Source of the DNA: a virus
Virus record (IMG/VR): IMGVR_UViG_3300050821_004237
Location: 4,872-68,871 of that record
DNA length: 64,000 bases
Strand: one strand, 5' to 3'
In this document: piece by piece, positions 1-64,000 of the stretch
Layout: each line of letters opens with the position of its first letter
Position numbering within the stretch: the stretch's first letter is position 1
Notes under the pieces: model-generated
What the model was told of the DNA's origin: nothing
Seen by the model: only the letters and a program-made list of their open reading frames with translations
The model's database searches: none
Position numbers and translations under genes: made by a program

Positions 1-26
1 AGGCTTGGCAATGGGGCATAGACGCG

Positions 27-227
27 ATGAAGTGCCGATGCAAAGAACTTGAGACCGAATTGAAGCTGGCTAACGAGGAAATTAGTAATTGTCACGCATG
101 GTATAGCAAGCGCCAGGAACGCATCCGCGTTCTTGAAGAGACCTTGAAGCAGGAGCGCGCTGCGCCGTCTGGCCCACGTAACGGGCTTTCGCCACAGGCT
201 AATACAGAGGCTAGACATGGCAACTGA
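27..227 (+). CDS. hypothetical phage protein (coiled coil)
   Basis: 66 aa ORF in a chain of overlapping + strand ORFs. Confidence 0.55.
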   Translation: MKCRCKELETELKLANEEISNCHAWYSKRQERIRVLEETLKQERAAPSGPRNGLSPQANTEARHGN

Positions 228-447
228 TACCAAAAACGCATGGGATTGGGCTCACTACTCAAAAGCCAATTCAGGTCACTCGCGCGCATTCCTTGAGGCC
301 GTTGATTTGCTACGCGGTGCGCAGACTCACTTACTAGACGGCGACAACTCTCTGTGGCGCAAGCGGCTGGACGCATTTCTCAGGCAATGCGCTGGCTCCG
401 AAGAAATCGCCGCATCACAATCCGATGGAGGCGATGAGCATGGCTAA
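217..447 (+). CDS. hypothetical phage protein
   Basis: 76 aa; GAGG RBS; overlaps neighbours. Confidence 0.6.
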   Translation: MATDTKNAWDWAHYSKANSGHSRAFLEAVDLLRGAQTHLLDGDNSLWRKRLDAFLRQCAGSEEIAASQSDGGDEHG

Positions 448-835
448 GTGCCGGTACTGCGGATGGGAATACAACACGATCACCGCGCCGCGCTGCCGAG
501 ATTGCGATGGTCGCATCGATCAGATGCGCAATTGCATCGCATGTGGCGAGACGGGTTGCGAGCATACCTGCATGGCAAATCAGGCAATCAACACATTCCG
601 TGAGGGGATGCGCGCTGCCAATGCCAAGGACGAGATAGCGTGGCTCATTGAGATGGATGCTGCTGGGCATACGCTTTACTGGTCTGAACAGGGATTTTGC
701 TCAATCGCGAACCACGGCGAGAGATTTCCAACACGCGAGGAAGCCGAGGAAATCGCCCGCACCATGAAGACACCGACAAGAATCTGCGAGCATTTATGGA
801 CAGGCTCTCCTGCCAGCGGAGGCGCTGAGCCATGA
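440..835 (+). CDS. Cys-rich (Zn-finger-like) hypothetical protein
   Basis: GGAGG 8 nt before ATG 440; CxxC pairs CRYC, CRDC, CIAC. Confidence 0.65.
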   Translation: MAKCRYCGWEYNTITAPRCRDCDGRIDQMRNCIACGETGCEHTCMANQAINTFREGMRAANAKDEIAWLIEMDAAGHTLYWSEQGFCSIANHGERFPTREEAEEIARTMKTPTRICEHLWTGSPASGGAEP

Positions 836-1011
836 GACCGCCGAAGGGAACGCGAGCGCATTGCACGGATTGCGGCCGGACATGGGATGACCCTCGCGGA
901 CACACGCGAGCTTGCCGCGCTGGCGTCGGAGCCGAGCACATGGAGGGTTGCCGCTGCCCTGAATGCGATCCTGATTTCAACGATCCTAGAACCATCGCGG
1001 AGTCAGAATGA
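832..1011 (+). CDS. small Cys-rich protein (59 aa, not in ORF track)
   Basis: MRPPKGTRAHCTDCG...CRCPEC; ATGA overlaps at both ends; GGAGG RBS. Confidence 0.6.
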   Translation: MRPPKGTRAHCTDCGRTWDDPRGHTRACRAGVGAEHMEGCRCPECDPDFNDPRTIAESE

Positions 1012-1220
1012 CACTGGTACAGAGCCTTAGAGTAGCGGGAGGCCACTATGCAAAGCCGAACATCTACGATGATGCGGCTGACCGTATAAATGAACTTGAG
1101 GCGGCCGTATTACGATTCTGCGAGTTAGAAGCCGAGAACAAAAGGCTCCGCGAGCAATTGGCTACGGAGTTGGTATATGGCCCCGACAGGTCACAATCTG
1201 ATGCCGGAGCAGCCAAGTGA
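1008..1220 (+). CDS. hypothetical phage protein
   Basis: 70 aa; DAADRINELEA motif common in small phage early proteins; ATGA coupling. Confidence 0.65.
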   Translation: MTLVQSLRVAGGHYAKPNIYDDAADRINELEAAVLRFCELEAENKRLREQLATELVYGPDRSQSDAGAAK

Positions 1221-1540
1221 CAACCGAATACCAAGTTGCCTACGCCGAGGGGTACGAAGCAGGAGCGCAGGAACTCCACAAACGCGACGCTGCGCTTGCT
1301 CAATGTCGCAGTCTGTTAAAGCAGCAAGTCGAGGATGTGACGCCGCTGCGCGAACGTGTTGCCGTTCTTGAGGCGTCAATGAGACGGTACGGGCAACACA
1401 TGTCCGATTGCCACGGATTGCTATACCACGGCAGGCACCATCCGTACGGGGATTGTTCATGTGGTTTCAATCAAGCCGCTATCGATTGTGGATTACGCCA
1501 TGCCTCACAATCTCATGATGCCGCAGGAGATGTGAAATGA
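1217..1540 (+). CDS. hypothetical phage protein
   Basis: 107 aa; GTGA coupling; H-x3-C...CSCG putative metal site. Confidence 0.65.
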   Translation: MTTEYQVAYAEGYEAGAQELHKRDAALAQCRSLLKQQVEDVTPLRERVAVLEASMRRYGQHMSDCHGLLYHGRHHPYGDCSCGFNQAAIDCGLRHASQSHDAAGDVK

Positions 1541-2655
1541 CGCGCGGCCGAATTCCAACACTCGATGGGCTGCGAGCGGTGGCGATTCTAATGGTTATCA
1601 CTTCGCACGCTACCAAAGGACGTATCCAGGCACTCGGACGCACCGGTGTGCTGCTGTTCTTCGCCCTATCAGGCTACCTGATCACTACGCGGTTGATTGA
1701 TGAATACCGCAAGAGCGGCCACATTTCATTGAGTAACTTCTACCTGCGTCGTATATTTCGTATTATACCGCCAGCGTTAGTGTATTTGGCTGTTCTCGCC
1801 GTAGCAAGCGCGATTGGAATCGTTATATGCACCGACAAGCCGATACTAGCCGCGATGTTTTTCTATGTGAATTACATAGATCCAGCAGATCATCTAGGCT
1901 TTCGTGCCGGTCATTTCTGGTCACTCTCTGTGGAAGAGCATTTCTATCTTCTATGGCCACTCGCGCTGATCACGTTTGGCGTGGCCAAGGGATGGCGCAC
2001 TGCGCTGACATTAATATGTGGCGTAATCGTATGGCGCGCGCTCGATCACCATTTCAATATCCTGGCAGGAATATTCCACGCACCATGGCTGGTCTGGAAT
2101 CAGCACGGGACCGATGCGGTTGTTGATACGCTGCTGTGGGGATGTTCGCTCGCGTTTTTCTCATTCAAGTTAAGGCCGTGGATATCGGCTGGTATCACGG
2201 TTATAGGAGTAATTGCTCTGATTCTTTGCGTCATGGGATTGCCACCAGTGAATGCCAATATCGTACTGACCGCAGAAGACTTACTACCAGTGGTCATTTT
2301 AGGAGCTATCGTATCGTGTCCATCGAACTGGATAGGCAGATTCCTAGAACTCGCGCCCATGAGATTCATAGGCCACATCTCGTACAGCCTATACATCTGG
2401 CAGCAGATGTTTATTTGGGGGCCTGGGCGCACGCTACCTGTACCGCTCGGTATCGCCGCAGCCTTCGCATGCGCTTACTTTAGCTACCGATTTATTGAGC
2501 TACCAAATATTGAGTTTGGCCGAACAAATGCAAGGAAATATATGTGCGTGATTAAGGACGTCATTTGCATGACGCTGGCGGTGGTTATAATTCTCGGCAG
2601 ACATATTATGACGCCGATACTTGGGCCAATAGATAAGGGTAGGAACGAAGCATGA
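1537..2655 (+). CDS. acyltransferase-3 family (OafA/Oac-like) membrane O-acyltransferase
   Basis: LDGLRAVAILMV, FFALSGYLIT, FYLRRIFRI, HFWSLSVEEHFY, ISYSLYIWQ, SYRFIE motifs; many TM segments; AGGAG RBS. Confidence 0.92.
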   Translation: MTRGRIPTLDGLRAVAILMVITSHATKGRIQALGRTGVLLFFALSGYLITTRLIDEYRKSGHISLSNFYLRRIFRIIPPALVYLAVLAVASAIGIVICTDKPILAAMFFYVNYIDPADHLGFRAGHFWSLSVEEHFYLLWPLALITFGVAKGWRTALTLICGVIVWRALDHHFNILAGIFHAPWLVWNQHGTDAVVDTLLWGCSLAFFSFKLRPWISAGITVIGVIALILCVMGLPPVNANIVLTAEDLLPVVILGAIVSCPSNWIGRFLELAPMRFIGHISYSLYIWQQMFIWGPGRTLPVPLGIAAAFACAYFSYRFIELPNIEFGRTNARKYMCVIKDVICMTLAVVIILGRHIMTPILGPIDKGRNEA

Positions 2656-2822
2656 CCGACGATGAACGCGACGCGAGGCGCTACCGATGGCTACGCGATC
2701 ATGAAGACGGTTATACCGTAATCAACGGCGAACTTGCTCAGGGCGAGAGCCTGGATAATATTGTTGACGAGCAAATTTGGCGCTCAGGCTATCTGCGCTC
2801 CAACCTTCCCGATCGACGTTGA
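2652..2822 (+). CDS. small phage protein with DARRYRWLR motif (56 aa, not in ORF track)
   Basis: ATGA overlap; [16 protein letters not shown]. Confidence 0.6.
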
Positions 2823-4712
2823 GAATGCAAGAGTCAGAGCGCCGGTCGATGTCAACAGACCGGATGATTCAATGAGATTCAATCCATCGGTTTGAACTGA
2901 GGCGCCAACCGGGAGCCCTCCTCCTTGCACCGCGTTTGAATCGAATACATAAGGGCCGTCGGATCCCGGTTGCCCACACACTACGCCATTCGTTCCCTCT
3001 ACGCTGTTTCGATAGCACCACATCGTTCCGTAAGGAAAGGTCCCAATCGGGAAAGTGATACTGCCTCCGCCCATGAGAGTGCTATAGCAAACCTCGAAAT
3101 TATTGAACGACGGAACAATGGCCTGCAGTGGGCTGTACGCATACTGGACTGATGCAACAATGGTCGTGTTACCGCGCCAGCTAGAGTTGCTAACATCGCT
3201 CTTCGGCTGCCACGCTTCATCGATTACCAGGGTTGGCTGGATGATAGAACATCCTTGCACCAACGAATCACTCACCGTGTAGAAAGAACATCCGGCGAAA
3301 TTATTGCCAGCGTTTCCAGACTGTCTATTCGTCTCCGAGCAGTTATTTAGGAAAACATACTGCATGGCAGTACCTCCAGCGCCATCGATAAAGAACATCG
3401 TTGCGTTGCTGCCTGCCGAGACGCCGTATCCTGAATTTGACCATACGTCATTATCGAATGTCATGCGATTCGATGCGGTCGCCCAGAAGAATCTGAAGCT
3501 GCTAGATCCGGTTCCTGAATGAATATAAGAATTTGGATTAATACCCTGCACGAACAAATCGAAACCCTTGTTGTTTGCGGCAAATCCTGCAGCGCTTAAA
3601 TCAAATATGGGCGGCGTATCTCCAGGGAATCCGATCAATGCGCTAGGCTTAGTGGTCGTATTCAACTCGCATACGGACCAGAACGTGTTTAGATCCTGAT
3701 CGTTGTATTGCGGTACGGAATAAGTGCCAGATCGGAAATAACAGATCGCTCCCGCATTGGCGCTCTCCCCGTAAGTGGTACCGAACGCTTTCGTGAACGA
3801 TGCCCATGGTGCTGAAATAGTTCCTGTACCGCTCGAGTCGTTGCCATGCACCGAATCGACGAATATGAACTGAGCCGTGCTCGATGAGGTGCTGACGGTG
3901 AAGGTAATGGTTAGTGTATTTTTCTGCTGGTCGGTTACGAGGACACTCACAGTTGCGCCGCTCACTGCAGCGGTTGGCGTCCACACGAGGTATCCATAAC
4001 CGGCAGTCGCGGCTTGCGCGAAAGACCATCCTGGCTGCCATGCGCTCGCGCCTATGCTCATGCCAGGCGGTCCTGACAGAAGTTGATAGACATACGGGAA
4101 TGCGCCGAAGGAGACCCCTAACGGAATCTTGTACTCGACCGGATTCTTCCCATCAAAGTATGCCCAATGGTGCCGCGCGAAGGCTCCAGTCTCTGAGTCT
4201 GGACGCGGATACACCTGGATCATGGGCTGCTTAGCTGAGATCCAGTGACCATCAGGGAAGAATCCGGCCGCCGGCGTTCCGGTTGGGCCTGTGGGTGCGG
4301 TGGGCCCCGTTGGAGCAGTCGGGCCCGTCGGCCCAGTAGGCGCCGTAGGTCCAGTGGGCGCTGTCGGACCGGTCGGCGCGGTCGGTCCCGTCGGATCGCT
4401 CGGGCCAGTGGGTCCCGTTGGCCCAGAAGCTCCGGTAGGTCCAGTCGGGCCAGTGATCGAAGCACCCTGCGTGCCCACGCCTTTAGCGCCAGTTGGCCCC
4501 ATGGGCCCTGGGTTGCCTGGTACGCCCTGCTGACCTTGAGGTCCAGTTGGACCGACAGCGCCCGGAGCACCTGGCGCGCCGCTGCCGGTTGGACCGGTGG
4601 GTCCAGTACCGGATGGCCCTGTAGGGCCGGCAGGCGGGTCGGCCGATAGAGTCCCGGTGAATGGGACGGCGACGCCGTTGACTAGAAACGTGCCGGAGAC
4701 TGTGGTGGTCAT
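2784..4712 (-). CDS. collagen-stalked fibre/adhesin with Ig-like and probable beta-helix domains
   Basis: start ATG 4712 overlaps upstream TGA; GPT triplets; GPPGMSI...WTP Ig-like segment; [20 protein letters not shown] motif; paralog of 27768..29411. Confidence 0.75.
4279..4628 (-). repeat. collagen-like (G-X-Y, mostly GPT/APT) coding repeat
   Basis: [12 protein letters not shown] runs in translation; boundaries approximate. Confidence 0.9.
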
Positions 4713-5275
4713 TGTAGATGCGCCTGTAAATTCTTCGCCAAGAATGGCCCCCAACTCGCCAGTTTTGAGGGCGTGAAAAAATCGCTGTGACCGCACACGA
4801 CCGGTAATCCGGTAGTGGCGCCGCAGTTGTAATTCGTGACTCGCTTATCGTTTCCGATATATCCGCCATGGCCCATGGCACCCCAGACCGGATCATCGAT
4901 GCCGAGTTCTGCACCTAATTTTGCTGCCTCGGTGATGTCATCGCCAGAATTGTAGTAAACATCGATCCAGGGGCAGCGACAAATGATGTCCTGCTGAAGC
5001 GCCGCGTTTATGAACACTGCGCCAGCTACTGGAGCGCCAGAATTGATCAATGAGTACGCGATCGCGCAGCCGTTCGAGTGGCCGATAATGATGTCGTCTT
5101 TGGCGATGTATGGGAGTAGCGTGCCGATGATCAATGGATTAACGATTCGGGTTTCTACCCCTAATATATAGCCGTAATCAGGATACTTCACAGCCAAAGG
5201 AATCAGGTAAGAAATCAGCCCTTCGACCGGGCTGACTCCTTCCGTGTGAATTCCGTGTATTACGTGTACCGTCAC
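4709..5275 (-). CDS. alpha/beta hydrolase (lipase/esterase-like)
   Basis: N-terminal IHGI, nucleophile elbow GHSNG, Asp (GDD) and C-terminal GHSDFF His. Confidence 0.75.
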
Positions 5276-5538
5276 TTCGGCGCGAGCGCCTGCAGCTTCG
5301 CGACCAGCGCACTCAATCTCGCTTGAACATCGGTATTAACGGTTCCAACTTCGGCAGTGGCCAGACCTGGAAGCAGCAGTTCAAGTTGCGATACCAAAAT
5401 TGCGAAAGCAGGCCCTGCGCGCAGCCCAATCTGAAGAGGATCTCCTGTGAGAACTGTATTGGCTGCGGCCTGCACCAATTGCACGGCCTGAATGAGCGTC
5501 GGCGCGGCGGCGACTAGAACGGGATTAGGCGTAGACAT
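5272..5538 (-). CDS. 88 aa helical protein from an internal in-frame start (MSTPNPVLV...)
   Basis: GAGGT RBS before ATG 5538, just after the stop of the nested ORF. Confidence 0.6.
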   Translation of the reverse strand: MSTPNPVLVAAAPTLIQAVQLVQAAANTVLTGDPLQIGLRAGPAFAILVSQLELLLPGLATAEVGTVNTDVQARLSALVAKLQALAPK

Positions 5539-6174
5539 AGATACCTCAGGGTGATTTATTTGGAATGAAATATGTACAGAGTGTGGTGATGAGACCGCCG
5601 ATGGCAATTCCAAGGGCGGGACTTGGGGCTTTCGAAAGATACTGGTCACACGCGAGAATAACGACTTGCCCGAGGAACTGCCCGATGGTGGCGCCGATGA
5701 CGACTTTTTGACCGGGGACCCAATTGGCTGGAGGGGACTCTGGATCTTGCACAAAACTCCTGGCACCGGTACATCGGCGACTATTTGAGTGACGTAGTTT
5801 CTGGTCTCCAGCGGCAGTGTAGCGAAAGTTCCTTGACTTTTCTGCCATTTACTTAAGTTTCCCGGCCCAAAATCGTAGGCAGCGAGTCCGAGTTGCCAAT
5901 CTCCGCCAAATCGCTTGGCGAGGGAGGCGAGATAGGCGGTAGCGGTTCCGATGTCTTTAACGGGATTACTACCTGCCCCACGGAAAAACTGAGGGAGCAG
6001 CTGGAAGAGTCCGATGGCCCCGGAAGCGGGATTTCTAGCGCTAGGGTTAAATCTTGACTCTTGATAGCACTGGCGAGACGAGAGTCCAGTTGGGATGCCA
6101 TTGTTAATCTCCGCGGCCGATATGACCGGTATCCATTTGGCGGCGTTTGGGCCATCGCGCCAGTTAGCGGGCAT
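5272..6174 (-). CDS. lytic transglycosylase (SLT) endolysin with long C-terminal extension
   Basis: QESRFNPSARNPASGAIGLFQL, LAAYDFGPGN, ETRNYV motifs; AGGA before ATG 6174. Confidence 0.88.
   Translation of the reverse strand: MPANWRDGPNAAKWIPVISAAEINNGIPTGLSSRQCYQESRFNPSARNPASGAIGLFQLLPQFFRGAGSNPVKDIGTATAYLASLAKRFGGDWQLGLAAYDFGPGNLSKWQKSQGTFATLPLETRNYVTQIVADVPVPGVLCKIQSPLQPIGSPVKKSSSAPPSGSSSGKSLFSRVTSIFRKPQVPPLELPSAVSSPHSVHISFQINHPEVSMSTPNPVLVAAAPTLIQAVQLVQAAANTVLTGDPLQIGLRAGPAFAILVSQLELLLPGLATAEVGTVNTDVQARLSALVAKLQALAPK
5546..5752 (-). CDS. nested 68 aa two-TM membrane protein (holin-like)
   Basis: AGGAG-4nt-GTG at 5752; two hydrophobic segments; lies in an alternative frame inside the endolysin ORF. 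Confidence 0.6.
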   Translation of the reverse strand: MQDPESPPANWVPGQKVVIGATIGQFLGQVVILACDQYLSKAPSPALGIAIGGLITTLCTYFIPNKSP

Positions 6175-6541
6175 GCCCATTCCTAAATAGCGCATCGACA
6201 CGCTCATGCACCGCTCTGATGTCAGAGCGTGTAGCCATGCCGTTATCGAGATTTTCTTTGTGCATCCGCAAGCGTTCTTCCTTCATATCCTGCATGAAGG
6301 CCATCAGTTCAATGCGTGTTACCAGACTAGGGATTTTCTCTTCCACATCATTCACCATACGAATCGTTGCGTAAATAGAACCAAGTGATTCGATCACCTT
6401 GTCGTGGCTGTCTACCTTCACCACATACTTGCGCTGAATCCATCCATAAATACCGATGAAAATTCCAGAGACGGCGAGCGCGAACCAACTTAAGATCTGT
6501 ATTGCCCATGGTGGTAGCGGGGTCGAGTTGTCGATTGCCAT
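6164..6541 (-). CDS. single-TM coiled-coil protein, holin/lysis-associated candidate
   Basis: TAATG overlap at 6541; N-terminal TM WAIQILSWFALAVSGIFIGIYGW; directly upstream of the endolysin. Confidence 0.6.
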   Translation of the reverse strand: MAIDNSTPLPPWAIQILSWFALAVSGIFIGIYGWIQRKYVVKVDSHDKVIESLGSIYATIRMVNDVEEKIPSLVTRIELMAFMQDMKEERLRMHKENLDNGMATRSDIRAVHERVDALFRNGHAR

Positions 6542-7041
6542 TACGTGCGCTGCAAAATGACCGCAATGGTTTGGCTTGCACCGAAGTGAAACCCACTCGC
6601 CCAGGTCCACACCGCCGAGCCTCCTGGCGTCCCGCCTGAGAATGAGGCCGAAGCGGCCGTAAAGAGCGCGGCGTTTAGACTAAGGGATGTCAAATACGAT
6701 GAGCCAATCGTGCCGGGATAGCCTCGGATGGTGAGATTCAAAGGAAATGGACTCGTTACGCTCGCTGCAATTTCCGTAACCGTTGAGCCATCGCCCAAAG
6801 TAGTCGGCGTGAGGCTGCCGAAGCCGCCTTGTATGTAGCCGTTAGATCCAGCCACGGGCGCACCGGCAGTTACCAACGTTAGGTAATCTGCCCCGGTGAA
6901 TACGAGACGACTCACGCTGCCGGAATCGACCACGAAAATTCTCTTCACAAGTCTCGAGACAGACCCAGAATCCACGATAAACATTCGCTTCGCTTGCCGC
7001 GTTGTGCCGCCGGAATCAACGATGAGGGTGCGCGCTGACAT
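6541..7041 (-). CDS. tail fibre-associated protein
   Basis: three N-terminal (I/V)VDSGxxxRxxKR repeats; follows the tail fibre gene. Confidence 0.6.
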   Translation of the reverse strand: MSARTLIVDSGGTTRQAKRMFIVDSGSVSRLVKRIFVVDSGSVSRLVFTGADYLTLVTAGAPVAGSNGYIQGGFGSLTPTTLGDGSTVTEIAASVTSPFPLNLTIRGYPGTIGSSYLTSLSLNAALFTAASASFSGGTPGGSAVWTWASGFHFGASQTIAVILQRT

Positions 7042-7707
7042 TTAGTAGTAGTAAAAAATATCGCCCGGTGAACCAGATGGCGTGCCACCCGGATCTGCTT
7101 GAATCGTGATGCCGGAAAGATTCCCAGCAAGCGGCAGATTTGCAGCCGGAACAGTGCCTGTATTTATATTTGATCCGTTTGCCGCGAAGGTCTCCGCATT
7201 GCTCTGCGCGGTCGCCGCCGCCGCACTAGCGAAGGACTCGGCAGAGGATAGGACTACCGCGTCGGCGGCGGTCGCGAAAGCTTCGGCATTCGCTTGCGCC
7301 TGAGCGGGCGCGGATGTATCGGCAAGCGTGACATTTGAGCCATCAGAATTGATAAGCGTGCGAAATCCCTGTAGCACGGCAACTGCGCCACCCCCCGATA
7401 CACCGATCGATATCGTGAATGCGCCGCTCGTGTTATTTGCTATCGTCCAAATGCCGCCGACGCCTAAGGGGACAACATATGTAAGGTTTCCCGATAGCGT
7501 GCCGGAGAACTCTATATTAGGAGGTGTGTACTGCGCGAGCGTGAAGGCATACGTGCCAGCGGACACACCCGTTACTACTATTCCGACGCTACCGCCAAAT
7601 GCCGTATCGATAATCCCCCAATCGGCGTTGACTGGCAGGTCCCAATCGTTCGTGAACGAGCCTCTATCCGGCTGCTCAATATTCTTGTTAGGCGTGAATG
7701 TTGGCAT
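7042..7707 (-). CDS. tail fibre (proximal) protein
   Basis: N-terminal T-P-N-K-x-I-E-Q-P...W...VN.DW..IDTAFGG pattern; C-terminal PSGSPGDIFYYY. Confidence 0.65.
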   Translation of the reverse strand: MPTFTPNKNIEQPDRGSFTNDWDLPVNADWGIIDTAFGGSVGIVVTGVSAGTYAFTLAQYTPPNIEFSGTLSGNLTYVVPLGVGGIWTIANNTSGAFTISIGVSGGGAVAVLQGFRTLINSDGSNVTLADTSAPAQAQANAEAFATAADAVVLSSAESFASAAAATAQSNAETFAANGSNINTGTVPAANLPLAGNLSGITIQADPGGTPSGSPGDIFYYY

Positions 7708-7722
7708 AAGTTAACTCAAAAA

Positions 7723-7751
7723 TTGACTTTTTCGAGAAGCGGCTTTAGCAT
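7723..7751 (+). promoter_or_regulatory. sigma70-type promoter
   Basis: TTGACT-17 bp-TAGCAT; ATG 7759 lies about at the expected TSS (leaderless or near-leaderless). Confidence 0.6.
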
Positions 7752-7758
7752 TGGAGGC

Positions 7759-8067
7759 ATGAACCAGTTAGAAACTAGACAGGCAGTCCAAGCGGGCGTC
7801 ACCGATTCGGTAGGCGCCTTCATCAAAGGCGCTTTCATCATGGTTTGCGTCTTCTCGTTTTTTAAAGCGCCTGGTCCGTGGCTACCTTGGCTCGCCGTCT
7901 TCGGAGTCATATATGGCGTGTTCGCGCTAGCAGACAGCAAAAATAAAGTTACATCATGGATCGGCGGCGCGCTTCTCTCGATCATAGGTTTCGTTTTCTT
8001 ATTGGCAATTCTAGCCGCCGCTATAGCCGCAGTGTATTTCGTGGTCGCCGTATTGTCTGGAAAATAG
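7759..8067 (+). CDS. moron-like small membrane protein (about 3 TM)
   Basis: very hydrophobic 102 aa; opposite strand to the late operon; own promoter. Confidence 0.65.
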   Translation: MNQLETRQAVQAGVTDSVGAFIKGAFIMVCVFSFFKAPGPWLPWLAVFGVIYGVFALADSKNKVTSWIGGALLSIIGFVFLLAILAAAIAAVYFVVAVLSGK

Positions 8068-8069
8068 TC

Positions 8070-8294
8070 ATGCACACCTTTTTCATTCTCATTCTGTCGT
8101 ACGGGTTTCATCCTATTATCGACGGTGACGGCGTGTGGGAAACAAAGATCGATTGTGTTACGGCCGGGCGAGTCAGGATTTCTGAAATTCACAATATACC
8201 GAGTGCAAAATGGAGTTGCCAAATGGCGCATATGGAAATCGACAGTGCCGGGAAAATTGTCGTTAAGCAAGTTGGCGCTCCTATACACGATTAA
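8070..8294 (+). CDS. small hypothetical protein with hydrophobic N-terminus and Cys pair
   Basis: ATG 2 nt after the previous stop; 74 aa. Confidence 0.5.
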   Translation: MHTFFILILSYGFHPIIDGDGVWETKIDCVTAGRVRISEIHNIPSAKWSCQMAHMEIDSAGKIVVKQVGAPIHD

Positions 8295-8296
8295 TT

Positions 8297-10111
8297 TCAC
8301 AGCGCGTTACCTGAAATCTCTAGTGCTTTAGCTACTACGTTGTCCGGTAAATTAAGCATAGGCTTAGTCGTCTTATCCGTCTCTTTCTTTGCAGCTTTCC
8401 AGCGCTTCATAAGCCTTTCGACTAGCGCTTCGTGATCCACCTTTCCGCCGCGCGCTCGCACGATATCGGCCCCTTCATTCTCAGCGTTTTGTGTAGCAGG
8501 AACTCCGGTAGATAGCGATTTTCGCGCAGTATCGGTAGCTCCCTTTAGTATCTTGCTGTTATTCCAACCTGTAACGGCTTTGCCTATTGTCGGATTCTCT
8601 ATCAATTGGCGCCCCACCCAAGGAGCGGCGGCGACACCCGCACCAACTTTCAACGCCTCTGTCGGATCACCATGTAGAATTTCATCCACTCCACCGGCCG
8701 CCGCACCAACACCAGCCATGCCAGCCAATCGTCGCGCTGTTCCAGAGTTAGGGTTGACAGGCGCTAAGGTGCTCTTTCCTGCCTTCGCCAATTCAACCAA
8801 TGATTGATCCCCTTGACCATAGAGAGACTGGTTGCGGTTCGCTTTCGTGTTGATCTGATTTAGTAATCTTCCTGGGCTGATATCTCCTGTGTCAGGATTG
8901 ATCGCTCCCTCGATCTGCTTCATGGCACGATAATGTTGGCGCGCGGTCGATAACGCTTGCTGATCTTCAGGTGAAGTCGAACGTTGAAAAGCGTCATCTA
9001 GAGATTCTTGAATATCTCCTACCACCGGCGCGTATCTAGGATCTTTCGACAGTGATCCGAGTTGAGAGCGCATCTTCTGATATACAGCACCTGGAATCTC
9101 GCCGTTATTGTCTGCGGCTGCCTGCACTATATTATTCAGATGTTGCTTTACGGGCGCCAGATCGTTTGGCGACAGTTGGCCGCTGGCATTTTTCTCGATA
9201 TCGGCTAAGTCACTTTCTAGTCCGTTGTCGTACTTGATCGGGTTGCGCGCGGCGACGTCGTTCATCGTATCGGTTATCGCAGTACGTCCAGCCTGCATGG
9301 TGTCAGGATCCGCTGCTGTAACTGACGGATCATTCACGCCCATCTTTTTAAGCACGGCGCGGTTAAATGACTTTCCCTGCTCTTCTGGAAATACGGAATG
9401 ACCTATGATGGGATTATCCGCCACGACATTTTTAATAGTCTGCGCAATGCGATTGCCGGTCGATTGCGCCAGATCTAGGGGAATGCCAGCTTGCTTAAGT
9501 ACGTCGACGGCGTGCTGTCCAGCGGTACTCAAAGCGTTTTTCAATGGCTGCGCGATAAATCCAATGCCTTTTCCGACCAGCGAACCAGCTGCGCCGCCAG
9601 CTGCGCCGAGTGCGGTATTCTCGCCGCGACTTTCACCAGTAGATGTTGGCTGCGCACCACTGAAAGCTCCAGCGCTCGCGGTATCCGCCAGCAAAGGCGC
9701 GGCCGCTAATTTTGCTGGCAGCAACTCGGGAAGCGCGGCAATCTGCGTAGCAGATCCAGCTATATCACCGACAGTGCCAGCGGTCGTATTCATGAGCGGC
9801 TTATCTAGATGCTTGGCTTCGTCGGCGTCCGCCTGAATCTGCTTCATCTTTTCGTCTGACACCATCCCGGCTGCGTGCCCAATCGAGGCCCCCAATTGAT
9901 ACATGCCGCGGCCCGTATCTACGAATGATTTGCCGACGCCGGAGACAAATTTATCGCTGGTGGACATGCCTTCGGTTGGATCTATTGGAGCAGCAGTTTT
10001 CGGCGTAGCCTGCGCGTCGAACTGATCGAACGGATTCGCGTCCCCAGGCGATGAAGCAGCGGTCGATGCTGGCGCTGAATCAAATTGATCAAATGGATTT
10101 GGCGTAGACAT
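8297..10111 (-). CDS. internal virion (DNA ejection) protein
   Basis: 604 aa; two NPFDQFD repeats; Gly/Ala-rich membrane-like segments; position after large internal protein. Confidence 0.7.
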   Translation of the reverse strand: MSTPNPFDQFDSAPASTAASSPGDANPFDQFDAQATPKTAAPIDPTEGMSTSDKFVSGVGKSFVDTGRGMYQLGASIGHAAGMVSDEKMKQIQADADEAKHLDKPLMNTTAGTVGDIAGSATQIAALPELLPAKLAAAPLLADTASAGAFSGAQPTSTGESRGENTALGAAGGAAGSLVGKGIGFIAQPLKNALSTAGQHAVDVLKQAGIPLDLAQSTGNRIAQTIKNVVADNPIIGHSVFPEEQGKSFNRAVLKKMGVNDPSVTAADPDTMQAGRTAITDTMNDVAARNPIKYDNGLESDLADIEKNASGQLSPNDLAPVKQHLNNIVQAAADNNGEIPGAVYQKMRSQLGSLSKDPRYAPVVGDIQESLDDAFQRSTSPEDQQALSTARQHYRAMKQIEGAINPDTGDISPGRLLNQINTKANRNQSLYGQGDQSLVELAKAGKSTLAPVNPNSGTARRLAGMAGVGAAAGGVDEILHGDPTEALKVGAGVAAAPWVGRQLIENPTIGKAVTGWNNSKILKGATDTARKSLSTGVPATQNAENEGADIVRARGGKVDHEALVERLMKRWKAAKKETDKTTKPMLNLPDNVVAKALEISGNAL

Positions 10112-13100
10112 TACGGCAGATATCCATATTTTTTCTTAAATAGCGGCGCGGCTTCCGGATGCGTCGCCAGATAAGCCTTTGCCGCTTGCGGCGTAGATAG
10201 TTCACCATTGACGTAATCAGCCCGATGGGCTTGATTCTCTATAGCGCCTGGAACTTTGATCGGATCGGCGCCGTTTCGGATTGCTTCAATGGCGGTGTTG
10301 GCAGCCTTCAAATCATAAGTGTTGCCAGCCTTGCCGAAGGATGCCAAATTCTTGATGACTTGCAATGGCTGATCGATATTCGGATTAGCGTGAGCCATGA
10401 GCAGCATCATTTCTTGCTGTCGTAGTTGTTGATCTGCCCCTAGCAGCTGTTTAGATCCGCCAACGCCCAACTGGGCAAGATATTTATCTGCCTCCGCTTG
10501 ATTCACCAGTCCGTCTGGCGGGAGGCCGCTCAAATATGTTTTTAGATTCGCAAGCGCTTTATAGGATGCCGAACTCGGGCCAAACTCGCGCGGGTTAGCA
10601 TTCGCGAGCGTCTTTTCAAGTTGAGAATAGATCGCCGTATTGCGAGCTGCCTGTGATACCTGATCGCGCAACGGTACGAGCGCCTGATTTTGAATCTCTC
10701 GATTGGCATCATTCGTCTTTTTCGCATTTTCGAGAGACACTTGATCTGTCGCAGCCGGGGGTGGTGGCAACTTAGGAATTGCACGCAAATCCACGCCGTT
10801 AAGAATTTCAGTCTGAGGTGCCTGCGTCGGAATAGATGTAGGCGCTACCGGTCGCTGCGGAGGATTTGTAGTTACTGGAGTATTTGCCGCTGGAACATTG
10901 GTTTTCGGTTGCTGAGCCTTGAAGACAGATGCTCTCGTCTGAGGTAATCCGGCCCCCAATGTAACCGGGTCGGTAGCCTGCATGGGAGTAAGTGTCTGCG
11001 CCATCGAACCTATCAATGGTTCTGATGTGCGAGAATTGACGCGAGCACCCGCTATGTCTATTGGTTTATCGCCAGTCCATTGGAATAGAGATCCGACCTT
11101 GGAAGTTGCATATTGACCAGCAGCAGCATTAGCTTTCGCTCGATCCTGATCTGTCCATTGATTTTCGCGTGCTGGATCTAATCCAACCGATTGCGCTATC
11201 TGAGCCGCATCCCCAGGACTGACCATTTTTGCATTCGTATATTCTTGATCTCCAGCTTTTGTAGAGGTCGCTACGTTATACCATTTGTCATACTGATCCT
11301 GAGCATCGTTCTGATTGGCAATTTGTAGAGATGCGATGCGTTGGTCATGTGAGAACTGCGGATTTTGACTAAATGCGGGATTCTTCGATATTCCTGAAAC
11401 CACATTCCCAGCTTCCTTAGCCTGTACTTCCTGCGGCGTGTAGTTCGACGGTATGAAGTAACGATTTCTGGTAGCCGCCGCAATGTCTACGGGGTTCATA
11501 CTGAATGGAGACGATTTAACTGGATTATTTCCCGGCGTGGACGGAGCGGCTGTAGCAGATGACAGCGCCTTTTGATACGCACTTAAATTCATCTGCGCCA
11601 TCTGATTCTGGATATTTTTACCTGCAACTTCGGCTTCAGTCTCGCGCGTTGAGGCCAACCCCTGCTGCGTCGGCACATACGCCCCAGCTCCAGCCCCCAA
11701 CCCCGCCGCGAGCGCCACGCCTAGATGCTTAGTCGGAGCCGTCCCCATAGCCGCCAAGCCCTCAAGCAGCGGTATCGCTTTGCCCTTATTTCGATCCCAC
11801 CATGAGGGGCCTGAGTCCATCTTCAGCGGCGCCGCGGCGACACCACTGGCGGCCGGCGCGTCCGAAGCCGTCGACGGACCAGCATCCGTGTCATCGACAT
11901 CCCCGCCATCGTCATAGCCGCGCCGTCCTGCGACCCCGCCACGCCTCAAAGCCTGATTGCTGAACATCCCGCTGATCGCCCCTTGCGCCCCTTGCTGGGT
12001 GCCCAAGGTCTCGAGCGTCTGCAACCCGGTCGGCTGCTTCACTAACGGCCCTGCGGTTTGCAGCTTAGGCGCACTCGATCCATCGTCCGGGATGTCCAAT
12101 TGCCCATCATCCGATGAGTACGGCATTCCGCCAGCATCGTACCCAGGGCGCCGGATCCGCCCACCGCGCTTAGCCGCGAGCAGTGCCACCGTGCCTACAT
12201 CCGCTGCGGCGTACTCTGCCGCAATAGCAGCAGCGGCCTCAGCCGCCGCCGTGCCACCGGCATCGGCTGCTGCTGCCCCGGCCGCGCCCGCAGCGGCGCT
12301 CCCAGCCGCATCAGCAGCGGCTCCTGAGCCAGCTCCGGCCGCAGCGCTCGTCGCCGCAGCGTCAGCCGCAGGCGCCGTCGAGGCAATCCCTGATATGGTC
12401 CCGGAATCGGCCGCAGGCGCGGTGGCCGTCATGGCGCCTTGCGAGAGGCCAGAGGTGTCGCCCAGGGTCGCTGTCGGCGCGCTCGGGCCAGACATCTTGC
12501 CGTAGATCTGCTGGCCCTTTTGGACCAGCCCTAAGCCAGTGTTGAGGTTCGAGCCGCCAGAGGGCGCCGGTTGAGGCGTCCCGGAGGCAACCGCCAACGT
12601 ATGCGTGCCGCCCTGATTGGGGATGTCTTCCTGCTTCTGGCCGCTACCTTGGCCGTACATCGCCCCGTGGGCGGCGGCTAGGTCATCGAAATCAACCCCG
12701 CCGCCATCATCAAAGCCACGCCGGCCGCCGCGTGCCGTAGGCGTAGGCGGTCCTTGCGTGTCATCCACATCATCCACTGCCACAGGCTGCGATGGCGCTA
12801 TACCGCCAGGGGTCGTGGTGGTCACGGTGCGCTGCACTGGCTTGTGAGAATCGTTGTAGATGCCTCTACCTTTCTCATACAGGCCGAACGTGCTCGAGAG
12901 ATTCTGCGCCCCCGTAGGCTGCGCCCTTAATCCTCCTTCCGCAGTGACTAAGTGCGGCACCGCCCCTTCAGGCGCTGGCACTCGGCTCGAGCCACCACGC
13001 GGCACGCTCCCGCCGACACCGCCGTAGACCCCACTAGCCCCGCCAGACATCGGCGCATACATGCCCTGCTGCGCCTGCAAGATCGCCGACAGATCGCCCG

Positions 13101-14328
13101 CATCGACAATCGATGGACCACCGCCCGCCTTAGCGACTCGGCGCATCGGCACGACGCCACCCTCATAGAAGTGCCCGCGGTTCGCAGCCTTTTCTGTCGC
13201 CGCGCCGTAGTCAACCATCTTATAGCCAGAGCCTGGATCGACACCGACCGCGCGCGGGCGCTTCTTCTCGACGTCCTGCGCCATCAAACCGATGTGCGTG
13301 CGATCGTCGCCGTGCATTTTGTAGGAATAAATCTTCTGCTTGTCGAAGGTCTCGCCGATTTTTTTGATGTCGTGTTTTAGGCGGCGGTCGGAGAAGAAGC
13401 CCCCGGGCTGGGTCGTGGTCGTATCCGATCCCTCTAACGCACCTGTCCCCTCGGAAATTGACGCGAGCCAACTTTGGACCTGAAATGGATAAGATTCTTG
13501 TTGAAGAAATTGATTATAAAGCGCTTGGTCTTGAGCTTGTTGTGTCTGCTGCTGAACAGTACCTGCCGCGATCTGCGCATTTGCGCCTTGCAATCTAGCA
13601 GTCTGCGCGCCGCTTGCCAACGCTCCCTGCTCACTGGCGGTGTTTGCTCCTTCGCCGTAAGCAGTTTGTCCAATCGATGCGAGTTCATTACCCGAAGACG
13701 CAAGTGCTGCACGATTCACCTGGCCAGCAGATAAGTTAACGCCCTGCTGTTGTTGAGCGGTTCCGAGTGCAGTGTTATACCCGGTGTTCAATATATTCGC
13801 GTTAGTCGCGTTCTCAGCGAGTTCATTTTGTTGATTCAGGTTCGCCGCAGCTATGCCGGTCCTGTCACTGCCGAATGCGCCACTGCTGATCGCGGTGCCG
13901 AGTGCGCCACTCTGCGCGATGCTATTATTTTGATTCGCAAGGGCGTCAGTAGTGTTTAGCACGTCGCCTATGTATGGCGACATGTAAGAATTTATTTGTT
14001 GGCCTGTTAGCGGATCTGCATTTACTTGTTCAGAACTGGCGGCCGCTAACCCAGTAGCCGCATTATTAATCCCTGTAGTTCCGGCTTGCGCTGTTCCTAA
14101 AGTATTTTGCGCAGCGGTGTAGCCTGGTTGAGCTTCGTTGGCTGCGGCATTCGTGCCAGCGATTCCTTGAGATTGCTCGGCATTAACAGGCGCGACGAAT
14201 TCTCCGCTATAAGTCTGGAATGGAGTTTGTGCAACTTGGTTAGATGAATTTACAACGCTCTGGTATTGCGCCAATACCGCCGGCGGTATGGACACATTTT
14301 GTTGGCTAGTTGCGGTCTTGCCCCCCAA
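10111..14328 (-). CDS. large internal virion/DNA pilot protein with internal peptidase S74 (ICA) domain
   Basis: 1405 aa; TTG start MGGK; Gln/Ala-rich N-terminus; SDRRLKHDIKKIG...GLMAQDVE...MVDY from residue 313. Confidence 0.75.
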   Translation of the reverse strand: MGGKTATSQQNVSIPPAVLAQYQSVVNSSNQVAQTPFQTYSGEFVAPVNAEQSQGIAGTNAAANEAQPGYTAAQNTLGTAQAGTTGINNAATGLAAASSEQVNADPLTGQQINSYMSPYIGDVLNTTDALANQNNSIAQSGALGTAISSGAFGSDRTGIAAANLNQQNELAENATNANILNTGYNTALGTAQQQQGVNLSAGQVNRAALASSGNELASIGQTAYGEGANTASEQGALASGAQTARLQGANAQIAAGTVQQQTQQAQDQALYNQFLQQESYPFQVQSWLASISEGTGALEGSDTTTTQPGGFFSDRRLKHDIKKIGETFDKQKIYSYKMHGDDRTHIGLMAQDVEKKRPRAVGVDPGSGYKMVDYGAATEKAANRGHFYEGGVVPMRRVAKAGGGPSIVDAGDLSAILQAQQGMYAPMSGGASGVYGGVGGSVPRGGSSRVPAPEGAVPHLVTAEGGLRAQPTGAQNLSSTFGLYEKGRGIYNDSHKPVQRTVTTTTPGGIAPSQPVAVDDVDDTQGPPTPTARGGRRGFDDGGGVDFDDLAAAHGAMYGQGSGQKQEDIPNQGGTHTLAVASGTPQPAPSGGSNLNTGLGLVQKGQQIYGKMSGPSAPTATLGDTSGLSQGAMTATAPAADSGTISGIASTAPAADAAATSAAAGAGSGAAADAAGSAAAGAAGAAAADAGGTAAAEAAAAIAAEYAAADVGTVALLAAKRGGRIRRPGYDAGGMPYSSDDGQLDIPDDGSSAPKLQTAGPLVKQPTGLQTLETLGTQQGAQGAISGMFSNQALRRGGVAGRRGYDDGGDVDDTDAGPSTASDAPAASGVAAAPLKMDSGPSWWDRNKGKAIPLLEGLAAMGTAPTKHLGVALAAGLGAGAGAYVPTQQGLASTRETEAEVAGKNIQNQMAQMNLSAYQKALSSATAAPSTPGNNPVKSSPFSMNPVDIAAATRNRYFIPSNYTPQEVQAKEAGNVVSGISKNPAFSQNPQFSHDQRIASLQIANQNDAQDQYDKWYNVATSTKAGDQEYTNAKMVSPGDAAQIAQSVGLDPARENQWTDQDRAKANAAAGQYATSKVGSLFQWTGDKPIDIAGARVNSRTSEPLIGSMAQTLTPMQATDPVTLGAGLPQTRASVFKAQQPKTNVPAANTPVTTNPPQRPVAPTSIPTQAPQTEILNGVDLRAIPKLPPPPAATDQVSLENAKKTNDANREIQNQALVPLRDQVSQAARNTAIYSQLEKTLANANPREFGPSSASYKALANLKTYLSGLPPDGLVNQAEADKYLAQLGVGGSKQLLGADQQLRQQEMMLLMAHANPNIDQPLQVIKNLASFGKAGNTYDLKAANTAIEAIRNGADPIKVPGAIENQAHRADYVNGELSTPQAAKAYLATHPEAAPLFKKKYGYLP

Positions 14329-14333
14329 ATTCG

Positions 14334-15065
14334 CTATTCCTTATTTTCCAATTGGAGTGCTATCTGATCTTCCGCTTCTTTTTCTCGCTTGCGAGCGAAA
14401 TACGCCTTTAATCCTTTGCTGACATTTCTTTTATGCTCCTCTGATTTTGGTCCGCGCATATTGGCGACATGCTCAGGAGAATGCGGCCTGCCTTTTTGCT
14501 TCGCAATTATTTTCGCAATTGTCTCAGGCTTTTGCGGGTGTCCAATGCCTTTTTTGGCTGCAGAAATCCGTGCACGCGTCTCAGGACTTCGCTTTGTACC
14601 CCTATGAATTGCGGCTAATGCCTCGACAACGTGTCTCGGCTTTTTCTTTCCCTTTCCACGCTGATTACCCATTGCCGCGCGAGAAAGCTTCTGGCGAGTT
14701 TCTTCAGAAATTGGAGGGCGTGCGCGTAGTATTTCACTGATTTGCTTTCTGCGTTCTTCCGTAAACTTTATGCCAGAAGAACCTTCGCCGCCGCTGGTGT
14801 AGTTGCAAAGATCCGCGCCGTCGTTTTTCCAAAATGCAATGCGCTCAATTTCCCTTGAAAAGGCATCTTTCTCGGATAGATTGTCGGCAATTATTCTGAC
14901 TTCGACTATCAATCCAAGGCCACTCAGCTTCTGTTGAACGCGCTTGTGATATTTATTACGCACGCGCATATCGTGCGCACGCATTCCATTGCCTTTTCCG
15001 ACGTAGAAGCATTCGCCGCGGTCTGGCCGCCAGTGCTCGTAAACATAAAATTTCTGATCACTCAT
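14334..15065 (-). CDS. GIY-YIG-type homing endonuclease with NUMOD3-like repeats
   Basis: FYVYEH...FYVGKG...R, E..RI, N.T.GGEG; repeated SEETRQKLS/SPETRARIS/SEEHKRNVS. Confidence 0.85.
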   Translation of the reverse strand: MSDQKFYVYEHWRPDRGECFYVGKGNGMRAHDMRVRNKYHKRVQQKLSGLGLIVEVRIIADNLSEKDAFSREIERIAFWKNDGADLCNYTSGGEGSSGIKFTEERRKQISEILRARPPISEETRQKLSRAAMGNQRGKGKKKPRHVVEALAAIHRGTKRSPETRARISAAKKGIGHPQKPETIAKIIAKQKGRPHSPEHVANMRGPKSEEHKRNVSKGLKAYFARKREKEAEDQIALQLENKE

Positions 15066-15551
15066 TTAGCTAACTACGTGGCCGCCGGTTTTCGTTTTAT
15101 ATAAAAAATAAGCCCCGGCAGGAGGGCCAAATATCCGCTCATACATTTTCACCTTGCCAGCGGTTCTATGAGAGCTACATACACCTATAAGTAGCGGTAA
15201 ATCAAGGGTATCCGCCACTTTCTTGCTAAATTCACACAATCTACGAGCGCGGCCTCCCTTAGCTGATCTAAAATCAGGATGGCAAAATACAACTTTTTCC
15301 TCGACGCATGGTTGCGTTGAATAAAATAGCGTACCTATTTGAAGAAGCACAAACGCCTCCAGTGGAGAGTTTTTTGCGCCTATTACCCCGCATAATCCGT
15401 GATCATTATTCAAGGCTGGCCATAAGGCTTCCGCAAGCAGTATTTGGCTGGCGTTGAGAAATCCATTTTCCTCCGCCGCCATAACCGCCAACCGCATCAC
15501 CTCCGTCATATCATCGGTGGTGGCGAGGCGGATTTGGAGGTTCTCTTCCAC
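15066..15551 (-). CDS. GNAT-fold acyltransferase (virion-module associated)
   Basis: IRLATTDD start; VFCHPDFRSAKGG acyl-CoA-binding-like motif; KMYER. Confidence 0.75.
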   Translation of the reverse strand: MEENLQIRLATTDDMTEVMRLAVMAAEENGFLNASQILLAEALWPALNNDHGLCGVIGAKNSPLEAFVLLQIGTLFYSTQPCVEEKVVFCHPDFRSAKGGRARRLCEFSKKVADTLDLPLLIGVCSSHRTAGKVKMYERIFGPPAGAYFLYKTKTGGHVVS

Positions 15552-15557
15552 TGGCGG

Positions 15558-16262
15558 TCAGTCCTTCTGCGGGCCGGGCAGGCCCTTCAACGTGTGAATC
15601 AATTCCGCGCGAATTCGTTTAACGAAAGAATCGAGCACCTTGTGCCCGGTGTCGAGATCCCCACCGCCGACGCTCCGCACGCCATCAGGATGCACAACGT
15701 ACTCGCCGCCGGCCGCGACGATCGGCACGCCGCTGGCGGCTCCGCCCTTCGCCATGCCGTAAGGGCCTTTGCCTTGGCCGTACGGAGTCGCGCCTGAGCC
15801 GCCATAGGGATTGCCGCCGAAGACGCGCTTAGCGTGCTTGAAGCCCGCGATGGTGTTCCCCTCCCCACCTGCGGAAATCACGTCCGCAGGAATAACGTAC
15901 GACCCTGACGGGACGTGCATCGGTAAGTGGTCGGTGCGCCCAGCGACGGAACTGTGGATCGGCCCCACATGCATCTTCGTCGGCGGTTTATGCGTGTGAA
16001 CTTTGACGTGTCCGCCTTCAGCTTTTCCCTGTCGGATTTCCTCACCCAGTCCTTTATGCCCCTTTGGCGCCGGATATTCGATGTGCTCTTTTAAGACCGA
16101 TTTAGCTATATGGTGCGCCTCGGATGCTGTGACGCCGCCTCGAGCGTGGTGCTTACGTGCGACGTTGAGCGCTGCGGCGATGGCTTGATCGCGCGGATGG
16201 CCTAATGATTCCATTTCCGAAATGTTATGGCCGATCTCTTTTTTACCTTTCAGCAATGGCAT
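15558..16262 (-). CDS. putative internal virion protein
   Basis: TAATG coupling at 16262; QAIAAAL motif; GRTDHLPMHVPSGSYVIPADV domain; xxxGG motifs. Confidence 0.65.
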   Translation of the reverse strand: MPLLKGKKEIGHNISEMESLGHPRDQAIAAALNVARKHHARGGVTASEAHHIAKSVLKEHIEYPAPKGHKGLGEEIRQGKAEGGHVKVHTHKPPTKMHVGPIHSSVAGRTDHLPMHVPSGSYVIPADVISAGGEGNTIAGFKHAKRVFGGNPYGGSGATPYGQGKGPYGMAKGGAASGVPIVAAGGEYVVHPDGVRSVGGGDLDTGHKVLDSFVKRIRAELIHTLKGLPGPQKD

Positions 16263-16633
16263 TACGAGTAACTCACGCTGACCGTCTGGCCAGAACCTGG
16301 CACTACCAATATACCAAAACTGCAAGGAAAATTAACCACATACGGTTCAGTGCCAACCGTGTCCGGGATTATATAGATCGGTTTAGTGGTCGCCGTGAGT
16401 GTCGCGCCATCGTAAATCGTGCCCACCGCGCCTCCAACTATGACGCTCACCGAGCACACTCGCCCGGCTACTGCCTTGACGACCGTTGGCGCCGTGATGG
16501 CGGCGGCGTTAATGACGCCTTGCACATTCAGATAGTTCTGCGCCGCGGTGGCGAGTGCGGTAACGATATTCTTTATCGCGGAAAGGACATCTGAGGTCGA
16601 CGCGGTCTGGGCGGTAGGATTAGGGCCTGCCAT
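16262..16633 (-). CDS. virion structural protein
   Basis: 123 aa beta-rich; coupled in the tail operon. Confidence 0.6.
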   Translation of the reverse strand: MAGPNPTAQTASTSDVLSAIKNIVTALATAAQNYLNVQGVINAAAITAPTVVKAVAGRVCSVSVIVGGAVGTIYDGATLTATTKPIYIIPDTVGTEPYVVNFPCSFGILVVPGSGQTVSVSYS

Positions 16634-18762
16634 CAGATTTTACCGTCTTGACTGAAGCGATACCTAATGAGACCGATTCTCCAGAAACTTCCTAAATCAT
16701 TACTCGCGATCAGCACCGAGACTAATCGACCGCGCAAGCGCGTGTAGAAAAAAGGCGTTATCTGAGTGACCGCGTAAGGCCCGAAAACTTTCGGCGTATC
16801 TGATGGGTAATCCTTGACGAAAAACGAAATATTAATCGTCGATGTTTTAGGCTGCGAGACCTGGCCATATTTAAAATCCGGCCACACCCAGTCGATGAAG
16901 GTTTTGAAATCCCCTTCCGCCATCGCGAAGTATCCAGTCTGAAACGATGAGGCCATCGCCGTGCCATCCGCATCGTTCGAAGTCTCATGCTGCTGCAGCA
17001 GATCGGTCAATGGATCGGCGCCGATGGGTGGGCCTAATACCGACTGATCTACCCACGCCGAGCGCCCCAGCGTACCGTAATCCCATTCGTTCAAGTACAC
17101 GTTGTACTTAACGTAAGAATCGACTTCGCCGCTGCCCCCGGTGATAGACGGATAAAACCAGCCAATCTCGCCAAAGCGTGAGTTCACTGCGACACGAATC
17201 TTCTGCGCGTGAGATACCCCACTGATGGGGTCAATGGAGGTGTCAATGTTTTGAAATACGATATCCCACACCGAGCACAGCAACGGCTGTACGCCGTTTC
17301 CAGAGAGCGTATAGAACTGCGCGAAACTCATCCAATAGTAGATGCCGTTGAAGGACGCTGCGGCCTTTCGCCCGATAAGCCCGCACCCGGTGCCAATCTC
17401 ATTGAAGCTGTATACAAACGGCTGACCGATGTACTGCATCGACCAGACATCAATATCGGTCCAAATTATGCCCTGTTGCGGGCCTTGCACGCCTGCGACT
17501 ATCTTCGATCCCTTTGGAATGCGAAACGATCCTGCTTGGTTAGTCACCAGCGCTATCCACTGATTTAAATTCCCGATATCGCACCAGTTAATCAGCAACG
17601 GGTCAGGAATCCCGGTCTGCGTCGATCCCCAAGCGATGATCTGTCGCTGCGGCATCGCGACGAATATCCCGTCATTCACCGGTGGCGCATTGGTGATTAT
17701 AGTCGCGCTCGAGGCGCCTTCATCCCACTGATATATGGGTTGAAACGGCGTCGTTTCGAACGGCTGATCCCGATCTGGGCACGCGATTAAAATCTCGCCG
17801 AAATTATCCAGCGTCCAGTCGATTGCATCTATCGCCGTTCCGGTTGATGGGATAACTGGCGTGCCTGTGCCGTAGCCGCCTAGGCCGTAACCACCGATGC
17901 CGTAGCCTGAGCCTCCAGGGAGTGCGCCTTGGCCGAAACTGTAGATGTATTCGGCCAAGCCGTTATTCATCGTTCCAGAAGCGGTCGACGTAGCTTGAGT
18001 ATTTGATTGGATCGTAAAGTTATTCACATCGATCAGCGATTGCACGACGTAGTTACCGAAAAATGTAATACCGCCTACCGTTGTGGCAACAAGCACTGGA
18101 AACGTCTCGCCGATCGCATAAGTGTAATTAGGCAAATTAACGGTAACCGTGATCGACATATTCACAGTATTAAATGTCGGCAGCACTGCGGTAGTTGAGT
18201 TCGATGTCGCGGGCAACAAGTTTCCCAACTTATCGCGCGCAAATACCGTATACGCATCGGCCGCTAAGAAGCCGTCAGGATCGCAGGCGTAGAGACCAAA
18301 TAGAATAACGCCACCAATGGATATCTGCGTCGCGATATACACAGTATTGAAATGCGTGACTCCTGGCACTGTGGCGTCAGTAATTTCAATGCTGGGATTT
18401 CCAGCAAAGGACTGCGCCAATGGAGCTACATTATCTGTAAGCGCGGTCGGCGTGATGTTGTCTATAGAACCATTAGTGATAACCGAAAGCTGCGCAGAAT
18501 CTGTGCCGGTGATTGTTTGCGTGCCGACGGCTAGGTGAGCGTTTAGGTTAAGGTCTTCCCATGCCCACAGCGCTCGCACTATGGCCGGTTGCGCAAGTGC
18601 GTTGAAGCGACTCCAGCCGCCTAACTTTTCGACTAATACGACGCCGTTTGGATCGTATTTGTAGCGTATTAAATTCGACTGCGAGACGCCTGAGTTCTCG
18701 TTAAGAGTTGGCGTCTCTTCAGTGTTTACGCCCGAAATAAGCTTGAGGGCAGCGTGTGGCAT
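16633..18762 (-). CDS. tail nozzle / DNA-stabilisation protein (P22 gp10-like position)
   Basis: 709 aa beta-propeller-like; DPLLINWCD, AGSFRI, RLRGR, WRIG..R motifs; follows adaptor. Confidence 0.75.
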   Translation of the reverse strand: MPHAALKLISGVNTEETPTLNENSGVSQSNLIRYKYDPNGVVLVEKLGGWSRFNALAQPAIVRALWAWEDLNLNAHLAVGTQTITGTDSAQLSVITNGSIDNITPTALTDNVAPLAQSFAGNPSIEITDATVPGVTHFNTVYIATQISIGGVILFGLYACDPDGFLAADAYTVFARDKLGNLLPATSNSTTAVLPTFNTVNMSITVTVNLPNYTYAIGETFPVLVATTVGGITFFGNYVVQSLIDVNNFTIQSNTQATSTASGTMNNGLAEYIYSFGQGALPGGSGYGIGGYGLGGYGTGTPVIPSTGTAIDAIDWTLDNFGEILIACPDRDQPFETTPFQPIYQWDEGASSATIITNAPPVNDGIFVAMPQRQIIAWGSTQTGIPDPLLINWCDIGNLNQWIALVTNQAGSFRIPKGSKIVAGVQGPQQGIIWTDIDVWSMQYIGQPFVYSFNEIGTGCGLIGRKAAASFNGIYYWMSFAQFYTLSGNGVQPLLCSVWDIVFQNIDTSIDPISGVSHAQKIRVAVNSRFGEIGWFYPSITGGSGEVDSYVKYNVYLNEWDYGTLGRSAWVDQSVLGPPIGADPLTDLLQQHETSNDADGTAMASSFQTGYFAMAEGDFKTFIDWVWPDFKYGQVSQPKTSTINISFFVKDYPSDTPKVFGPYAVTQITPFFYTRLRGRLVSVLIASNDLGSFWRIGLIRYRFSQDGKI

Positions 18763-18765
18763 GCA

Positions 18766-19560
18766 TCACGAACCGCGCGTGGGAGTGGCGGCCGTAGGAG
18801 TGGTGTACCCAGTCCAAGCGGAGTTCTCTAGGTTGCGCGCGTTCTCATCATTGATTGCGCCTAGGCGCAGCGCCTGGTATTGCTTCTCGTACGTCATCCC
18901 CATCGCCGGGTCATCGCTAGCGACGCCAAAGTTACGCTGAAATGCCGATATGTAAATCATGCTTGCCATCAGCAGCATGTCCGAATAGTACGAACTGATA
19001 TAAGTGAATTTCGTATCAGCAACACCCGCCGATGCGTACTGAAACAGCGATGGAATCTTAATCAATCCAGTGACGCGAATCGAGTACGCGAAGTTTGGCG
19101 TAGGCCCGAGCAAAATATTATTCACCGTATCCGCGCCATCGCCGAAATTACTCCCATACATCGCGTAGAACTGCGGCGTGCCAGCATTAGCTAATCCTGA
19201 GTAGCAATTCTGAATTAGCTCTTTTGAAACCGGCAGAAGCGTAGATGAATTGACTACTTGAGAGCCATTCATCTGTAATAGTTCGAGAGTCTCGACGGTG
19301 AAGAAATCATCTATCGGCAGAGGAAAAATCGGGTTACTCGCGGTGAGCGTGTAGACATTAGATGTCTGACCTGCTAGCAAATCTAAATCGCGCTGTATAC
19401 GCCCTTCGGAATAATTCAAAATCATCGGCACGATTGTCTGCAACGGTGCATCAACGAATTGCCACACGCCACTGACTTCGGATGCGGTCACTACCGCCAT
19501 CGCGGCGACTTGCTGAATCCATGCGTTGAAACTAAGCGGATTGGTGTTTGGGGCGCTCAT
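18766..19560 (-). CDS. head-tail adaptor protein
   Basis: E.RIQRDL, G.PQFYA, LGPTP, Y.DMLLMAS motifs; start 19560 overlaps upstream TGA. Confidence 0.7.
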
Positions 19561-20585
19561 GTGATGTCGTACACAAAGCAAACGCCGCCAGTACCGGGGA
19601 TGCCTAGGCTTCTCACTCCAGTCGTCCAGGCGGTAGAATTTGCGGCTAGAAAGAATGTCAAGGCCGCACTACTGGCATTCACAAAGGCGGTGATATTTTC
19701 GCTGAATACCGAGTTATTTTGGCCAATGGTTGAGCCTGCGGCGAATTTAGCCGTGACCGCTTGAATGGCGGTAGGCAAATTAGTGATGCCGAATGTTCCT
19801 CCTGAGCCGGTGGTGCCGGTTGCTATTCCGATAAACAGCGTCACCGAATTGCCGATCAGCGTCCACGAGCAGGGCATCGTGGCCCCAGAGAGTCCATTGG
19901 TGCTAGCCGTAAAAGTCCCCGTGGTGACGGCACCGCCGGCAGGCCCGGTTGGTCCAGTTGGGCCTCCCGCGCCCGTGGCTCCGCTGGAGCCCGTGCTGCC
20001 TGTCGATCCTGTGGCGCCAATCGGACCTGTGGGTCCAGTCGGACCACCCGCACCCGTGCCGCCGCCAGCACCTGTGGGTCCAGTGGGTGCTTGAGGACCT
20101 GTGGGCCCAGTGGGACCACCGGCCCCAGTGAGGCCGATCGATCCAGTTGGCCCCGTGGGTCCAGTCGCCCCGTTGCTGCCGGTAGAGCCGGTATTCCCAG
20201 TCGGTCCACTTGAGCCGGTCGGACCGGTTGCGCCGACGCCTGCGGGGCCCGTTGGACCAGTGCCAGTAGGGCCCATCGCGCCGGTTGGTCCAGTAGCGCC
20301 AACGCCTGGACCGGTTGGGCCGCCTATGCCAGTGGGGCCTGTTGGGCCAGTTGGACCTGGCACACTCGGTCCTGTCGCCCCAGTCGGCCCGCTCGCCGGT
20401 CCCGTGGGACCAGGGGCGCCAGTGGGGCCGGTTGGTCCAGCCCCAGGAGGTCCGGTGGGACCACCTAAGTTCGCAATCTGCAGCACCGTGGTGCGCATCG
20501 ATGTGCCAGCCTGCACTATTTCCAATTGCTCATCGCCCGTGAGTCCGATCGATTGCGGCAGCATCGGTATGGTGACGTTGCCCAT
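19557..20585 (-). CDS. collagen-like tail fibre
   Basis: about 170 aa of GPT/GAT triplets between a short N-terminal domain and a beta-rich C-terminal tip. Confidence 0.8.
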
Positions 20586-20586
20586 T

Positions 20587-21570
20587 TTACGGCCCCCGCT
20601 CTTGCTCTAAGAAGAACGCGCCATTCTCAAGCAAGATGTCACCAGAATTGTCTTCGAGAGCGAAGAAAAAATCTCCAATTGGGGTCTGCATGCACTGCTC
20701 AAGCTGGATAAATCCGGAGCCATCCTCGAGGAAAAACATCCCCGTTCCATCCTCGGTCTCAAGGAAGCATATCGCGGCCTCGACTTCGGGAAATAGCGTC
20801 GGCCCGAAGATCTTCGGAATGCGTTTGTAGCCGCGCGGCAGGCCAACAAGCGCTGTGATAATGCGCGTCGTTGGTGTCAAGAGCGACTGCGCCGGGTTAG
20901 CTCCATAGGTCATATACGTGAACGCCGTGGCCGTCGTGACATTGACGGAATAGAAGCCACACGCTGGCGCGTAATTCAATCCCTGCACTGCTACTTGCGA
21001 TGGACCTATTACGCCATCGCCTAATTGCGTCGAATTTTGCAGCCCATGCACCGCCGAGCATGTGACGGTGACGGTGGCTGAGCCGTCGCCGGTGACGGAG
21101 AGTATTTGTAGTGGCACGCCAAATGGCGCCTGCACCACGCCAGAGTACGGCATCACGGCATTGGCATCTAAGCCGACAGGTCGGCCGAAGGGGAATGGCG
21201 TGCGATTCTCGCAGTCTTCGGTGACGCGAAGTAAATCTGACTGGACAGGCAGGCCGGTGATGGGATGCACCGAGAAGGGGATGGATGCGGCGCGGTAGTT
21301 GTTTTCGGCTACGGTGAAGTCTTGGACGCGCGCTTGAATGATCGGTTCAGGATCTGCGGGCAACGTGATAGCGCGCAACTGCTCCTGCATATTGTCGCGG
21401 CAACGATTGCAAACCAGGATGCGAAGGTTCTGCGGCTGTACGCCACGCCAGTCAAACTGCCAACTGAGATTGACGAAGTTATAGCGGAAGCCGCACCTGT
21501 CGCAAATCGCATGGGCTTGCGGTTTTTTAGCCGAGGTCCTAGCGCGACCGCTTAAACTTGCATAACTCAT
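20587..21570 (-). CDS. virion protein with N-terminal Zn ribbon and C-terminal LEDG repeats
   Basis: AICDRCG...VCNRC; [11 protein letters not shown] domain; [18 protein letters not shown] and [15 protein letters not shown]. Confidence 0.65.
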
Positions 21571-22274
21571 TGCCGGTAATATCCGCCAACCATTGGCGAG
21601 ATGTACACGGAACTGGTTTCTACGTTCTGATCCGCGAAATCGTTATAAGCTTCATCCGCTAGTGGCTTAAGCATCGGCACCTTATCCTGTGCCCAGCTTA
21701 ATGCGAGACGATATGCTAGTCCTAGCACATAGGCCTCCAGCGCATATGGCTGAATTTCCACCTGCGTGCCGTTTGCCATAACAGAATCTTGCGTCTGTCG
21801 CAGGCGATAGTATTTGAAGCAACTCTGCGTGCCATCTGGCACGGGCCAAAGAGTTACCGTCGGGGCGAGTAATCGATCGAACCAGAATGTAGTTGGGAAT
21901 CCAATTGACTGCTTGTTCGCGTAGCTCGCATATTCAGTGCGGCTGATCGGCAAAATCAGACGATCAATTCCAGCCGCGCCAGTGTTCAGAGTGATATACG
22001 CATCCAGCATCACAATCGTATTGGAAGGTACCGAGTACGTTGATTGACCGCGGCATAGCGGTATCTGATCTAGCTCGACCTGCCATAAATTCACGCCCTT
22101 CGACGACCACCTCAGCATCATCATATTGGTAGCTAAGCGCGCGTCCTCAAAATGCTGCTGAGTCAATGCAGTGCGGCGAACACCACATAAACCATACGCG
22201 TATAGCACCGCTTCGCCCATCGATGGAGCGAAGTTAAATGTGCCTGATGTTTTCGGCGGATTCGGCGTACTCAC
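21567..22274 (-). CDS. portal-proximal adaptor/tail tubular protein
   Basis: TSGTFNF, W..KGVNLW, ISRTEY, G.PT.FWFDR, LWPVPD, GLAYRLA motifs. Confidence 0.75.
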   Translation of the reverse strand: MSTPNPPKTSGTFNFAPSMGEAVLYAYGLCGVRRTALTQQHFEDARLATNMMMLRWSSKGVNLWQVELDQIPLCRGQSTYSVPSNTIVMLDAYITLNTGAAGIDRLILPISRTEYASYANKQSIGFPTTFWFDRLLAPTVTLWPVPDGTQSCFKYYRLRQTQDSVMANGTQVEIQPYALEAYVLGLAYRLALSWAQDKVPMLKPLADEAYNDFADQNVETSSVYISPMVGGYYRQ

Positions 22275-23332
22275 GCAGCCTTCACCTTATCTTCGCAAAA
22301 TTTCAAATTCTGCCGCAGCCTTAAATCATCGCCGTCAATCTCAACGGCGTTGCGAGCATGCTCCAGCGCCAATTCATACAGTCCCATGTTATACGCCGCA
22401 ATGGATGCGGTGTCGTGCGGCTGGCTGCCCCACACTGCCGGATCTACCGTGTAGACTTTCTCGCGATTCTTTATTCCTAAGCAGCATAGCGCCGCGCCCA
22501 AGGCTTCCGGCCAGCGCGATAGTCGATAGCACAGCATGGCAAGTTCCGCCCACGGCTCGCGCGTATCTGGCGCTTCGTTCGTCGCGCGCCGGTGCCAGCG
22601 CAGCGCCTCATCCCAATTGCCTAACTCCTGGTAGCAGCGGCCGATGACGCGCATGGCGTAGCAGCGCTCGTTGGGCCATGTGGCGCGCGGGAGCGATAAA
22701 TAACGCTCGGCTTGTGTGATGGCATCTTGCCAGTGCCGGTTAAATGAAAGCTCCCGCGCATAGTAAAACGCATTGCGCGGACAGGATGGATCTTCCTCGA
22801 TTGAGACGCGCAGAAGATCAAGATACTGGCCGCGTGATTTAGTGGGGTCTGGCTTATGGACCACCATAAGCATATCTGTCTGCGCCCATACTGTCGGTAC
22901 GCGATCTGCAACCGGGTATTCGTGGCAAGGATGGTGCCAGCGAATGCCATGTCGGGCGTGGATCTTCTCGTACTGAAATGCTATCCCGCAGCCCCAGTCA
23001 AATCCATATCGCATCTGCGTAGTGCCTGGTACCCATACGCGCTCTATCTCCGCGCGCCACCCAGGCTGCAATACCTCATCCAAGTCGAGCGACACGCACA
23101 CATCGATATCATTCGGCAGCAGCGCGAGCGCGGCATTTCGCGCATCATCGAACCGCCATGGGGTGATCCTAATATTGACCACTTCCGCATCATTCTCGCG
23201 CAGTATTTCTTGAGTCCCGTCAGTAGATCCGGTGTCTGCGACAAATATAAGATCTGCATCGCACGCCGCATCGCAGAAACGTTGCGCGTGCAATTTTTCG
23301 TTCAAGGCGATAGCGTAGACGGCAATCTTCAT
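22271..23332 (-). CDS. glycosyltransferase family 2 with TPR repeats
   Basis: [24 protein letters not shown] (DxD), HE; helical TPR-like C-terminal half. Confidence 0.88.
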
Positions 23333-25446
23333 CCGATGTAATCCACCAAGCAATAAAGTCCCGTAAAAATCCCGGCTCTCCCAGCAGTATCTATCACTTG
23401 CACCGTGCGTGCCAAATCAGTAGTCATAACGAAATTAGGGGTCACCGAGGTCATGGCGCTCGCTGCTACAGGAGTGGACGCATTGGCGCCTGATATCGTC
23501 GCAAGCACCGTCGGCGTCCCTTCGGTAGTCTGAATGGAATAGTTGTACGCACCTCCAGCGCCTGAGCCTGCCGGGTTCCAATAGCGTACGCGTGTGATCA
23601 TGGCATTTAGAGGCAATCTAAAAGTTAGGATGCCGCTATTGATCGGCCAATCAGAATTGGTGCCAACAAAGCTTATTACTTGCGTCTCGGTCTGACCGCC
23701 GCAACTCACATTCCAATTGACATCGGAGTCAACCACTTCATGCCACCCTACGGTGCTGGCGTTATTGCCATTGCGGCATTTTCGAAAGCGTACGCGCGGG
23801 AATCCTCCGGTGTTGCCGTTATTGGTAACGCTGATAAAATTCGCTGCGGAGTTATTCTGCAGCAGCGTGCAGCCTTCATACAAGATGTCGTTTTGAAATT
23901 GGAAATTATTGACGTTGCAAACGTAGTTATGGATTCCAGATAGTTGAGAGTCTCGAAACGTAACAATTGGTCCAGGCTGATTCACGAAGTTAAATGTACA
24001 CAGCACATCAGTTGCGGAGCGTGACGCGACCTGAGAGGACTGATCAAGATTTACAAAACTGATATTTCCGAAATTCCAATTGCTTTTCATCAGCAATGAG
24101 AAATCGCTCGTATGCTCAATGCGCAATCCATTGGAGCGAAATTGCTGCACGCCTGCTGCATTTGGCTGACCTAGCAGATTGAATATGTACGTTGCAGATG
24201 TCGGCCCATTGGCGGATATATCGCAATCATCGACATTGAACTGGCCGCCGAAACTGGCATTTATCCACGGTCCTTTCATGTCCCAAAACTTGCACTTGGT
24301 CCACCAGAAATTTAAGAATTGATCGGTGGCATTAGTGGCTATCGAAGATCCATTCGCATTCGGCGTAATTGCTGATCCCATGAAAGTTGCCGATACCTGA
24401 ATACCGGTAGGAGATGCGGCAACGATGAAATATGTCGTTCCGGTAGCAATCTGTCCGGCGCCAGTGCCTACCGTGGTACCGAAGCTGCATGTCTGACCGA
24501 CAGCAAAGCCGCCATTGATATTCGTCATCGCAAGCGTCGCATTGCCGCTTGATATCGTGCAATTAGCAGGCGCCGCTATATAAAGCCAATTGGCGATTGT
24601 TCCTGCGCCCGCATCCACCGTGCAGCGATCCCATCGCCATTCGCTATTATTATTTGCACCGCTGACGAGCGTAATATTCTGCCAATTATTTGCCCATGCG
24701 CAATCTGAATGGTTGAAATACTGAATGTTCGACAGTCCACCTTGCTCTGAGGACTGATAGAAATCTGAGGTGGTGGAATTTCCGAAAAAGGTAATGCCTT
24801 CGAACTGCACATTGCCAATCAGGCGGTTATAGCAAAGAGGGCCAGGCGTCGACGGCGTGTAGACAATCCATGTAAGGCTAGACCCGGCGCCCTTGAACTT
24901 AAGTCCCGACATCTTCACGGTCGGTCCCTTAGTGATCCCAGGCATCATCGCGTAGGCTTGGTTGATGTAGAAAATCCCGCCATTCAAAGCAATAACCGCA
25001 TATCCGCCGAATGCCGATCCCCCAGGTTCAATGAGCGGATTGCTGATCGCTAAATTATAGGCGGCGATAAATGCCGCTGTGTCGGTTATCCCGGATATGT
25101 CGCCAGAGGCACTGAGAGGCGAACCAAGGACGCCGAGAAGATTAGATCCTGTGCCAGCAGCGCCAGTGGGACCGGTAGGTCCAGTGCCAGCGCCCGTTGG
25201 ACCGGTGGGGCCAATTGGTCCGGTCGGAGCGACACCAGCAGGCCCGGTGGGGCCGGTAGCCCCTATCCCTGGGCCAGTGGGGCCGCCGACGCCTGTGGGC
25301 CCTGTTGGGCCCTGCACACCAAATGCTGGGCCAGTGGGGCCAGGATTTCCCATAGGTCCCGTCGGACCTTGCGGGCCAGCAGTGACCACTTGCACGACAT
25401 TGGTATTGGTTTCTTGAACGATGACTTCGGTTGGCGGCACGCTCAT
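23329..25446 (-). CDS. collagen-stalked tailspike with pectate-lyase-like beta-helix
   Basis: GPT triplets, then [11 protein letters not shown]...GGIFYI...FKGAG typical of a beta-helix spike start. Confidence 0.75.
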
Positions 25447-25817
25447 GGCGTCACTCCAGGAGTTACGATCACTGAGCCTTGCAGGAGGCGCGTCACGTTG
25501 CCGCTAGAGTCAGTCAGAATTAAATCGTAAACCCCATTCCACCATGTAAATAGCGCGGTCGCGGTCGCCGGGATATCTAGCGTGATCGTGCCGGCCGTGC
25601 CGCCTAGGGTGATGTTCGAGGAAGCATCGTAGAGGATCGTTGTCGAGAGCGAGAATGGGCGAATCTGCAAATTAGCTGTGTAGCCAGTCAAATCCACCGG
25701 CCCGGAAGTGGCGCCGATAGTACCGCATCCGCAGAAACCCGCAATCCATATGAACACTTTCTCGTAAGTGGCATATTGATTGATGCAGAGGTTATACGTG
25801 CCGGTCTGTTGGCTCAT
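25443..25817 (-). CDS. Ig-like fibre attachment protein (BppU-like)
   Basis: [31 protein letters not shown] motifs. Confidence 0.7.
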
Positions 25818-26389
25818 TCAGCCTTCTTGCCCTGCGCAGTGACCGTCATCACCGTATCTGTACAAGCCTCTTTGTACCACTTCTGCGCATACTGCTGGCG
25901 CTCCGCATTCCATAGATTCATGTCAGCGTGCAGCGAATAGCCGCCGCCCCACGAGAAGTCGCAATCGAAGCCTTGCGGGTTGAATTCGATATCGATATGC
26001 GGCGCATTGGCTTTGCGCCACTCACGCCACAGGTAGTAATAGGCGAATTCAGATACTGGTGGCCACTTATGCGTCGGGTCTCCATACGCGCGCTGTGATG
26101 CCCAGTGCGGGGTAATGATGGTGCATTTACCACCATTGATGAGTACTCGATACATCTCGTTGAAGATATGCACGCGCTCCATCGCGTCGAAGTGCTCGAG
26201 CGCGTGGGATAAGTGGATATCTGAAACTGAGTTATCAGCCCACGGCCATGGCTGGCGAAGATCGGCGACAAGATCTAGACCATCAAAGGCGATCTGATCG
26301 ACTGACAGATAGCCTTCCATCTTTGACTTGCCGGAGCACAGATTGAGTTTCAATAGCGCTGCGGATTCTTCTTTTACTACTGCGTTCAT
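25814..26389 (-). CDS. class I SAM-dependent methyltransferase
   Basis: LNLCSG motif I; DL..PWPW.DNSV; SHALEH; EMYRVL..GG. Confidence 0.88.
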   Translation of the reverse strand: MNAVVKEESAALLKLNLCSGKSKMEGYLSVDQIAFDGLDLVADLRQPWPWADNSVSDIHLSHALEHFDAMERVHIFNEMYRVLINGGKCTIITPHWASQRAYGDPTHKWPPVSEFAYYYLWREWRKANAPHIDIEFNPQGFDCDFSWGGGYSLHADMNLWNAERQQYAQKWYKEACTDTVMTVTAQGKKAE

Positions 26390-26401
26390 TTATTTTTCCT
26401 T

Positions 26402-27139
26402 TTACCACATCATGTCGGCAGGCCCGAACGTACCATCCAAATCATGGTGTCCAACTTTTACAGAGCAATCAATCGCGCAACGATATCCGTTTTTTCTGGC
26501 GTCCGACCAGAAATATAAATCTTGTGTAGATAGACCATCTTTTTTTTGCGTGACGAACCAAGGCTTGCGAAGTTTAGGATCCTTGAAAATCGCGAGACGA
26601 AATAGTGTAAACCCTTGTCCGGTACCGCAACATTCAATCAATCCGCCGTTTGGATCTGGCAACTGAGGGCGGAAATTCGGCGTTGGGTCTCTAGGGTCGC
26701 CCCACGCCTGAAACACGCCGCCCTCTCCTTTTGTGAAATATCCTCCGCCAATGGCAGCAAATTCTGGATGTGATTCCATGCGTTCAATGAGCTTTATAAG
26801 TCCATCCGACGGGGGCGCGTTATCGTGTTCCAAGCACAGCAGATACTCCCATTGAGAAAGTTCTGGATGCGCGAGAATTTGTTCAATTGCAGTTGAGTAA
26901 GCGACGCCTACTTCATCGCCGAGCGCCAACCATTTAACCACTCCATTGTTTGGCGGAAACATCAAATTCCACCAAGACAGCATACATTTCGCAGATACTT
27001 TTTCTGCAGCAGGGAGTACAACGACAACTCGCTGTTTTTTCCAACTTCCACCACGCTGCAACCTAGATACTGTCTCCGGCATATTGGTATTGTGGTATCC
27101 AGACATATCCGTGACGACCAGTTCTAACGGCTTACTCAT
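26402..27139 (-). CDS. GT-A fold glycosyltransferase-like protein
   Basis: YLLCLEHD (DxD-like), GTGQGFTLF, QDLYF, KVGHH motifs. Confidence 0.75.
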   Translation of the reverse strand: MSKPLELVVTDMSGYHNTNMPETVSRLQRGGSWKKQRVVVVLPAAEKVSAKCMLSWWNLMFPPNNGVVKWLALGDEVGVAYSTAIEQILAHPELSQWEYLLCLEHDNAPPSDGLIKLIERMESHPEFAAIGGGYFTKGEGGVFQAWGDPRDPTPNFRPQLPDPNGGLIECCGTGQGFTLFRLAIFKDPKLRKPWFVTQKKDGLSTQDLYFWSDARKNGYRCAIDCSVKVGHHDLDGTFGPADMMW

Positions 27140-27771
27140 CAACTCACCCACGCAATGGTTGCGACGTTCAATGCGGGCGCATCATAGATGCCTGCTGATT
27201 GCAGCGCCCATGCCTGACTCGTGCCCCACGTTCCATTAAAGGCAACAGATGCTGGAGTCGCTTGAATATTGTAGAGAGCGTTGAACCCGTTATCGGTGCT
27301 GGTAGTACCGTTAGACCAACCGGTTGCGGTAACCGCTTGCGTGTAGGCAGTACCAATGGCCATCAAAGCTATCTCATTCGAGAAATTCGTAGATAGCGGC
27401 GACATCGTAGGCGTCGTACTCGTTCCTGTTGCAGTCGCAGCGATAGATGTATCGATAGTCGGGGTGCCTACGAATCCATTTACTCCAATTCCCCATATGT
27501 CGGTGAACCCGCCAGGGGATGCTATAGATATTGTAGGCGTTCCACTCGCATTGGTGATCTTGTAAAAGATCATCATATTCTGAGCGACGAAAGATTCCAG
27601 GACGAGATAATTGCCGGTATTAACATTATCTGAAACCGTGGCGCTTCCTGGCAATCCACCGCCGGTAGCGAACAAGAGGACTATTTGTCCGATGCCAACA
27701 CTTCCAGAAAGAGCTATTCCGCCCGGTGGATTACCTGACCCGTGAATGCCAGTGACAACGCTCAAGCTCAT
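27139..27771 (-). CDS. virion structural protein (Ser/Thr/Gly-rich)
   Basis: 210 aa beta-rich; in fibre cluster. Confidence 0.55.
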   Translation of the reverse strand: MSLSVVTGIHGSGNPPGGIALSGSVGIGQIVLLFATGGGLPGSATVSDNVNTGNYLVLESFVAQNMMIFYKITNASGTPTISIASPGGFTDIWGIGVNGFVGTPTIDTSIAATATGTSTTPTMSPLSTNFSNEIALMAIGTAYTQAVTATGWSNGTTSTDNGFNALYNIQATPASVAFNGTWGTSQAWALQSAGIYDAPALNVATIAWVS

Positions 27772-29411
27772 GCAATTTGTGCTCCGATCGTGCCAACATC
27801 AGAGGAGAAGGAACTGGTTAGGTAGCCGGTAGTGCCGTCAAGAAGTCCCGATCCTTGAAAGATATTTCCACTCGCAGTAACGCCAGTTCCGGTGGGAACA
27901 GAATTCGACCCTTGAGATGCATTGTTCTCAAAAACATAAGGGCCGCCGACTCCCTGACCGTTACACGAAATTCCAAGATTAGCTCGACAGTTGTTTCGAT
28001 AACACCAAAGCGCCCCGTAGTTCTGTCCAGTGGGTCCAACCGGAATAGCCATGCCAGTAGTTCCGCCAACATCAATGTTGTAGCAAATCTCCACACTCGA
28101 CATCACACCGGCATTGCCGCTAACCGATTGGAGTGGGCTACAGATATATTGAACCGAAGCCACCTGGCAATAGTTGCCCCTCCAGGTGCCGTTCGTGATG
28201 TTGCTCTTGGGCATACAAAATTCATCAATCGTGAGCGTGGGATCGATGATGAAATTGCCTTGTGCGAGAACGTTCTGGCAACTATAGACAGAGCAAATAC
28301 AGTAGTTATTCCCTGCGTTTCCAGACTGTCGATTGGTCTCCGAACAGCCATTAATGAAAATGTAACTCGCAACCGAATTTGTGGGGTTGACATAGTAACT
28401 GCTGGCGTTGCTGCCAGCGCTAGATCCATACCCGGAATTGGTCCATTGGTTTATATCCATTGTGGTGCGCGAAGATAACAAGCCGCCACCGTTACCACCG
28501 CCTCCACCAATCCAGAAAAATCGACAGTTCTGCGTTGCAGTGTGATAGCCATTGGGGTTCAAGTTCTGCACGAACAAATCGGCCGAGTGGGCGCACGCAA
28601 AAAAGCTATTGGACAGATCTATGTACGAGGTCAGCGCATCTCCTGGGAATCCCATGTAAGCGGATGGCTTGGTTAAAGTGTTGACCTCGAAACAGGTAGA
28701 GCCATCATTAAAATCAGTGGCACTCGCAGAACCTGCTGGCATCGTGTAGGGGAAAGATGACCCTCGACCTCTGAAATAACACAAGGTGCTGGCATTATTG
28801 GTGGTTGAGAAAGATGTGCCAATCGCCTGTGCCATCGTTTGCCATGGAGCGCTGATCGTTCCTGTACCAGTCGAATCGTTTCCAAACTGAGAATCAAAGA
28901 ATAAGAATTGCGCGGTGGAACTGGATGTGCTTACCGTGAATGTGATCGTGGTCGTATTGAGCTGCTGATCGGTGACCAGCACAGAAACAGTCGCGCCGCT
29001 GACGGAACCCGTTGGAGTCCACTGCAAGACACCGTAGCCTGCGTTTCGTGCATCAACGAATGGCGGATTACTGCCCGTACCCCATGATGTATTCCAAAAT
29101 GTCGCGCCAATGCTCATGCCGGGCGGCCCGCTCTGAAGCGAAAACACATACGGGAATGCACCGAAAGCAACGCCTAGAGGAATCTGATACAGCACCGGAT
29201 TTGTGCCGTCGTAGTATGCCCAGCGATGGCGCGCGAAGGTATTGGTCTCCGTATCAGGCCGCGGATAGATCTGGATCATCGCCTGTTTGGCATTGATAAA
29301 ATGCCCAACCGGAAGAAATCCGCTTCCTCCGCCACCGCCGCTGCCATTGCTAAATACAAAGCCACCAGGCGCATTAGGCACGTGGCCACCAACTTCAAAT
29401 ACCGCGCTCAT
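27768..29411 (-). CDS. fibre/adhesin tip protein, paralog of 2784..4712
   Basis: shares [48 protein letters not shown] and terminal GAQIA. Confidence 0.72.
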   Translation of the reverse strand: MSAVFEVGGHVPNAPGGFVFSNGSGGGGGSGFLPVGHFINAKQAMIQIYPRPDTETNTFARHRWAYYDGTNPVLYQIPLGVAFGAFPYVFSLQSGPPGMSIGATFWNTSWGTGSNPPFVDARNAGYGVLQWTPTGSVSGATVSVLVTDQQLNTTTITFTVSTSSSTAQFLFFDSQFGNDSTGTGTISAPWQTMAQAIGTSFSTTNNASTLCYFRGRGSSFPYTMPAGSASATDFNDGSTCFEVNTLTKPSAYMGFPGDALTSYIDLSNSFFACAHSADLFVQNLNPNGYHTATQNCRFFWIGGGGGNGGGLLSSRTTMDINQWTNSGYGSSAGSNASSYYVNPTNSVASYIFINGCSETNRQSGNAGNNYCICSVYSCQNVLAQGNFIIDPTLTIDEFCMPKSNITNGTWRGNYCQVASVQYICSPLQSVSGNAGVMSSVEICYNIDVGGTTGMAIPVGPTGQNYGALWCYRNNCRANLGISCNGQGVGGPYVFENNASQGSNSVPTGTGVTASGNIFQGSGLLDGTTGYLTSSFSSDVGTIGAQIA

Positions 29412-32236
29412 GCCGTCACATTAGCAAACTGCACGGGAGAATAGTTATCTACCGCATTTCCTCCCGATCCTGCTCCGGAAATTGCCGATAGCGCCATAGA
29501 GGATGGCATACCAGCCGAGGTCGTGGACCATAGTCCCATACCAGGTACGAACTGCATGCTGTTAGCGGGCACTTGACCGATCAAGCCCTGCAACTGCTGC
29601 CCAGGGCCCAATGGCACGACAACGTTGCTAAAGGACATACCATTCGTATTCACGAACGTCGTATTGGTCATTTGGCCGATGAATAGATCGAATCCGCCGG
29701 TGTAGTTGACGTTGATCGGTATCGATAGCCGCCTAATGCCAGTGATGGATGCGTTCGAGGCGTTGCTGGAATTCGTCATCGCGTAGGACTGCGAGCCGCT
29801 CGAGAGCAGCGTCAGGGTGGATGCATTCAGTGAATACAGGCCCACATACGCCGATATCGTCTGCGCCATTGTGGAGACCGCAAGCACTGCAGCAGAAGCT
29901 GAAATCATGATATCTGCGCGGCTCGCGGTGAACGGGAAAGGCGCAATTGCAGGATAAACTTGCACGCTTCCTAAGCCATTTTGCGTCACGGTCGTGCTCT
30001 GCACCGGGCCTAGAGGCTGGAAGAACGAGAGCTGCGGAATAGCAGCGCCAATCGAAATAGTTGATGCATTGACGACGACTGAAACTAATCCGGTGCCTGA
30101 AATAGAGGATGTTGCGGGGGCCGATAGCAACACAGATCCGTTCGACATGCCGCCGGATATCGCACCGCCCAAAGAATACGATATGGACTGGTCCGCCACG
30201 GTGCTGCTGGAAGATTGGCCAACGGTATTTCCCTGAAAGAATAGGGCCTGAGTTGTGGCGACAATTCCGCCAACGCTGCCGGCGGTGTTGGTGAAGCTAA
30301 CGCCATTGCCATTGGTGAAAGAAAGTGTTGAGAATGTTGACGATCCGCCGCCAGCCGAGAATGCTTGGCCAGATTGGGTATAGGATGCGGTTATCGCCTG
30401 TCCGGCACTGCTACCGAATGATATTCCATTTGCGTTGCTAAATGAGATCGTGCCTGACGTGTAGGTAGTGTTTGAGACGATGACACCGCTGATGCCAGTC
30501 TGCGCGCCACCTGCATTCGCGCCGCTGATCGTGATAGTCTGCGCGCCAGCCGCGCCGCTCGAGACGGACAGGGTAATGTTATTTCCGCCCGCTAATACAA
30601 TCTGTCCGCTATAGATGCCGGTATTGCCGAGAGTATTACCACCCGTTGAGACACCGGCCGACAGTTGCGCGCCTCCTCCTGCGCCAGCGCTGATCGTTAC
30701 AGAAGCGCCGTTTTGGGACAGCGTAATATTGTTTCCGCCAGCGAGTACTAATGTTCCTGAACTGACGTTAGAGTACCCCGCGCCCGCGGAAGTGCTATTA
30801 CCTCCAATGGATATTGCCGCCGCGTTCGCCCCTAGCGAAATCGTTGAACCCGCGACGGCAACGCTGAGATTGCCAGTCCCGGAAATGCTCGAGGTAGCTG
30901 GTGCATTGATGGTGATTGTGGCAGCAGAGCCTGCAGCGCCGGTCGCCTGGGATAGAGATATAGGCCCGGAACCCACGAGGACCACGTTGCCAGTGGATAC
31001 CGTGCCAGTGGCACCTGCGGTGTTTCCGGCAGTTGAGACGCCAAAGTTAACGCCGCCGCCCCCGCCACCAGCCGCGCCGCTGATGACATACGAGCCATTG
31101 GATACCCCTACTGAGACGTTGCCAGCGCCAGCGAGCGTCAATTGGCCGATGGTTTGCGTGCCGCTGGTGCCTAAGGTTGTATTGGACGCGGCAAACATCG
31201 ACTGCGATATGCCGGTTGTGGCTGGCGCCGAGATGATCAAGCTATTCGAGGACCAGCCAGCCGATATCAACCCAGCCGCAGAGATATTGAAGGAATTTAA
31301 GGGATACGCGCTCGAACTGCTTTGGCCCGTGGTATTGCCGGCGACGAAAATATCCCCAGAAGCGCCAGAATTAGAGGCCCCCGAGATGAAGATCGAGGCC
31401 CCTGACTGTCCAATCAGCACATTTCCCTGGCCAACCAGAGTGAGCGAGCGTGCATCGTAGGTGGACGAAGAGGATTGCCCGTAGGTCTGGGAAGAGCCGT
31501 AAAGCCCAATCGTTTGTACCGTCTGACTAGGCACGTTGATCGACACTGTGCCGGAGCCTCCCGCTGCAGATCCAGAGAGCGTGACATTATTTCCGCCCAC
31601 CAGCACGAGCTGCTGCGACTGCACGCCGGTTATACCAGCGGAATTGCCACCAGTGGAAATGCCAGCCCCGGAGAACAGTGGCGGCAGCGTGGGCGCTGAG
31701 ATAAGGATTGATCCGCCGCTCCAGCCTGCCGATACCAAGCCGCTGGCGACAATCGAGAGCGATCGCGCATCGTGGGTATTCGAAGTCGATTGGCCGGTGG
31801 TATTGCCAAACAGGTACACGCCATCGGTTTGATTCGACTGCGAAGCCGTGGCTGTGATGGTGCCGTTATTTAGGCCAAATGAGACGTTATTGGCATTGCC
31901 GAAGGTCACGCCGCCGAAGGCTCCAGAGGTCGTGCCGGCACTAATCGATAGGTTCGCTGCGGCAGCCGTATTAGCGGAGATAGTGACGGAGTTGCCGTTC
32001 TGCGAGAGGGTGACGTTGTTGCCGCCAGCCAAAAAGAGTGTTCCAGTGGATACCAGCGACAGCACGCCGGCAGTATTGCCGCCGAAGGACGCATTTATCC
32101 CCCCGCCTCCGCCGCCCCCACCACCGATGTCTGATACAGCAATGCTGAAATTCTGGCCGCCACGGGCAATAGGGATCGCATCACTCGGCTGTGCGGGTGA
32201 GCCTGCCGGCAGTTCGGATATCTTCTCGTTTGCCAT
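29408..32236 (-). CDS. long Ser/Gly/Thr-rich fibre protein
   Basis: 942 aa; N-terminal KISELP domain; internal GGNN(V/I)TLS and GQSSSS repeats. Confidence 0.72.
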   Translation of the reverse strand: MANEKISELPAGSPAQPSDAIPIARGGQNFSIAVSDIGGGGGGGGGINASFGGNTAGVLSLVSTGTLFLAGGNNVTLSQNGNSVTISANTAAAANLSISAGTTSGAFGGVTFGNANNVSFGLNNGTITATASQSNQTDGVYLFGNTTGQSTSNTHDARSLSIVASGLVSAGWSGGSILISAPTLPPLFSGAGISTGGNSAGITGVQSQQLVLVGGNNVTLSGSAAGGSGTVSINVPSQTVQTIGLYGSSQTYGQSSSSTYDARSLTLVGQGNVLIGQSGASIFISGASNSGASGDIFVAGNTTGQSSSSAYPLNSFNISAAGLISAGWSSNSLIISAPATTGISQSMFAASNTTLGTSGTQTIGQLTLAGAGNVSVGVSNGSYVISGAAGGGGGGVNFGVSTAGNTAGATGTVSTGNVVLVGSGPISLSQATGAAGSAATITINAPATSSISGTGNLSVAVAGSTISLGANAAAISIGGNSTSAGAGYSNVSSGTLVLAGGNNITLSQNGASVTISAGAGGGAQLSAGVSTGGNTLGNTGIYSGQIVLAGGNNITLSVSSGAAGAQTITISGANAGGAQTGISGVIVSNTTYTSGTISFSNANGISFGSSAGQAITASYTQSGQAFSAGGGSSTFSTLSFTNGNGVSFTNTAGSVGGIVATTQALFFQGNTVGQSSSSTVADQSISYSLGGAISGGMSNGSVLLSAPATSSISGTGLVSVVVNASTISIGAAIPQLSFFQPLGPVQSTTVTQNGLGSVQVYPAIAPFPFTASRADIMISASAAVLAVSTMAQTISAYVGLYSLNASTLTLLSSGSQSYAMTNSSNASNASITGIRRLSIPINVNYTGGFDLFIGQMTNTTFVNTNGMSFSNVVVPLGPGQQLQGLIGQVPANSMQFVPGMGLWSTTSAGMPSSMALSAISGAGSGGNAVDNYSPVQFANVTA

Positions 32237-32578
32237 TTAGTATGGCACCGAGCTCGCCTGGACCACCGTCGCTGTTACGCCGTTACCGGCAGTGCCAACG
32301 GTTTGATTGATGCTGATGAATAATGGTATTGCAGTGAGGATGGTGTAAATAGATGTCGTAGCCCCTGTCGCGGCGACGTCGGGCGATGGAAGCCAAGTCA
32401 TTGATCCTTGCGCCACCGGGTTCGTGGGGCTGTTTGGATCATCGTTTGAGACTTGTACCGAGTAAGTCGGCGCACCGGTTATGACGCAGGCGATGGATAT
32501 CTGCCCAGGCGCCCAGTCATCCATGCGCGCTAGATTAGACCTGCCTACGCCGTTTGTCGTGATTACTATGGGACGCAT
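32237..32578 (-). CDS. virion structural protein
   Basis: 113 aa; YSVQVSNDDP motif; GGAG RBS. Confidence 0.6.
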   Translation of the reverse strand: MRPIVITTNGVGRSNLARMDDWAPGQISIACVITGAPTYSVQVSNDDPNSPTNPVAQGSMTWLPSPDVAATGATTSIYTILTAIPLFISINQTVGTAGNGVTATVVQASSVPY

Positions 32579-32591
32579 TTATCTACTCTCC

Positions 32592-32622
32592 AAAATGAAA
32601 CGGGCCCCGCATGAGGGCCCGC
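32592..32622 (-). terminator. Rho-independent terminator after the head operon
   Basis: GCGGGCCCTC-ATGC-GGGGCCCGT stem-loop followed by TTCATTTT on the minus strand. Confidence 0.75.
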
Positions 32623-32662
32623 TTCGCTACACCTGGGCCTGCCGGCGCCCCGCGGCTTTCTT

Positions 32663-33019
32663 TCAGTCCTCACCCATCGAGTATTCGCCCTTCATCAGCT
32701 TGCGCCCCGGCGCATCCTCACCCTTGAGCGCGCTAGTGAAAGGGTGCGCTTCTGAGCCGGTGCGACCGCCGCTCTTGCGAGGTTTGCGGCCGGCGTGCAT
32801 GTTCGGCTTATCGCCCGTGACTTTCGGCTCATCCGAGCCGTGCTTCTCCGGACCGAAGCCTGCCTTACCACCGCGCTTCTTCTTCGCGCGACCGCCTTTC
32901 TTCATCTCTTCGGCTTCCGAGTCGATGTTCTTGGCGTTGGTGCGCGCTTCGTTCTTGGTCTTCGCGTCCTCTTCGGGTTCGTTCACGCCGCCAGTTTCTC
33001 GATGCTTTCTGCCTTTCAT
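32663..33019 (-). CDS. basic low-complexity protein with xxxGG motifs (putative internal head protein)
   Basis: GGAG RBS before ATG 33019; MKKGGRA, KKRGGK, RKSGGR. Confidence 0.7.
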   Translation of the reverse strand: MKGRKHRETGGVNEPEEDAKTKNEARTNAKNIDSEAEEMKKGGRAKKKRGGKAGFGPEKHGSDEPKVTGDKPNMHAGRKPRKSGGRTGSEAHPFTSALKGEDAPGRKLMKGEYSMGED

Positions 33020-33039
33020 TCGATTACTCCGAAGCCAAT

Positions 33040-33573
33040 TTAGGACGCGAGATTTATTCCCTGCAAATAAGATACCGTCAACGTGCCCACAAACGTATTC
33101 GTTGCGGTGAATGTAACCGTAATCTGCACATCGGTGTTGCCAACGTTGTCCCATAGCAGCGCCTGCGCGGAAGTGCTTGGCGATATCCCTGTCGCTTGCT
33201 GACCCAAGGTCACCGTGGTGCCAACGGTGCCTGCGGTGAGCGCGGTTGTGCCTCCGGCGCTCGTGCCGATGCCAAACGTGCCGGTACCCACAGTGGTGGT
33301 CATCATGTAAATATCGATGATCTGGCTCTGCGCCGGGATGACGATCGTTGTAGTGAAAGTGGTCGCAGCATTCGTGACGCCAGCTTGGGACTGCGACATC
33401 TGCACGTAGCCCTGATTGGCCGTGCCGACGTTGGTTTCGCCAACTGCCGCGAGCGTGCCAGAGCCATCGGAATGGATGATGTTGCCAGCGATCAAAGGAC
33501 CCGTGAAGACGGTTCCCGGAAAAATCGGGGAACCTGCCGGATTTGGACTCTGACCACCGTTGATATCGCTCAC
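33040..33573 (-). CDS. head decoration/accessory virion protein
   Basis: TVFTGPLIAG and IPAQSQIIDI...V.YLQ motifs; immediately after the MCP. Confidence 0.65.
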   Translation of the reverse strand: MSDINGGQSPNPAGSPIFPGTVFTGPLIAGNIIHSDGSGTLAAVGETNVGTANQGYVQMSQSQAGVTNAATTFTTTIVIPAQSQIIDIYMMTTTVGTGTFGIGTSAGGTTALTAGTVGTTVTLGQQATGISPSTSAQALLWDNVGNTDVQITVTFTATNTFVGTLTVSYLQGINLAS

Positions 33574-33585
33574 GTGGCGGTCCCC

Positions 33586-34500
33586 TTATGTCGTCGGGAA
33601 GAAGCCGAAGGCGGCTCGGGGGTTAAAATAGCTAAAACTTAGTCTTTGATAGCCCTTCACAAGGAGGTTGTCAGTAGTGAAGTCCACCTGCATATCCGTT
33701 TCAAACGGAATTCTGCTCATGAACGCCAATCCAGCGATGTTGGTCAACAGGAACCACGCGAAGTTGGAGGTGAGGAAGTCCATGACCATGTAGCCTTCCG
33801 GCACGCCGCCGGCCGTGGTCAGGATCGCGTTCACGTCGTTGTCCGCGGTGCCGGGGCGAAGCTCGGTCTTCAGCAGCCGAATCGCAACCGGTTCTAACGT
33901 CGGCGGCACGATCAACTTGCGGCCGCGCGAGAACATCTTCAGGCCCGCTTGGTCCTTGAAGTTCGTGCGAATCGAGATCATGCCATTAAGCAGCGTCGCT
34001 TCGTTCAAATCGACCTGCGTCGCCGGTGTGTTGGCGAACGTCCCGCCATCGATCGGATGCGCGGTTGAGAAAAGGGCCACACCATCGCCACCGATTGCCG
34101 CGTTGTAGGTCGTGCCGGTATTGAGCACATTGGCGCCGTAGATTTCCAGCGCCTGGCTGAATGACTCAATCAACCCCAGGTTAGAGGGGTGAAACTGCGT
34201 CTTGTACAGATTGTCATCGATCGCCTTGCGGGTGATCGCATAGCCCAACCCCAGTTCGATGTGCTCCTGGTTGTAGACGTAGCGTTCGCCGGCGTTGTTA
34301 TCGAAGCCGGTTTGGCCGCCTTCGGTCTTCAGCTGCGCGAGGCCTAGATACCTCATCTCGGCTGTACGTTCAAGCGCTAACTTGCTGTCAAACTTGGTGA
34401 AAACTTTAGAATATTGATTTGGGATTTGCTCGTACTTTCCACTGATCCCCCTAAGGCCAGGAAGCAAGAGGTCTTTTATTGCTGAAAGATTAACGGCCAT
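33586..34500 (-). CDS. major capsid protein
   Basis: 304 aa; LLLPGL, K.EG, GYAITRKAIDDNLY, GDGVALFSTAHP, LIVPP, AWFLLT motifs; position after scaffold and decoration genes. Confidence 0.88.
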   Translation of the reverse strand: MAVNLSAIKDLLLPGLRGISGKYEQIPNQYSKVFTKFDSKLALERTAEMRYLGLAQLKTEGGQTGFDNNAGERYVYNQEHIELGLGYAITRKAIDDNLYKTQFHPSNLGLIESFSQALEIYGANVLNTGTTYNAAIGGDGVALFSTAHPIDGGTFANTPATQVDLNEATLLNGMISIRTNFKDQAGLKMFSRGRKLIVPPTLEPVAIRLLKTELRPGTADNDVNAILTTAGGVPEGYMVMDFLTSNFAWFLLTNIAGLAFMSRIPFETDMQVDFTTDNLLVKGYQRLSFSYFNPRAAFGFFPTT

Positions 34501-35014
34501 TGACGGTCTCCAGAGCCACTATGTGTGCCCAACTTTGTCCTGTGCGAATCCGCCAAATATGTGTTGACGACACGCCGTATTTTTCGGCTAAAACTTTCTG
34601 AGAAATATTCGGAGATGATTTTATGAATTTAACATCATCTTCCGTGAGACGAGATGTTCCAATCTGCTCTCCGCGTACATCGCGCCGCTTTCGCGAGTCA
34701 CGATCCGCCATGTTTTCCTTGACGGTTCCGGGTCGAAGATGCGCCGGATTTATGCACGAAGGCGTATCGCACGCGTGCAAGATATGAAGCCCTTCAGGTA
34801 TCGGACCGACGAAAACTTCGTAGCTAACGCGATGTGTCAACCTGGTGTTATTAACCATGTTGAACATCCCGTAACCCTTACCGTTAGTCGCGCCAATCCA
34901 GAGCCAGCAGCCGCTTTCGCCAAGACGACACTGATGAAACAGTTTCGCCTTAAGCAAGTCGTTCGCAGAAACTTTCTCGAACGGTACGTACTGGTTGAAA
35001 GGAATCTCTCTCAC
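34490..35014 (-). CDS. HNH homing endonuclease
   Basis: CWLWIG...GYG...HRVSY...ILHACDTPSCINPAHLRPGT..EN; C-terminal HTH. Confidence 0.92.
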   Translation of the reverse strand: MREIPFNQYVPFEKVSANDLLKAKLFHQCRLGESGCWLWIGATNGKGYGMFNMVNNTRLTHRVSYEVFVGPIPEGLHILHACDTPSCINPAHLRPGTVKENMADRDSRKRRDVRGEQIGTSRLTEDDVKFIKSSPNISQKVLAEKYGVSSTHIWRIRTGQSWAHIVALETVNGR

Positions 35015-35016
35015 GA

Positions 35017-35631
35017 TTATGCGACCACGCTCAGCGTGACTCTGTTTTCCATGTTATTAAAGGCTACGACCACGTAGTTGAAAGCACCCGCCTGCGTGCC
35101 CTGCTGTCCTGGAGGGTCGAGTACCAATTTCACCATGCGCCATGGCAGAGTCGCTGTGACCGCGGCCGTGGTTCCCGGCGTAATGAAGGCGCCAGAGAGG
35201 CCGTTGGCGACGTTGCCGCCCGAGACGTTGTGATTGACGTTCGCGCCCATTTGCGCCTGCGTCGCGCCCGTGGCGTCCGACTGAACCACGAACTGCGCGA
35301 GCGGATCGTTGATCACGTACGCTTCGATGGTGGACTGCGCCGTTGAGGCTACATCGGTGCCTGGCCAGTAGTTGCTCCACACCGTGCGCTTTTGCGAGGT
35401 TGAGAGATATTTGCAGCCCTGGAAGACGCCGCAAGTCGCGACCGCCGTGGCAGTCGTTGAAGGAATGATGGTGCCATCGCCTGCGCCGGCGCGCTGCACT
35501 GGGTCGCCGTAGAAAATTGCAGCGGCGTTGAAGTCGATGCCGCCATTCGCAAACGTAGTTTGCTCCATGGTCGGCGATGAGCCGGTGCCTTGGAACTGGC
35601 GGAAGCCGAAAGGACTTGACACATTTGGCAC
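35017..35631 (-). CDS. head decoration/cement-like protein
   Basis: PFGF, IFYGDPV, GVFQGCKY, V.NDP..F.VQ motifs; AGGAG RBS; upstream of the MCP. Confidence 0.7.
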   Translation of the reverse strand: MPNVSSPFGFRQFQGTGSSPTMEQTTFANGGIDFNAAAIFYGDPVQRAGAGDGTIIPSTTATAVATCGVFQGCKYLSTSQKRTVWSNYWPGTDVASTAQSTIEAYVINDPLAQFVVQSDATGATQAQMGANVNHNVSGGNVANGLSGAFITPGTTAAVTATLPWRMVKLVLDPPGQQGTQAGAFNYVVVAFNNMENRVTLSVVA

Positions 35632-35758
35632 GCGAATCTCCTACTGGAGTCGCATAGCCACCGGGGATATGTGGGACCCGAAAATCTTACTTCTAACGAA
35701 CCGCACCTGGCAGTTCAATCTTCGTAGGTGCTAGTTATCCTACATGGAATATAGAAAG

Positions 35759-36418
35759 TCAAGCATTGCGCCATGATTTACCTGCTGGTGTTGTCAATAT
35801 TTCTTTTGGCGTCCAGCCAGCATGAAATCTAGCTTCTAAAGTTCTGCGGTTAATTCCGACACGGATGGACCACTCGGCAACAGTTAGAGTTAGCCCATCA
35901 AACGTGATTTTCACACTACTGCGCCTGTTTCTAGCCTGATCAATTCGCGTCTTCCACGCACAATTTTCCTTGAAATATCCCTTGTCATTATCCAATCGAT
36001 CGATTGTCAATCCAGACGGCGGTTCGCCCATATCTTCAAGGAAATTCTCAAATTCAAACCATCGTTCGCACACTGTTATGCCGCGCGCGCCGTAATCCTC
36101 ATACGCTGGATTTTTAGGATTCGTGCACCTGCCGAGCATAGAGCACCAAACCTTATAAATTCTGGTTTTGTTATATCGCGGCGCGTGACCATGCTTAGTG
36201 CTTCTTTTCGCGGTCACTTCTGCCTGAAGGCATCCGCAACTGCGACTGTGGCCGCTTCTTAATTTTTGTTCGGCAACGAATTGAATTTTCCCGCAATCAC
36301 ACTGACACAGGCGAAAACGTATGTTCGTTCCAGACGGATACGTGCGAATTTCAGTAGTTTCTAGGGTGGTCCAGCGAGCAAAACGTTCGCCAGTAATGAT
36401 AGGCTTCGCAGCAGGCAT
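35759..36418 (-). CDS. HNH-type homing endonuclease
   Basis: CQCDCG, SRSCGC, YGARGITVCERW, TIDRLDNDKGY..ENC.W, Q..NRR; GGAG RBS. Confidence 0.9.
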   Translation of the reverse strand: MPAAKPIITGERFARWTTLETTEIRTYPSGTNIRFRLCQCDCGKIQFVAEQKLRSGHSRSCGCLQAEVTAKRSTKHGHAPRYNKTRIYKVWCSMLGRCTNPKNPAYEDYGARGITVCERWFEFENFLEDMGEPPSGLTIDRLDNDKGYFKENCAWKTRIDQARNRRSSVKITFDGLTLTVAEWSIRVGINRRTLEARFHAGWTPKEILTTPAGKSWRNA

Positions 36419-36448
36419 GACGGTCTCCAATCCAGATCGTTGAGCTTA

Positions 36449-36490
36449 GGATGTCGCGGTGTATCAGCACCGCGGCGTCCGTTAATTATA
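36449..36490. promoter_or_regulatory. TATAAT element plus 13-bp hairpin in the HNH leader
   Basis: minus-strand TATAAT at 36485-36490; inverted repeat 36449-36480. Confidence 0.55.
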
Positions 36491-36492
36491 AG

Positions 36493-36672
36493 CTAATGCG
36501 TGCCGTAAGTCGCGTGTAATTGGATGCCGCTGACCATCAGTGACAGTAGCCAAAGTGCCATACCGAGCCAGCCCCAAACCGGACGCTGAGGTGGTCCGCC
36601 GAAGAGATTGAACGCGGCGAAAAATAGAAAGACCAGTGCGAAGAGTTGGATTATTAGCGGGATTATATTCAT
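36493..36672 (-). CDS. small two-TM membrane protein (59 aa, not in ORF track)
   Basis: MNIIPLIIQLFALVFLFFAAFNLF...WGWLGMALWLLSLMV; ATGA overlap. Confidence 0.7.
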   Translation of the reverse strand: MNIIPLIIQLFALVFLFFAAFNLFGGPPQRPVWGWLGMALWLLSLMVSGIQLHATYGTH

Positions 36673-36869
36673 CTTCGCACCGGAGTTAGGACTGGGCCCT
36701 GAGTGTCAAATTGAGCCGGAATGACGACTATTGCCGTGGATGGGAAATACTTTGGCGGACCAACGTCATCTAGGATTTCTTGCACCAACTCAAAGAGGCG
36801 GTCGAGTCTTTCATCGATCCGCCTCACGCGGTGCAATATGTCCATTTCCTCCCAAGTCAACAGTGTCAT
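36669..36869 (-). CDS. hypothetical protein
   Basis: 66 aa; short coiled coil. Confidence 0.6.
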   Translation of the reverse strand: MTLLTWEEMDILHRVRRIDERLDRLFELVQEILDDVGPPKYFPSTAIVVIPAQFDTQGPVLTPVRR

Positions 36870-36878
36870 GACGTGGGA

Positions 36879-37247
36879 CTACTTCGCTCGGCGAACGCTC
36901 GCGGCCGCTGCCACCGTCGCGGTGACCGGAGTCACGCTGATGCCGGTGCTCGGCAGGAAGTTCGCAGGCGTACCGGCTTCGGTGAATGCCTGGCTGATCG
37001 GCGTGCCCAAGGTGGCGCCATTCACGTCAAGGTCCGTGGCGACAACCGTGCCATTGCCCGGCGCGACTGAAGTCGAAAATGCCCACGGGGTCGGGGTTTC
37101 GACGCCGGTCAAAAGGACCGCGGCCTGCGCGACGCCGCTCGAGTCAGTGACCACGACGGAGGTGGAAGCGAACTGCGCGCCGGTCGGCGTGGCAATGGAG
37201 GCGCCCTTTTGGATGGCGACAATTACGGGGACAAGAGGGGTGGACAT
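36879..37247 (-). CDS. hypothetical beta-rich protein
   Basis: 122 aa; AAGGA RBS; upstream TGnTATGAT at 37303-37311. Confidence 0.7.
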   Translation of the reverse strand: MSTPLVPVIVAIQKGASIATPTGAQFASTSVVVTDSSGVAQAAVLLTGVETPTPWAFSTSVAPGNGTVVATDLDVNGATLGTPISQAFTEAGTPANFLPSTGISVTPVTATVAAAASVRRAK

Positions 37248-37353
37248 GTGATTTCCTTTATGGACTGATCGGTGGAAAAACCTAGGCGAAAACTACGCTT
37301 AAATCATAACAGCAATATGTCAGTGCTGACGCCGATGTGGCGTGAGCGTTGGA

Positions 37354-37965
37354 CTACTTCGGCACCGCAATCGACTCGCGATCACGCCGAATATTGGTGA
37401 GCGGCGTGCCCTTGTTGTCCCGGTCAAACGTTCCAGGAGGGGCGCCCTTCAACTGCTCTTCCTTCTGGCGCACCTGGGATGTCGCCTTGCGATGCTCGCG
37501 GGCGACCGCTTCAGCGGTGATGACTGCGGGGCGCTCCATCAACACCATGCCTTGACGGTCAATCGTGGTGCCTTTGTAGGTGTCTGGCATTAATTCAGGG
37601 TGACGGCTGGCTGGAACCGGCTCCCAGCCCTTCATCGCGATTTGCACCTGATAGCCGGGATCTTGAGCGCCAAGCACGGTAAAGCGCTTCCATTCATAGC
37701 TCCAGCCGTCGGGGACCATGCGCGGGTCGATGTAGAATTCATTCACACCGTCATCATCCAATCCTGCGCCCATGTGCTCATGGAGCTCGGCGGCGCGGCG
37801 CGCGGCGCGCGTGCGGGGGTCTTCTTCGGCGAAGGTCTCCGTGGGCTTAGGCTGTGGCGGCGTCACGGCGGCTGCACCGAGTCCGGCAGTTGGAAGCGGC
37901 GCGTGCGGGCCGGAGCGGCGGCGCGGGGGTTCGCCGATGATGGGGTCGTCGTTGTCGGTACTCAA
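37354..37965 (-). CDS. conserved head-module protein
   Basis: PDGWSYEWKR, GWEPVPASRHPE, GMVLMERP motifs; follows scaffold. Confidence 0.7.
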   Translation of the reverse strand: MSTDNDDPIIGEPPRRRSGPHAPLPTAGLGAAAVTPPQPKPTETFAEEDPRTRAARRAAELHEHMGAGLDDDGVNEFYIDPRMVPDGWSYEWKRFTVLGAQDPGYQVQIAMKGWEPVPASRHPELMPDTYKGTTIDRQGMVLMERPAVITAEAVAREHRKATSQVRQKEEQLKGAPPGTFDRDNKGTPLTNIRRDRESIAVPK

Positions 37966-38882
37966 TTTAGGCGTCCTTCTTGCTTGAGCGCAACCACTTG
38001 GCGCGCATATTCTTCATCCGTCATGTCGTTCAATTTCGCAATCTCGCGCTGCTCGGCTGAGAGGCGTACGACGTTCGGGCGCGAGCCTCCGCCATTGCCG
38101 GAGCGGCTCACGGGCGCGGCGGCGGGCGCCGGCGAGCGCTGGCTTGTGGGCCGCGCGGCATCAGACAAAGCCACTTCGGTCTCACCCGCATCATCTGGCG
38201 GCGCTTGCTTGAGTTCCAACCGTCGCTCAATCGCATCGAAGTACTCATCCGTGTCGGGCTTAATCCCCTCATCGATCGCATCCTCATGCGCACGGATCAT
38301 TTTGCGATTCAAACGCGCATCGCGCACGTAATCCGGATGCGCGCGCACCCAAGCGGCGCTGCGCGGCGTCATATTGGCGGTGAATTGCTCAACTGGGTCG
38401 CTCGGCTCGCGCATGACAGGCTTTGGCGCTTTCTCAAGCTGAGTTTTGCCATTCTCGAGCTGCAACAGACGCGCCGAATTCGTTCCAATCTCGCGCTGCA
38501 CCTTCGCAGCGGCCGCCCAGTCGCCCGCGGCGGCGGCTTCGGCGTATTTTCCTTCCAAAACGTCGAGTGATTGCGTCACGGTGGCGATTGCGCCCTTCAC
38601 TAGGTCAAGTTGGGTGGCTTGAACGTCGGTTTTCGCCTTTACCTCACCCGATTCAGCCTCGCGCGCACGCTGTTCAGCAGCTACGCGCGCCGCTTGCTCA
38701 TCGGCCAGCTGCTTTTTGAGCTTTTTGATGCCCTCTTCGGTGTCGGTGGCGGCTGCGGGCGTCGCTACGGCAGGGGACTCGACGACTTCGGCGGCTTTCG
38801 CGGGCTTCTTGGCCGGTTTTTCCGCAGCCTTAGCGTCGATTTCGTCCAAATCGATCTTAATTTCATCGGTTGATGCGCTCAT
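37962..38882 (-). CDS. capsid scaffolding protein
   Basis: acidic coiled coil; DEYFDAIERRL; C-terminal VRLSAEQREIA...MT.EEYA. Confidence 0.78.
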   Translation of the reverse strand: MSASTDEIKIDLDEIDAKAAEKPAKKPAKAAEVVESPAVATPAAATDTEEGIKKLKKQLADEQAARVAAEQRAREAESGEVKAKTDVQATQLDLVKGAIATVTQSLDVLEGKYAEAAAAGDWAAAAKVQREIGTNSARLLQLENGKTQLEKAPKPVMREPSDPVEQFTANMTPRSAAWVRAHPDYVRDARLNRKMIRAHEDAIDEGIKPDTDEYFDAIERRLELKQAPPDDAGETEVALSDAARPTSQRSPAPAAAPVSRSGNGGGSRPNVVRLSAEQREIAKLNDMTDEEYARQVVALKQEGRLN

Positions 38883-38925
38883 TCGTCCTCTGTCGTGTAG
38901 ATCGGCGGCGGGGATGGACATTTTT

Positions 38926-39363
38926 CTACCAAATCATCCCTGGGTTCGGAATTTTCATGCGAATTTGGTCATCGAACACGAGGCGGCAGTTCGTAAATGC
39001 CTTGGGATCTGAAGTGTCTTCGCCGCCGTTGACATCCATCGGCCACGTGTCGCTCGGGCGCGTGACTACCCAGTCATAAAGATCGATCGGGACGCCATAA
39101 GTAACGCCGGTGTCAGGATCGGTGCGCACGAACCGGCACGCGGAACCAATCTTAACCACCAATCCGACCTTGCCCTGGTAGTTGTCTTCCTTGCGAGTGC
39201 GATCGGTGAGCAAGATGCCGCCTGCGGATTTCTCAGGTCTGATGTAAATCGCGACTAGGACTTCGTTTTGCGCGATCTGAACCGCCGATAAATCGCCTAA
39301 TTTAGATAAGATCGCTTCTTTTTCGTCAAGGATTGGGTCGGATTTCTTCAATGCGGATGGCAT
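38926..39363 (-). CDS. GroES-like co-chaperonin
   Basis: EVLV...EKSAGGILL mobile loop; GLVVKIG; DWV; RLVFDDQI. Confidence 0.8.
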   Translation of the reverse strand: MPSALKKSDPILDEKEAILSKLGDLSAVQIAQNEVLVAIYIRPEKSAGGILLTDRTRKEDNYQGKVGLVVKIGSACRFVRTDPDTGVTYGVPIDLYDWVVTRPSDTWPMDVNGGEDTSDPKAFTNCRLVFDDQIRMKIPNPGMIW

Positions 39364-39364
39364 A

Positions 39365-39700
39365 TTACAGCGCCCGTAGCCGACTGATTTCGACCTGCAG
39401 TAAGGTCAGCATATTTTCGTACGAGTCGATTTCCGCGTGCACCGCCTGGATGTCACCATTCGGAACAGCTTGCGGCGCGGTTCCGTTCTTCACGTCTTGC
39501 GGCTGAGTTCCAATCAATCGATCAAGTATTTCGCGAATATCGATAATCGATTTCGACAACTGGCCGCCGCTACTACCAAGTCGGTGCACAGCATGACGCA
39601 ACATGGTCATTGGCTCTGCAGACGTTTGTGGATTTGAAATCGTCATCGTGGTCGCCGTGTTGCCTAGAACGCGGGCGCCGGTGGAATAATTACGATCCAT
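39365..39700 (-). CDS. hypothetical protein
   Basis: 111 aa; GAGG RBS. Confidence 0.6.
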   Translation of the reverse strand: MDRNYSTGARVLGNTATTMTISNPQTSAEPMTMLRHAVHRLGSSGGQLSKSIIDIREILDRLIGTQPQDVKNGTAPQAVPNGDIQAVHAEIDSYENMLTLLQVEISRLRAL

Positions 39701-39702
39701 GA

Positions 39703-39906
39703 CTACCTCTTATTTATTATCGACGTGACTTCATCGCAATACGAGCCAGATACCTTATTCAGCGCTTCAATCTGCCCGACGTGAAAGCGATACTCGGCAT
39801 AGTCTTTGACGGCCATACCTACCGCCATGATGTCTTTGATGCGCTCGATTTCATCCGCTATGAGTTTTTTTAGCTCGCTCTCGAACTGGGTGTTTAGCGT
39901 CTGCAC
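39703..39906 (-). CDS. conserved head-module helical protein
   Basis: DYAEYRFHVGQIEAL motif; between portal and GroES. Confidence 0.65.
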   Translation of the reverse strand: MQTLNTQFESELKKLIADEIERIKDIMAVGMAVKDYAEYRFHVGQIEALNKVSGSYCDEVTSIINKR

Positions 39907-40767
39907 TTAAGCCGGGCGAGCGCCATACGCGCGCATCTTCTCCAAGCGTGCGAGTCCGCCACCGGCCCCGGTATCAATCGGATAATTCGTGCGTCCGCCA
40001 TGCTTTCGCGCCATCGGCGGCGGACCCATCGGCGGGGCAGCGCCAGGAGGTGGCATCTGCGGCGGGGGAGCCGGGATACCAGCAGGCCCCGGCGCTGCGC
40101 CCATAGGCATCGGAGGACGCGGAGGCGCACCGCCGCCTTGCGGGGCGATGACGATATTCACATTCATGCCCTTCTTTGATCGGCCGCCAGATGCGCGCGC
40201 GATGCGCCCGCTTTCCGGGCGCGTGCCATCATCAATGCCACCGCCCTTGGCTTTGCCGACTCGACCGCCCGAGCATTTGGCACAATCGCAACCTGAGCCG
40301 TGAGCCGCGCCGCCTTTGGCGAATGCACGAACTCCGGGGCGTTGCATTGGCATCGCTTGACGGCCCGCAGTGGCCATCGGAGCGGATGCCGGCATACCGG
40401 GACGTCCCATCATCGGGCCGCCGACCATCTTGTGAGCTCGGCCGCCCTTTTTCATGCCGCCGATGTGCTTCTCGCCCTCGCGTTCTTCGTTGGCAGATTT
40501 CATGTCGCGATTCATGAATGCGTTCGCGGTCATGCCGCCCGAGGCGCGGGGCTTGCGGCCGGCGTGCATAATGGCCTTGGCGCCGGTGACTTTGCCGCCT
40601 TTGCGGAAGGCTGGGCGACTGACCGGCCTTGGACCCGTCTGAATGCCGCCTTTTTCGCCCAAGGGTTCCCTCCATCCCGATGCGTCTATGTCGCCCTTCG
40701 GCGTGCGCGTCAGGCGCTCTGCCTTGTCTTCGGCGAGTTCGCGGGCTTTCTTGGATAGGTCTGACAT
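39907..40767 (-). CDS. basic low-complexity protein with nine xxxGG motifs (putative internal head protein)
   Basis: AGGAG RBS; FRKGGKV, MKKGGRA, FAKGGAA, RASGGR; C-terminal GAGGGLARLEK. Confidence 0.75.
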   Translation of the reverse strand: MSDLSKKARELAEDKAERLTRTPKGDIDASGWREPLGEKGGIQTGPRPVSRPAFRKGGKVTGAKAIMHAGRKPRASGGMTANAFMNRDMKSANEEREGEKHIGGMKKGGRAHKMVGGPMMGRPGMPASAPMATAGRQAMPMQRPGVRAFAKGGAAHGSGCDCAKCSGGRVGKAKGGGIDDGTRPESGRIARASGGRSKKGMNVNIVIAPQGGGAPPRPPMPMGAAPGPAGIPAPPPQMPPPGAAPPMGPPPMARKHGGRTNYPIDTGAGGGLARLEKMRAYGARPA

Positions 40768-40782
40768 CGTAGGCTCCTGAAA

Positions 40783-41022
40783 TTACTCTGAATCTGGCGC
40801 GTTCGCAACTTTTACACGCGTCGAATCCTGCCACATATACTGCCAGAAGGCTTTGTTGCGCCATTGAGATTTGAAACAGGCCCGTATCTGCGGCCAGCAG
40901 TCACGTCGGCGGACATCGTAAATGTATCGGTAGAACTTCGTTGGTGTAACCGCGACAGGACCTTTGATCATCGAGGCGGCTTTGCAAATTTCCTCAAGCG
41001 ATGCTTCCGTAAGATCTGTCAT
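40783..41022 (-). CDS. small hypothetical protein, N-terminus resembles a capsid segment
   Basis: 79 aa; ATGA overlap with portal; MTDLTEASLEE. Confidence 0.6.
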   Translation of the reverse strand: MTDLTEASLEEICKAASMIKGPVAVTPTKFYRYIYDVRRRDCWPQIRACFKSQWRNKAFWQYMWQDSTRVKVANAPDSE

Positions 41023-43412
41023 TTGAGGCCCTTATCAACGTCTTTGATGATCTTTGAGGTGCGTTTTCCGACTTTATCAGTGCTCACTTGCTTGCCCGAC
41101 TCACCCGCCGTAGGAGCGCCGATAACTTTACCGGCAAGCGCAATGGCGGATTCTTTGAATTTATCGGCGCGATCCAAGTCACGGTTTTGGTTTTCGGTCT
41201 TCGCTTCCATCTCATGCACTGCAACCTCGCGTTCTTTCACCGCCACTTCGCGAGACTTCGAATCCGCGTCAATTAATTTTGCCTGCGCGAGCGCCGTATC
41301 GGCCGGCGTGTCTGACGGTGGCGCTTCTGGGCCGGCCGCTACGCCTTCGCCCTTGGGGGCATAGTGGCCGACGTCGATTTTGTTCTGTGCTTCGGCGGCG
41401 GTGGCTTTGGCCTCTGCCGTTTTCGCTTGGGCTTCCATGAGCTTGGCCTGCGCTTCGGTGGCTTTGTTTTTCATCTCCGCTTGCATCTGCTGAAGCTGTG
41501 GCGGCGGAGCACCTTGAGCCGCTGGGGGTACCATAAATTGTTGAGGATTTGCCCAGCCTATCCCACGGATCGCAGCTTTACAGATTGCTACCGGGTCCAT
41601 GAGACTCGGGAAGGTAGTCTGAAGCGTAGCCAATCCCTGCAATTTTAGTATCCGCTGCCCCATGCTGGCCGTATTCGGATCCGCCTGCGGCACCAGCTCG
41701 CAGTTCTTCGCCGCCTGCAAAAATCTCTCCACATCCCACTTCGACTTGCACCCATTGCCGGCGAATGACTCGGGATGCTCAATAAAGCACTTCACGATGA
41801 GTTTAAATTCCTCAGCCTGCGCTGAGTGCAGCCGCTTATGCACGGAATTCATGATCTTTACCGCTTGATCGATGAGCGCGAGCGTCGTGCCGACCGGGGC
41901 TTCGGCGCGACCTTCGCCGACCTGCAGCTCCGATGTCCCGCCAACGCGCTGCCCGGTCTGCACCATGTCCTGAACGAGCGCCATCATCGGCGCCATGTGC
42001 GCCGTCTCATACGGCAGCGGCATGGCAAATTGCCCTATCGGCATGCCAGCGGTGTCAATCTGCGCCGATCCTCCTGGAGGAATTCGAAAAATATTCGTAT
42101 TCTGGCGAGTGCCGGATTTGGCGGTCAAAAACCCTGGGAAGTTCGCGTACATGCCGTTATCGAGCATCTCGCGCCAGGCGGCAGTGACGGCATTGGTAGT
42201 GTTGCCCAAAATATGCAGCAATCCAATGTCGTAAAATCCTAAACCAGGGACGAAGGTGTACTTAACATAGCGCGTGCGGGCGGTCGGCAGCACCTGATCG
42301 TCTTCGTCGAAGTTGCGACTTACCGCCAGCACTTCGCGCGTAGAGACATCAATCGTCACAACATACGGAATCTCGAGCCCCGAATCCTTGCCCTTGTGCT
42401 GATGCTCAAGCCCAGGGATATTGAGCTCGCAGCAGATTTCATAGATTTCCCTGTCTCGGTCATCCTGCCGGTAGTTGTTAACCGTGAGCCCTTGTTGGGA
42501 TTTTTTTTCCTCTTCCAGCGCATCTTCCTTGCGCGGCAACGGGTCCGATAGCGGTATGTCCTTGTAGACGCCAAGGATCTGCATGCGCCGAACTTCGGAT
42601 TTTCGAAGGTACGTGCGATGCGTGACGCGCCGGGCGTTGGGTAAGCTGATCGCCGACTGATTGACGATGATGTCCTCCGCATCGACCGAAATAGATACTG
42701 GGCGGCTCTTGATGGGGCAGAAGTACACCTTTTTGAACGTCGTGCCGCCGAAGCCGAGCATCAACAGCATCCGATCCGTGTCGGGGTAGTACTCCGTCGC
42801 GCGCGCGGTCAAGTAGTGATTCATGTCGCGCTCGTAATCGTTCGCGAGTTCATCCTCGGCGAGCACGGCGTTGTTGTCGTCGTTTCGAATCTTAACAGGC
42901 CCGTCAGTGGGGAGTAGTTCTGAGCGTGCGTTGGCCTGAAAACGTAGCACCGCTTCTAAAAGGAGGGGGTGTCTGACCTTTGACATTCCCTCGACCGGCG
43001 CGCCATCGGCAGCGCCTTGGACGTTGGGGAGTTCGATTTTTAGCCCCAGAAGCTTGATGCCTAGGGCGCGATCGTCGATCCACTCAATCCGTGATAGAAG
43101 ATCTTCATCCACGGCGCGCAGCAAATCCTCGGCAATGCCGCTGAGCGTGCCGGAATCGATTTCATCGACTAGATTGCGAAACCAGCCTTTGTTATCGTCA
43201 TTGGCCGCCGCGGTGGAGATCGGCTTACCATCCAGGCTGACCGATACGGAGCCGTCACCGTGCGTGATCTTGAGGATATTGCCCTTCGTGTCGAAGTCCG
43301 GCACATCGGCGGATTCGGGGGCGAGTTCTACTGTGATGTCCGGCGGTAGCGGCGCGCCGTCGTCGCCTGTTAAGCGAAGATTGGCGTTGCCTAGGCCGGG
43401 GGCGGCGGCCAT
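41019..43412 (-). CDS. portal protein
   Basis: 797 aa after terL; HPLLLEAVLRFQA, MNHYLT, GTTFKKVY, GFYDIGL, PVGTTLAL, HKRLH motifs. Confidence 0.9.
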   Translation of the reverse strand: MAAAPGLGNANLRLTGDDGAPLPPDITVELAPESADVPDFDTKGNILKITHGDGSVSVSLDGKPISTAAANDDNKGWFRNLVDEIDSGTLSGIAEDLLRAVDEDLLSRIEWIDDRALGIKLLGLKIELPNVQGAADGAPVEGMSKVRHPLLLEAVLRFQANARSELLPTDGPVKIRNDDNNAVLAEDELANDYERDMNHYLTARATEYYPDTDRMLLMLGFGGTTFKKVYFCPIKSRPVSISVDAEDIIVNQSAISLPNARRVTHRTYLRKSEVRRMQILGVYKDIPLSDPLPRKEDALEEEKKSQQGLTVNNYRQDDRDREIYEICCELNIPGLEHQHKGKDSGLEIPYVVTIDVSTREVLAVSRNFDEDDQVLPTARTRYVKYTFVPGLGFYDIGLLHILGNTTNAVTAAWREMLDNGMYANFPGFLTAKSGTRQNTNIFRIPPGGSAQIDTAGMPIGQFAMPLPYETAHMAPMMALVQDMVQTGQRVGGTSELQVGEGRAEAPVGTTLALIDQAVKIMNSVHKRLHSAQAEEFKLIVKCFIEHPESFAGNGCKSKWDVERFLQAAKNCELVPQADPNTASMGQRILKLQGLATLQTTFPSLMDPVAICKAAIRGIGWANPQQFMVPPAAQGAPPPQLQQMQAEMKNKATEAQAKLMEAQAKTAEAKATAAEAQNKIDVGHYAPKGEGVAAGPEAPPSDTPADTALAQAKLIDADSKSREVAVKEREVAVHEMEAKTENQNRDLDRADKFKESAIALAGKVIGAPTAGESGKQVSTDKVGKRTSKIIKDVDKGLK

Positions 43413-43678
43413 CAGTGCGAGCGCTCGGCGATATAGTCCATCAGTGGCGTGAGGGTAGACATTTGGTCAGAGAAAATCTTCAGGCCCAATAAAGCCGCAT
43501 CATTATCAGATTTTGCAGCAATTTCATAGACCCGCGTACAATTGTGCGGGGGAAGTCCGGTTACTGTTACCCGAAAAAGCCACGGGCGCATGACTTTGGA
43601 TATCAGATCGACAGTGCAGCTGCACAAAACCCGGACCGCGTCTCCGGTAATTATTGGCGATTTGTGGCCGTTGAGCAT
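43412..43678 (-). CDS. hypothetical protein
   Basis: 88 aa between terL and portal; TGATG coupling. Confidence 0.6.
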   Translation of the reverse strand: MLNGHKSPIITGDAVRVLCSCTVDLISKVMRPWLFRVTVTGLPPHNCTRVYEIAAKSDNDAALLGLKIFSDQMSTLTPLMDYIAERSH

Positions 43679-43680
43679 GG

Positions 43681-45318
43681 TTAGACAGGATACAGGGGTT
43701 CTTGTCTGCCGCGATAGCGCTGCAATTCCGCCAGCTCGGCGGCTTTCTCTGGAGCGCGCGCGATCAGTCCATTATCGCGCATGTGTCTTATGGCTTGAGA
43801 AACTGTGTCGGTCAAATCATCGAATTTCGCATACGGGAATTGCGCCACTTGCGTTATCACCATGTCGGCCCACTTTCGATCAGGCGCATAGATAATTCCC
43901 TCCGCGAATAAATGCTGAATTGAAAATAGACGCGAGAGTTTGTCTTGGCTTTTCGGGTCATACAATTGCACGCCGAATTTTTCGTTAGCATAGAGGCGGC
44001 GAACTTCCTGAGCCACGCTATGGCCAGCCGCTTTTGCCTCCACTAGGAGAAGATCAACTTTTAATTTTATGCAAGTCTCAGCCACCTTTTCTACAAGCTT
44101 GTGCAATTCCAAACGGTCCTGCCATGCGTGCATGAGCATGACCTTCGGCGCTGTAGCTGCTTCAAAAGTTTCATTGTCGCGATACATGGGCTGCGAGTTT
44201 CCGCGCTTATCGATCACTCTGTTAGGAGCATCAACTAGCGAGCGCTCACCGGAAAATACGCCCCACACAGTGAGCGCTGAAAAATCGTTGCTGGTCTTCT
44301 CCGTGTACGCGGTATCCAAACTCGCCATAACGAAATCCATCGACGGGAATGTTTCTCTCTCCCACAGCTTCCAATAATCCCGTGGGATGATGCCGCCGCC
44401 CGCAGGCTCTGGTCGCTGCTGCAACTGACCATTTGCGATCATCGGACCCAATGCGCGCTCGAGAGAAACGACTTCTTCTTCGCCAAATCGTTCCGGCCAC
44501 ATGAGTTCCCCGGCAACCGTGCGCGGATCCTTCCATCCGATCTGAGTTACGAATGATCGGTCCGGTTCATAGCGCATCGGGATCATCAAATGACACCACT
44601 CGCCGGTATTTTTCTCCAAAATATGACCGCTGATGTCGTTCTCGGCGAGCCTTTGCTGGATGACGATGAAAGCGCCAGTTTTTGGGTCGTTTAAGCGAGT
44701 TGAAGCGACCGAATCCCACCAGTCTGTCGTCGCTTTGATCGATGCGTCAGAAAAAGCCTCATTAGCAGCGTTTAAATCATCTCCCACGAGTATTTGAGCG
44801 CCTTCGCCAGTGGTAGCGCCATCGACGGATGTTATTAAGCGCTCGCCGCCTTTGCTATTTGTGAAGCGGGACTTCGTATTCTGGTCAGAAACTAATGCGA
44901 ATCGATTTCCCCATCGCTCCTGATACCAATTCGACTCGATTAAGCGCCGACATTTCACCGAATCGCGCAATGAGAGCTGATTTGCGTACGAAGAATACAA
45001 AAACGGCACGCCAGGTCCGCTCACTGGCGTGACGCGCGATTGCGCCCAGCACCACGGCAGCAATGCAACGCTCACGAGCCCGGATTTAGAGCAGCGCGGA
45101 CTAATATTTATGAGCAGCTTGCGGATTTCGCCGTCAATCACGGCCTGCAAATGTTCGGCCACCGCATCAATTGCCCAAGAATCTACCCATGGCGCAGAAT
45201 CTATGAACGGCCATGCGGCTTTGTAGAACTCGTAGAGACTATCCTGACAATCCGCGGCGTCTAGATCCAAAAGTTGGCGTTTCGGATCAATCCCGCTTAA
45301 GTCAAAGTCTTGGAGCAT
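43681..45318 (-). CDS. terL: terminase large subunit
   Basis: INISPRCSKS (Walker A-like), VGDD (Walker B), IQQRL, QQRP, SLDTA, VEAKAAG, DDLTD nuclease motifs. Confidence 0.95.
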   Translation of the reverse strand: MLQDFDLSGIDPKRQLLDLDAADCQDSLYEFYKAAWPFIDSAPWVDSWAIDAVAEHLQAVIDGEIRKLLINISPRCSKSGLVSVALLPWCWAQSRVTPVSGPGVPFLYSSYANQLSLRDSVKCRRLIESNWYQERWGNRFALVSDQNTKSRFTNSKGGERLITSVDGATTGEGAQILVGDDLNAANEAFSDASIKATTDWWDSVASTRLNDPKTGAFIVIQQRLAENDISGHILEKNTGEWCHLMIPMRYEPDRSFVTQIGWKDPRTVAGELMWPERFGEEEVVSLERALGPMIANGQLQQRPEPAGGGIIPRDYWKLWERETFPSMDFVMASLDTAYTEKTSNDFSALTVWGVFSGERSLVDAPNRVIDKRGNSQPMYRDNETFEAATAPKVMLMHAWQDRLELHKLVEKVAETCIKLKVDLLLVEAKAAGHSVAQEVRRLYANEKFGVQLYDPKSQDKLSRLFSIQHLFAEGIIYAPDRKWADMVITQVAQFPYAKFDDLTDTVSQAIRHMRDNGLIARAPEKAAELAELQRYRGRQEPLYPV

Positions 45319-45364
45319 GGGCGCGACAATAGCGCAAGTCCCTTACGGGGACCACTCGGCGGCA

Positions 45365-45637
45365 CTAATTTTCTCCGCGCGCCACAACAGTTAACGATTG
45401 CTGCTCGGCCGCCTCACTAAGCAGGGAAGGGCGGCGAACCCTCTCTTTGGATTCTATATTTGTCGGCTCCTTTGCGTACCCATCGCGCCGATGAATCGCA
45501 TTCCAAAGCGTCCTAAGTGAGCAGCCCATTTTATGCGCCATACACTTCGCTGGCGGCTGCTTGTTGCGGCCTTTGATCGAGTACCAGGCGTCGATGATCG
45601 AGACTTGCGCGGGGGTTAGGATGCGGCGGCGGGTCAT
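45365..45637 (-). CDS. hypothetical HTH-like protein
   Basis: MAHKMGCSLRTLWNAI. Confidence 0.5.
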   Translation of the reverse strand: MTRRRILTPAQVSIIDAWYSIKGRNKQPPAKCMAHKMGCSLRTLWNAIHRRDGYAKEPTNIESKERVRRPSLLSEAAEQQSLTVVARGEN

Positions 45638-45828
45638 TTGACGCTAGGATCAACACCCAATACCTCAATGAGCCAATCTCTCATCTGCACCGCAACTTCA
45701 TTCTTCACTAAAATCTCATGGCCATCTGGCCAATCGATTCGGATGTGAGTGAAAGAGCCGTCCGAATTCATCGGCGCTCGGCAGCGTATGTCGTCAATCG
45801 TCACGAAACGTGGGCCGAACTTCTTCAC
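45634..45828 (-). CDS. hypothetical protein
   Basis: 64 aa; overlap-coupled at both ends. Confidence 0.55.
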   Translation of the reverse strand: MKKFGPRFVTIDDIRCRAPMNSDGSFTHIRIDWPDGHEILVKNEVAVQMRDWLIEVLGVDPSVK

Positions 45829-46373
45829 TCAATCACCGGCTCATCCTCAGGATCGCCACTGCCGCCCGACTGCACGTGCTCGATCATCGCGCGCAGCTGG
45901 GCACGCTGCTCGTAAGTGAGCTTCGATGAGTCAATCACCGGCGCCTTGTTCCTGTTGTCATCGAGTTCAACCTGCTTCTTAGGCGGCTTCCATTCATCCC
46001 CGGCGCGCCGTTCGAGTATCGCCATGCCGACCTTCGCGGCGTTTGGATCCGTATCCGATATCGCCTTGCGGTTCATATTCGCCGCGATGGCGGAGAGAAT
46101 CTCGGCTGCTCCGAGTTCGTAGTCATCGGCATAGTGAGTCGTCAGCACGGCGACCGTGATACCCAATTGCTTCGCCGCGAGCGTCTTAGACAGCCCGAGT
46201 TCACCCGCGAGGCGCACAAATCTTTGATAGATCGGTGATGGATGCTCACCGGCCGTGCGCAGCAACTCGATTCTATCCTGGTGGGCTTTCTCGGACTCCT
46301 CGAGGCGAGATTTCACCCATAGCGTGATGGCTTCGCGTTTGTCGTCGGGGAGGTTTGGGAGGTCGTCAGTCAC
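45825..46373 (-). CDS. terS: terminase small subunit (probable)
   Basis: HTH (LAAKQLGITVAVLTTHY..E.ELG), helical oligomerisation region, LERR...W; upstream of terL. Confidence 0.7.
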   Translation of the reverse strand: MTDDLPNLPDDKREAITLWVKSRLEESEKAHQDRIELLRTAGEHPSPIYQRFVRLAGELGLSKTLAAKQLGITVAVLTTHYADDYELGAAEILSAIAANMNRKAISDTDPNAAKVGMAILERRAGDEWKPPKKQVELDDNRNKAPVIDSSKLTYEQRAQLRAMIEHVQSGGSGDPEDEPVIE

Positions 46374-46572
46374 GACGTTTCGCTAACTCAGGCGCTGCGA
46401 TATCATACCCGCCAGATTTACCCACACTCCGCGCCCACTTCCCGCGCCGCTCAAGCAGCCCGCGGATGTACTCGCCGAGTTTCTCGCCGGACTCCCATGC
46501 CTCCACTTGAAGCTCGGACTTCAATCGCGGCGTCACGGTGAATGCAATCGTTGCGGTGCGGCCGCTAGACAT
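46366..46572 (-). CDS. ribbon-helix-helix DNA-binding protein
   Basis: TIAFTVTPRLKSELQVEA....LGEYIRGLL. Confidence 0.6.
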   Translation of the reverse strand: MSSGRTATIAFTVTPRLKSELQVEAWESGEKLGEYIRGLLERRGKWARSVGKSGGYDIAAPELAKRRD

Positions 46573-46849
46573 GGATGGCAGAGTCGGCATCATCAGTTGT
46601 CACTTTGTTGCGCCTGATCACAATCGTGATTTCCTCGCCTTCCTCCATTTGATCCCATGCGCCCTCGGCTGCGGCGAGAACCGCTTCGCGGGCCTGGTCG
46701 TCGTCGTCGCAAACGAAAGTGTCAAAGTCGCTGCTGTTGTATGGATGCGGCTCGATCTCCCATTTGAAGATCCTGCCTTCGTCGAAAACTTCGCCGTCGT
46801 CGTCCGGCGGATCGCCCGCGTCGGGAATTTCGGCCATCGCGTTACCCAT
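46565..46849 (-). CDS. acidic hypothetical protein
   Basis: GGAGG RBS before ATG 46849. Confidence 0.6.
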   Translation of the reverse strand: MGNAMAEIPDAGDPPDDDGEVFDEGRIFKWEIEPHPYNSSDFDTFVCDDDDQAREAVLAAAEGAWDQMEEGEEITIVIRRNKVTTDDADSAIHV

Positions 46850-47150
46850 GTTCAGCGCCTCCGCTGGCAGTAGAGCCTTCAATCCGTTGAAGTTCGGCGC
46901 GCCGCCCGGCACGGATGTGTGCGCTAGATTCAGATTCGATGAACTGCGAGCAAATAAAGCCATCGCAGCTTGGGCCAACTGAGCGGCCACGCTGCATGTC
47001 GTGGCGTTCCGCCGGACAAAGCGACGACTTCATCCAATTGGAGCAGTCCCCGCAGCGGATCTTCGCTATTTCCACACGAAGCTCATGCATGCGCACTCGA
47101 CGGTGTATTTGATCCGACAGCATTCCGGCGAAGTCCCATACCTCATCCAT
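46842..47150 (-). CDS. Cys-rich hypothetical protein
   Basis: GGAGG RBS; CGDC...C...C...C. Confidence 0.6.
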   Translation of the reverse strand: MDEVWDFAGMLSDQIHRRVRMHELRVEIAKIRCGDCSNWMKSSLCPAERHDMQRGRSVGPSCDGFICSQFIESESSAHIRAGRRAELQRIEGSTASGGAEHG

Positions 47151-47183
47151 GCTCTGATCCTCCATCGTCCGCTGTCACGGCGC

Positions 47184-47426
47184 TCACTCCGTACACGCAT
47201 AATCCATCGGACACGAAGACCTACCCGCACACCTAACCGGATTGTGACAGAACGCCGGCTCATCGCCCGACTGGAAAATTACCGGCACGGCGAAGTAGGG
47301 TAAGGATTTGCCGCCGCTCACGGTGCGCCCAGTGAGATTCTCGGCTTTTGTGATCGCGGCGGCGAGCGTCTTGCCTTCGCAGGACCCGCTCGTGCCGTCG
47401 GTGAAGTTTAGCCAGTAGGCGCTCAC
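47184..47426 (-). CDS. hypothetical protein
   Basis: 80 aa; LPY.A.P and FC..P..C.GR.SCP.DYAC motif. Confidence 0.6.
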   Translation of the reverse strand: MSAYWLNFTDGTSGSCEGKTLAAAITKAENLTGRTVSGGKSLPYFAVPVIFQSGDEPAFCHNPVRCAGRSSCPMDYACTE

Positions 47427-47728
47427 TTTCCCTCACCGTGGATTGAATATTGAGAACATCGCGTTTCTTCTATCCAAATCTTGCCGGTAAATACTCGCGC
47501 CGTGTAGGTCGAACTGCAAGACCACGACGAGGTAGGAAGCTCGTACACCAATTGCGGCGGTCTGTGGTCCCACCAGTACTCGCCTATTGCGGCAATAATC
47601 AAAACATGCGCAGAAACCCAAGCACACATGAGCCACCCATTCATGTTCCTGTCAACTCCGACGGTTAGCGGGATGCCAACAAACGCGATGGCCAGAAGAA
47701 AGCATAGTACGGGGACGAATATAGTCAT
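47423..47728 (-). CDS. membrane protein
   Basis: two hydrophobic segments; ATGA coupling. Confidence 0.55.
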   Translation of the reverse strand: MTIFVPVLCFLLAIAFVGIPLTVGVDRNMNGWLMCAWVSAHVLIIAAIGEYWWDHRPPQLVYELPTSSWSCSSTYTARVFTGKIWIEETRCSQYSIHGEGK

Positions 47729-47801
47729 ATGGTTAGCACCCATACTGCCACACCGAAAAGCATTCCGGCAGTGATAATACCGGCTAGCAGGCGATCGGCG
47801 T

Positions 47802-47984
47802 TCATGGCTCGCCCATCACGCATTCGACGTCCCGCCACTCGCCTTTGGCTAAATCGCGCATGTATCCAGGCATGTCCTCTGCCCAGTACTGCTGCAGGAT
47901 TTTCATCGTGGCGGAATTCTCGGCGTCTAACGAGACGGCGCGCTCGACGAAGCGTAGGCGGGCGGTGGGGATGAGCGCGTTCAA
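47802..47984 (-). CDS. conserved small phage protein
   Basis: LRFVER...ILQQ.W...GEWRDV motif. Confidence 0.65.
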   Translation of the reverse strand: MNALIPTARLRFVERAVSLDAENSATMKILQQYWAEDMPGYMRDLAKGEWRDVECVMGEP

Positions 47985-48298
47985 AATCGCACCTCATCTT
48001 CTTCGTCTTCCTCACTCAATCCTGAGTACGTCACCGCCTTAGGATGGTCTTTCAACTCCCACACGAAGCTAGGAGCCTGCGAGATTTTCGAGCAGAGCTT
48101 GCGCGCTACTTCCTCGGAAACCACAGTGAGCCGATAGATTGCGCTCGAACCGAAGTAACTGGTTGAGAACGTTTCGCCATCCGGGATATCGACGCGCAGC
48201 ATCGGACTGCCTGCGATCATCTCCTCAGTGCAGCGGCCTACAACGCGCTGGTGTCCCATCAGTTCGACGTTCGCCCATTGTTCGAATTTTTCTGTCAT
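47981..48298 (-). CDS. conserved phage protein
   Basis: WA.VELMGH..V.G, LRVDIP, SAIYRLT motif. Confidence 0.7.
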   Translation of the reverse strand: MTEKFEQWANVELMGHQRVVGRCTEEMIAGSPMLRVDIPDGETFSTSYFGSSAIYRLTVVSEEVARKLCSKISQAPSFVWELKDHPKAVTYSGLSEEDEEDEVRF

Positions 48299-48498
48299 GG
48301 CGGAATTCCCTCATCCCACTCGTAAGTTTCTGGGCCATCTTCGCCGGCTTTTTGTTCTCGAACCCACGCTTGGTAGTCCGGAACCAAACAGCGCACCACT
48401 TGATCCAACACCCATTGCTTATGATGAGCGCCGTCAATTCCGGCGTAGCGCTCAATTACCGTGAGCGCTGATAGGATTTTTATCTCGTCGCTGTTCAT
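48295..48498 (-). CDS. conserved phage protein
   Basis: GIDGAHHKQWVLDQ...WDEGIPP motif. Confidence 0.7.
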   Translation of the reverse strand: MNSDEIKILSALTVIERYAGIDGAHHKQWVLDQVVRCLVPDYQAWVREQKAGEDGPETYEWDEGIPP

Positions 48499-48752
48499 TT
48501 CAGCGCTTCCTCAATGAGTTCTAGAATCAGCACGAGCGTCTCCGTATCTTCCAGTGATCCGCGATCTTCGAATATCGACATCGCATTCTGGCACGCCCGC
48601 TTATACTTCTCCCGCTCCGCCGCCACGATGTCCCAGTCTGTGCCCCGATACCACACCGCCGCGCGCGGCTCCACACCCTGAGCCGGCTGCATGGACAAAA
48701 AATGCCCTGCGCTGGTGGTCATGGGGATGTGGGGGCCGGTGGCGGTGCTCAC
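48495..48752 (-). CDS. hypothetical protein
   Basis: GTGA-coupled start at 48752. Confidence 0.5.
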   Translation of the reverse strand: MSTATGPHIPMTTSAGHFLSMQPAQGVEPRAAVWYRGTDWDIVAAEREKYKRACQNAMSIFEDRGSLEDTETLVLILELIEEALK

Positions 48753-48988
48753 GCCGCCCACTCCTTCGACGGCGAAGCCCAGCGATAGCCGCACACCTTG
48801 CGTGATCGCCTCACCGACAGCATGCCAGCATTGCCCGCAACCGCCATAATGTCAGTCGATGTCCAGCGGCGCGCAGCTTCAGGCTTCACGCCTTTTTTCT
48901 TCGCGCGAAGTATGCGCTTGCCCATCGCCATAACTTTCGATCGGTTGAACGATCCGGGCTTGCGGCGTTGGCCGGCGGGCGTGCTCAC
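48749..48988 (-). CDS. basic hypothetical protein
   Basis: 79 aa; overlap-coupled. Confidence 0.5.
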   Translation of the reverse strand: MSTPAGQRRKPGSFNRSKVMAMGKRILRAKKKGVKPEAARRWTSTDIMAVAGNAGMLSVRRSRKVCGYRWASPSKEWAA

Positions 48989-49230
48989 GCATCCGCCGGC
49001 ATGCGGGAGTTGTGGCGCACGGGCGGCGCCGACTCGTCCTCGATGTCCGGCAGCACGGTGGTGTCCAGCACCTCGAGCGTCCCCGCCTTCGCCGCGCCGT
49101 AGATATCCTCGGTCGTGGCCACCGCGGCGCTGAAGCGCTCGTTCACCACCGCCTTAATCGCGCCCGCCTGGTTTGCCGCGCGCACGTACCTGACCGGCTC
49201 ACCGTTCGTCTTGACGATGTAGATTCTCAT
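48985..49230 (-). CDS. hypothetical protein
   Basis: MRIYIV...RYVRAANQAGAI; AGGGG RBS. Confidence 0.6.
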   Translation of the reverse strand: MRIYIVKTNGEPVRYVRAANQAGAIKAVVNERFSAAVATTEDIYGAAKAGTLEVLDTTVLPDIEDESAPPVRHNSRMPADA

Positions 49231-49396
49231 CGCAATTTCCCCTGATGTAATCGTAAAATCTGTTCGATATCTCAAGCAGCGACTCGACGCTGCGCGCGTT
49301 CCACCTTATCGCATGCCCCAACGCCTGACTGCGCAGCCACGCATCGAAGGCCCCGCCCGACTCGCGCGCCAGCATCTCGAAGTCGGCGTCGTTCAT
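49199..49396 (-). CDS. hypothetical protein
   Basis: LRSQAL..A...FYDYI pattern. Confidence 0.55.
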   Translation of the reverse strand: MNDADFEMLARESGGAFDAWLRSQALGHAIRWNARSVESLLEISNRFYDYIRGNCDENLHRQDER

Positions 49397-49629
49397 CGCG
49401 CACCATCGCTGCGCAACAAATACGCCAACTCTCGCGCCTCGTTCACCAAATGGCTAACGTTATCGATCGCACCGTGTCTGTGGCCCTTCAGTTCTAGCCA
49501 CAGCAGATAGTCGGATGCCGCGCCGAGCGCAAGCTGAAGGCGGTCGATATCGCCTAGCATTACAGTTACAGGCTGCGAGTAACGCGGATTGTATTGGCGA
49601 GATGGTATCGTCTTCGCAGCGTCGTTCAT
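49393..49629 (-). CDS. hypothetical protein
   Basis: 78 aa; ATGA coupling. Confidence 0.55.
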   Translation of the reverse strand: MNDAAKTIPSRQYNPRYSQPVTVMLGDIDRLQLALGAASDYLLWLELKGHRHGAIDNVSHLVNEARELAYLLRSDGAR

Positions 49630-49826
49630 GGCATCGGGCCCTCGGTCGGACCGGTATCGACGTGCGCAAAGGCTTTATCGAGGATGTCTGAAATCGCCCA
49701 CTGCATCGTTAGTCCCTTGCGGGCGCACCAGACCTTAATGCGGCCGTGCGTCTCGGGCGTCAGCGTCAGGTTCACTCGCTTCCTCTTCACCGCCGGTGTC
49801 GTCTCCGTATTCGTCTGAGTACTCAT
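49626..49826 (-). CDS. ribbon-helix-helix (ParG/Arc-like) protein
   Basis: KRVNLTLTPETHGRIKVWCARKGLTMQWAISDIL. Confidence 0.7.
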   Translation of the reverse strand: MSTQTNTETTPAVKRKRVNLTLTPETHGRIKVWCARKGLTMQWAISDILDKAFAHVDTGPTEGPMP

Positions 49827-50226
49827 TTGCGTCAATACTATCATCTGGGCTAGGCGTGTCAATAGTATTTCCGTGTTCGTCATACGTACCCGGTGGCGGC
49901 TCGCCGAAACAGTCGCGGTATATCTGGCCTGCACTGCCTGGCCTGAAACCGCGCGGCTCTGGCGCAGGCGCAGGCTTCGGCGGCGCGGCGCGTACCGGCG
50001 CCGGCGTGGCCGCCCGCGGCAGCGGATCCGGCGCGCGCAAAACGGTTGGCACCACCGCTGTCGGCTGCGTTAGCCGCAACCCGTTCGGCCCAGACATCAG
50101 GGCTACCATTTCGACTAAGCCATCCTGCATCGAGCGGCCGTTTCGAATGCACCAAGCTTTGAGGCTCGCGTGGACATCCTTCGGGAAATGCACGTTGATC
50201 CAGACGTGATTCTTCGTACTTGTCAC
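49735..50226 (-). CDS. ribbon-helix-helix protein with Pro-rich/acidic tail
   Basis: WINVHFPKDVHASLKAWCIRNGRSMQDGL; AGGAG RBS. Confidence 0.7.
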   Translation of the reverse strand: MTSTKNHVWINVHFPKDVHASLKAWCIRNGRSMQDGLVEMVALMSGPNGLRLTQPTAVVPTVLRAPDPLPRAATPAPVRAAPPKPAPAPEPRGFRPGSAGQIYRDCFGEPPPGTYDEHGNTIDTPSPDDSIDANEYSDEYGDDTGGEEEASEPDADARDARPH

Positions 50227-50546
50227 ATTATCTCCTAGTGATACTTATTCGGTACCGTATTAACTATGGCCTAAAATAATACCATATTGGATACTATGAT
50301 GTATAGGATAAAAGGGGACCCATTTTCCAGATTGATTCCCAGAATCTGACTTTTCCCTATATGCCATCGCGGCGCGCAGGTACCGGTACAGGAGTCCCAA
50401 ATTCCTAGAAAAGGGGGTGTACCGGGGTCGAAATTGCCTAATAGGCCAGGCGGGCGGCTGATATGGCCTAGAGACCGCCATGCCGTGAGCCGAGCTTCGA
50501 GCGTGCCTCGGTCGCTGGCGCCAGCGCGATCCCATGCTGCATAGTG

Positions 50547-50574
50547 ACTTCGCATAATCCTTATTATGTAACAT
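50547..50574 (+). other. dif-like XerC/XerD recombination site
   Basis: ACTTCGCATAA-TCCTTA-TTATGTAACAT versus E. coli dif GGTGCGCATAA-TGTATA-TTATGTTAAAT (8/11 and 9/11 arm identity). Confidence 0.75.
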
Positions 50575-50589
50575 AAGTATTACCAATGA

Positions 50590-51030
50590 TATCAATGAGT
50601 TAACATATATCTACAATAGCTATCCACAGTTACGCGTGCAAACCAATACCAGTCAGCGGCACAGATCAAACTTGTGGCGAGTTCGCTAGGTCGAGGGTTA
50701 GTTGCACCGCATCATTGTTGCATCGCAGCGAATTCCATATGGATCGAAGGAGTGGCGATCGGGATTAGAGTTGGATTGATAAGCCAAACCTATCACCAAT
50801 TTTATAACTGACTTATCAAAAAGTTGATAGACCGCGATTATCAATATAGACCGTAAGGACTGTAAGGCATACTGTAAGATATAAGTACATGTATTTAATA
50901 TAATTATTACAGTCTTACAGTTAGTACAGTATAAATAGCATGGTACATGAGATATTTGACCATGGTAATGGTGGTAATTTAACAATAATAAAAATGATAA
51001 AATGAATGTTGCCTCCCAGACCTGTAAGAG
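50590..51030. promoter_or_regulatory. AT-rich origin-like region
   Basis: IHF consensus WATCAAN4TTR at 50590-50602 and 50814-50826; DnaA-box-like CTATCCACA at 50620-50628; direct and inverted CTGTAAG repeats 50851-50920 and 51022. Confidence 0.55.
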
Positions 51031-51123
51031 CTGTACATCGCAGTGCAGCAATTGACCGAGGCAAACGAGTGCTGCGATGCGTGACCGAAGTGGAAACCGA
51101 GATACGCCTCACAGAGTTCGGTG

Positions 51124-51152
51124 TTGACAAGTGAGCCACATAAACATACCAT
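51124..51152 (+). promoter_or_regulatory. sigma70-type promoter
   Basis: TTGACA-17 bp-TACCAT upstream of 51220. Confidence 0.7.
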
Positions 51153-51219
51153 TTGACACAGAAGAGATGAATCGCCCAATAGCGCATCAGAGATTGGACA
51201 CATACGGAGATGAATATTT

Positions 51220-51438
51220 ATGCAACTCACCGTTAAGATACCGAAGGTCGGAACTCTCACTGCGTCATCCATTGAGGCGTTAGGCAATGCCGCATGGGAC
51301 GCCGTGCACACCGCACCAAATGGCTTCAGCACTGGCTTTGGCTGCTCCGAGGTCGGTAGCAACTGGCCAGTGAAATGCGATGGCGTAAAGATCGGCACGT
51401 TGCGTTATAACGGTCGCTTCGACGCGGCTGTGTCATGA
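51220..51438 (+). CDS. hypothetical protein
   Basis: 72 aa; GGAG RBS; G.L.YNGR motif. Confidence 0.7.
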   Translation: MQLTVKIPKVGTLTASSIEALGNAAWDAVHTAPNGFSTGFGCSEVGSNWPVKCDGVKIGTLRYNGRFDAAVS

Positions 51439-51566
51439 GAGACGGCATCGAAGTTGTATGGCACACGTGGGACACCGCGCCTGCCGATCTGTGGCCGCTG
51501 ATCAGGGAGTGGATACGCGTGCAGCGGCAGGCATATGCGCTGTTCTTCGATGGGAAATTAATATGA
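51435..51566 (+). CDS. small hypothetical protein (43 aa)
   Basis: ATGA overlaps at both ends. Confidence 0.5.
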   Translation: MRDGIEVVWHTWDTAPADLWPLIREWIRVQRQAYALFFDGKLI

Positions 51567-51649
51567 GCGCCGATGTGTGGTATTGGCTCGCCGTCGCATC
51601 GCTTATAGTAATTGGCTTCGTTTGCCTGCTGGAGGAATTGCAGTCATGA
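51563..51649 (+). CDS. single-TM micro-protein (28 aa)
   Basis: MSADVWYWLAVASLIVIGFVCLLEELQS; ATGA overlaps. Confidence 0.45.
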   Translation: MSADVWYWLAVASLIVIGFVCLLEELQS

Positions 51650-51807
51650 ATAACGTGAGATTAGACACGCGATCGATTAGATACTGGCGCATCGTCAACG
51701 GCCGCGTCGATCATGAGGCGCGCAATCGCTATGCCGCAGCTTTCGCTGTCGGACTCGCGATATTGGTTTGCGCGGCGCTCGCTGCGAGCGCTATTGCGTC
51801 AGCCTGA
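51646..51807 (+). CDS. small protein with C-terminal TM (53 aa)
   Basis: GGAGG RBS; ATGA overlap. Confidence 0.55.
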   Translation: MNNVRLDTRSIRYWRIVNGRVDHEARNRYAAAFAVGLAILVCAALAASAIASA

Positions 51808-54102
51808 ATCTTCGGTAATTCTCTTCGGCTTAACCCACTGGCGCTTGTTATCGACGGTTTTCTGAATCCATCCATACGCCTTTAAGATATTGACCACACG
51901 CAGTTTCTCGATATGTGTCATATCCTTTGTTGTTAGTTGAATTCCACTGTCAGTGAGAATCTTGGCTACTTGTACTGGGTGTCCGGCAATAGCCCGCGGC
52001 TCGCAATAGACCAGCACATCCTCAGTCCACAAATCCTCGGAATTACGAGCGCGCTGTTCAATTGAGGTCTCTTCCGCTGGCATCTTGTAGTAAGCCTCAC
52101 CTTGGCGATATGCATGAAGCGCCTCAGCGAATATTTGCTCACGCTGGTTGCGCAGCGCCTCGAGGTTAATTGTTTTTCCGCAGCGCAGCGGCCAATAGCG
52201 GCGAATGCCGCGCATTTCAGGTAGATAGTCCTCGGTTTCTGATGTCGCTGCAAAGATGCATTTGCGCGGATGATCTTCATCATGACGCCCGTACTTGATT
52301 CTGTATCGATCGGTGCGCGTGGTAATAGTTGAGATAACGTGACTGTGATCACGGCGGCTGAATCCAGCCATATCCGGAATTTCAACCAGCCATTTGCCTT
52401 GAATAGTATTGATGAATTCATAGCTGCCAAAGGCCGTGCCGACTGCGGCATACCAGCGATCGCCTAGAATTTCTAGTGCAGATGATTTGCCAGCGCCCAT
52501 GGTGCCTTCTAGTACTGGCATGTGATCGGCCTGTATGCCAGGCTTATACGCGCGCGCGATCATGGAAATGATCCAATTGCGACCTACCGCCATTGAATAG
52601 GCCGTGAGCGGCACATGCAAGCAATCGCCAAGCCAAGTGCTAAGTCTCTCCGTGCCGTCCCATTCGAGGGATTCGAGCCACTCCTGCGCCGAGTTGCGCG
52701 GGTTTTGATGTGCGGCGTGACCTATTGCGTCATCGACCATTTTCAGGGAAATCTTAGGCAATCGCAGCGTGTACTGAATAAAAGCGGCGAGATTCTTCGA
52801 ATCTATATCAGTCCACTCCCGAGGATATGGCCCGGTCGTCGTGTGATAGACGCGCTCGCAGAAATGATCCCACCAGATCTTGCCTTTGAAGTTCTTATGA
52901 AATCGCATGATCATGCTGACATTGGCCAGCGTTGGGTAGGGGATGTCTTTCGAATCCGCTAAAAGCCCCATTTCTTTCCAGAGAACCAGATTCGATCGAG
53001 TCGGCTGCTCGTTGGGGTAATCCTCGGCGTGAGGATGTTCGTTCTTTGGGAGATATTCGGATGGCGCCAGGGCCGGCTCCGCCGCTGCAGCGACCGAAAC
53101 CTCTTGTGTGGCCTGCGTAGGCGAAGTCGCGGGAGACAAGTCCGCTGCAACGGCTGGAGTCGGCGCCGGCTTATCCTCGGCCGGCTTCGATATCTTATCC
53201 GTAATATGCGCTGTCGCCCAATCCCGAATTTGCGCCGGGCTCCAGCCTTCGGCGACCGCATCGCCGATATCCCACCCTGGATCCTGGCCATTGGGCTGCA
53301 CCACGCGGACTCTGGTGGCAATTGGTGCCAATATCTGAGCGAGCTCGGCTCCGGCCGCGCGCCCCGGCTCATCGGCGTCCGGCCAAATGATGACATCGCG
53401 CCGCTCGAGGCATGTCCAGTCGGTCTGCTTAACGGCCCCCGAGCCCCCCGCCCAGGTCATGCACACATAGGCGCGCAGCTGCTGCGATGCGATATCGGCG
53501 CACTTCTCGCCCTCGACGATCATCACTGGGGCGGTGGGGTGCAATTTTAGGAGGTCGGCGTTGTAGGGCGGCTTTTGCCCTGTGTAGCCGCGCATGTGCC
53601 ATTTCCCCTCCCGCCACGTCCATTGGCAGAACTCCTTGCCCTCAGGCAAATTGTAGCGAGTGATCCAAAAGGCCTCCCCATAGCGATAGGTGGCGTCAGC
53701 TTTGCCGTGAGTCGGGTGGTCCCTAGGATTGGGTGCGTCGGGCGGGATCGGCTCTGAGATGCTCTGGGGCGGTTTGGCGGGCCTCGTGCGGGGGAGTGTT
53801 TTGGGCGCCACGCCATCGATTACCCCTACCAACTGCGCGACCTGCTTAAGTGCGGCACCGTTATTGATATGGTTCAGCGCAGCATAAAGGCTTACGAGGT
53901 CGCCGCCCTTTTCGTTCCCCGCGCCGTGCATCCACGCGCCAGTGTTCAAATTCACGGTCCAGGAGTCCCCCGGCCCGCCATTGGCCTTACGCTCACCCAA
54001 ATACTCATGCCCGCGGCGCGTGCCGCCAGAGAGCCACTGGGGGAGCAGAATTAGGGCGTCCGCGAGCGCAGCGGAGCCAACGTCATCGAAAGTGATCGCC
54101 AT
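51799..54102 (-). CDS. DNA primase-helicase (TOPRIM plus VapE/VirE-like P-loop ATPase)
   Basis: IVEGEKCAD, WAGGS, WPDADEPG, WDIGD (TOPRIM); LEWDG..RL, GTMGAGKS Walker A, RRYWP. Confidence 0.9.
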   Translation of the reverse strand: MAITFDDVGSAALADALILLPQWLSGGTRRGHEYLGERKANGGPGDSWTVNLNTGAWMHGAGNEKGGDLVSLYAALNHINNGAALKQVAQLVGVIDGVAPKTLPRTRPAKPPQSISEPIPPDAPNPRDHPTHGKADATYRYGEAFWITRYNLPEGKEFCQWTWREGKWHMRGYTGQKPPYNADLLKLHPTAPVMIVEGEKCADIASQQLRAYVCMTWAGGSGAVKQTDWTCLERRDVIIWPDADEPGRAAGAELAQILAPIATRVRVVQPNGQDPGWDIGDAVAEGWSPAQIRDWATAHITDKISKPAEDKPAPTPAVAADLSPATSPTQATQEVSVAAAAEPALAPSEYLPKNEHPHAEDYPNEQPTRSNLVLWKEMGLLADSKDIPYPTLANVSMIMRFHKNFKGKIWWDHFCERVYHTTTGPYPREWTDIDSKNLAAFIQYTLRLPKISLKMVDDAIGHAAHQNPRNSAQEWLESLEWDGTERLSTWLGDCLHVPLTAYSMAVGRNWIISMIARAYKPGIQADHMPVLEGTMGAGKSSALEILGDRWYAAVGTAFGSYEFINTIQGKWLVEIPDMAGFSRRDHSHVISTITTRTDRYRIKYGRHDEDHPRKCIFAATSETEDYLPEMRGIRRYWPLRCGKTINLEALRNQREQIFAEALHAYRQGEAYYKMPAEETSIEQRARNSEDLWTEDVLVYCEPRAIAGHPVQVAKILTDSGIQLTTKDMTHIEKLRVVNILKAYGWIQKTVDNKRQWVKPKRITEDSG

Positions 54103-54109
54103 TTTGGCC

Positions 54110-54295
54110 CTAGGCCGTTGTGGCGGATGGCTGACTGGTGCGAATGACGTGATCGCGGACGAGCTTTTCGATTGCGGCTGATCTGTTTCCGCCCGAGATC
54201 TTGGATAATTCCAGGAGAACCTGGGGCGATAGATTCACATTCACCGAAATTCTACGCCCTTCTTTGAGGGGTTCTTGGCGCGTTGCATGGTACAT
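54110..54295 (-). CDS. ribbon-helix-helix regulator
   Basis: RISVNVNLSPQVLLELSK...NRSAAIEKLV. Confidence 0.7.
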   Translation of the reverse strand: MYHATRQEPLKEGRRISVNVNLSPQVLLELSKISGGNRSAAIEKLVRDHVIRTSQPSATTA

Positions 54296-54330
54296 TTCGG
54301 CTCGGATATCAACATATGGTGGGGCGACCG

Positions 54331-54359
54331 AATGTAGGACTTACACGGACAACCGTCAA
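54331..54359 (-). promoter_or_regulatory. sigma70-type promoter with overlapping palindrome
   Basis: TTGACG-17 bp-TACATT; TGTAGG-A-CTTACA at 54333-54345. Confidence 0.7.
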
Positions 54360-54363
54360 GGCA

Positions 54364-54768
54364 TTATGACGAATCGGCGAGAATTATTTTCCGCGCTTCC
54401 TCCACACTCCGCGCCACCCCAGCCCGCCCGCCCGCGCGGCGCACTGTGTCGATGAAGGCGAGCTGCTCTGAGGTCACGCGCGTGCGCTCGCCCTTTACTT
54501 CGACGGCAGTGAATACGGCGATAGGAGCCACGCCTTCGCTAGCAAATTTGCCCCATCGTTCAATCGTCGTCCACCCAATCAAATCGCTAATCCCGGTCGC
54601 GCCGAGTTTGATCGGATACCAGGGCGAGAGGATAAGGCGGTTGGGCGTCTGCTCAACGACGCGACCCTGCCACGCGCTGCCCGCATTCACGCGCAATAAT
54701 CTGGTGGACCCTCGGCTCAGTTCTCGCTGGATATCGTTTTGGATGTCGCGCTCGGTCACTTCGGCCAC
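54364..54768 (-). CDS. VRR-NUC domain nuclease
   Basis: ERDIQ, R.N.G, GISDLIG, AVEVK, EQLAF, GG.AGVARS. Confidence 0.88.
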   Translation of the reverse strand: MAEVTERDIQNDIQRELSRGSTRLLRVNAGSAWQGRVVEQTPNRLILSPWYPIKLGATGISDLIGWTTIERWGKFASEGVAPIAVFTAVEVKGERTRVTSEQLAFIDTVRRAGGRAGVARSVEEARKIILADSS

Positions 54769-54925
54769 CGCCAATACCAATGTCTGAAGTGTCCCATTGA
54801 TATTCCGTGGCTTCCGATTGATAGATGCCATTCGGCAGACCATCCCCAACGAATCCATAGCCCCATGTGGCTGCCTATGCTGACGCGCAGGCGGCGGCCG
54901 GGATGAAAGATGACGTCGCGATATC

Positions 54926-55273
54926 TCATACCGTATAGCGCGTCTCAATTGTGCACGTGGTCACCGGTGGCGGCTGATAGTTAGGGCTCTGCCACGGCCC
55001 GAATCTGAAATAAATCTTAGGTGATGACGGTCCACCCCACGAATAACGGCACTTGCCATTTACGGTCCAGCGCACAAAGTGGCAATGTTCGCCGCGCTTC
55101 TCCAACTTTCGCTTGCGACGTGCTGATATTTCACGCGGCTCGCGAAATTTAGGCTGCTTCGGGAAAAGATCGCGAAGTAAAGGCAGCGGATATTCTTCCT
55201 GCGTCCTAAACGATTGGATCATTTCAGCGAAGAATTTTGGATCTGCCAGAAGTGATGCGTTAGGTATTGCCAT
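54926..55273 (-). CDS. hypothetical protein
   Basis: 115 aa ORF in operon. Confidence 0.5.
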   Translation of the reverse strand: MAIPNASLLADPKFFAEMIQSFRTQEEYPLPLLRDLFPKQPKFREPREISARRKRKLEKRGEHCHFVRWTVNGKCRYSWGGPSSPKIYFRFGPWQSPNYQPPPVTTCTIETRYTV

Positions 55274-55439
55274 TTCGTTCCCAAAGGTATCTGCACGCCA
55301 ATTCGACGGTGCGAGGGATTACGGCGTCACCTGCGACATACAAGCGCATCGTGCGTTCGTTGATATCTAGCGCCACGGCCGCAGCGCGCTGCGACATGTC
55401 AGCGCGGTCCAGGAGGCGACGAAGTTGCATGGAGTTCAT
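55260..55439 (-). CDS. Cro/XRE-like HTH protein (59 aa, not in ORF track)
   Basis: MNSMQLRRLLDRADMSQRAAAVALDINERTMRLYVAGDAVIPRTVELAC; ATGA overlap. Confidence 0.75.
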   Translation of the reverse strand: MNSMQLRRLLDRADMSQRAAAVALDINERTMRLYVAGDAVIPRTVELACRYLWERNGNT

Positions 55440-55798
55440 GCGTCCGCCTTGGTGAGAGCGGCGCGTGCTTTGACTTGAGCAGCGCGAATGCGCTCGTTAG
55501 CTTTGACGACGGACAACGTGTCATCCGACGTGTAGGTATTTGCGTGATCGACATCAACGTAAGCGGCCACACACTCACGCAGCGCATCCACAAGTGCCTC
55601 TCGCTCTGCCAAAAGTCCGCGCCGAGTCTTCCAATGAATTTCGTCCTGCTCCCGCAGGTGCTTGATGACATCACGCAGACCTGGGGCGAGCATAGTTGTC
55701 TCTACCTCGACATATCCTGGCGGGATATCACCTCTGGCAATTGAGACCAGATGAGTCAAATGCACGTAGGTGCGCAAGTGTGTTTCAGTGGCGCTCAT
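55436..55798 (-). CDS. hypothetical phage protein
   Basis: ends ARAALTKA; ATGA coupling. Confidence 0.6.
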   Translation of the reverse strand: MSATETHLRTYVHLTHLVSIARGDIPPGYVEVETTMLAPGLRDVIKHLREQDEIHWKTRRGLLAEREALVDALRECVAAYVDVDHANTYTSDDTLSVVKANERIRAAQVKARAALTKADA

Positions 55799-56166
55799 GA
55801 CCGCACGTCCGGATCAGCGCCAACGCCATTGGCGTTGCCCATGTATCCGACTTTGGTGGAGGCATCTTGCGCTTTAGCTATTGCAGCACGAGCGTTAATG
55901 CGGGCCTGCTTAGCTGTCATGGGCTCGCGGCCTTCCGCGTCGAGCATTCCGAGCAGCGCTTCCAAAAGATCCGGCGCTGCGGCGATTAGGCGGGCGTTTG
56001 CATCGGCTACGCGAATCGCCGCGCCATTGTCGTCCTCCGGCATAACGACGCAGATATCGGTTGATGTGAAGCCGGTATCTCGGCCCTCGAACGCTATGGT
56101 GCAGCCAAGACTGCCATTGGTATGCGGGAAAATATTCCAAGGGCCTTGTGTGAAGAAGTTGCTCAT
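55795..56166 (-). CDS. conserved phage protein (TPGPW...ANARLIAAAPDLLEAL family)
   Basis: FTQGPW and ANARLIAAAPDLLEAL; AGGAG/AAGGA RBS. Confidence 0.75.
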   Translation of the reverse strand: MSNFFTQGPWNIFPHTNGSLGCTIAFEGRDTGFTSTDICVVMPEDDNGAAIRVADANARLIAAAPDLLEALLGMLDAEGREPMTAKQARINARAAIAKAQDASTKVGYMGNANGVGADPDVRS

Positions 56167-56206
56167 TTTCCTTTCTCCTATGCCCAGCGGTATTGCTGGA
56201 TTAAGC

Positions 56207-56244
56207 GTAGGGTCTAATACCCTAAGTAGGGTGTCAAGCCCTAC
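56207..56244. promoter_or_regulatory. tandem palindromic operators over a TTGACA element
   Basis: GTAGGG-N7-CCCTAA (56207-56225) and GTAGGG-N7-CCCTAC (56226-56244); minus-strand TTGACA at 56232-56237. Confidence 0.7.
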
Positions 56245-56601
56245 ATTAAATATCTAAATGCCCTTCGCCCCTACAGGCCCGGCACTCGCGCGGGCTGCCG
56301 TCCTCATAATGCGATCCGCTCAAACCGCTGCCCATGCAGTCTTGACATATTCGGCTTCCGACAATGCCGAAGTCTCCACTCATACAGTTGTCGCATATCG
56401 GCTTGAACAGCGTTGTCGGCTCACCGCATCCAGCGCATACCAGGCCTGGGCCACTCACTTGCAAAGATCCTTGTACATCCACTCAAATTCACGTAACCGG
56501 TCAATCTCTTTGGCCAACTCCGCGTAATCCGAATACAGCACGTAATCGCCTTCCGTGTTCTCGCGCATTGTTGCCGAATGGCGTAGTAAGGACGGAATCG
56601 C

Positions 56602-56835
56602 TTAACCACTTTTTCTCACCTGCGCCACGCCCCGCGGACAAGGCGTACAGTCATATCCCAATTGCGTGCCGTGCGCGCAAACGCTCCCGCTCATCACATG
56701 CCGGTCAAACTCTTCGAGCACTGAGCATCGCTGACAGAGCGGCTGGGAGTCGGCGTGCTTCCAAGCGAGTTTGCAGGCGCAGGGCATCAGGGAGATTATG
56801 CGATGTTGGGCGGCGAGTAACTCAGCGTCTGTCAT
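56602..56835 (-). CDS. Cys-rich hypothetical protein
   Basis: CAC...CQRC...CAHG...CTPC. Confidence 0.5.
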   Translation of the reverse strand: MTDAELLAAQHRIISLMPCACKLAWKHADSQPLCQRCSVLEEFDRHVMSGSVCAHGTQLGYDCTPCPRGVAQVRKSG

Positions 56836-57076
56836 TGAATTTCTCGCGTGCCTTGCGCTCGATTTCGATTGCACGAGCGCGGTCTTCTTCGGTTGCGCCA
56901 GGGAACATCAGCATTTTGGGCGTTTTCATATGCTCGCGATCCTCGCGCCGAGCCGCTGCTAGGTCTAGACGGATGTGCGCCATTTGATTGAGCAACGTGC
57001 GCTTGAATTCGAGGACGTGACGGTAGGTGCGCTCGGAGAGGGCGGCGGCTGTGGGTTTGGCGTGGCGCTTGGTCAT
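56822..57076 (-). CDS. hypothetical protein
   Basis: 84 aa; GGAG RBS; ATGA overlap. Confidence 0.55.
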   Translation of the reverse strand: MTKRHAKPTAAALSERTYRHVLEFKRTLLNQMAHIRLDLAAARREDREHMKTPKMLMFPGATEEDRARAIEIERKAREKFNDRR

Positions 57077-58713
57077 GCGAATAACTCCTCGCTCGCCCGC
57101 ACTTCGCCGCGGCTTGGCTCAGTCACAATCTGTTTGGACGCCATCCGGTAAATGTACGCATCGCGAGTTGACCGCTTGAATCCGGTACGCTGGGTCACTT
57201 CATCGCGCGCCAGCGCTTTCGGGTAAACGTCGATCAGATTCTCAAGAATCAGCCGCTCGCCCTGTGGGAGTTTGTCCAGCCAGAATTGCTGCAGCTCTGC
57301 GCCGCGTGGCAAAGGCTCGGCGTCCGGCAATGCCAGTACCCCGTCCTCCGTCGCGGTCACGGTCTCGCCGTTGACATCTACCAGACTTTTTTCCTTGAGC
57401 CGATAGATGTAAGCGTCGCGGGTGCTGCGCTTGAATCCTGTAAGTACGGTGATCTGTTCGCGTCGCAGGCCATCAGGGTATTGAATGCATGCCGACAGCA
57501 CGGCGACTTCGCCCTTCGGCAGATCGGTCGCAGGAGCATGTCCATTCGTCTTTGCACGCGGAGCGACCTTTGGCGGCGAGGGTCGATGACGCTCAAGTCT
57601 GACCGGGACGCCAGCCATCTGAGTCTTGAATGCTGGCGCCGGCGGCATGTTCCTTGACCACGATTCGAGCGAACCGTAAAAGACTTCAAGCTGATCAGTG
57701 ATGCTCTCCTGGCCCAGCCTGAACCCTTCCTCGAACCGGCTCTTTTCGAGCGCCGCGGTATCGACAGGCGCGGCGGCTAGTGTCGTCTTAATCTGCCGCT
57801 GTAACTCCGCAATCTTCGCCTTGAGGGCCGATGGGTCGTTAGCCAAGGCATCGGCCTTGACCGCCTGCAGCTTGGCGCTAATGGCTTCCTTGTCGATTGG
57901 AGCGAGAACTTGGCCATGCTGTTCGCTGCCGTCCGGCGCGCGACCCGTATCGAAGGTGCGGATCTTGGGGAAGCTGATGCGGTCGAGAATCCCCAGTTCA
58001 GGCGCCCACACCCAGCCTTGACCTGTCTTGAGCGAAGCCAGGCTCGATATGATTTCGTTGCCTTTTGCCTTGTCGGCATTGTCCTCGATCCATTCGCGCA
58101 CGGCGTTGCGGTCCTGCGGAGCGATCAGGCGAAGTGCTACTAGCGTCTCGCATTGAGTAAGGCTGTCCTTGTGCAACTTCGCCGGGCGCTGGGTAATCAT
58201 GATTATGCGTAGCCCACGCGATCTACCAAGGCTCACTAGATTGTTCGTAGCGGACAGCATCTCACCAGCCTGAGGGCTGTTCACCTTGCCCTGCGGCGCG
58301 AACAGATGCGCCTCGTCAATGACTAGATGAAGCGGTCCCTTGTTCTTGCGGATCAGCGCATCTGCAAAGTCCGCCATGAATCGTGTACGCTCGCCGACTC
58401 GCATTAGCGATGTGTCGATGATTGCTGGCGTCGAGGACGTGCCGATCGTCTCCGCGATTGCTTCGCCGTACTGACCGGCAAGCGTCAGATCCGCGTGACT
58501 TCCGCCAAAGATGACGACCGGATATCCGCCGCTCTTGCCGGTCGCGCTTGATCGTAGGCCATTCCACGCGCCGGTAGGATCTATGATACAGACCCTTGCA
58601 TTCTCATCAAGTAATCCCTCGACGATGCCGCGAACAGCATAAGACTTGCCGGATCCGGTTTTTCCGAGCACTGCGATGTGCTGTGCGAGTGCGGCTTTCG
58701 GGAACTGATTCAC
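57073..58713 (-). CDS. HerA/FtsK-superfamily (DUF87-like) ATPase with tandem winged-helix domains
   Basis: GKTGSGKS, IIDPTG, VIDEAHLFAPQ, GRSRG, TQRPA; two TGFKRSTRDAYIYR repeats. Confidence 0.85.
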   Translation of the reverse strand: MNQFPKAALAQHIAVLGKTGSGKSYAVRGIVEGLLDENARVCIIDPTGAWNGLRSSATGKSGGYPVVIFGGSHADLTLAGQYGEAIAETIGTSSTPAIIDTSLMRVGERTRFMADFADALIRKNKGPLHLVIDEAHLFAPQGKVNSPQAGEMLSATNNLVSLGRSRGLRIIMITQRPAKLHKDSLTQCETLVALRLIAPQDRNAVREWIEDNADKAKGNEIISSLASLKTGQGWVWAPELGILDRISFPKIRTFDTGRAPDGSEQHGQVLAPIDKEAISAKLQAVKADALANDPSALKAKIAELQRQIKTTLAAAPVDTAALEKSRFEEGFRLGQESITDQLEVFYGSLESWSRNMPPAPAFKTQMAGVPVRLERHRPSPPKVAPRAKTNGHAPATDLPKGEVAVLSACIQYPDGLRREQITVLTGFKRSTRDAYIYRLKEKSLVDVNGETVTATEDGVLALPDAEPLPRGAELQQFWLDKLPQGERLILENLIDVYPKALARDEVTQRTGFKRSTRDAYIYRMASKQIVTEPSRGEVRASEELFA

Positions 58714-58922
58714 GCCACATCCCCCATCTGATAAGTTACGAGCGGTGCGTACTGCGAGCTAATCCGCCGCTCCGCCTCCATCTTAAATATCTGCTCAGGA
58801 GATCGCAGCCGCACATGGTAAATCATATCCGCCCAGTGCTTACGCTGCTCGGCTTCAGTCGTTGCCGCAATGAGCTGCTCGTAGGCGGCGTCTATTAGGG
58901 ATTCGCGGTCTGAGTCGGTCAT
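58710..58922 (-). CDS. hypothetical protein
   Basis: RSPEQI..ME..R motif. Confidence 0.6.
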   Translation of the reverse strand: MTDSDRESLIDAAYEQLIAATTEAEQRKHWADMIYHVRLRSPEQIFKMEAERRISSQYAPLVTYQMGDVA

Positions 58923-59233
58923 ACGCCACCGTTTATTGGATTCGCGTTATTCCAAAGCTCAATGCCTTGCGCCTCTGTCTTAGTGTGGAAGTGATCGCGG
59001 CCGTGATCGCGCTTTGAGCATGGTTTGCAGCCGACCCACCAGCCATTTTCTGGCGTCCCGAAGCATTCGATGAATTCGTTGCCGCATACGACACACGGAT
59101 TGCAACGTGGCTTGACTACGTCGTGATACGGAACATGCTTGATGCCTTCTGCCGTCATGCGCGTGAACCCGCGACCGTGCATCGCCATGTCGGCGAATGC
59201 GGCACTGATGGCTTCTTTGTCTTTTTCGGTCAT
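58919..59233 (-). CDS. Lar-like zinc-ribbon protein with N-terminal extension
   Basis: PCVVCG...WVGCKPC...IELWN. Confidence 0.55.
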   Translation of the reverse strand: MTEKDKEAISAAFADMAMHGRGFTRMTAEGIKHVPYHDVVKPRCNPCVVCGNEFIECFGTPENGWWVGCKPCSKRDHGRDHFHTKTEAQGIELWNNANPINGGV

Positions 59234-59463
59234 ATTGGGCTTCCTTTGTGCGCTTCAGCGTGACAGTGTGGGCAAAAGCGTTCGTCGCGGCCTTTGAATT
59301 TCTTCTTGCATGTCGGGCATATGTGTTCTGGCAATCGCTTCATTGCTGCCAAACGTTCGTAGTGATCTGGGTCCCGCGCTTTACTCGCGCCTTTCGTTTT
59401 GCCACCCTTACCGCCGATTCCCGCCATATATGCGGAGACCGCTTTAGGTATTTCTTTGCTCAT
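59230..59463 (-). CDS. KGG-motif protein with Zn ribbon
   Basis: YMAGIGGKGG; CPTC...CPHC. Confidence 0.6.
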   Translation of the reverse strand: MSKEIPKAVSAYMAGIGGKGGKTKGASKARDPDHYERLAAMKRLPEHICPTCKKKFKGRDERFCPHCHAEAHKGSPI

Positions 59464-59669
59464 GACAACTTCTTCGCCCGCACCCGCAGGACGAATAGAT
59501 TTCCCTCACAATCAGGAGCCCATTCCGTCGTCCATGAGACGATGTAAGAACGCTGACCGATACCGCGAGTGTAAGGGGTTACACGCGCACCGTGGCGCTT
59601 CGCCATTTCGAGCATGCGGCGCGGATCCATGGCGCGCCATTCAGCGTGCATGTTGTACGCGCAACTCAT
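59460..59669 (-). CDS. hypothetical protein
   Basis: GAGG RBS; ATGA overlaps. Confidence 0.5.
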   Translation of the reverse strand: MSCAYNMHAEWRAMDPRRMLEMAKRHGARVTPYTRGIGQRSYIVSWTTEWAPDCEGNLFVLRVRAKKLS

Positions 59670-59860
59670 GACGCGATCCTCGGCGCTTGCGCATCGTCCT
59701 GAGTTTGCGGAAACGGGCCGGCCCACACTTGGAAGCGATCGCTCCAGCGGTAGACTTCGCCAGTTGCCAAGGTGGCCGCGTTGCTGTCCTGGCTGAGATT
59801 GCGGGAGGTAAGAGCCATCTGTTTCGCCGTGAAGAATTTGCTGGTGTAATGCTTGTTCAT
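59666..59860 (-). CDS. hypothetical protein
   Basis: AGGAG RBS. Confidence 0.5.
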   Translation of the reverse strand: MNKHYTSKFFTAKQMALTSRNLSQDSNAATLATGEVYRWSDRFQVWAGPFPQTQDDAQAPRIAS

Positions 59861-59894
59861 TTCCATCTCCTGTGTTGACCGTGGACACAGTACA

Positions 59895-60179
59895 TCACAA
59901 TCCGCTTGTGATGTCAACAACTACTTTCATAGGGTTGGTTCTGTCACAGTCTGGACACCATCCGTCAGCGTCTATATTCGGATGCCTGCATGGTCCATTA
60001 TCGATTCCACTTAATCCAACCAAATCGCGCAACGTTGCCAACCACACAATGACATCCTGATCAGTTGTGCCTCTCGGCGCGCGGACAGTTCCGTTAAACC
60101 ACCCTAACGGGCCAGAGTCGACGTGAGCTTTTATTTTCTCTAGCTGAGAAAATGCCCACGTTTGATCGCTTAGGCTCAC
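59895..60179 (-). CDS. hypothetical protein
   Basis: GTGA overlap with helicase; C.H...CPDC. Confidence 0.55.
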   Translation of the reverse strand: MSLSDQTWAFSQLEKIKAHVDSGPLGWFNGTVRAPRGTTDQDVIVWLATLRDLVGLSGIDNGPCRHPNIDADGWCPDCDRTNPMKVVVDITSGL

Positions 60180-61576
60180 GCTTTCTTCCTCATCTTAGCC
60201 TGCCGTCCTTCCCACACATGCTGTGCCCAAGATTCGTTGTAGCCTTTGATACGCGCAATCTGCCGGAGTTGATCGAGCGTTTGCGCACGGCCCTGTTCGC
60301 GGCGTTCACGCTTCTTCGCAATCTGTTCCGCCGTCAGTTCGACCAGCTCGCCCTCTTTTTCTTCTACCTGCTGACGCGGCTTGACTTCGAACGCAGTGCC
60401 GCACTCGACGCACTGTGTGGCGCGCGCAGGCGAGGCGGCGAAACATTTGGGGCAGACGCGGATGCCTGGCGCGGGTTTCTTTTTGCGTTTGTCGGAATCG
60501 CCTTCGAGGGTCCATTCGCGATCTTCATCCGGCATTCCTAAGCGCTGACAATTCCCGGTATGATCGAGCAATATAGCGTGCGTTTTGCCAGGCGACAGCC
60601 TGCTGCATCGGCCAGTCATCTGAATCCACAATCCCAATGATTGCGTAGGGCGCAAGAATATTCCGCAGTGAACGCCGGGGAGATCCCAGCCCTCCGTGGC
60701 GATCTCGCACTGTGTGATGACTTTGATAGCCCCGCGCTTGAAATCCGCGAGCGCCATGCGGCGCAAGTCTTTGTCTGTGCCGCCGTCCAGCGCAATCGCC
60801 GAGATATCGTCTTTTCGGAACTGTTCCGCGACGTGGTGCGCGTGCGCGACTGAGGTGCAAAATACTAGCGCCGGCAAGCCGTTTGCGTGCTGCCGATAAT
60901 GAGAGAGAGCGCTGCCAGTGATCGCCGGGGTATCAAGTAGCGCGTCGGCTTCCTCGGTCTTGAAGTCCCCCATTCGCACATGCAGGCCAGAAGTATCGAC
61001 CGTCGGAGGCGCGAATATGCGAGCGGGCGCAAGCAAGCCGTCCGCCGTTAGTTCCTTCACTGATGGCCCGACGATTAGCTTATCGAACATCGTGCCCAAG
61101 CCCCGCCCATCCAATCTCATCGGTGATGCGGAGACACCCATAATCTTAGCATTCGGGAATTTCCTGATTATTCCCGCCCAAGTCGGCGACACGGCGTGAT
61201 GGCACTCGTCAATTATTATCAATGTCGGCGGGGCGTAAGAGTCAATGCGGCGCACCAATGTTTGCACGCTCGCCACTGCCACAGTTCTATTCGAAGCACG
61301 CTCGCGCCCGGCGCTTCGCGTATAGCCTGCGGCGATAATCTCAGGAATGACGCCGAACTCCGCCAAAGTTGCCACGATTTGGTCAACCAATTCGATGCGG
61401 TGGCAAATGATTAACACTCGGCACCCGCGCTTCTCGGCGGATTCCGCCATGGCGGAGAACAGTACGGTTTTGCCGAATCCGCAGGGGGCGACAACCAACG
61501 GAGCCTTAAAACCAGAGCCGTACGCTTGACGGATGGACTGCAGGAGTAAGTTCTGTTTGAAGCGTAAAGTGATCAC
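60176..61576 (-). CDS. SF2 DEAD/DEAH-box helicase with C-terminal Zn ribbon
   Basis: APCGFGKT, IIDECHH, SASP, EGWDLP, QMTGR..R, CPKC...CVEC. Confidence 0.93.
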   Translation of the reverse strand: MITLRFKQNLLLQSIRQAYGSGFKAPLVVAPCGFGKTVLFSAMAESAEKRGCRVLIICHRIELVDQIVATLAEFGVIPEIIAAGYTRSAGRERASNRTVAVASVQTLVRRIDSYAPPTLIIIDECHHAVSPTWAGIIRKFPNAKIMGVSASPMRLDGRGLGTMFDKLIVGPSVKELTADGLLAPARIFAPPTVDTSGLHVRMGDFKTEEADALLDTPAITGSALSHYRQHANGLPALVFCTSVAHAHHVAEQFRKDDISAIALDGGTDKDLRRMALADFKRGAIKVITQCEIATEGWDLPGVHCGIFLRPTQSLGLWIQMTGRCSRLSPGKTHAILLDHTGNCQRLGMPDEDREWTLEGDSDKRKKKPAPGIRVCPKCFAASPARATQCVECGTAFEVKPRQQVEEKEGELVELTAEQIAKKRERREQGRAQTLDQLRQIARIKGYNESWAQHVWEGRQAKMRKKA

Positions 61577-61585
61577 TTGCTGGCG

Positions 61586-61614
61586 ACTCTACCCCAACCA
61601 TTGATTTTCGTAAA
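61586..61614 (-). promoter_or_regulatory. sigma70-type promoter for helicase operon (near-leaderless)
   Basis: TTTACG-17 bp-TAGAGT, 9 nt before GTG 61576. Confidence 0.5.
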
Positions 61615-61695
61615 GCCGCTATTGCAAATTTATTTTTTGTGGCGTACAAAGGCAATCACGAAATCGAAAGCCGCTTTTATTCAGGAGCCATCTTA

Positions 61696-62466
61696 ATGAA
61701 CGAAGTCATCCGCCACCAACCGCAGCAGCAAGTCTCGATCTCCTACACTTTCGACCAAGTGCAGCGCATGGCCGCCTCGTTCGCCAAATCCGGCCTGTTC
61801 GGCGTCAAGGATGCAGACTCCGCATTTTCCTTAATGATGTACGCGCAAGCGATCGGTCGCCATCCCGGCGCGATCATGATGGACTATGACTTAATCTCAG
61901 GGCGCTTGGCTAAGAAGGCTTCATCGATGTTGAGGGACTTTCAAGCCAGCGGCGGCCGCGTCGAGTGGAAGAAATACGATGATGACGGCGTAATCGGCGT
62001 CTTCTCGCACCCCTTATCGCCGACGCCGATTACGGTGGATTGGAACATGGAGCGAGCGAAGAAGGCGGGGCTTGCTGGCAAGAATGGCGACATGTACGGT
62101 AAGTACACGCGCGCAATGTTCCGCTCACGCTGCATCTCGGAAGGGGTTCGCACCACCGCCCCGGATGCGACTGAGAACATGTACACGCCTGAAGAGATTC
62201 GCACCATTGGCGCAGAGGAAGTCGATGAACCGGTCGCGATACAGCAGGCAGTTACCGAAGCTGTCAAAGCCGTGACGCATGAGATGCCAACCGAGCAGAT
62301 CGAGGAATTCATCTCTGCGATGGATGTGAAAACCATTGCCGAGCTCACCCCGGCGTTCGGGCGCGCCTTCACGGCGGCGAAGGCGGCAGGCGATGAGAAT
62401 GCCAAGCGGCGGTTTAAGTCGGTTTACGATGATATGAAGTCGGCCATCGAAGACGGGTCTATCTAA
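61696..62466 (+). CDS. RecT/Red-beta-like single-strand annealing protein
   Basis: AGGAG RBS; FAKSGLF, I.GR, ERAKKAGL, Y.KY.RAM.R.R.IS...R...PD...MYTPEE. Confidence 0.75.
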   Translation: MNEVIRHQPQQQVSISYTFDQVQRMAASFAKSGLFGVKDADSAFSLMMYAQAIGRHPGAIMMDYDLISGRLAKKASSMLRDFQASGGRVEWKKYDDDGVIGVFSHPLSPTPITVDWNMERAKKAGLAGKNGDMYGKYTRAMFRSRCISEGVRTTAPDATENMYTPEEIRTIGAEEVDEPVAIQQAVTEAVKAVTHEMPTEQIEEFISAMDVKTIAELTPAFGRAFTAAKAAGDENAKRRFKSVYDDMKSAIEDGSI

Positions 62467-62966
62467 TGCGTCTGTTCGAAATTACATCCCAGTTCAAGGC
62501 GTTGGCGGCCCTTGAGGATTCCGACGATCTGCCGCCCGAGGTCATCGCTGACACGCTTGAGGGGCTGGAGGGCGACTTCGAAGCCAAGGCCATCGCCGTC
62601 TCAAAATTCATCCTCAGTCTTGAGGCAAGCGCCGACTCGATCAAGGAAGCCGCGAAGGCGATGGACCTGCGTTCCGCGCGCCTCACCAAGCGTGCCGAGT
62701 CTATTCGCCACTACTTGCTCCTACAAATGCAGATCATCGACTGGCGGCGCAAGATCGAGGCCGACGACATCGTCATCGCGCGTCGCAACAATCCAGTAGC
62801 CGTGCAGGTGCTCGATGAGAGAAGCGTGCCAGCGAGCTTTTGGGTGCAGCCCGAGCCGCCGCCGAAAAGGATCGATAAGAAGGCGGTTAAGGAGGCGTTG
62901 CAGTCGGGGGCGGAAGTGCCGGGATGCGTTTTAGAGTCAGGTGAAAGGGTCGATATCCGATTATGA
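62466..62966 (+). CDS. siphovirus Gp157-family protein
   Basis: MRLFEIT...DTLEGL, NP.AV.V.DE..VP, IDKKAVKEAL..G.EVPG. Confidence 0.85.
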   Translation: MRLFEITSQFKALAALEDSDDLPPEVIADTLEGLEGDFEAKAIAVSKFILSLEASADSIKEAAKAMDLRSARLTKRAESIRHYLLLQMQIIDWRRKIEADDIVIARRNNPVAVQVLDERSVPASFWVQPEPPPKRIDKKAVKEALQSGAEVPGCVLESGERVDIRL

Positions 62967-63541
62967 ACGAGATTTGGAAGTCAATACCAGGATTCGGCCA
63001 GGGGAAGCCATGGTCTGGAAAGTTTGGCGCAGACAATCCGCATTCGAAGCCAGTAATTCAATTCAACGTTGATGGAGACATCGCTAGATTCGCTGGAATG
63101 ATGGACGCAGCACGAGCCACTGGCTTATCTTTTAAACACATATCCGCCTGTTGTCGAGGGAAGCGTAGAACGCATGGCGGTTTTCAATGGCGCTTCGAGG
63201 TTCAAGACATGAAGACATATTCAACCATACGCCAGGGCGATGTAGCCCTGATCCAGGTAAACGAAATTCCAAAAGATGCTGTCGAACAAAAAACCGATGG
63301 CAATAAAGTTATATTGGCTTACGGGGAACGGACCGGTCACTGCCATCGCTTCGAATTTCTAGACCAGACGCAGAACATCAAACTCTACGTCGCTCACAGC
63401 GGCGCGCGATATCTCGATGTGAGTGCGCCTGCCGATTTGCTGCACGAAGAACACTCCACCGCTCGCGTACCTGCCGGCAAGTGGCTTCTCCCGGTCCAGG
63501 TTGAATACACCCCGCAGGAGTTACGCCGTGTCCAAGACTAA
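62963..63541 (+). CDS. degenerate NUMOD4/NUMOD1 fragment fused to conserved RQGDV...GH.H...HEEH protein (second start at 63209)
   Basis: EIWKSIPGF; SKPVIQ...ISACCRGKR..HGGFQW; then RQGDV, LAYGE.TGH.H, HEEH, Q.EY.P. Confidence 0.75.
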   Translation: MNEIWKSIPGFGQGKPWSGKFGADNPHSKPVIQFNVDGDIARFAGMMDAARATGLSFKHISACCRGKRRTHGGFQWRFEVQDMKTYSTIRQGDVALIQVNEIPKDAVEQKTDGNKVILAYGERTGHCHRFEFLDQTQNIKLYVAHSGARYLDVSAPADLLHEEHSTARVPAGKWLLPVQVEYTPQELRRVQD

Positions 63542-64000
63542 GAAAGTCTTACGCATTGAGGCGTTGACGCCAGAACAGTCCGCTCGCTTCGATGAGTGGG
63601 CAGATAAGTGGATTGAGATAGGCCTTCGCACCGCTCCTGCCGATCGACCTAAATTTGAGGCCGCCGCGAAGAAATGCTACGACTACGCAGGCATCCCATG
63701 GCACGGCAATGTTGTGTGGGTTTCGTCGCCATTGGTAATGGCTTTTGCAGCCCCTACTGCGGCTTTCTTGATTTCATTGATCAAGAAAGGTGGCCATGAC
63801 GACGCGGTTGACGACGCGGTTGACGACGCGGTTGACGACGCGGTTGACGACGCGGTTGACGACGCGGTTCGCGGCGCGGTTGACGACGCGGTTCGCGGCG
63901 CGGTTGGCGACGCGGTTCGCGGCGCGGTTGGCGACGCGGTTGACGACGCGGTTGACGACGCGGTTCGCGGCGCGGTTGACGACGCGGTTCGCGGCGCGGT
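63528..64000 (+). CDS. DUF6745-like protein with tetrapeptide repeats (runs off window end)
   Basis: AGGAG-GTG; LTPEQ..RF.EW.DKW..IGL.T.PADR...Y..AG...VVWVSSP then (D/R/G)(D/G)AV repeats. Confidence 0.7.
   Translation, partial: MSKTKKVLRIEALTPEQSARFDEWADKWIEIGLRTAPADRPKFEAAAKKCYDYAGIPWHGNVVWVSSPLVMAFAAPTAAFLISLIKKGGHDDAVDDAVDDAVDDAVDDAVDDAVRGAVDDAVRGAVGDAVRGAVGDAVDDAVDDAVRGAVDDAVRGA
63798..64000 (+). repeat. 12-bp tandem repeat, about 17 units, three variants
   Basis: GACGACGCGGTT / CGCGGCGCGGTT / GGCGACGCGGTT. Confidence 0.95.

Follow-up and report, generated by a model that had tools for sequence, protein, structure and literature searches.

A single host-type dif-like site beside a likely replication origin in an integrase-less soil phage and many of its relatives

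A 69-kb soil phage, in which no recombinase gene was found, maintains a single copy of a site closely resembling the bacterial chromosomal recombination site dif beside its likely replication origin. Since many of its relatives do likewise, the phage probably borrows the XerC/XerD enzymes of its host to cut and rejoin its own DNA. The analysed DNA (the window) comprises 64,000 nucleotides and corresponds to bases 4872-68871 of the 68,871-bp virus record IMGVR_UViG_3300050821_004237 (G000). The site at window positions 50547-50574 (+ strand) consists of two 11-bp arms in partial inverted repeat, separated by 6 bp (up to 8 bp in plasmid sites): (i) a XerC-type arm ACTTCGCATAA (50547-50557), (ii) a central region TCCTTA (50558-50563), and (iii) a XerD-type arm TTATGTAACAT (50564-50574). 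The observation made in the preliminary description, i.e., a 28-bp 11-6-11 site with an IHF consensus 15 bp away in a long non-coding region and no recombinase gene in the window, is confirmed.

Genomic context and sequence match to chromosomal dif

The genome is that of a tailed phage, encoding a large terminase (43681-45318, - strand; phrog_38, 1.7e-74), an SU10-like portal, a VapE-type primase/helicase (51799-54102, - strand; PF05272, 2.1e-59; phrog_256, 1.9e-76), a DEAD-type helicase, a HerA/FtsK-like ATPase (57073-58713) and a VRR-NUC nuclease. In addition, RecT-like, Mu Gam-like and HNH proteins as well as an O-antigen acetyltransferase-type protein (1537-2655; Acyl_transf_3, phrog_3333/6705) are encoded. 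No cultured phage is close, the best portal match being 64 % to an uncultured record, while podophages of Roseobacter, Pelagibacter and Caulobacter are near 27-32 %. A DNA search of positions 49500-52000 against 50,697 phage records gave no match. The ends of the record fall inside a 12-bp tandem repeat, such that its 25-nt terminal repeat says little about topology.

The site resides in a 993-bp gene-free stretch (50227-51219), the longest in the record, which separates the long leftward operon from a short rightward one. Open reading frames called mechanically within this stretch are not conserved as frames, since the alignment with L002 (the locus of a relative; such numbered loci are introduced below) contains indels of 1, 2 and 3 nt. 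GC content is 0.468 for 50001-51000 as compared to 0.50-0.67 elsewhere. A perfect match TATCAATGAGTTA to the IHF consensus WATCAANNNNTTR lies at 50590-50602 (+ strand), 15 nt after the right arm; the window contains five such matches in 64 kb, three of them in this 1-kb region. Further elements are a DnaA-box-like CTATCCACA (50620-50628, + strand; 8 of 9 positions of the consensus), for which L002/L006 has a perfect TTATCCACA at the aligned place, and inverted TTGATAA/TTATCAA repeats together with CTGTAAG iteron-like repeats in an A+T-rich core (50776-50936). The stretch therefore looks like an origin and divergent control region. Several of its blocks are nearly identical to L002, although the primases are only 63-64 % identical; a conserved 22-mer searched in IMG/VR retrieved only the L002 contig. 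Positions 50100-51400 gave no Rfam match at E<=1, so the conserved blocks are not a known RNA. The first gene of the leftward operon (49735-50226, - strand) encodes a 163-aa protein without Pfam or PHROG hit that appears ribbon-helix-helix-like by eye only; it is 90 % identical in L006, with weak N-terminal matches beside the sites of L011, L012 and L081, and is not conserved beside the site across the family.

A degenerate dif pattern with up to 3 mismatches hits the window once, against 0.04 hits expected from 100 shuffles. With a family weight matrix the site scores 38.4, whereas the next best place in the 68,871-bp record scores 8.8 and the maxima of 20 shuffles range from 3.7 to 16.5; a second partner site, as needed for inversion or a pdif-type module, is therefore rejected. 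The left arm is identical to the XerC arms of the Thiobacillus denitrificans and Methylobacillus flagellatus dif sites (Carnoy & Roten 2009, Table 1; PMC2731167), and the right arm shares 10 of 11 bases with the XerD arm of the latter (ACTTCGCATAATGTATATTATGTAAAAT). Hence, 21 of 22 arm bases match. Under genome composition, about 1.3e-7 sites per genome are expected with at most 1 mismatch to these 22 bases, and chance is excluded even allowing for choice of the best among many published dif sequences.

The two arms were also searched, with a free spacer and up to 2 mismatches, in sampled bacterial genomes. Of 401 genomes from the GTDB order of a Noviherbaspirillum genome (Burkholderiales; reached through locus L096), 42 carry a match, each exactly one, while a reversed control pattern gave none; one of the 42 is an unpublished genome (G389), without which the count is 41 of 400. 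Most read ACTTCGCATAA-TGTATA-TTATGT[A/T/C]AAAT (e.g., a Burkholderiales dif ACTTCGCATAA-TGTATA-TTATGTAAAAT), and none carries the spacer TCCTTA. In contrast, only 2 of 121 sampled Alphaproteobacteria match. Thus, the proposal of the preliminary description that the arms may hint at the host is supported, the arms being of a betaproteobacterial dif type. However, a 55 %-identical primase on a 9.3-kb contig is labelled Bradyrhizobium sp., which is not a betaproteobacterium, warning against a firm host call for the family.

Conservation among relatives

Conservation of the site in relatives, which had been set beforehand as a test, was examined by using the primase as marker. Of 598 primase homologues at E<=0.001 (from 5.8 billion proteins), the best 120 were considered, and an alignment of 32 of these served to retrieve 80 loci from IMG/VR and 80 from metagenomes (numbered L). 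With the two arms of the window as template, which favours look-alikes, 12 of 16 IMG/VR relatives with primase identity >=39 % have a site at <=6 of 22 mismatches, located 263-3963 nt downstream of the primase stop; among the 64 more distant IMG/VR loci there are two hits, both at 6 mismatches. A matrix built from these sites and a generic 15-position dif pattern added L170, L215 and a weak site in L011, the generic pattern giving 0 hits at <=1 mismatch, 2 at 2 and 42 at 3 mismatches in 2.11 Mb of distant loci. After removal of duplicates (L005 = L165; L176 = L177; L002 = L003 = L006; IMG/VR/metagenome twins), 15 (14 strong, 1 weak) of 25 distinct relatives with at least 2 kb of sequence downstream of the primase carry a site. 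The other ten (L015, L042, L080, L171, L176, L180, L183, L188, L192, L204) show none in the stretch covered, and six further loci with less than 1.1 kb downstream are uninformative. Nine of the 15 sites have the orientation of the window relative to the primase and six are flipped. Pattern search of whole records gives one strong site each in the two complete relatives G004 and G005, but none in the 84 %-complete record G001.

In the 16 sites (including that of the window), positions 5, 6, 11, 12 and 22 are invariant, positions 7-10, 19-21 and 25-27 are kept in 14-16 sites (19-22 and 25-27 in 15-16), and positions 13-15, 23, 24 and 28 vary freely. The XerC-type arm of the window is identical in 9 of the 15 relatives' sites, with a per-position conservation of 12-16 of 16. 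The first spacer base is always T and the last is A in 14 sites, with 11 different hexamers overall. The 70 nt on either side are unrelated between lineages. This profile agrees with that described for chromosomal dif, i.e., most conserved inner arm parts, highly conserved A25, variable positions 23 and 24, and a most variable second spacer base (PMC2731167). Some relatives come even closer to canonical dif than the window: L013 has the right arm TTATGTTAAAT, and the usual host spacer TGTATA or nearly so occurs in L081, L215 and L011 (TGTATT in L005). Such a pattern is predicted by selection for XerC/XerD binding and hard to obtain from the site of an unrelated protein. However, the XerC arm is better kept than the XerD arm in the phages (158 versus 143 of 176 cells), whereas the XerD arm is reported as the better conserved one in chromosomes (PMC2731167), and five sites begin the right arm with G. 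Plasmid and mobile-element Xer sites likewise tend to have weak XerD arms and to use XerC-first exchange.

With respect to the surroundings, the IHF motif recurs in the same orientation 15 nt (L006, L010) or 25 nt (L005) beyond the right arm, being the only match in each of these ~12-kb loci. DnaA boxes lie within 400 nt of the site in L004, L006, L007 and L018. The site lies 5.2 kb from the large terminase gene (terL) in the window, and 3.5, 2.9 and 2.5 kb before terL in L004, L007 and L008, respectively.

Six-frame searches of the whole record gave no match at E<=1 for tyrosine (PF00589) or serine (PF00239) recombinases, and PF00589 was likewise not found in the records of five relatives, three of them complete. 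Also not found in G000 were ParB_N, ParA (AAA_31), DUF3653 (the family of the Xer activator XafT; no match at E<=1) and Peptidase_S24, while HTH_3 gave only a sub-threshold hit inside a structural-region frame. Since most small ORFs have no family hit, unrecognised functions remain possible.

Possible function of the site

That the element represents a genuine XerC/XerD-type site kept by selection is well supported and considered likely, given its match to host dif arms, its conservation with the positional pattern of chromosomal dif, its single-copy status and the lack of an encoded recombinase. The preliminary description left two uses open, namely integration at the host dif or resolution of circular multimers by host XerCD, and considered the deviating spacer to fit resolution better; this interpretation is partly supported, since integration found no support and recombination between phage copies fits better without being demonstrated. 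The site, its match to host dif, its conservation, its single copy and the absence of a recognised phage recombinase are established by the sequence analyses, whereas XerCD binding, recombination and the reaction served are inferred.

In the favoured view (probability about 0.55), a family of roughly 65-70 kb integrase-less soil podophages keeps one dif mimic per genome, beside an origin-like region and a few kb from the packaging genes. Host XerC would bind the left and host XerD the right arm, with strand exchange across the spacer. As the spacer differs between phages but is identical between two copies of the same phage, the natural partners would be two phage copies rather than the host chromosome; copy-to-copy reactions would always be homologous, while reactions with the chromosome mostly would not. 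The likely outcome would be conversion of dimers or multimers of circular replicating or persisting phage DNA into monomers; multimers would be generated with the RecT-like and Gam-like proteins. A variant is circularisation of terminally redundant DNA, if the site falls within the redundancy. On the other hand, resolving multimers late in infection would be counter-productive for a phage packaging concatemers, and a stable plasmid prophage has no genetic backing in the absence of detected partition and CI-type repressor genes.

Alternatively, the site could be an attP, with the phage acting as a tailed IMEX that inserts at the chromosomal dif. This possibility is considered unlikely, but remains a live rival: an integrase is lacking, the acetyltransferase-type gene is typical of lysogenic conversion, and the relatives with the host spacer could undergo full exchange with host dif. 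Degenerate XerD arms occur in known IMEXs; full, left-armed and right-armed dif-like attP sites are described in PMC12715192. Against integration, two scans of one genome for each of 185,579 species, seeded by short peptide patterns and thus possibly missing some relatives, revealed no relative above about 31 % primase identity. The first, based on poor N-terminal patterns, found nothing, and the second found only a different clade of roughly 40-kb betaproteobacterial prophage-type elements. The longest contigs of the 120 considered primase homologues are phage-sized (65-75 kb). Contigs of soil runs cross the site unchanged (X1, X3, X5), and in the contigs of four soil runs no joint or loose end falls on 50547-50574; since contigs drop rare forms and uncovered parts prove nothing, this is weak evidence, and small-share runs (X6-X12) are no evidence of habitat. 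One 798-nt contig of run X2 replaces 50447-50718 by 710 other nucleotides between conserved blocks, which is read as a related strain with a swapped cassette rather than a Xer junction. Moreover, the spacer TCCTTA differs from TGTATA at 3 of 6 positions. All of this evidence is indirect.

It is doubtful that the element is the binding site of another protein (a phage regulator or origin protein) or part of a promoter. Such a role could be inferred from the control region with its other conserved blocks, DnaA-like box, IHF match and iterons, the adjacent ribbon-helix-helix-like gene and a CATAAT within the left arm resembling a -10 hexamer. However, a promoter scan yielded 4 sites against 2.5 expected, none of them on the element, and both arms, the 6-bp spacing and the positional variability follow chromosomal dif. 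Least likely appears recruitment of XerCD without productive recombination, as a roadblock for FtsK-type translocases or a sink for host Xer proteins, or a neutral piece of host DNA. XerCD bound to dif stops FtsK (PMC2800217) and the phage has its own HerA/FtsK-like ATPase, but Pfam listed no FtsK gamma domain in the latter and nothing specific supports a roadblock. A neutral remnant would not keep 28 bp while its flanks diverge completely across primase identities of 41-68 %, and no host flanking DNA accompanies the site.

Relation to known Xer sites

As compared to chromosomal dif of Betaproteobacteria, a substrate of XerC/XerD with FtsK, layout, arms, single-copy status and the pattern of fixed and variable positions agree, but the spacer differs and the site is located on a phage beside an origin-like region, not opposite it; KOPS-like octamers (GGGNAGGG) occur only three times in the genome, too few to read polarity. 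The plasmid sites cer (ColE1) and psi (pSC101) likewise are single Xer sites with their own spacer, near replication functions of replicons without own recombinase, and serve the function proposed here. They require about 180 bp of accessory sequence and PepA with ArgR or ArcA (10.64898/2026.02.23.706985), whereas no conserved flank is seen next to the XerC arm among the 16 phage sites, although degenerate accessory sites cannot be excluded. With the IMEXs (CTXphi/VGJphi-type inoviruses, TLCphi, dif-type double-jelly-roll phages, dif-integrating microviruses), the phage shares a dif-like site and the lack of an integrase. Those described in PMC12715192 are small non-tailed phages found integrated at dif, often in arrays, with RstR/XafT-type terminal genes; here, no integrated copy, significant repressor hit or XafT-like gene was found. 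The loxP site of the tailed phage P1 can resolve dimers and circularise terminally redundant DNA, and most circular plasmid prophages carry one or two XerCD-related recombinases thought to resolve dimers (PMC8026635). These phages encode the recombinase themselves, whereas the present family would outsource it to the host.

In the literature searched, exploitation of host XerCD by viruses is described for small non-tailed phages and satellites, while tailed phages are treated as encoding their own integrase or Xer-like resolvase (PMC12715192, PMC8026635). No report of a host-type dif site in an integrase-less tailed phage was found in a literature search, which covered few subscription journals; PMC3094311 mentions XerC/XerD only as background. 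A conserved, single-copy dif mimic in a podophage family suggests dependence on a host housekeeping recombinase, which would affect how such phages replicate, persist or lysogenise. It also provides a sequence-based hint to the hosts of uncultured phages and a simple testable system (a 28-bp site, host XerC/XerD, and xer mutants). More speculatively, and rather unlikely on present evidence, a single site between origin and packaging genes may let host XerCD circularise incoming terminally redundant DNA and/or monomerise replicating circles and, in members with the spacer TGTATA, also allow entry into the chromosomal dif as the first tailed IMEX. In either case, host Xer recombination would be a general, overlooked step in the life cycle of integrase-less tailed phages.

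The plausibility of a plasmid-type use is loosely supported by a circular 64-kb plasmid of Candidatus Megaera polyxenophila, a distant relative of the head module (terL 37 % identical), which has phage genes, ParA and no PF00589 match, and contains a candidate Rickettsiales-type dif-like site in an intergenic gap 2.7 kb before terL. Furthermore, a canonical dif pattern hit at least 115 IMG/VR contigs, many of them small but several 40-110 kb in size, and the phenomenon may therefore be broad.

Conserved and possibly exchanged blocks around the dif-like site
Three non-coding blocks (window 50227-50345, 50404-50447 and 50623-50755) are nearly identical between this phage and the relative represented by locus L002, although the primases of the two are only 63-64% identical. 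One block ends in AAGGAGTG, and TGCATCGCAGC recurs inverted at 50720-50729 and 51071-51080. No Rfam family matches. These blocks possibly represent operators or an unknown RNA. A 798-nt contig from one of the soil sequencing runs (X2) shares the flanking conserved blocks, but has 710 other letters in place of the 272 nt at window 50447-50718, which hold the dif-like site as well as the DnaA-like box. This looks like a swapped cassette in a related strain.

Other features of the phage genome
A 12/24-bp tandem repeat (unit TGACGACGCGGT, at least 17 copies at the window end) extends over window 63797-64000 and positions 1 to about 250 of the whole virus record (G000), spanning both ends of the record and explaining its 25-nt "direct terminal repeat". 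The repeat lies inside open frames and could represent either a repeat protein or an assembly break point. The gene at window 1537-2655 (+ strand) encodes an Acyl_transf_3/O-antigen acetylase-type protein (phrog_3333, phrog_6705), i.e., a lysogenic-conversion-type moron in a phage with no recognisable lysogeny module. The replication module contains a gene (window 57073-58713, - strand) for a 546-aa HerA/FtsK/TrwB-like P-loop ATPase, the C-terminal 300 aa of which have no family.

Dif-like sequences in other replicons
A circular 64-kb plasmid of Candidatus Megaera polyxenophila (CP113869.1) carries phage head and tail genes, RecT and ParA, but has no PF00589 match. In an intergenic gap 2.7 kb before terL (positions 15877-15904 of the retrieved locus L366, about 45876 in CP113869.1) this plasmid has the sequence TTTATACATAA-CCTAGC-TTATGGAAAAG, which resembles the Rickettsiales dif printed by Carnoy & Roten. 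In the Noviherbaspirillum genome G008, a second dif-like site with another spacer is present on a second contig (C2, 108776-108799), which is perhaps a second replicon or a mobile element. A canonical dif pattern (TTCGCATAA-N6-TTATGTNAAAT) occurs in at least 115 viral contigs of IMG/VR (loci L251-L365), including contigs of 40-110 kb as well as many small contigs where it lies near an end.
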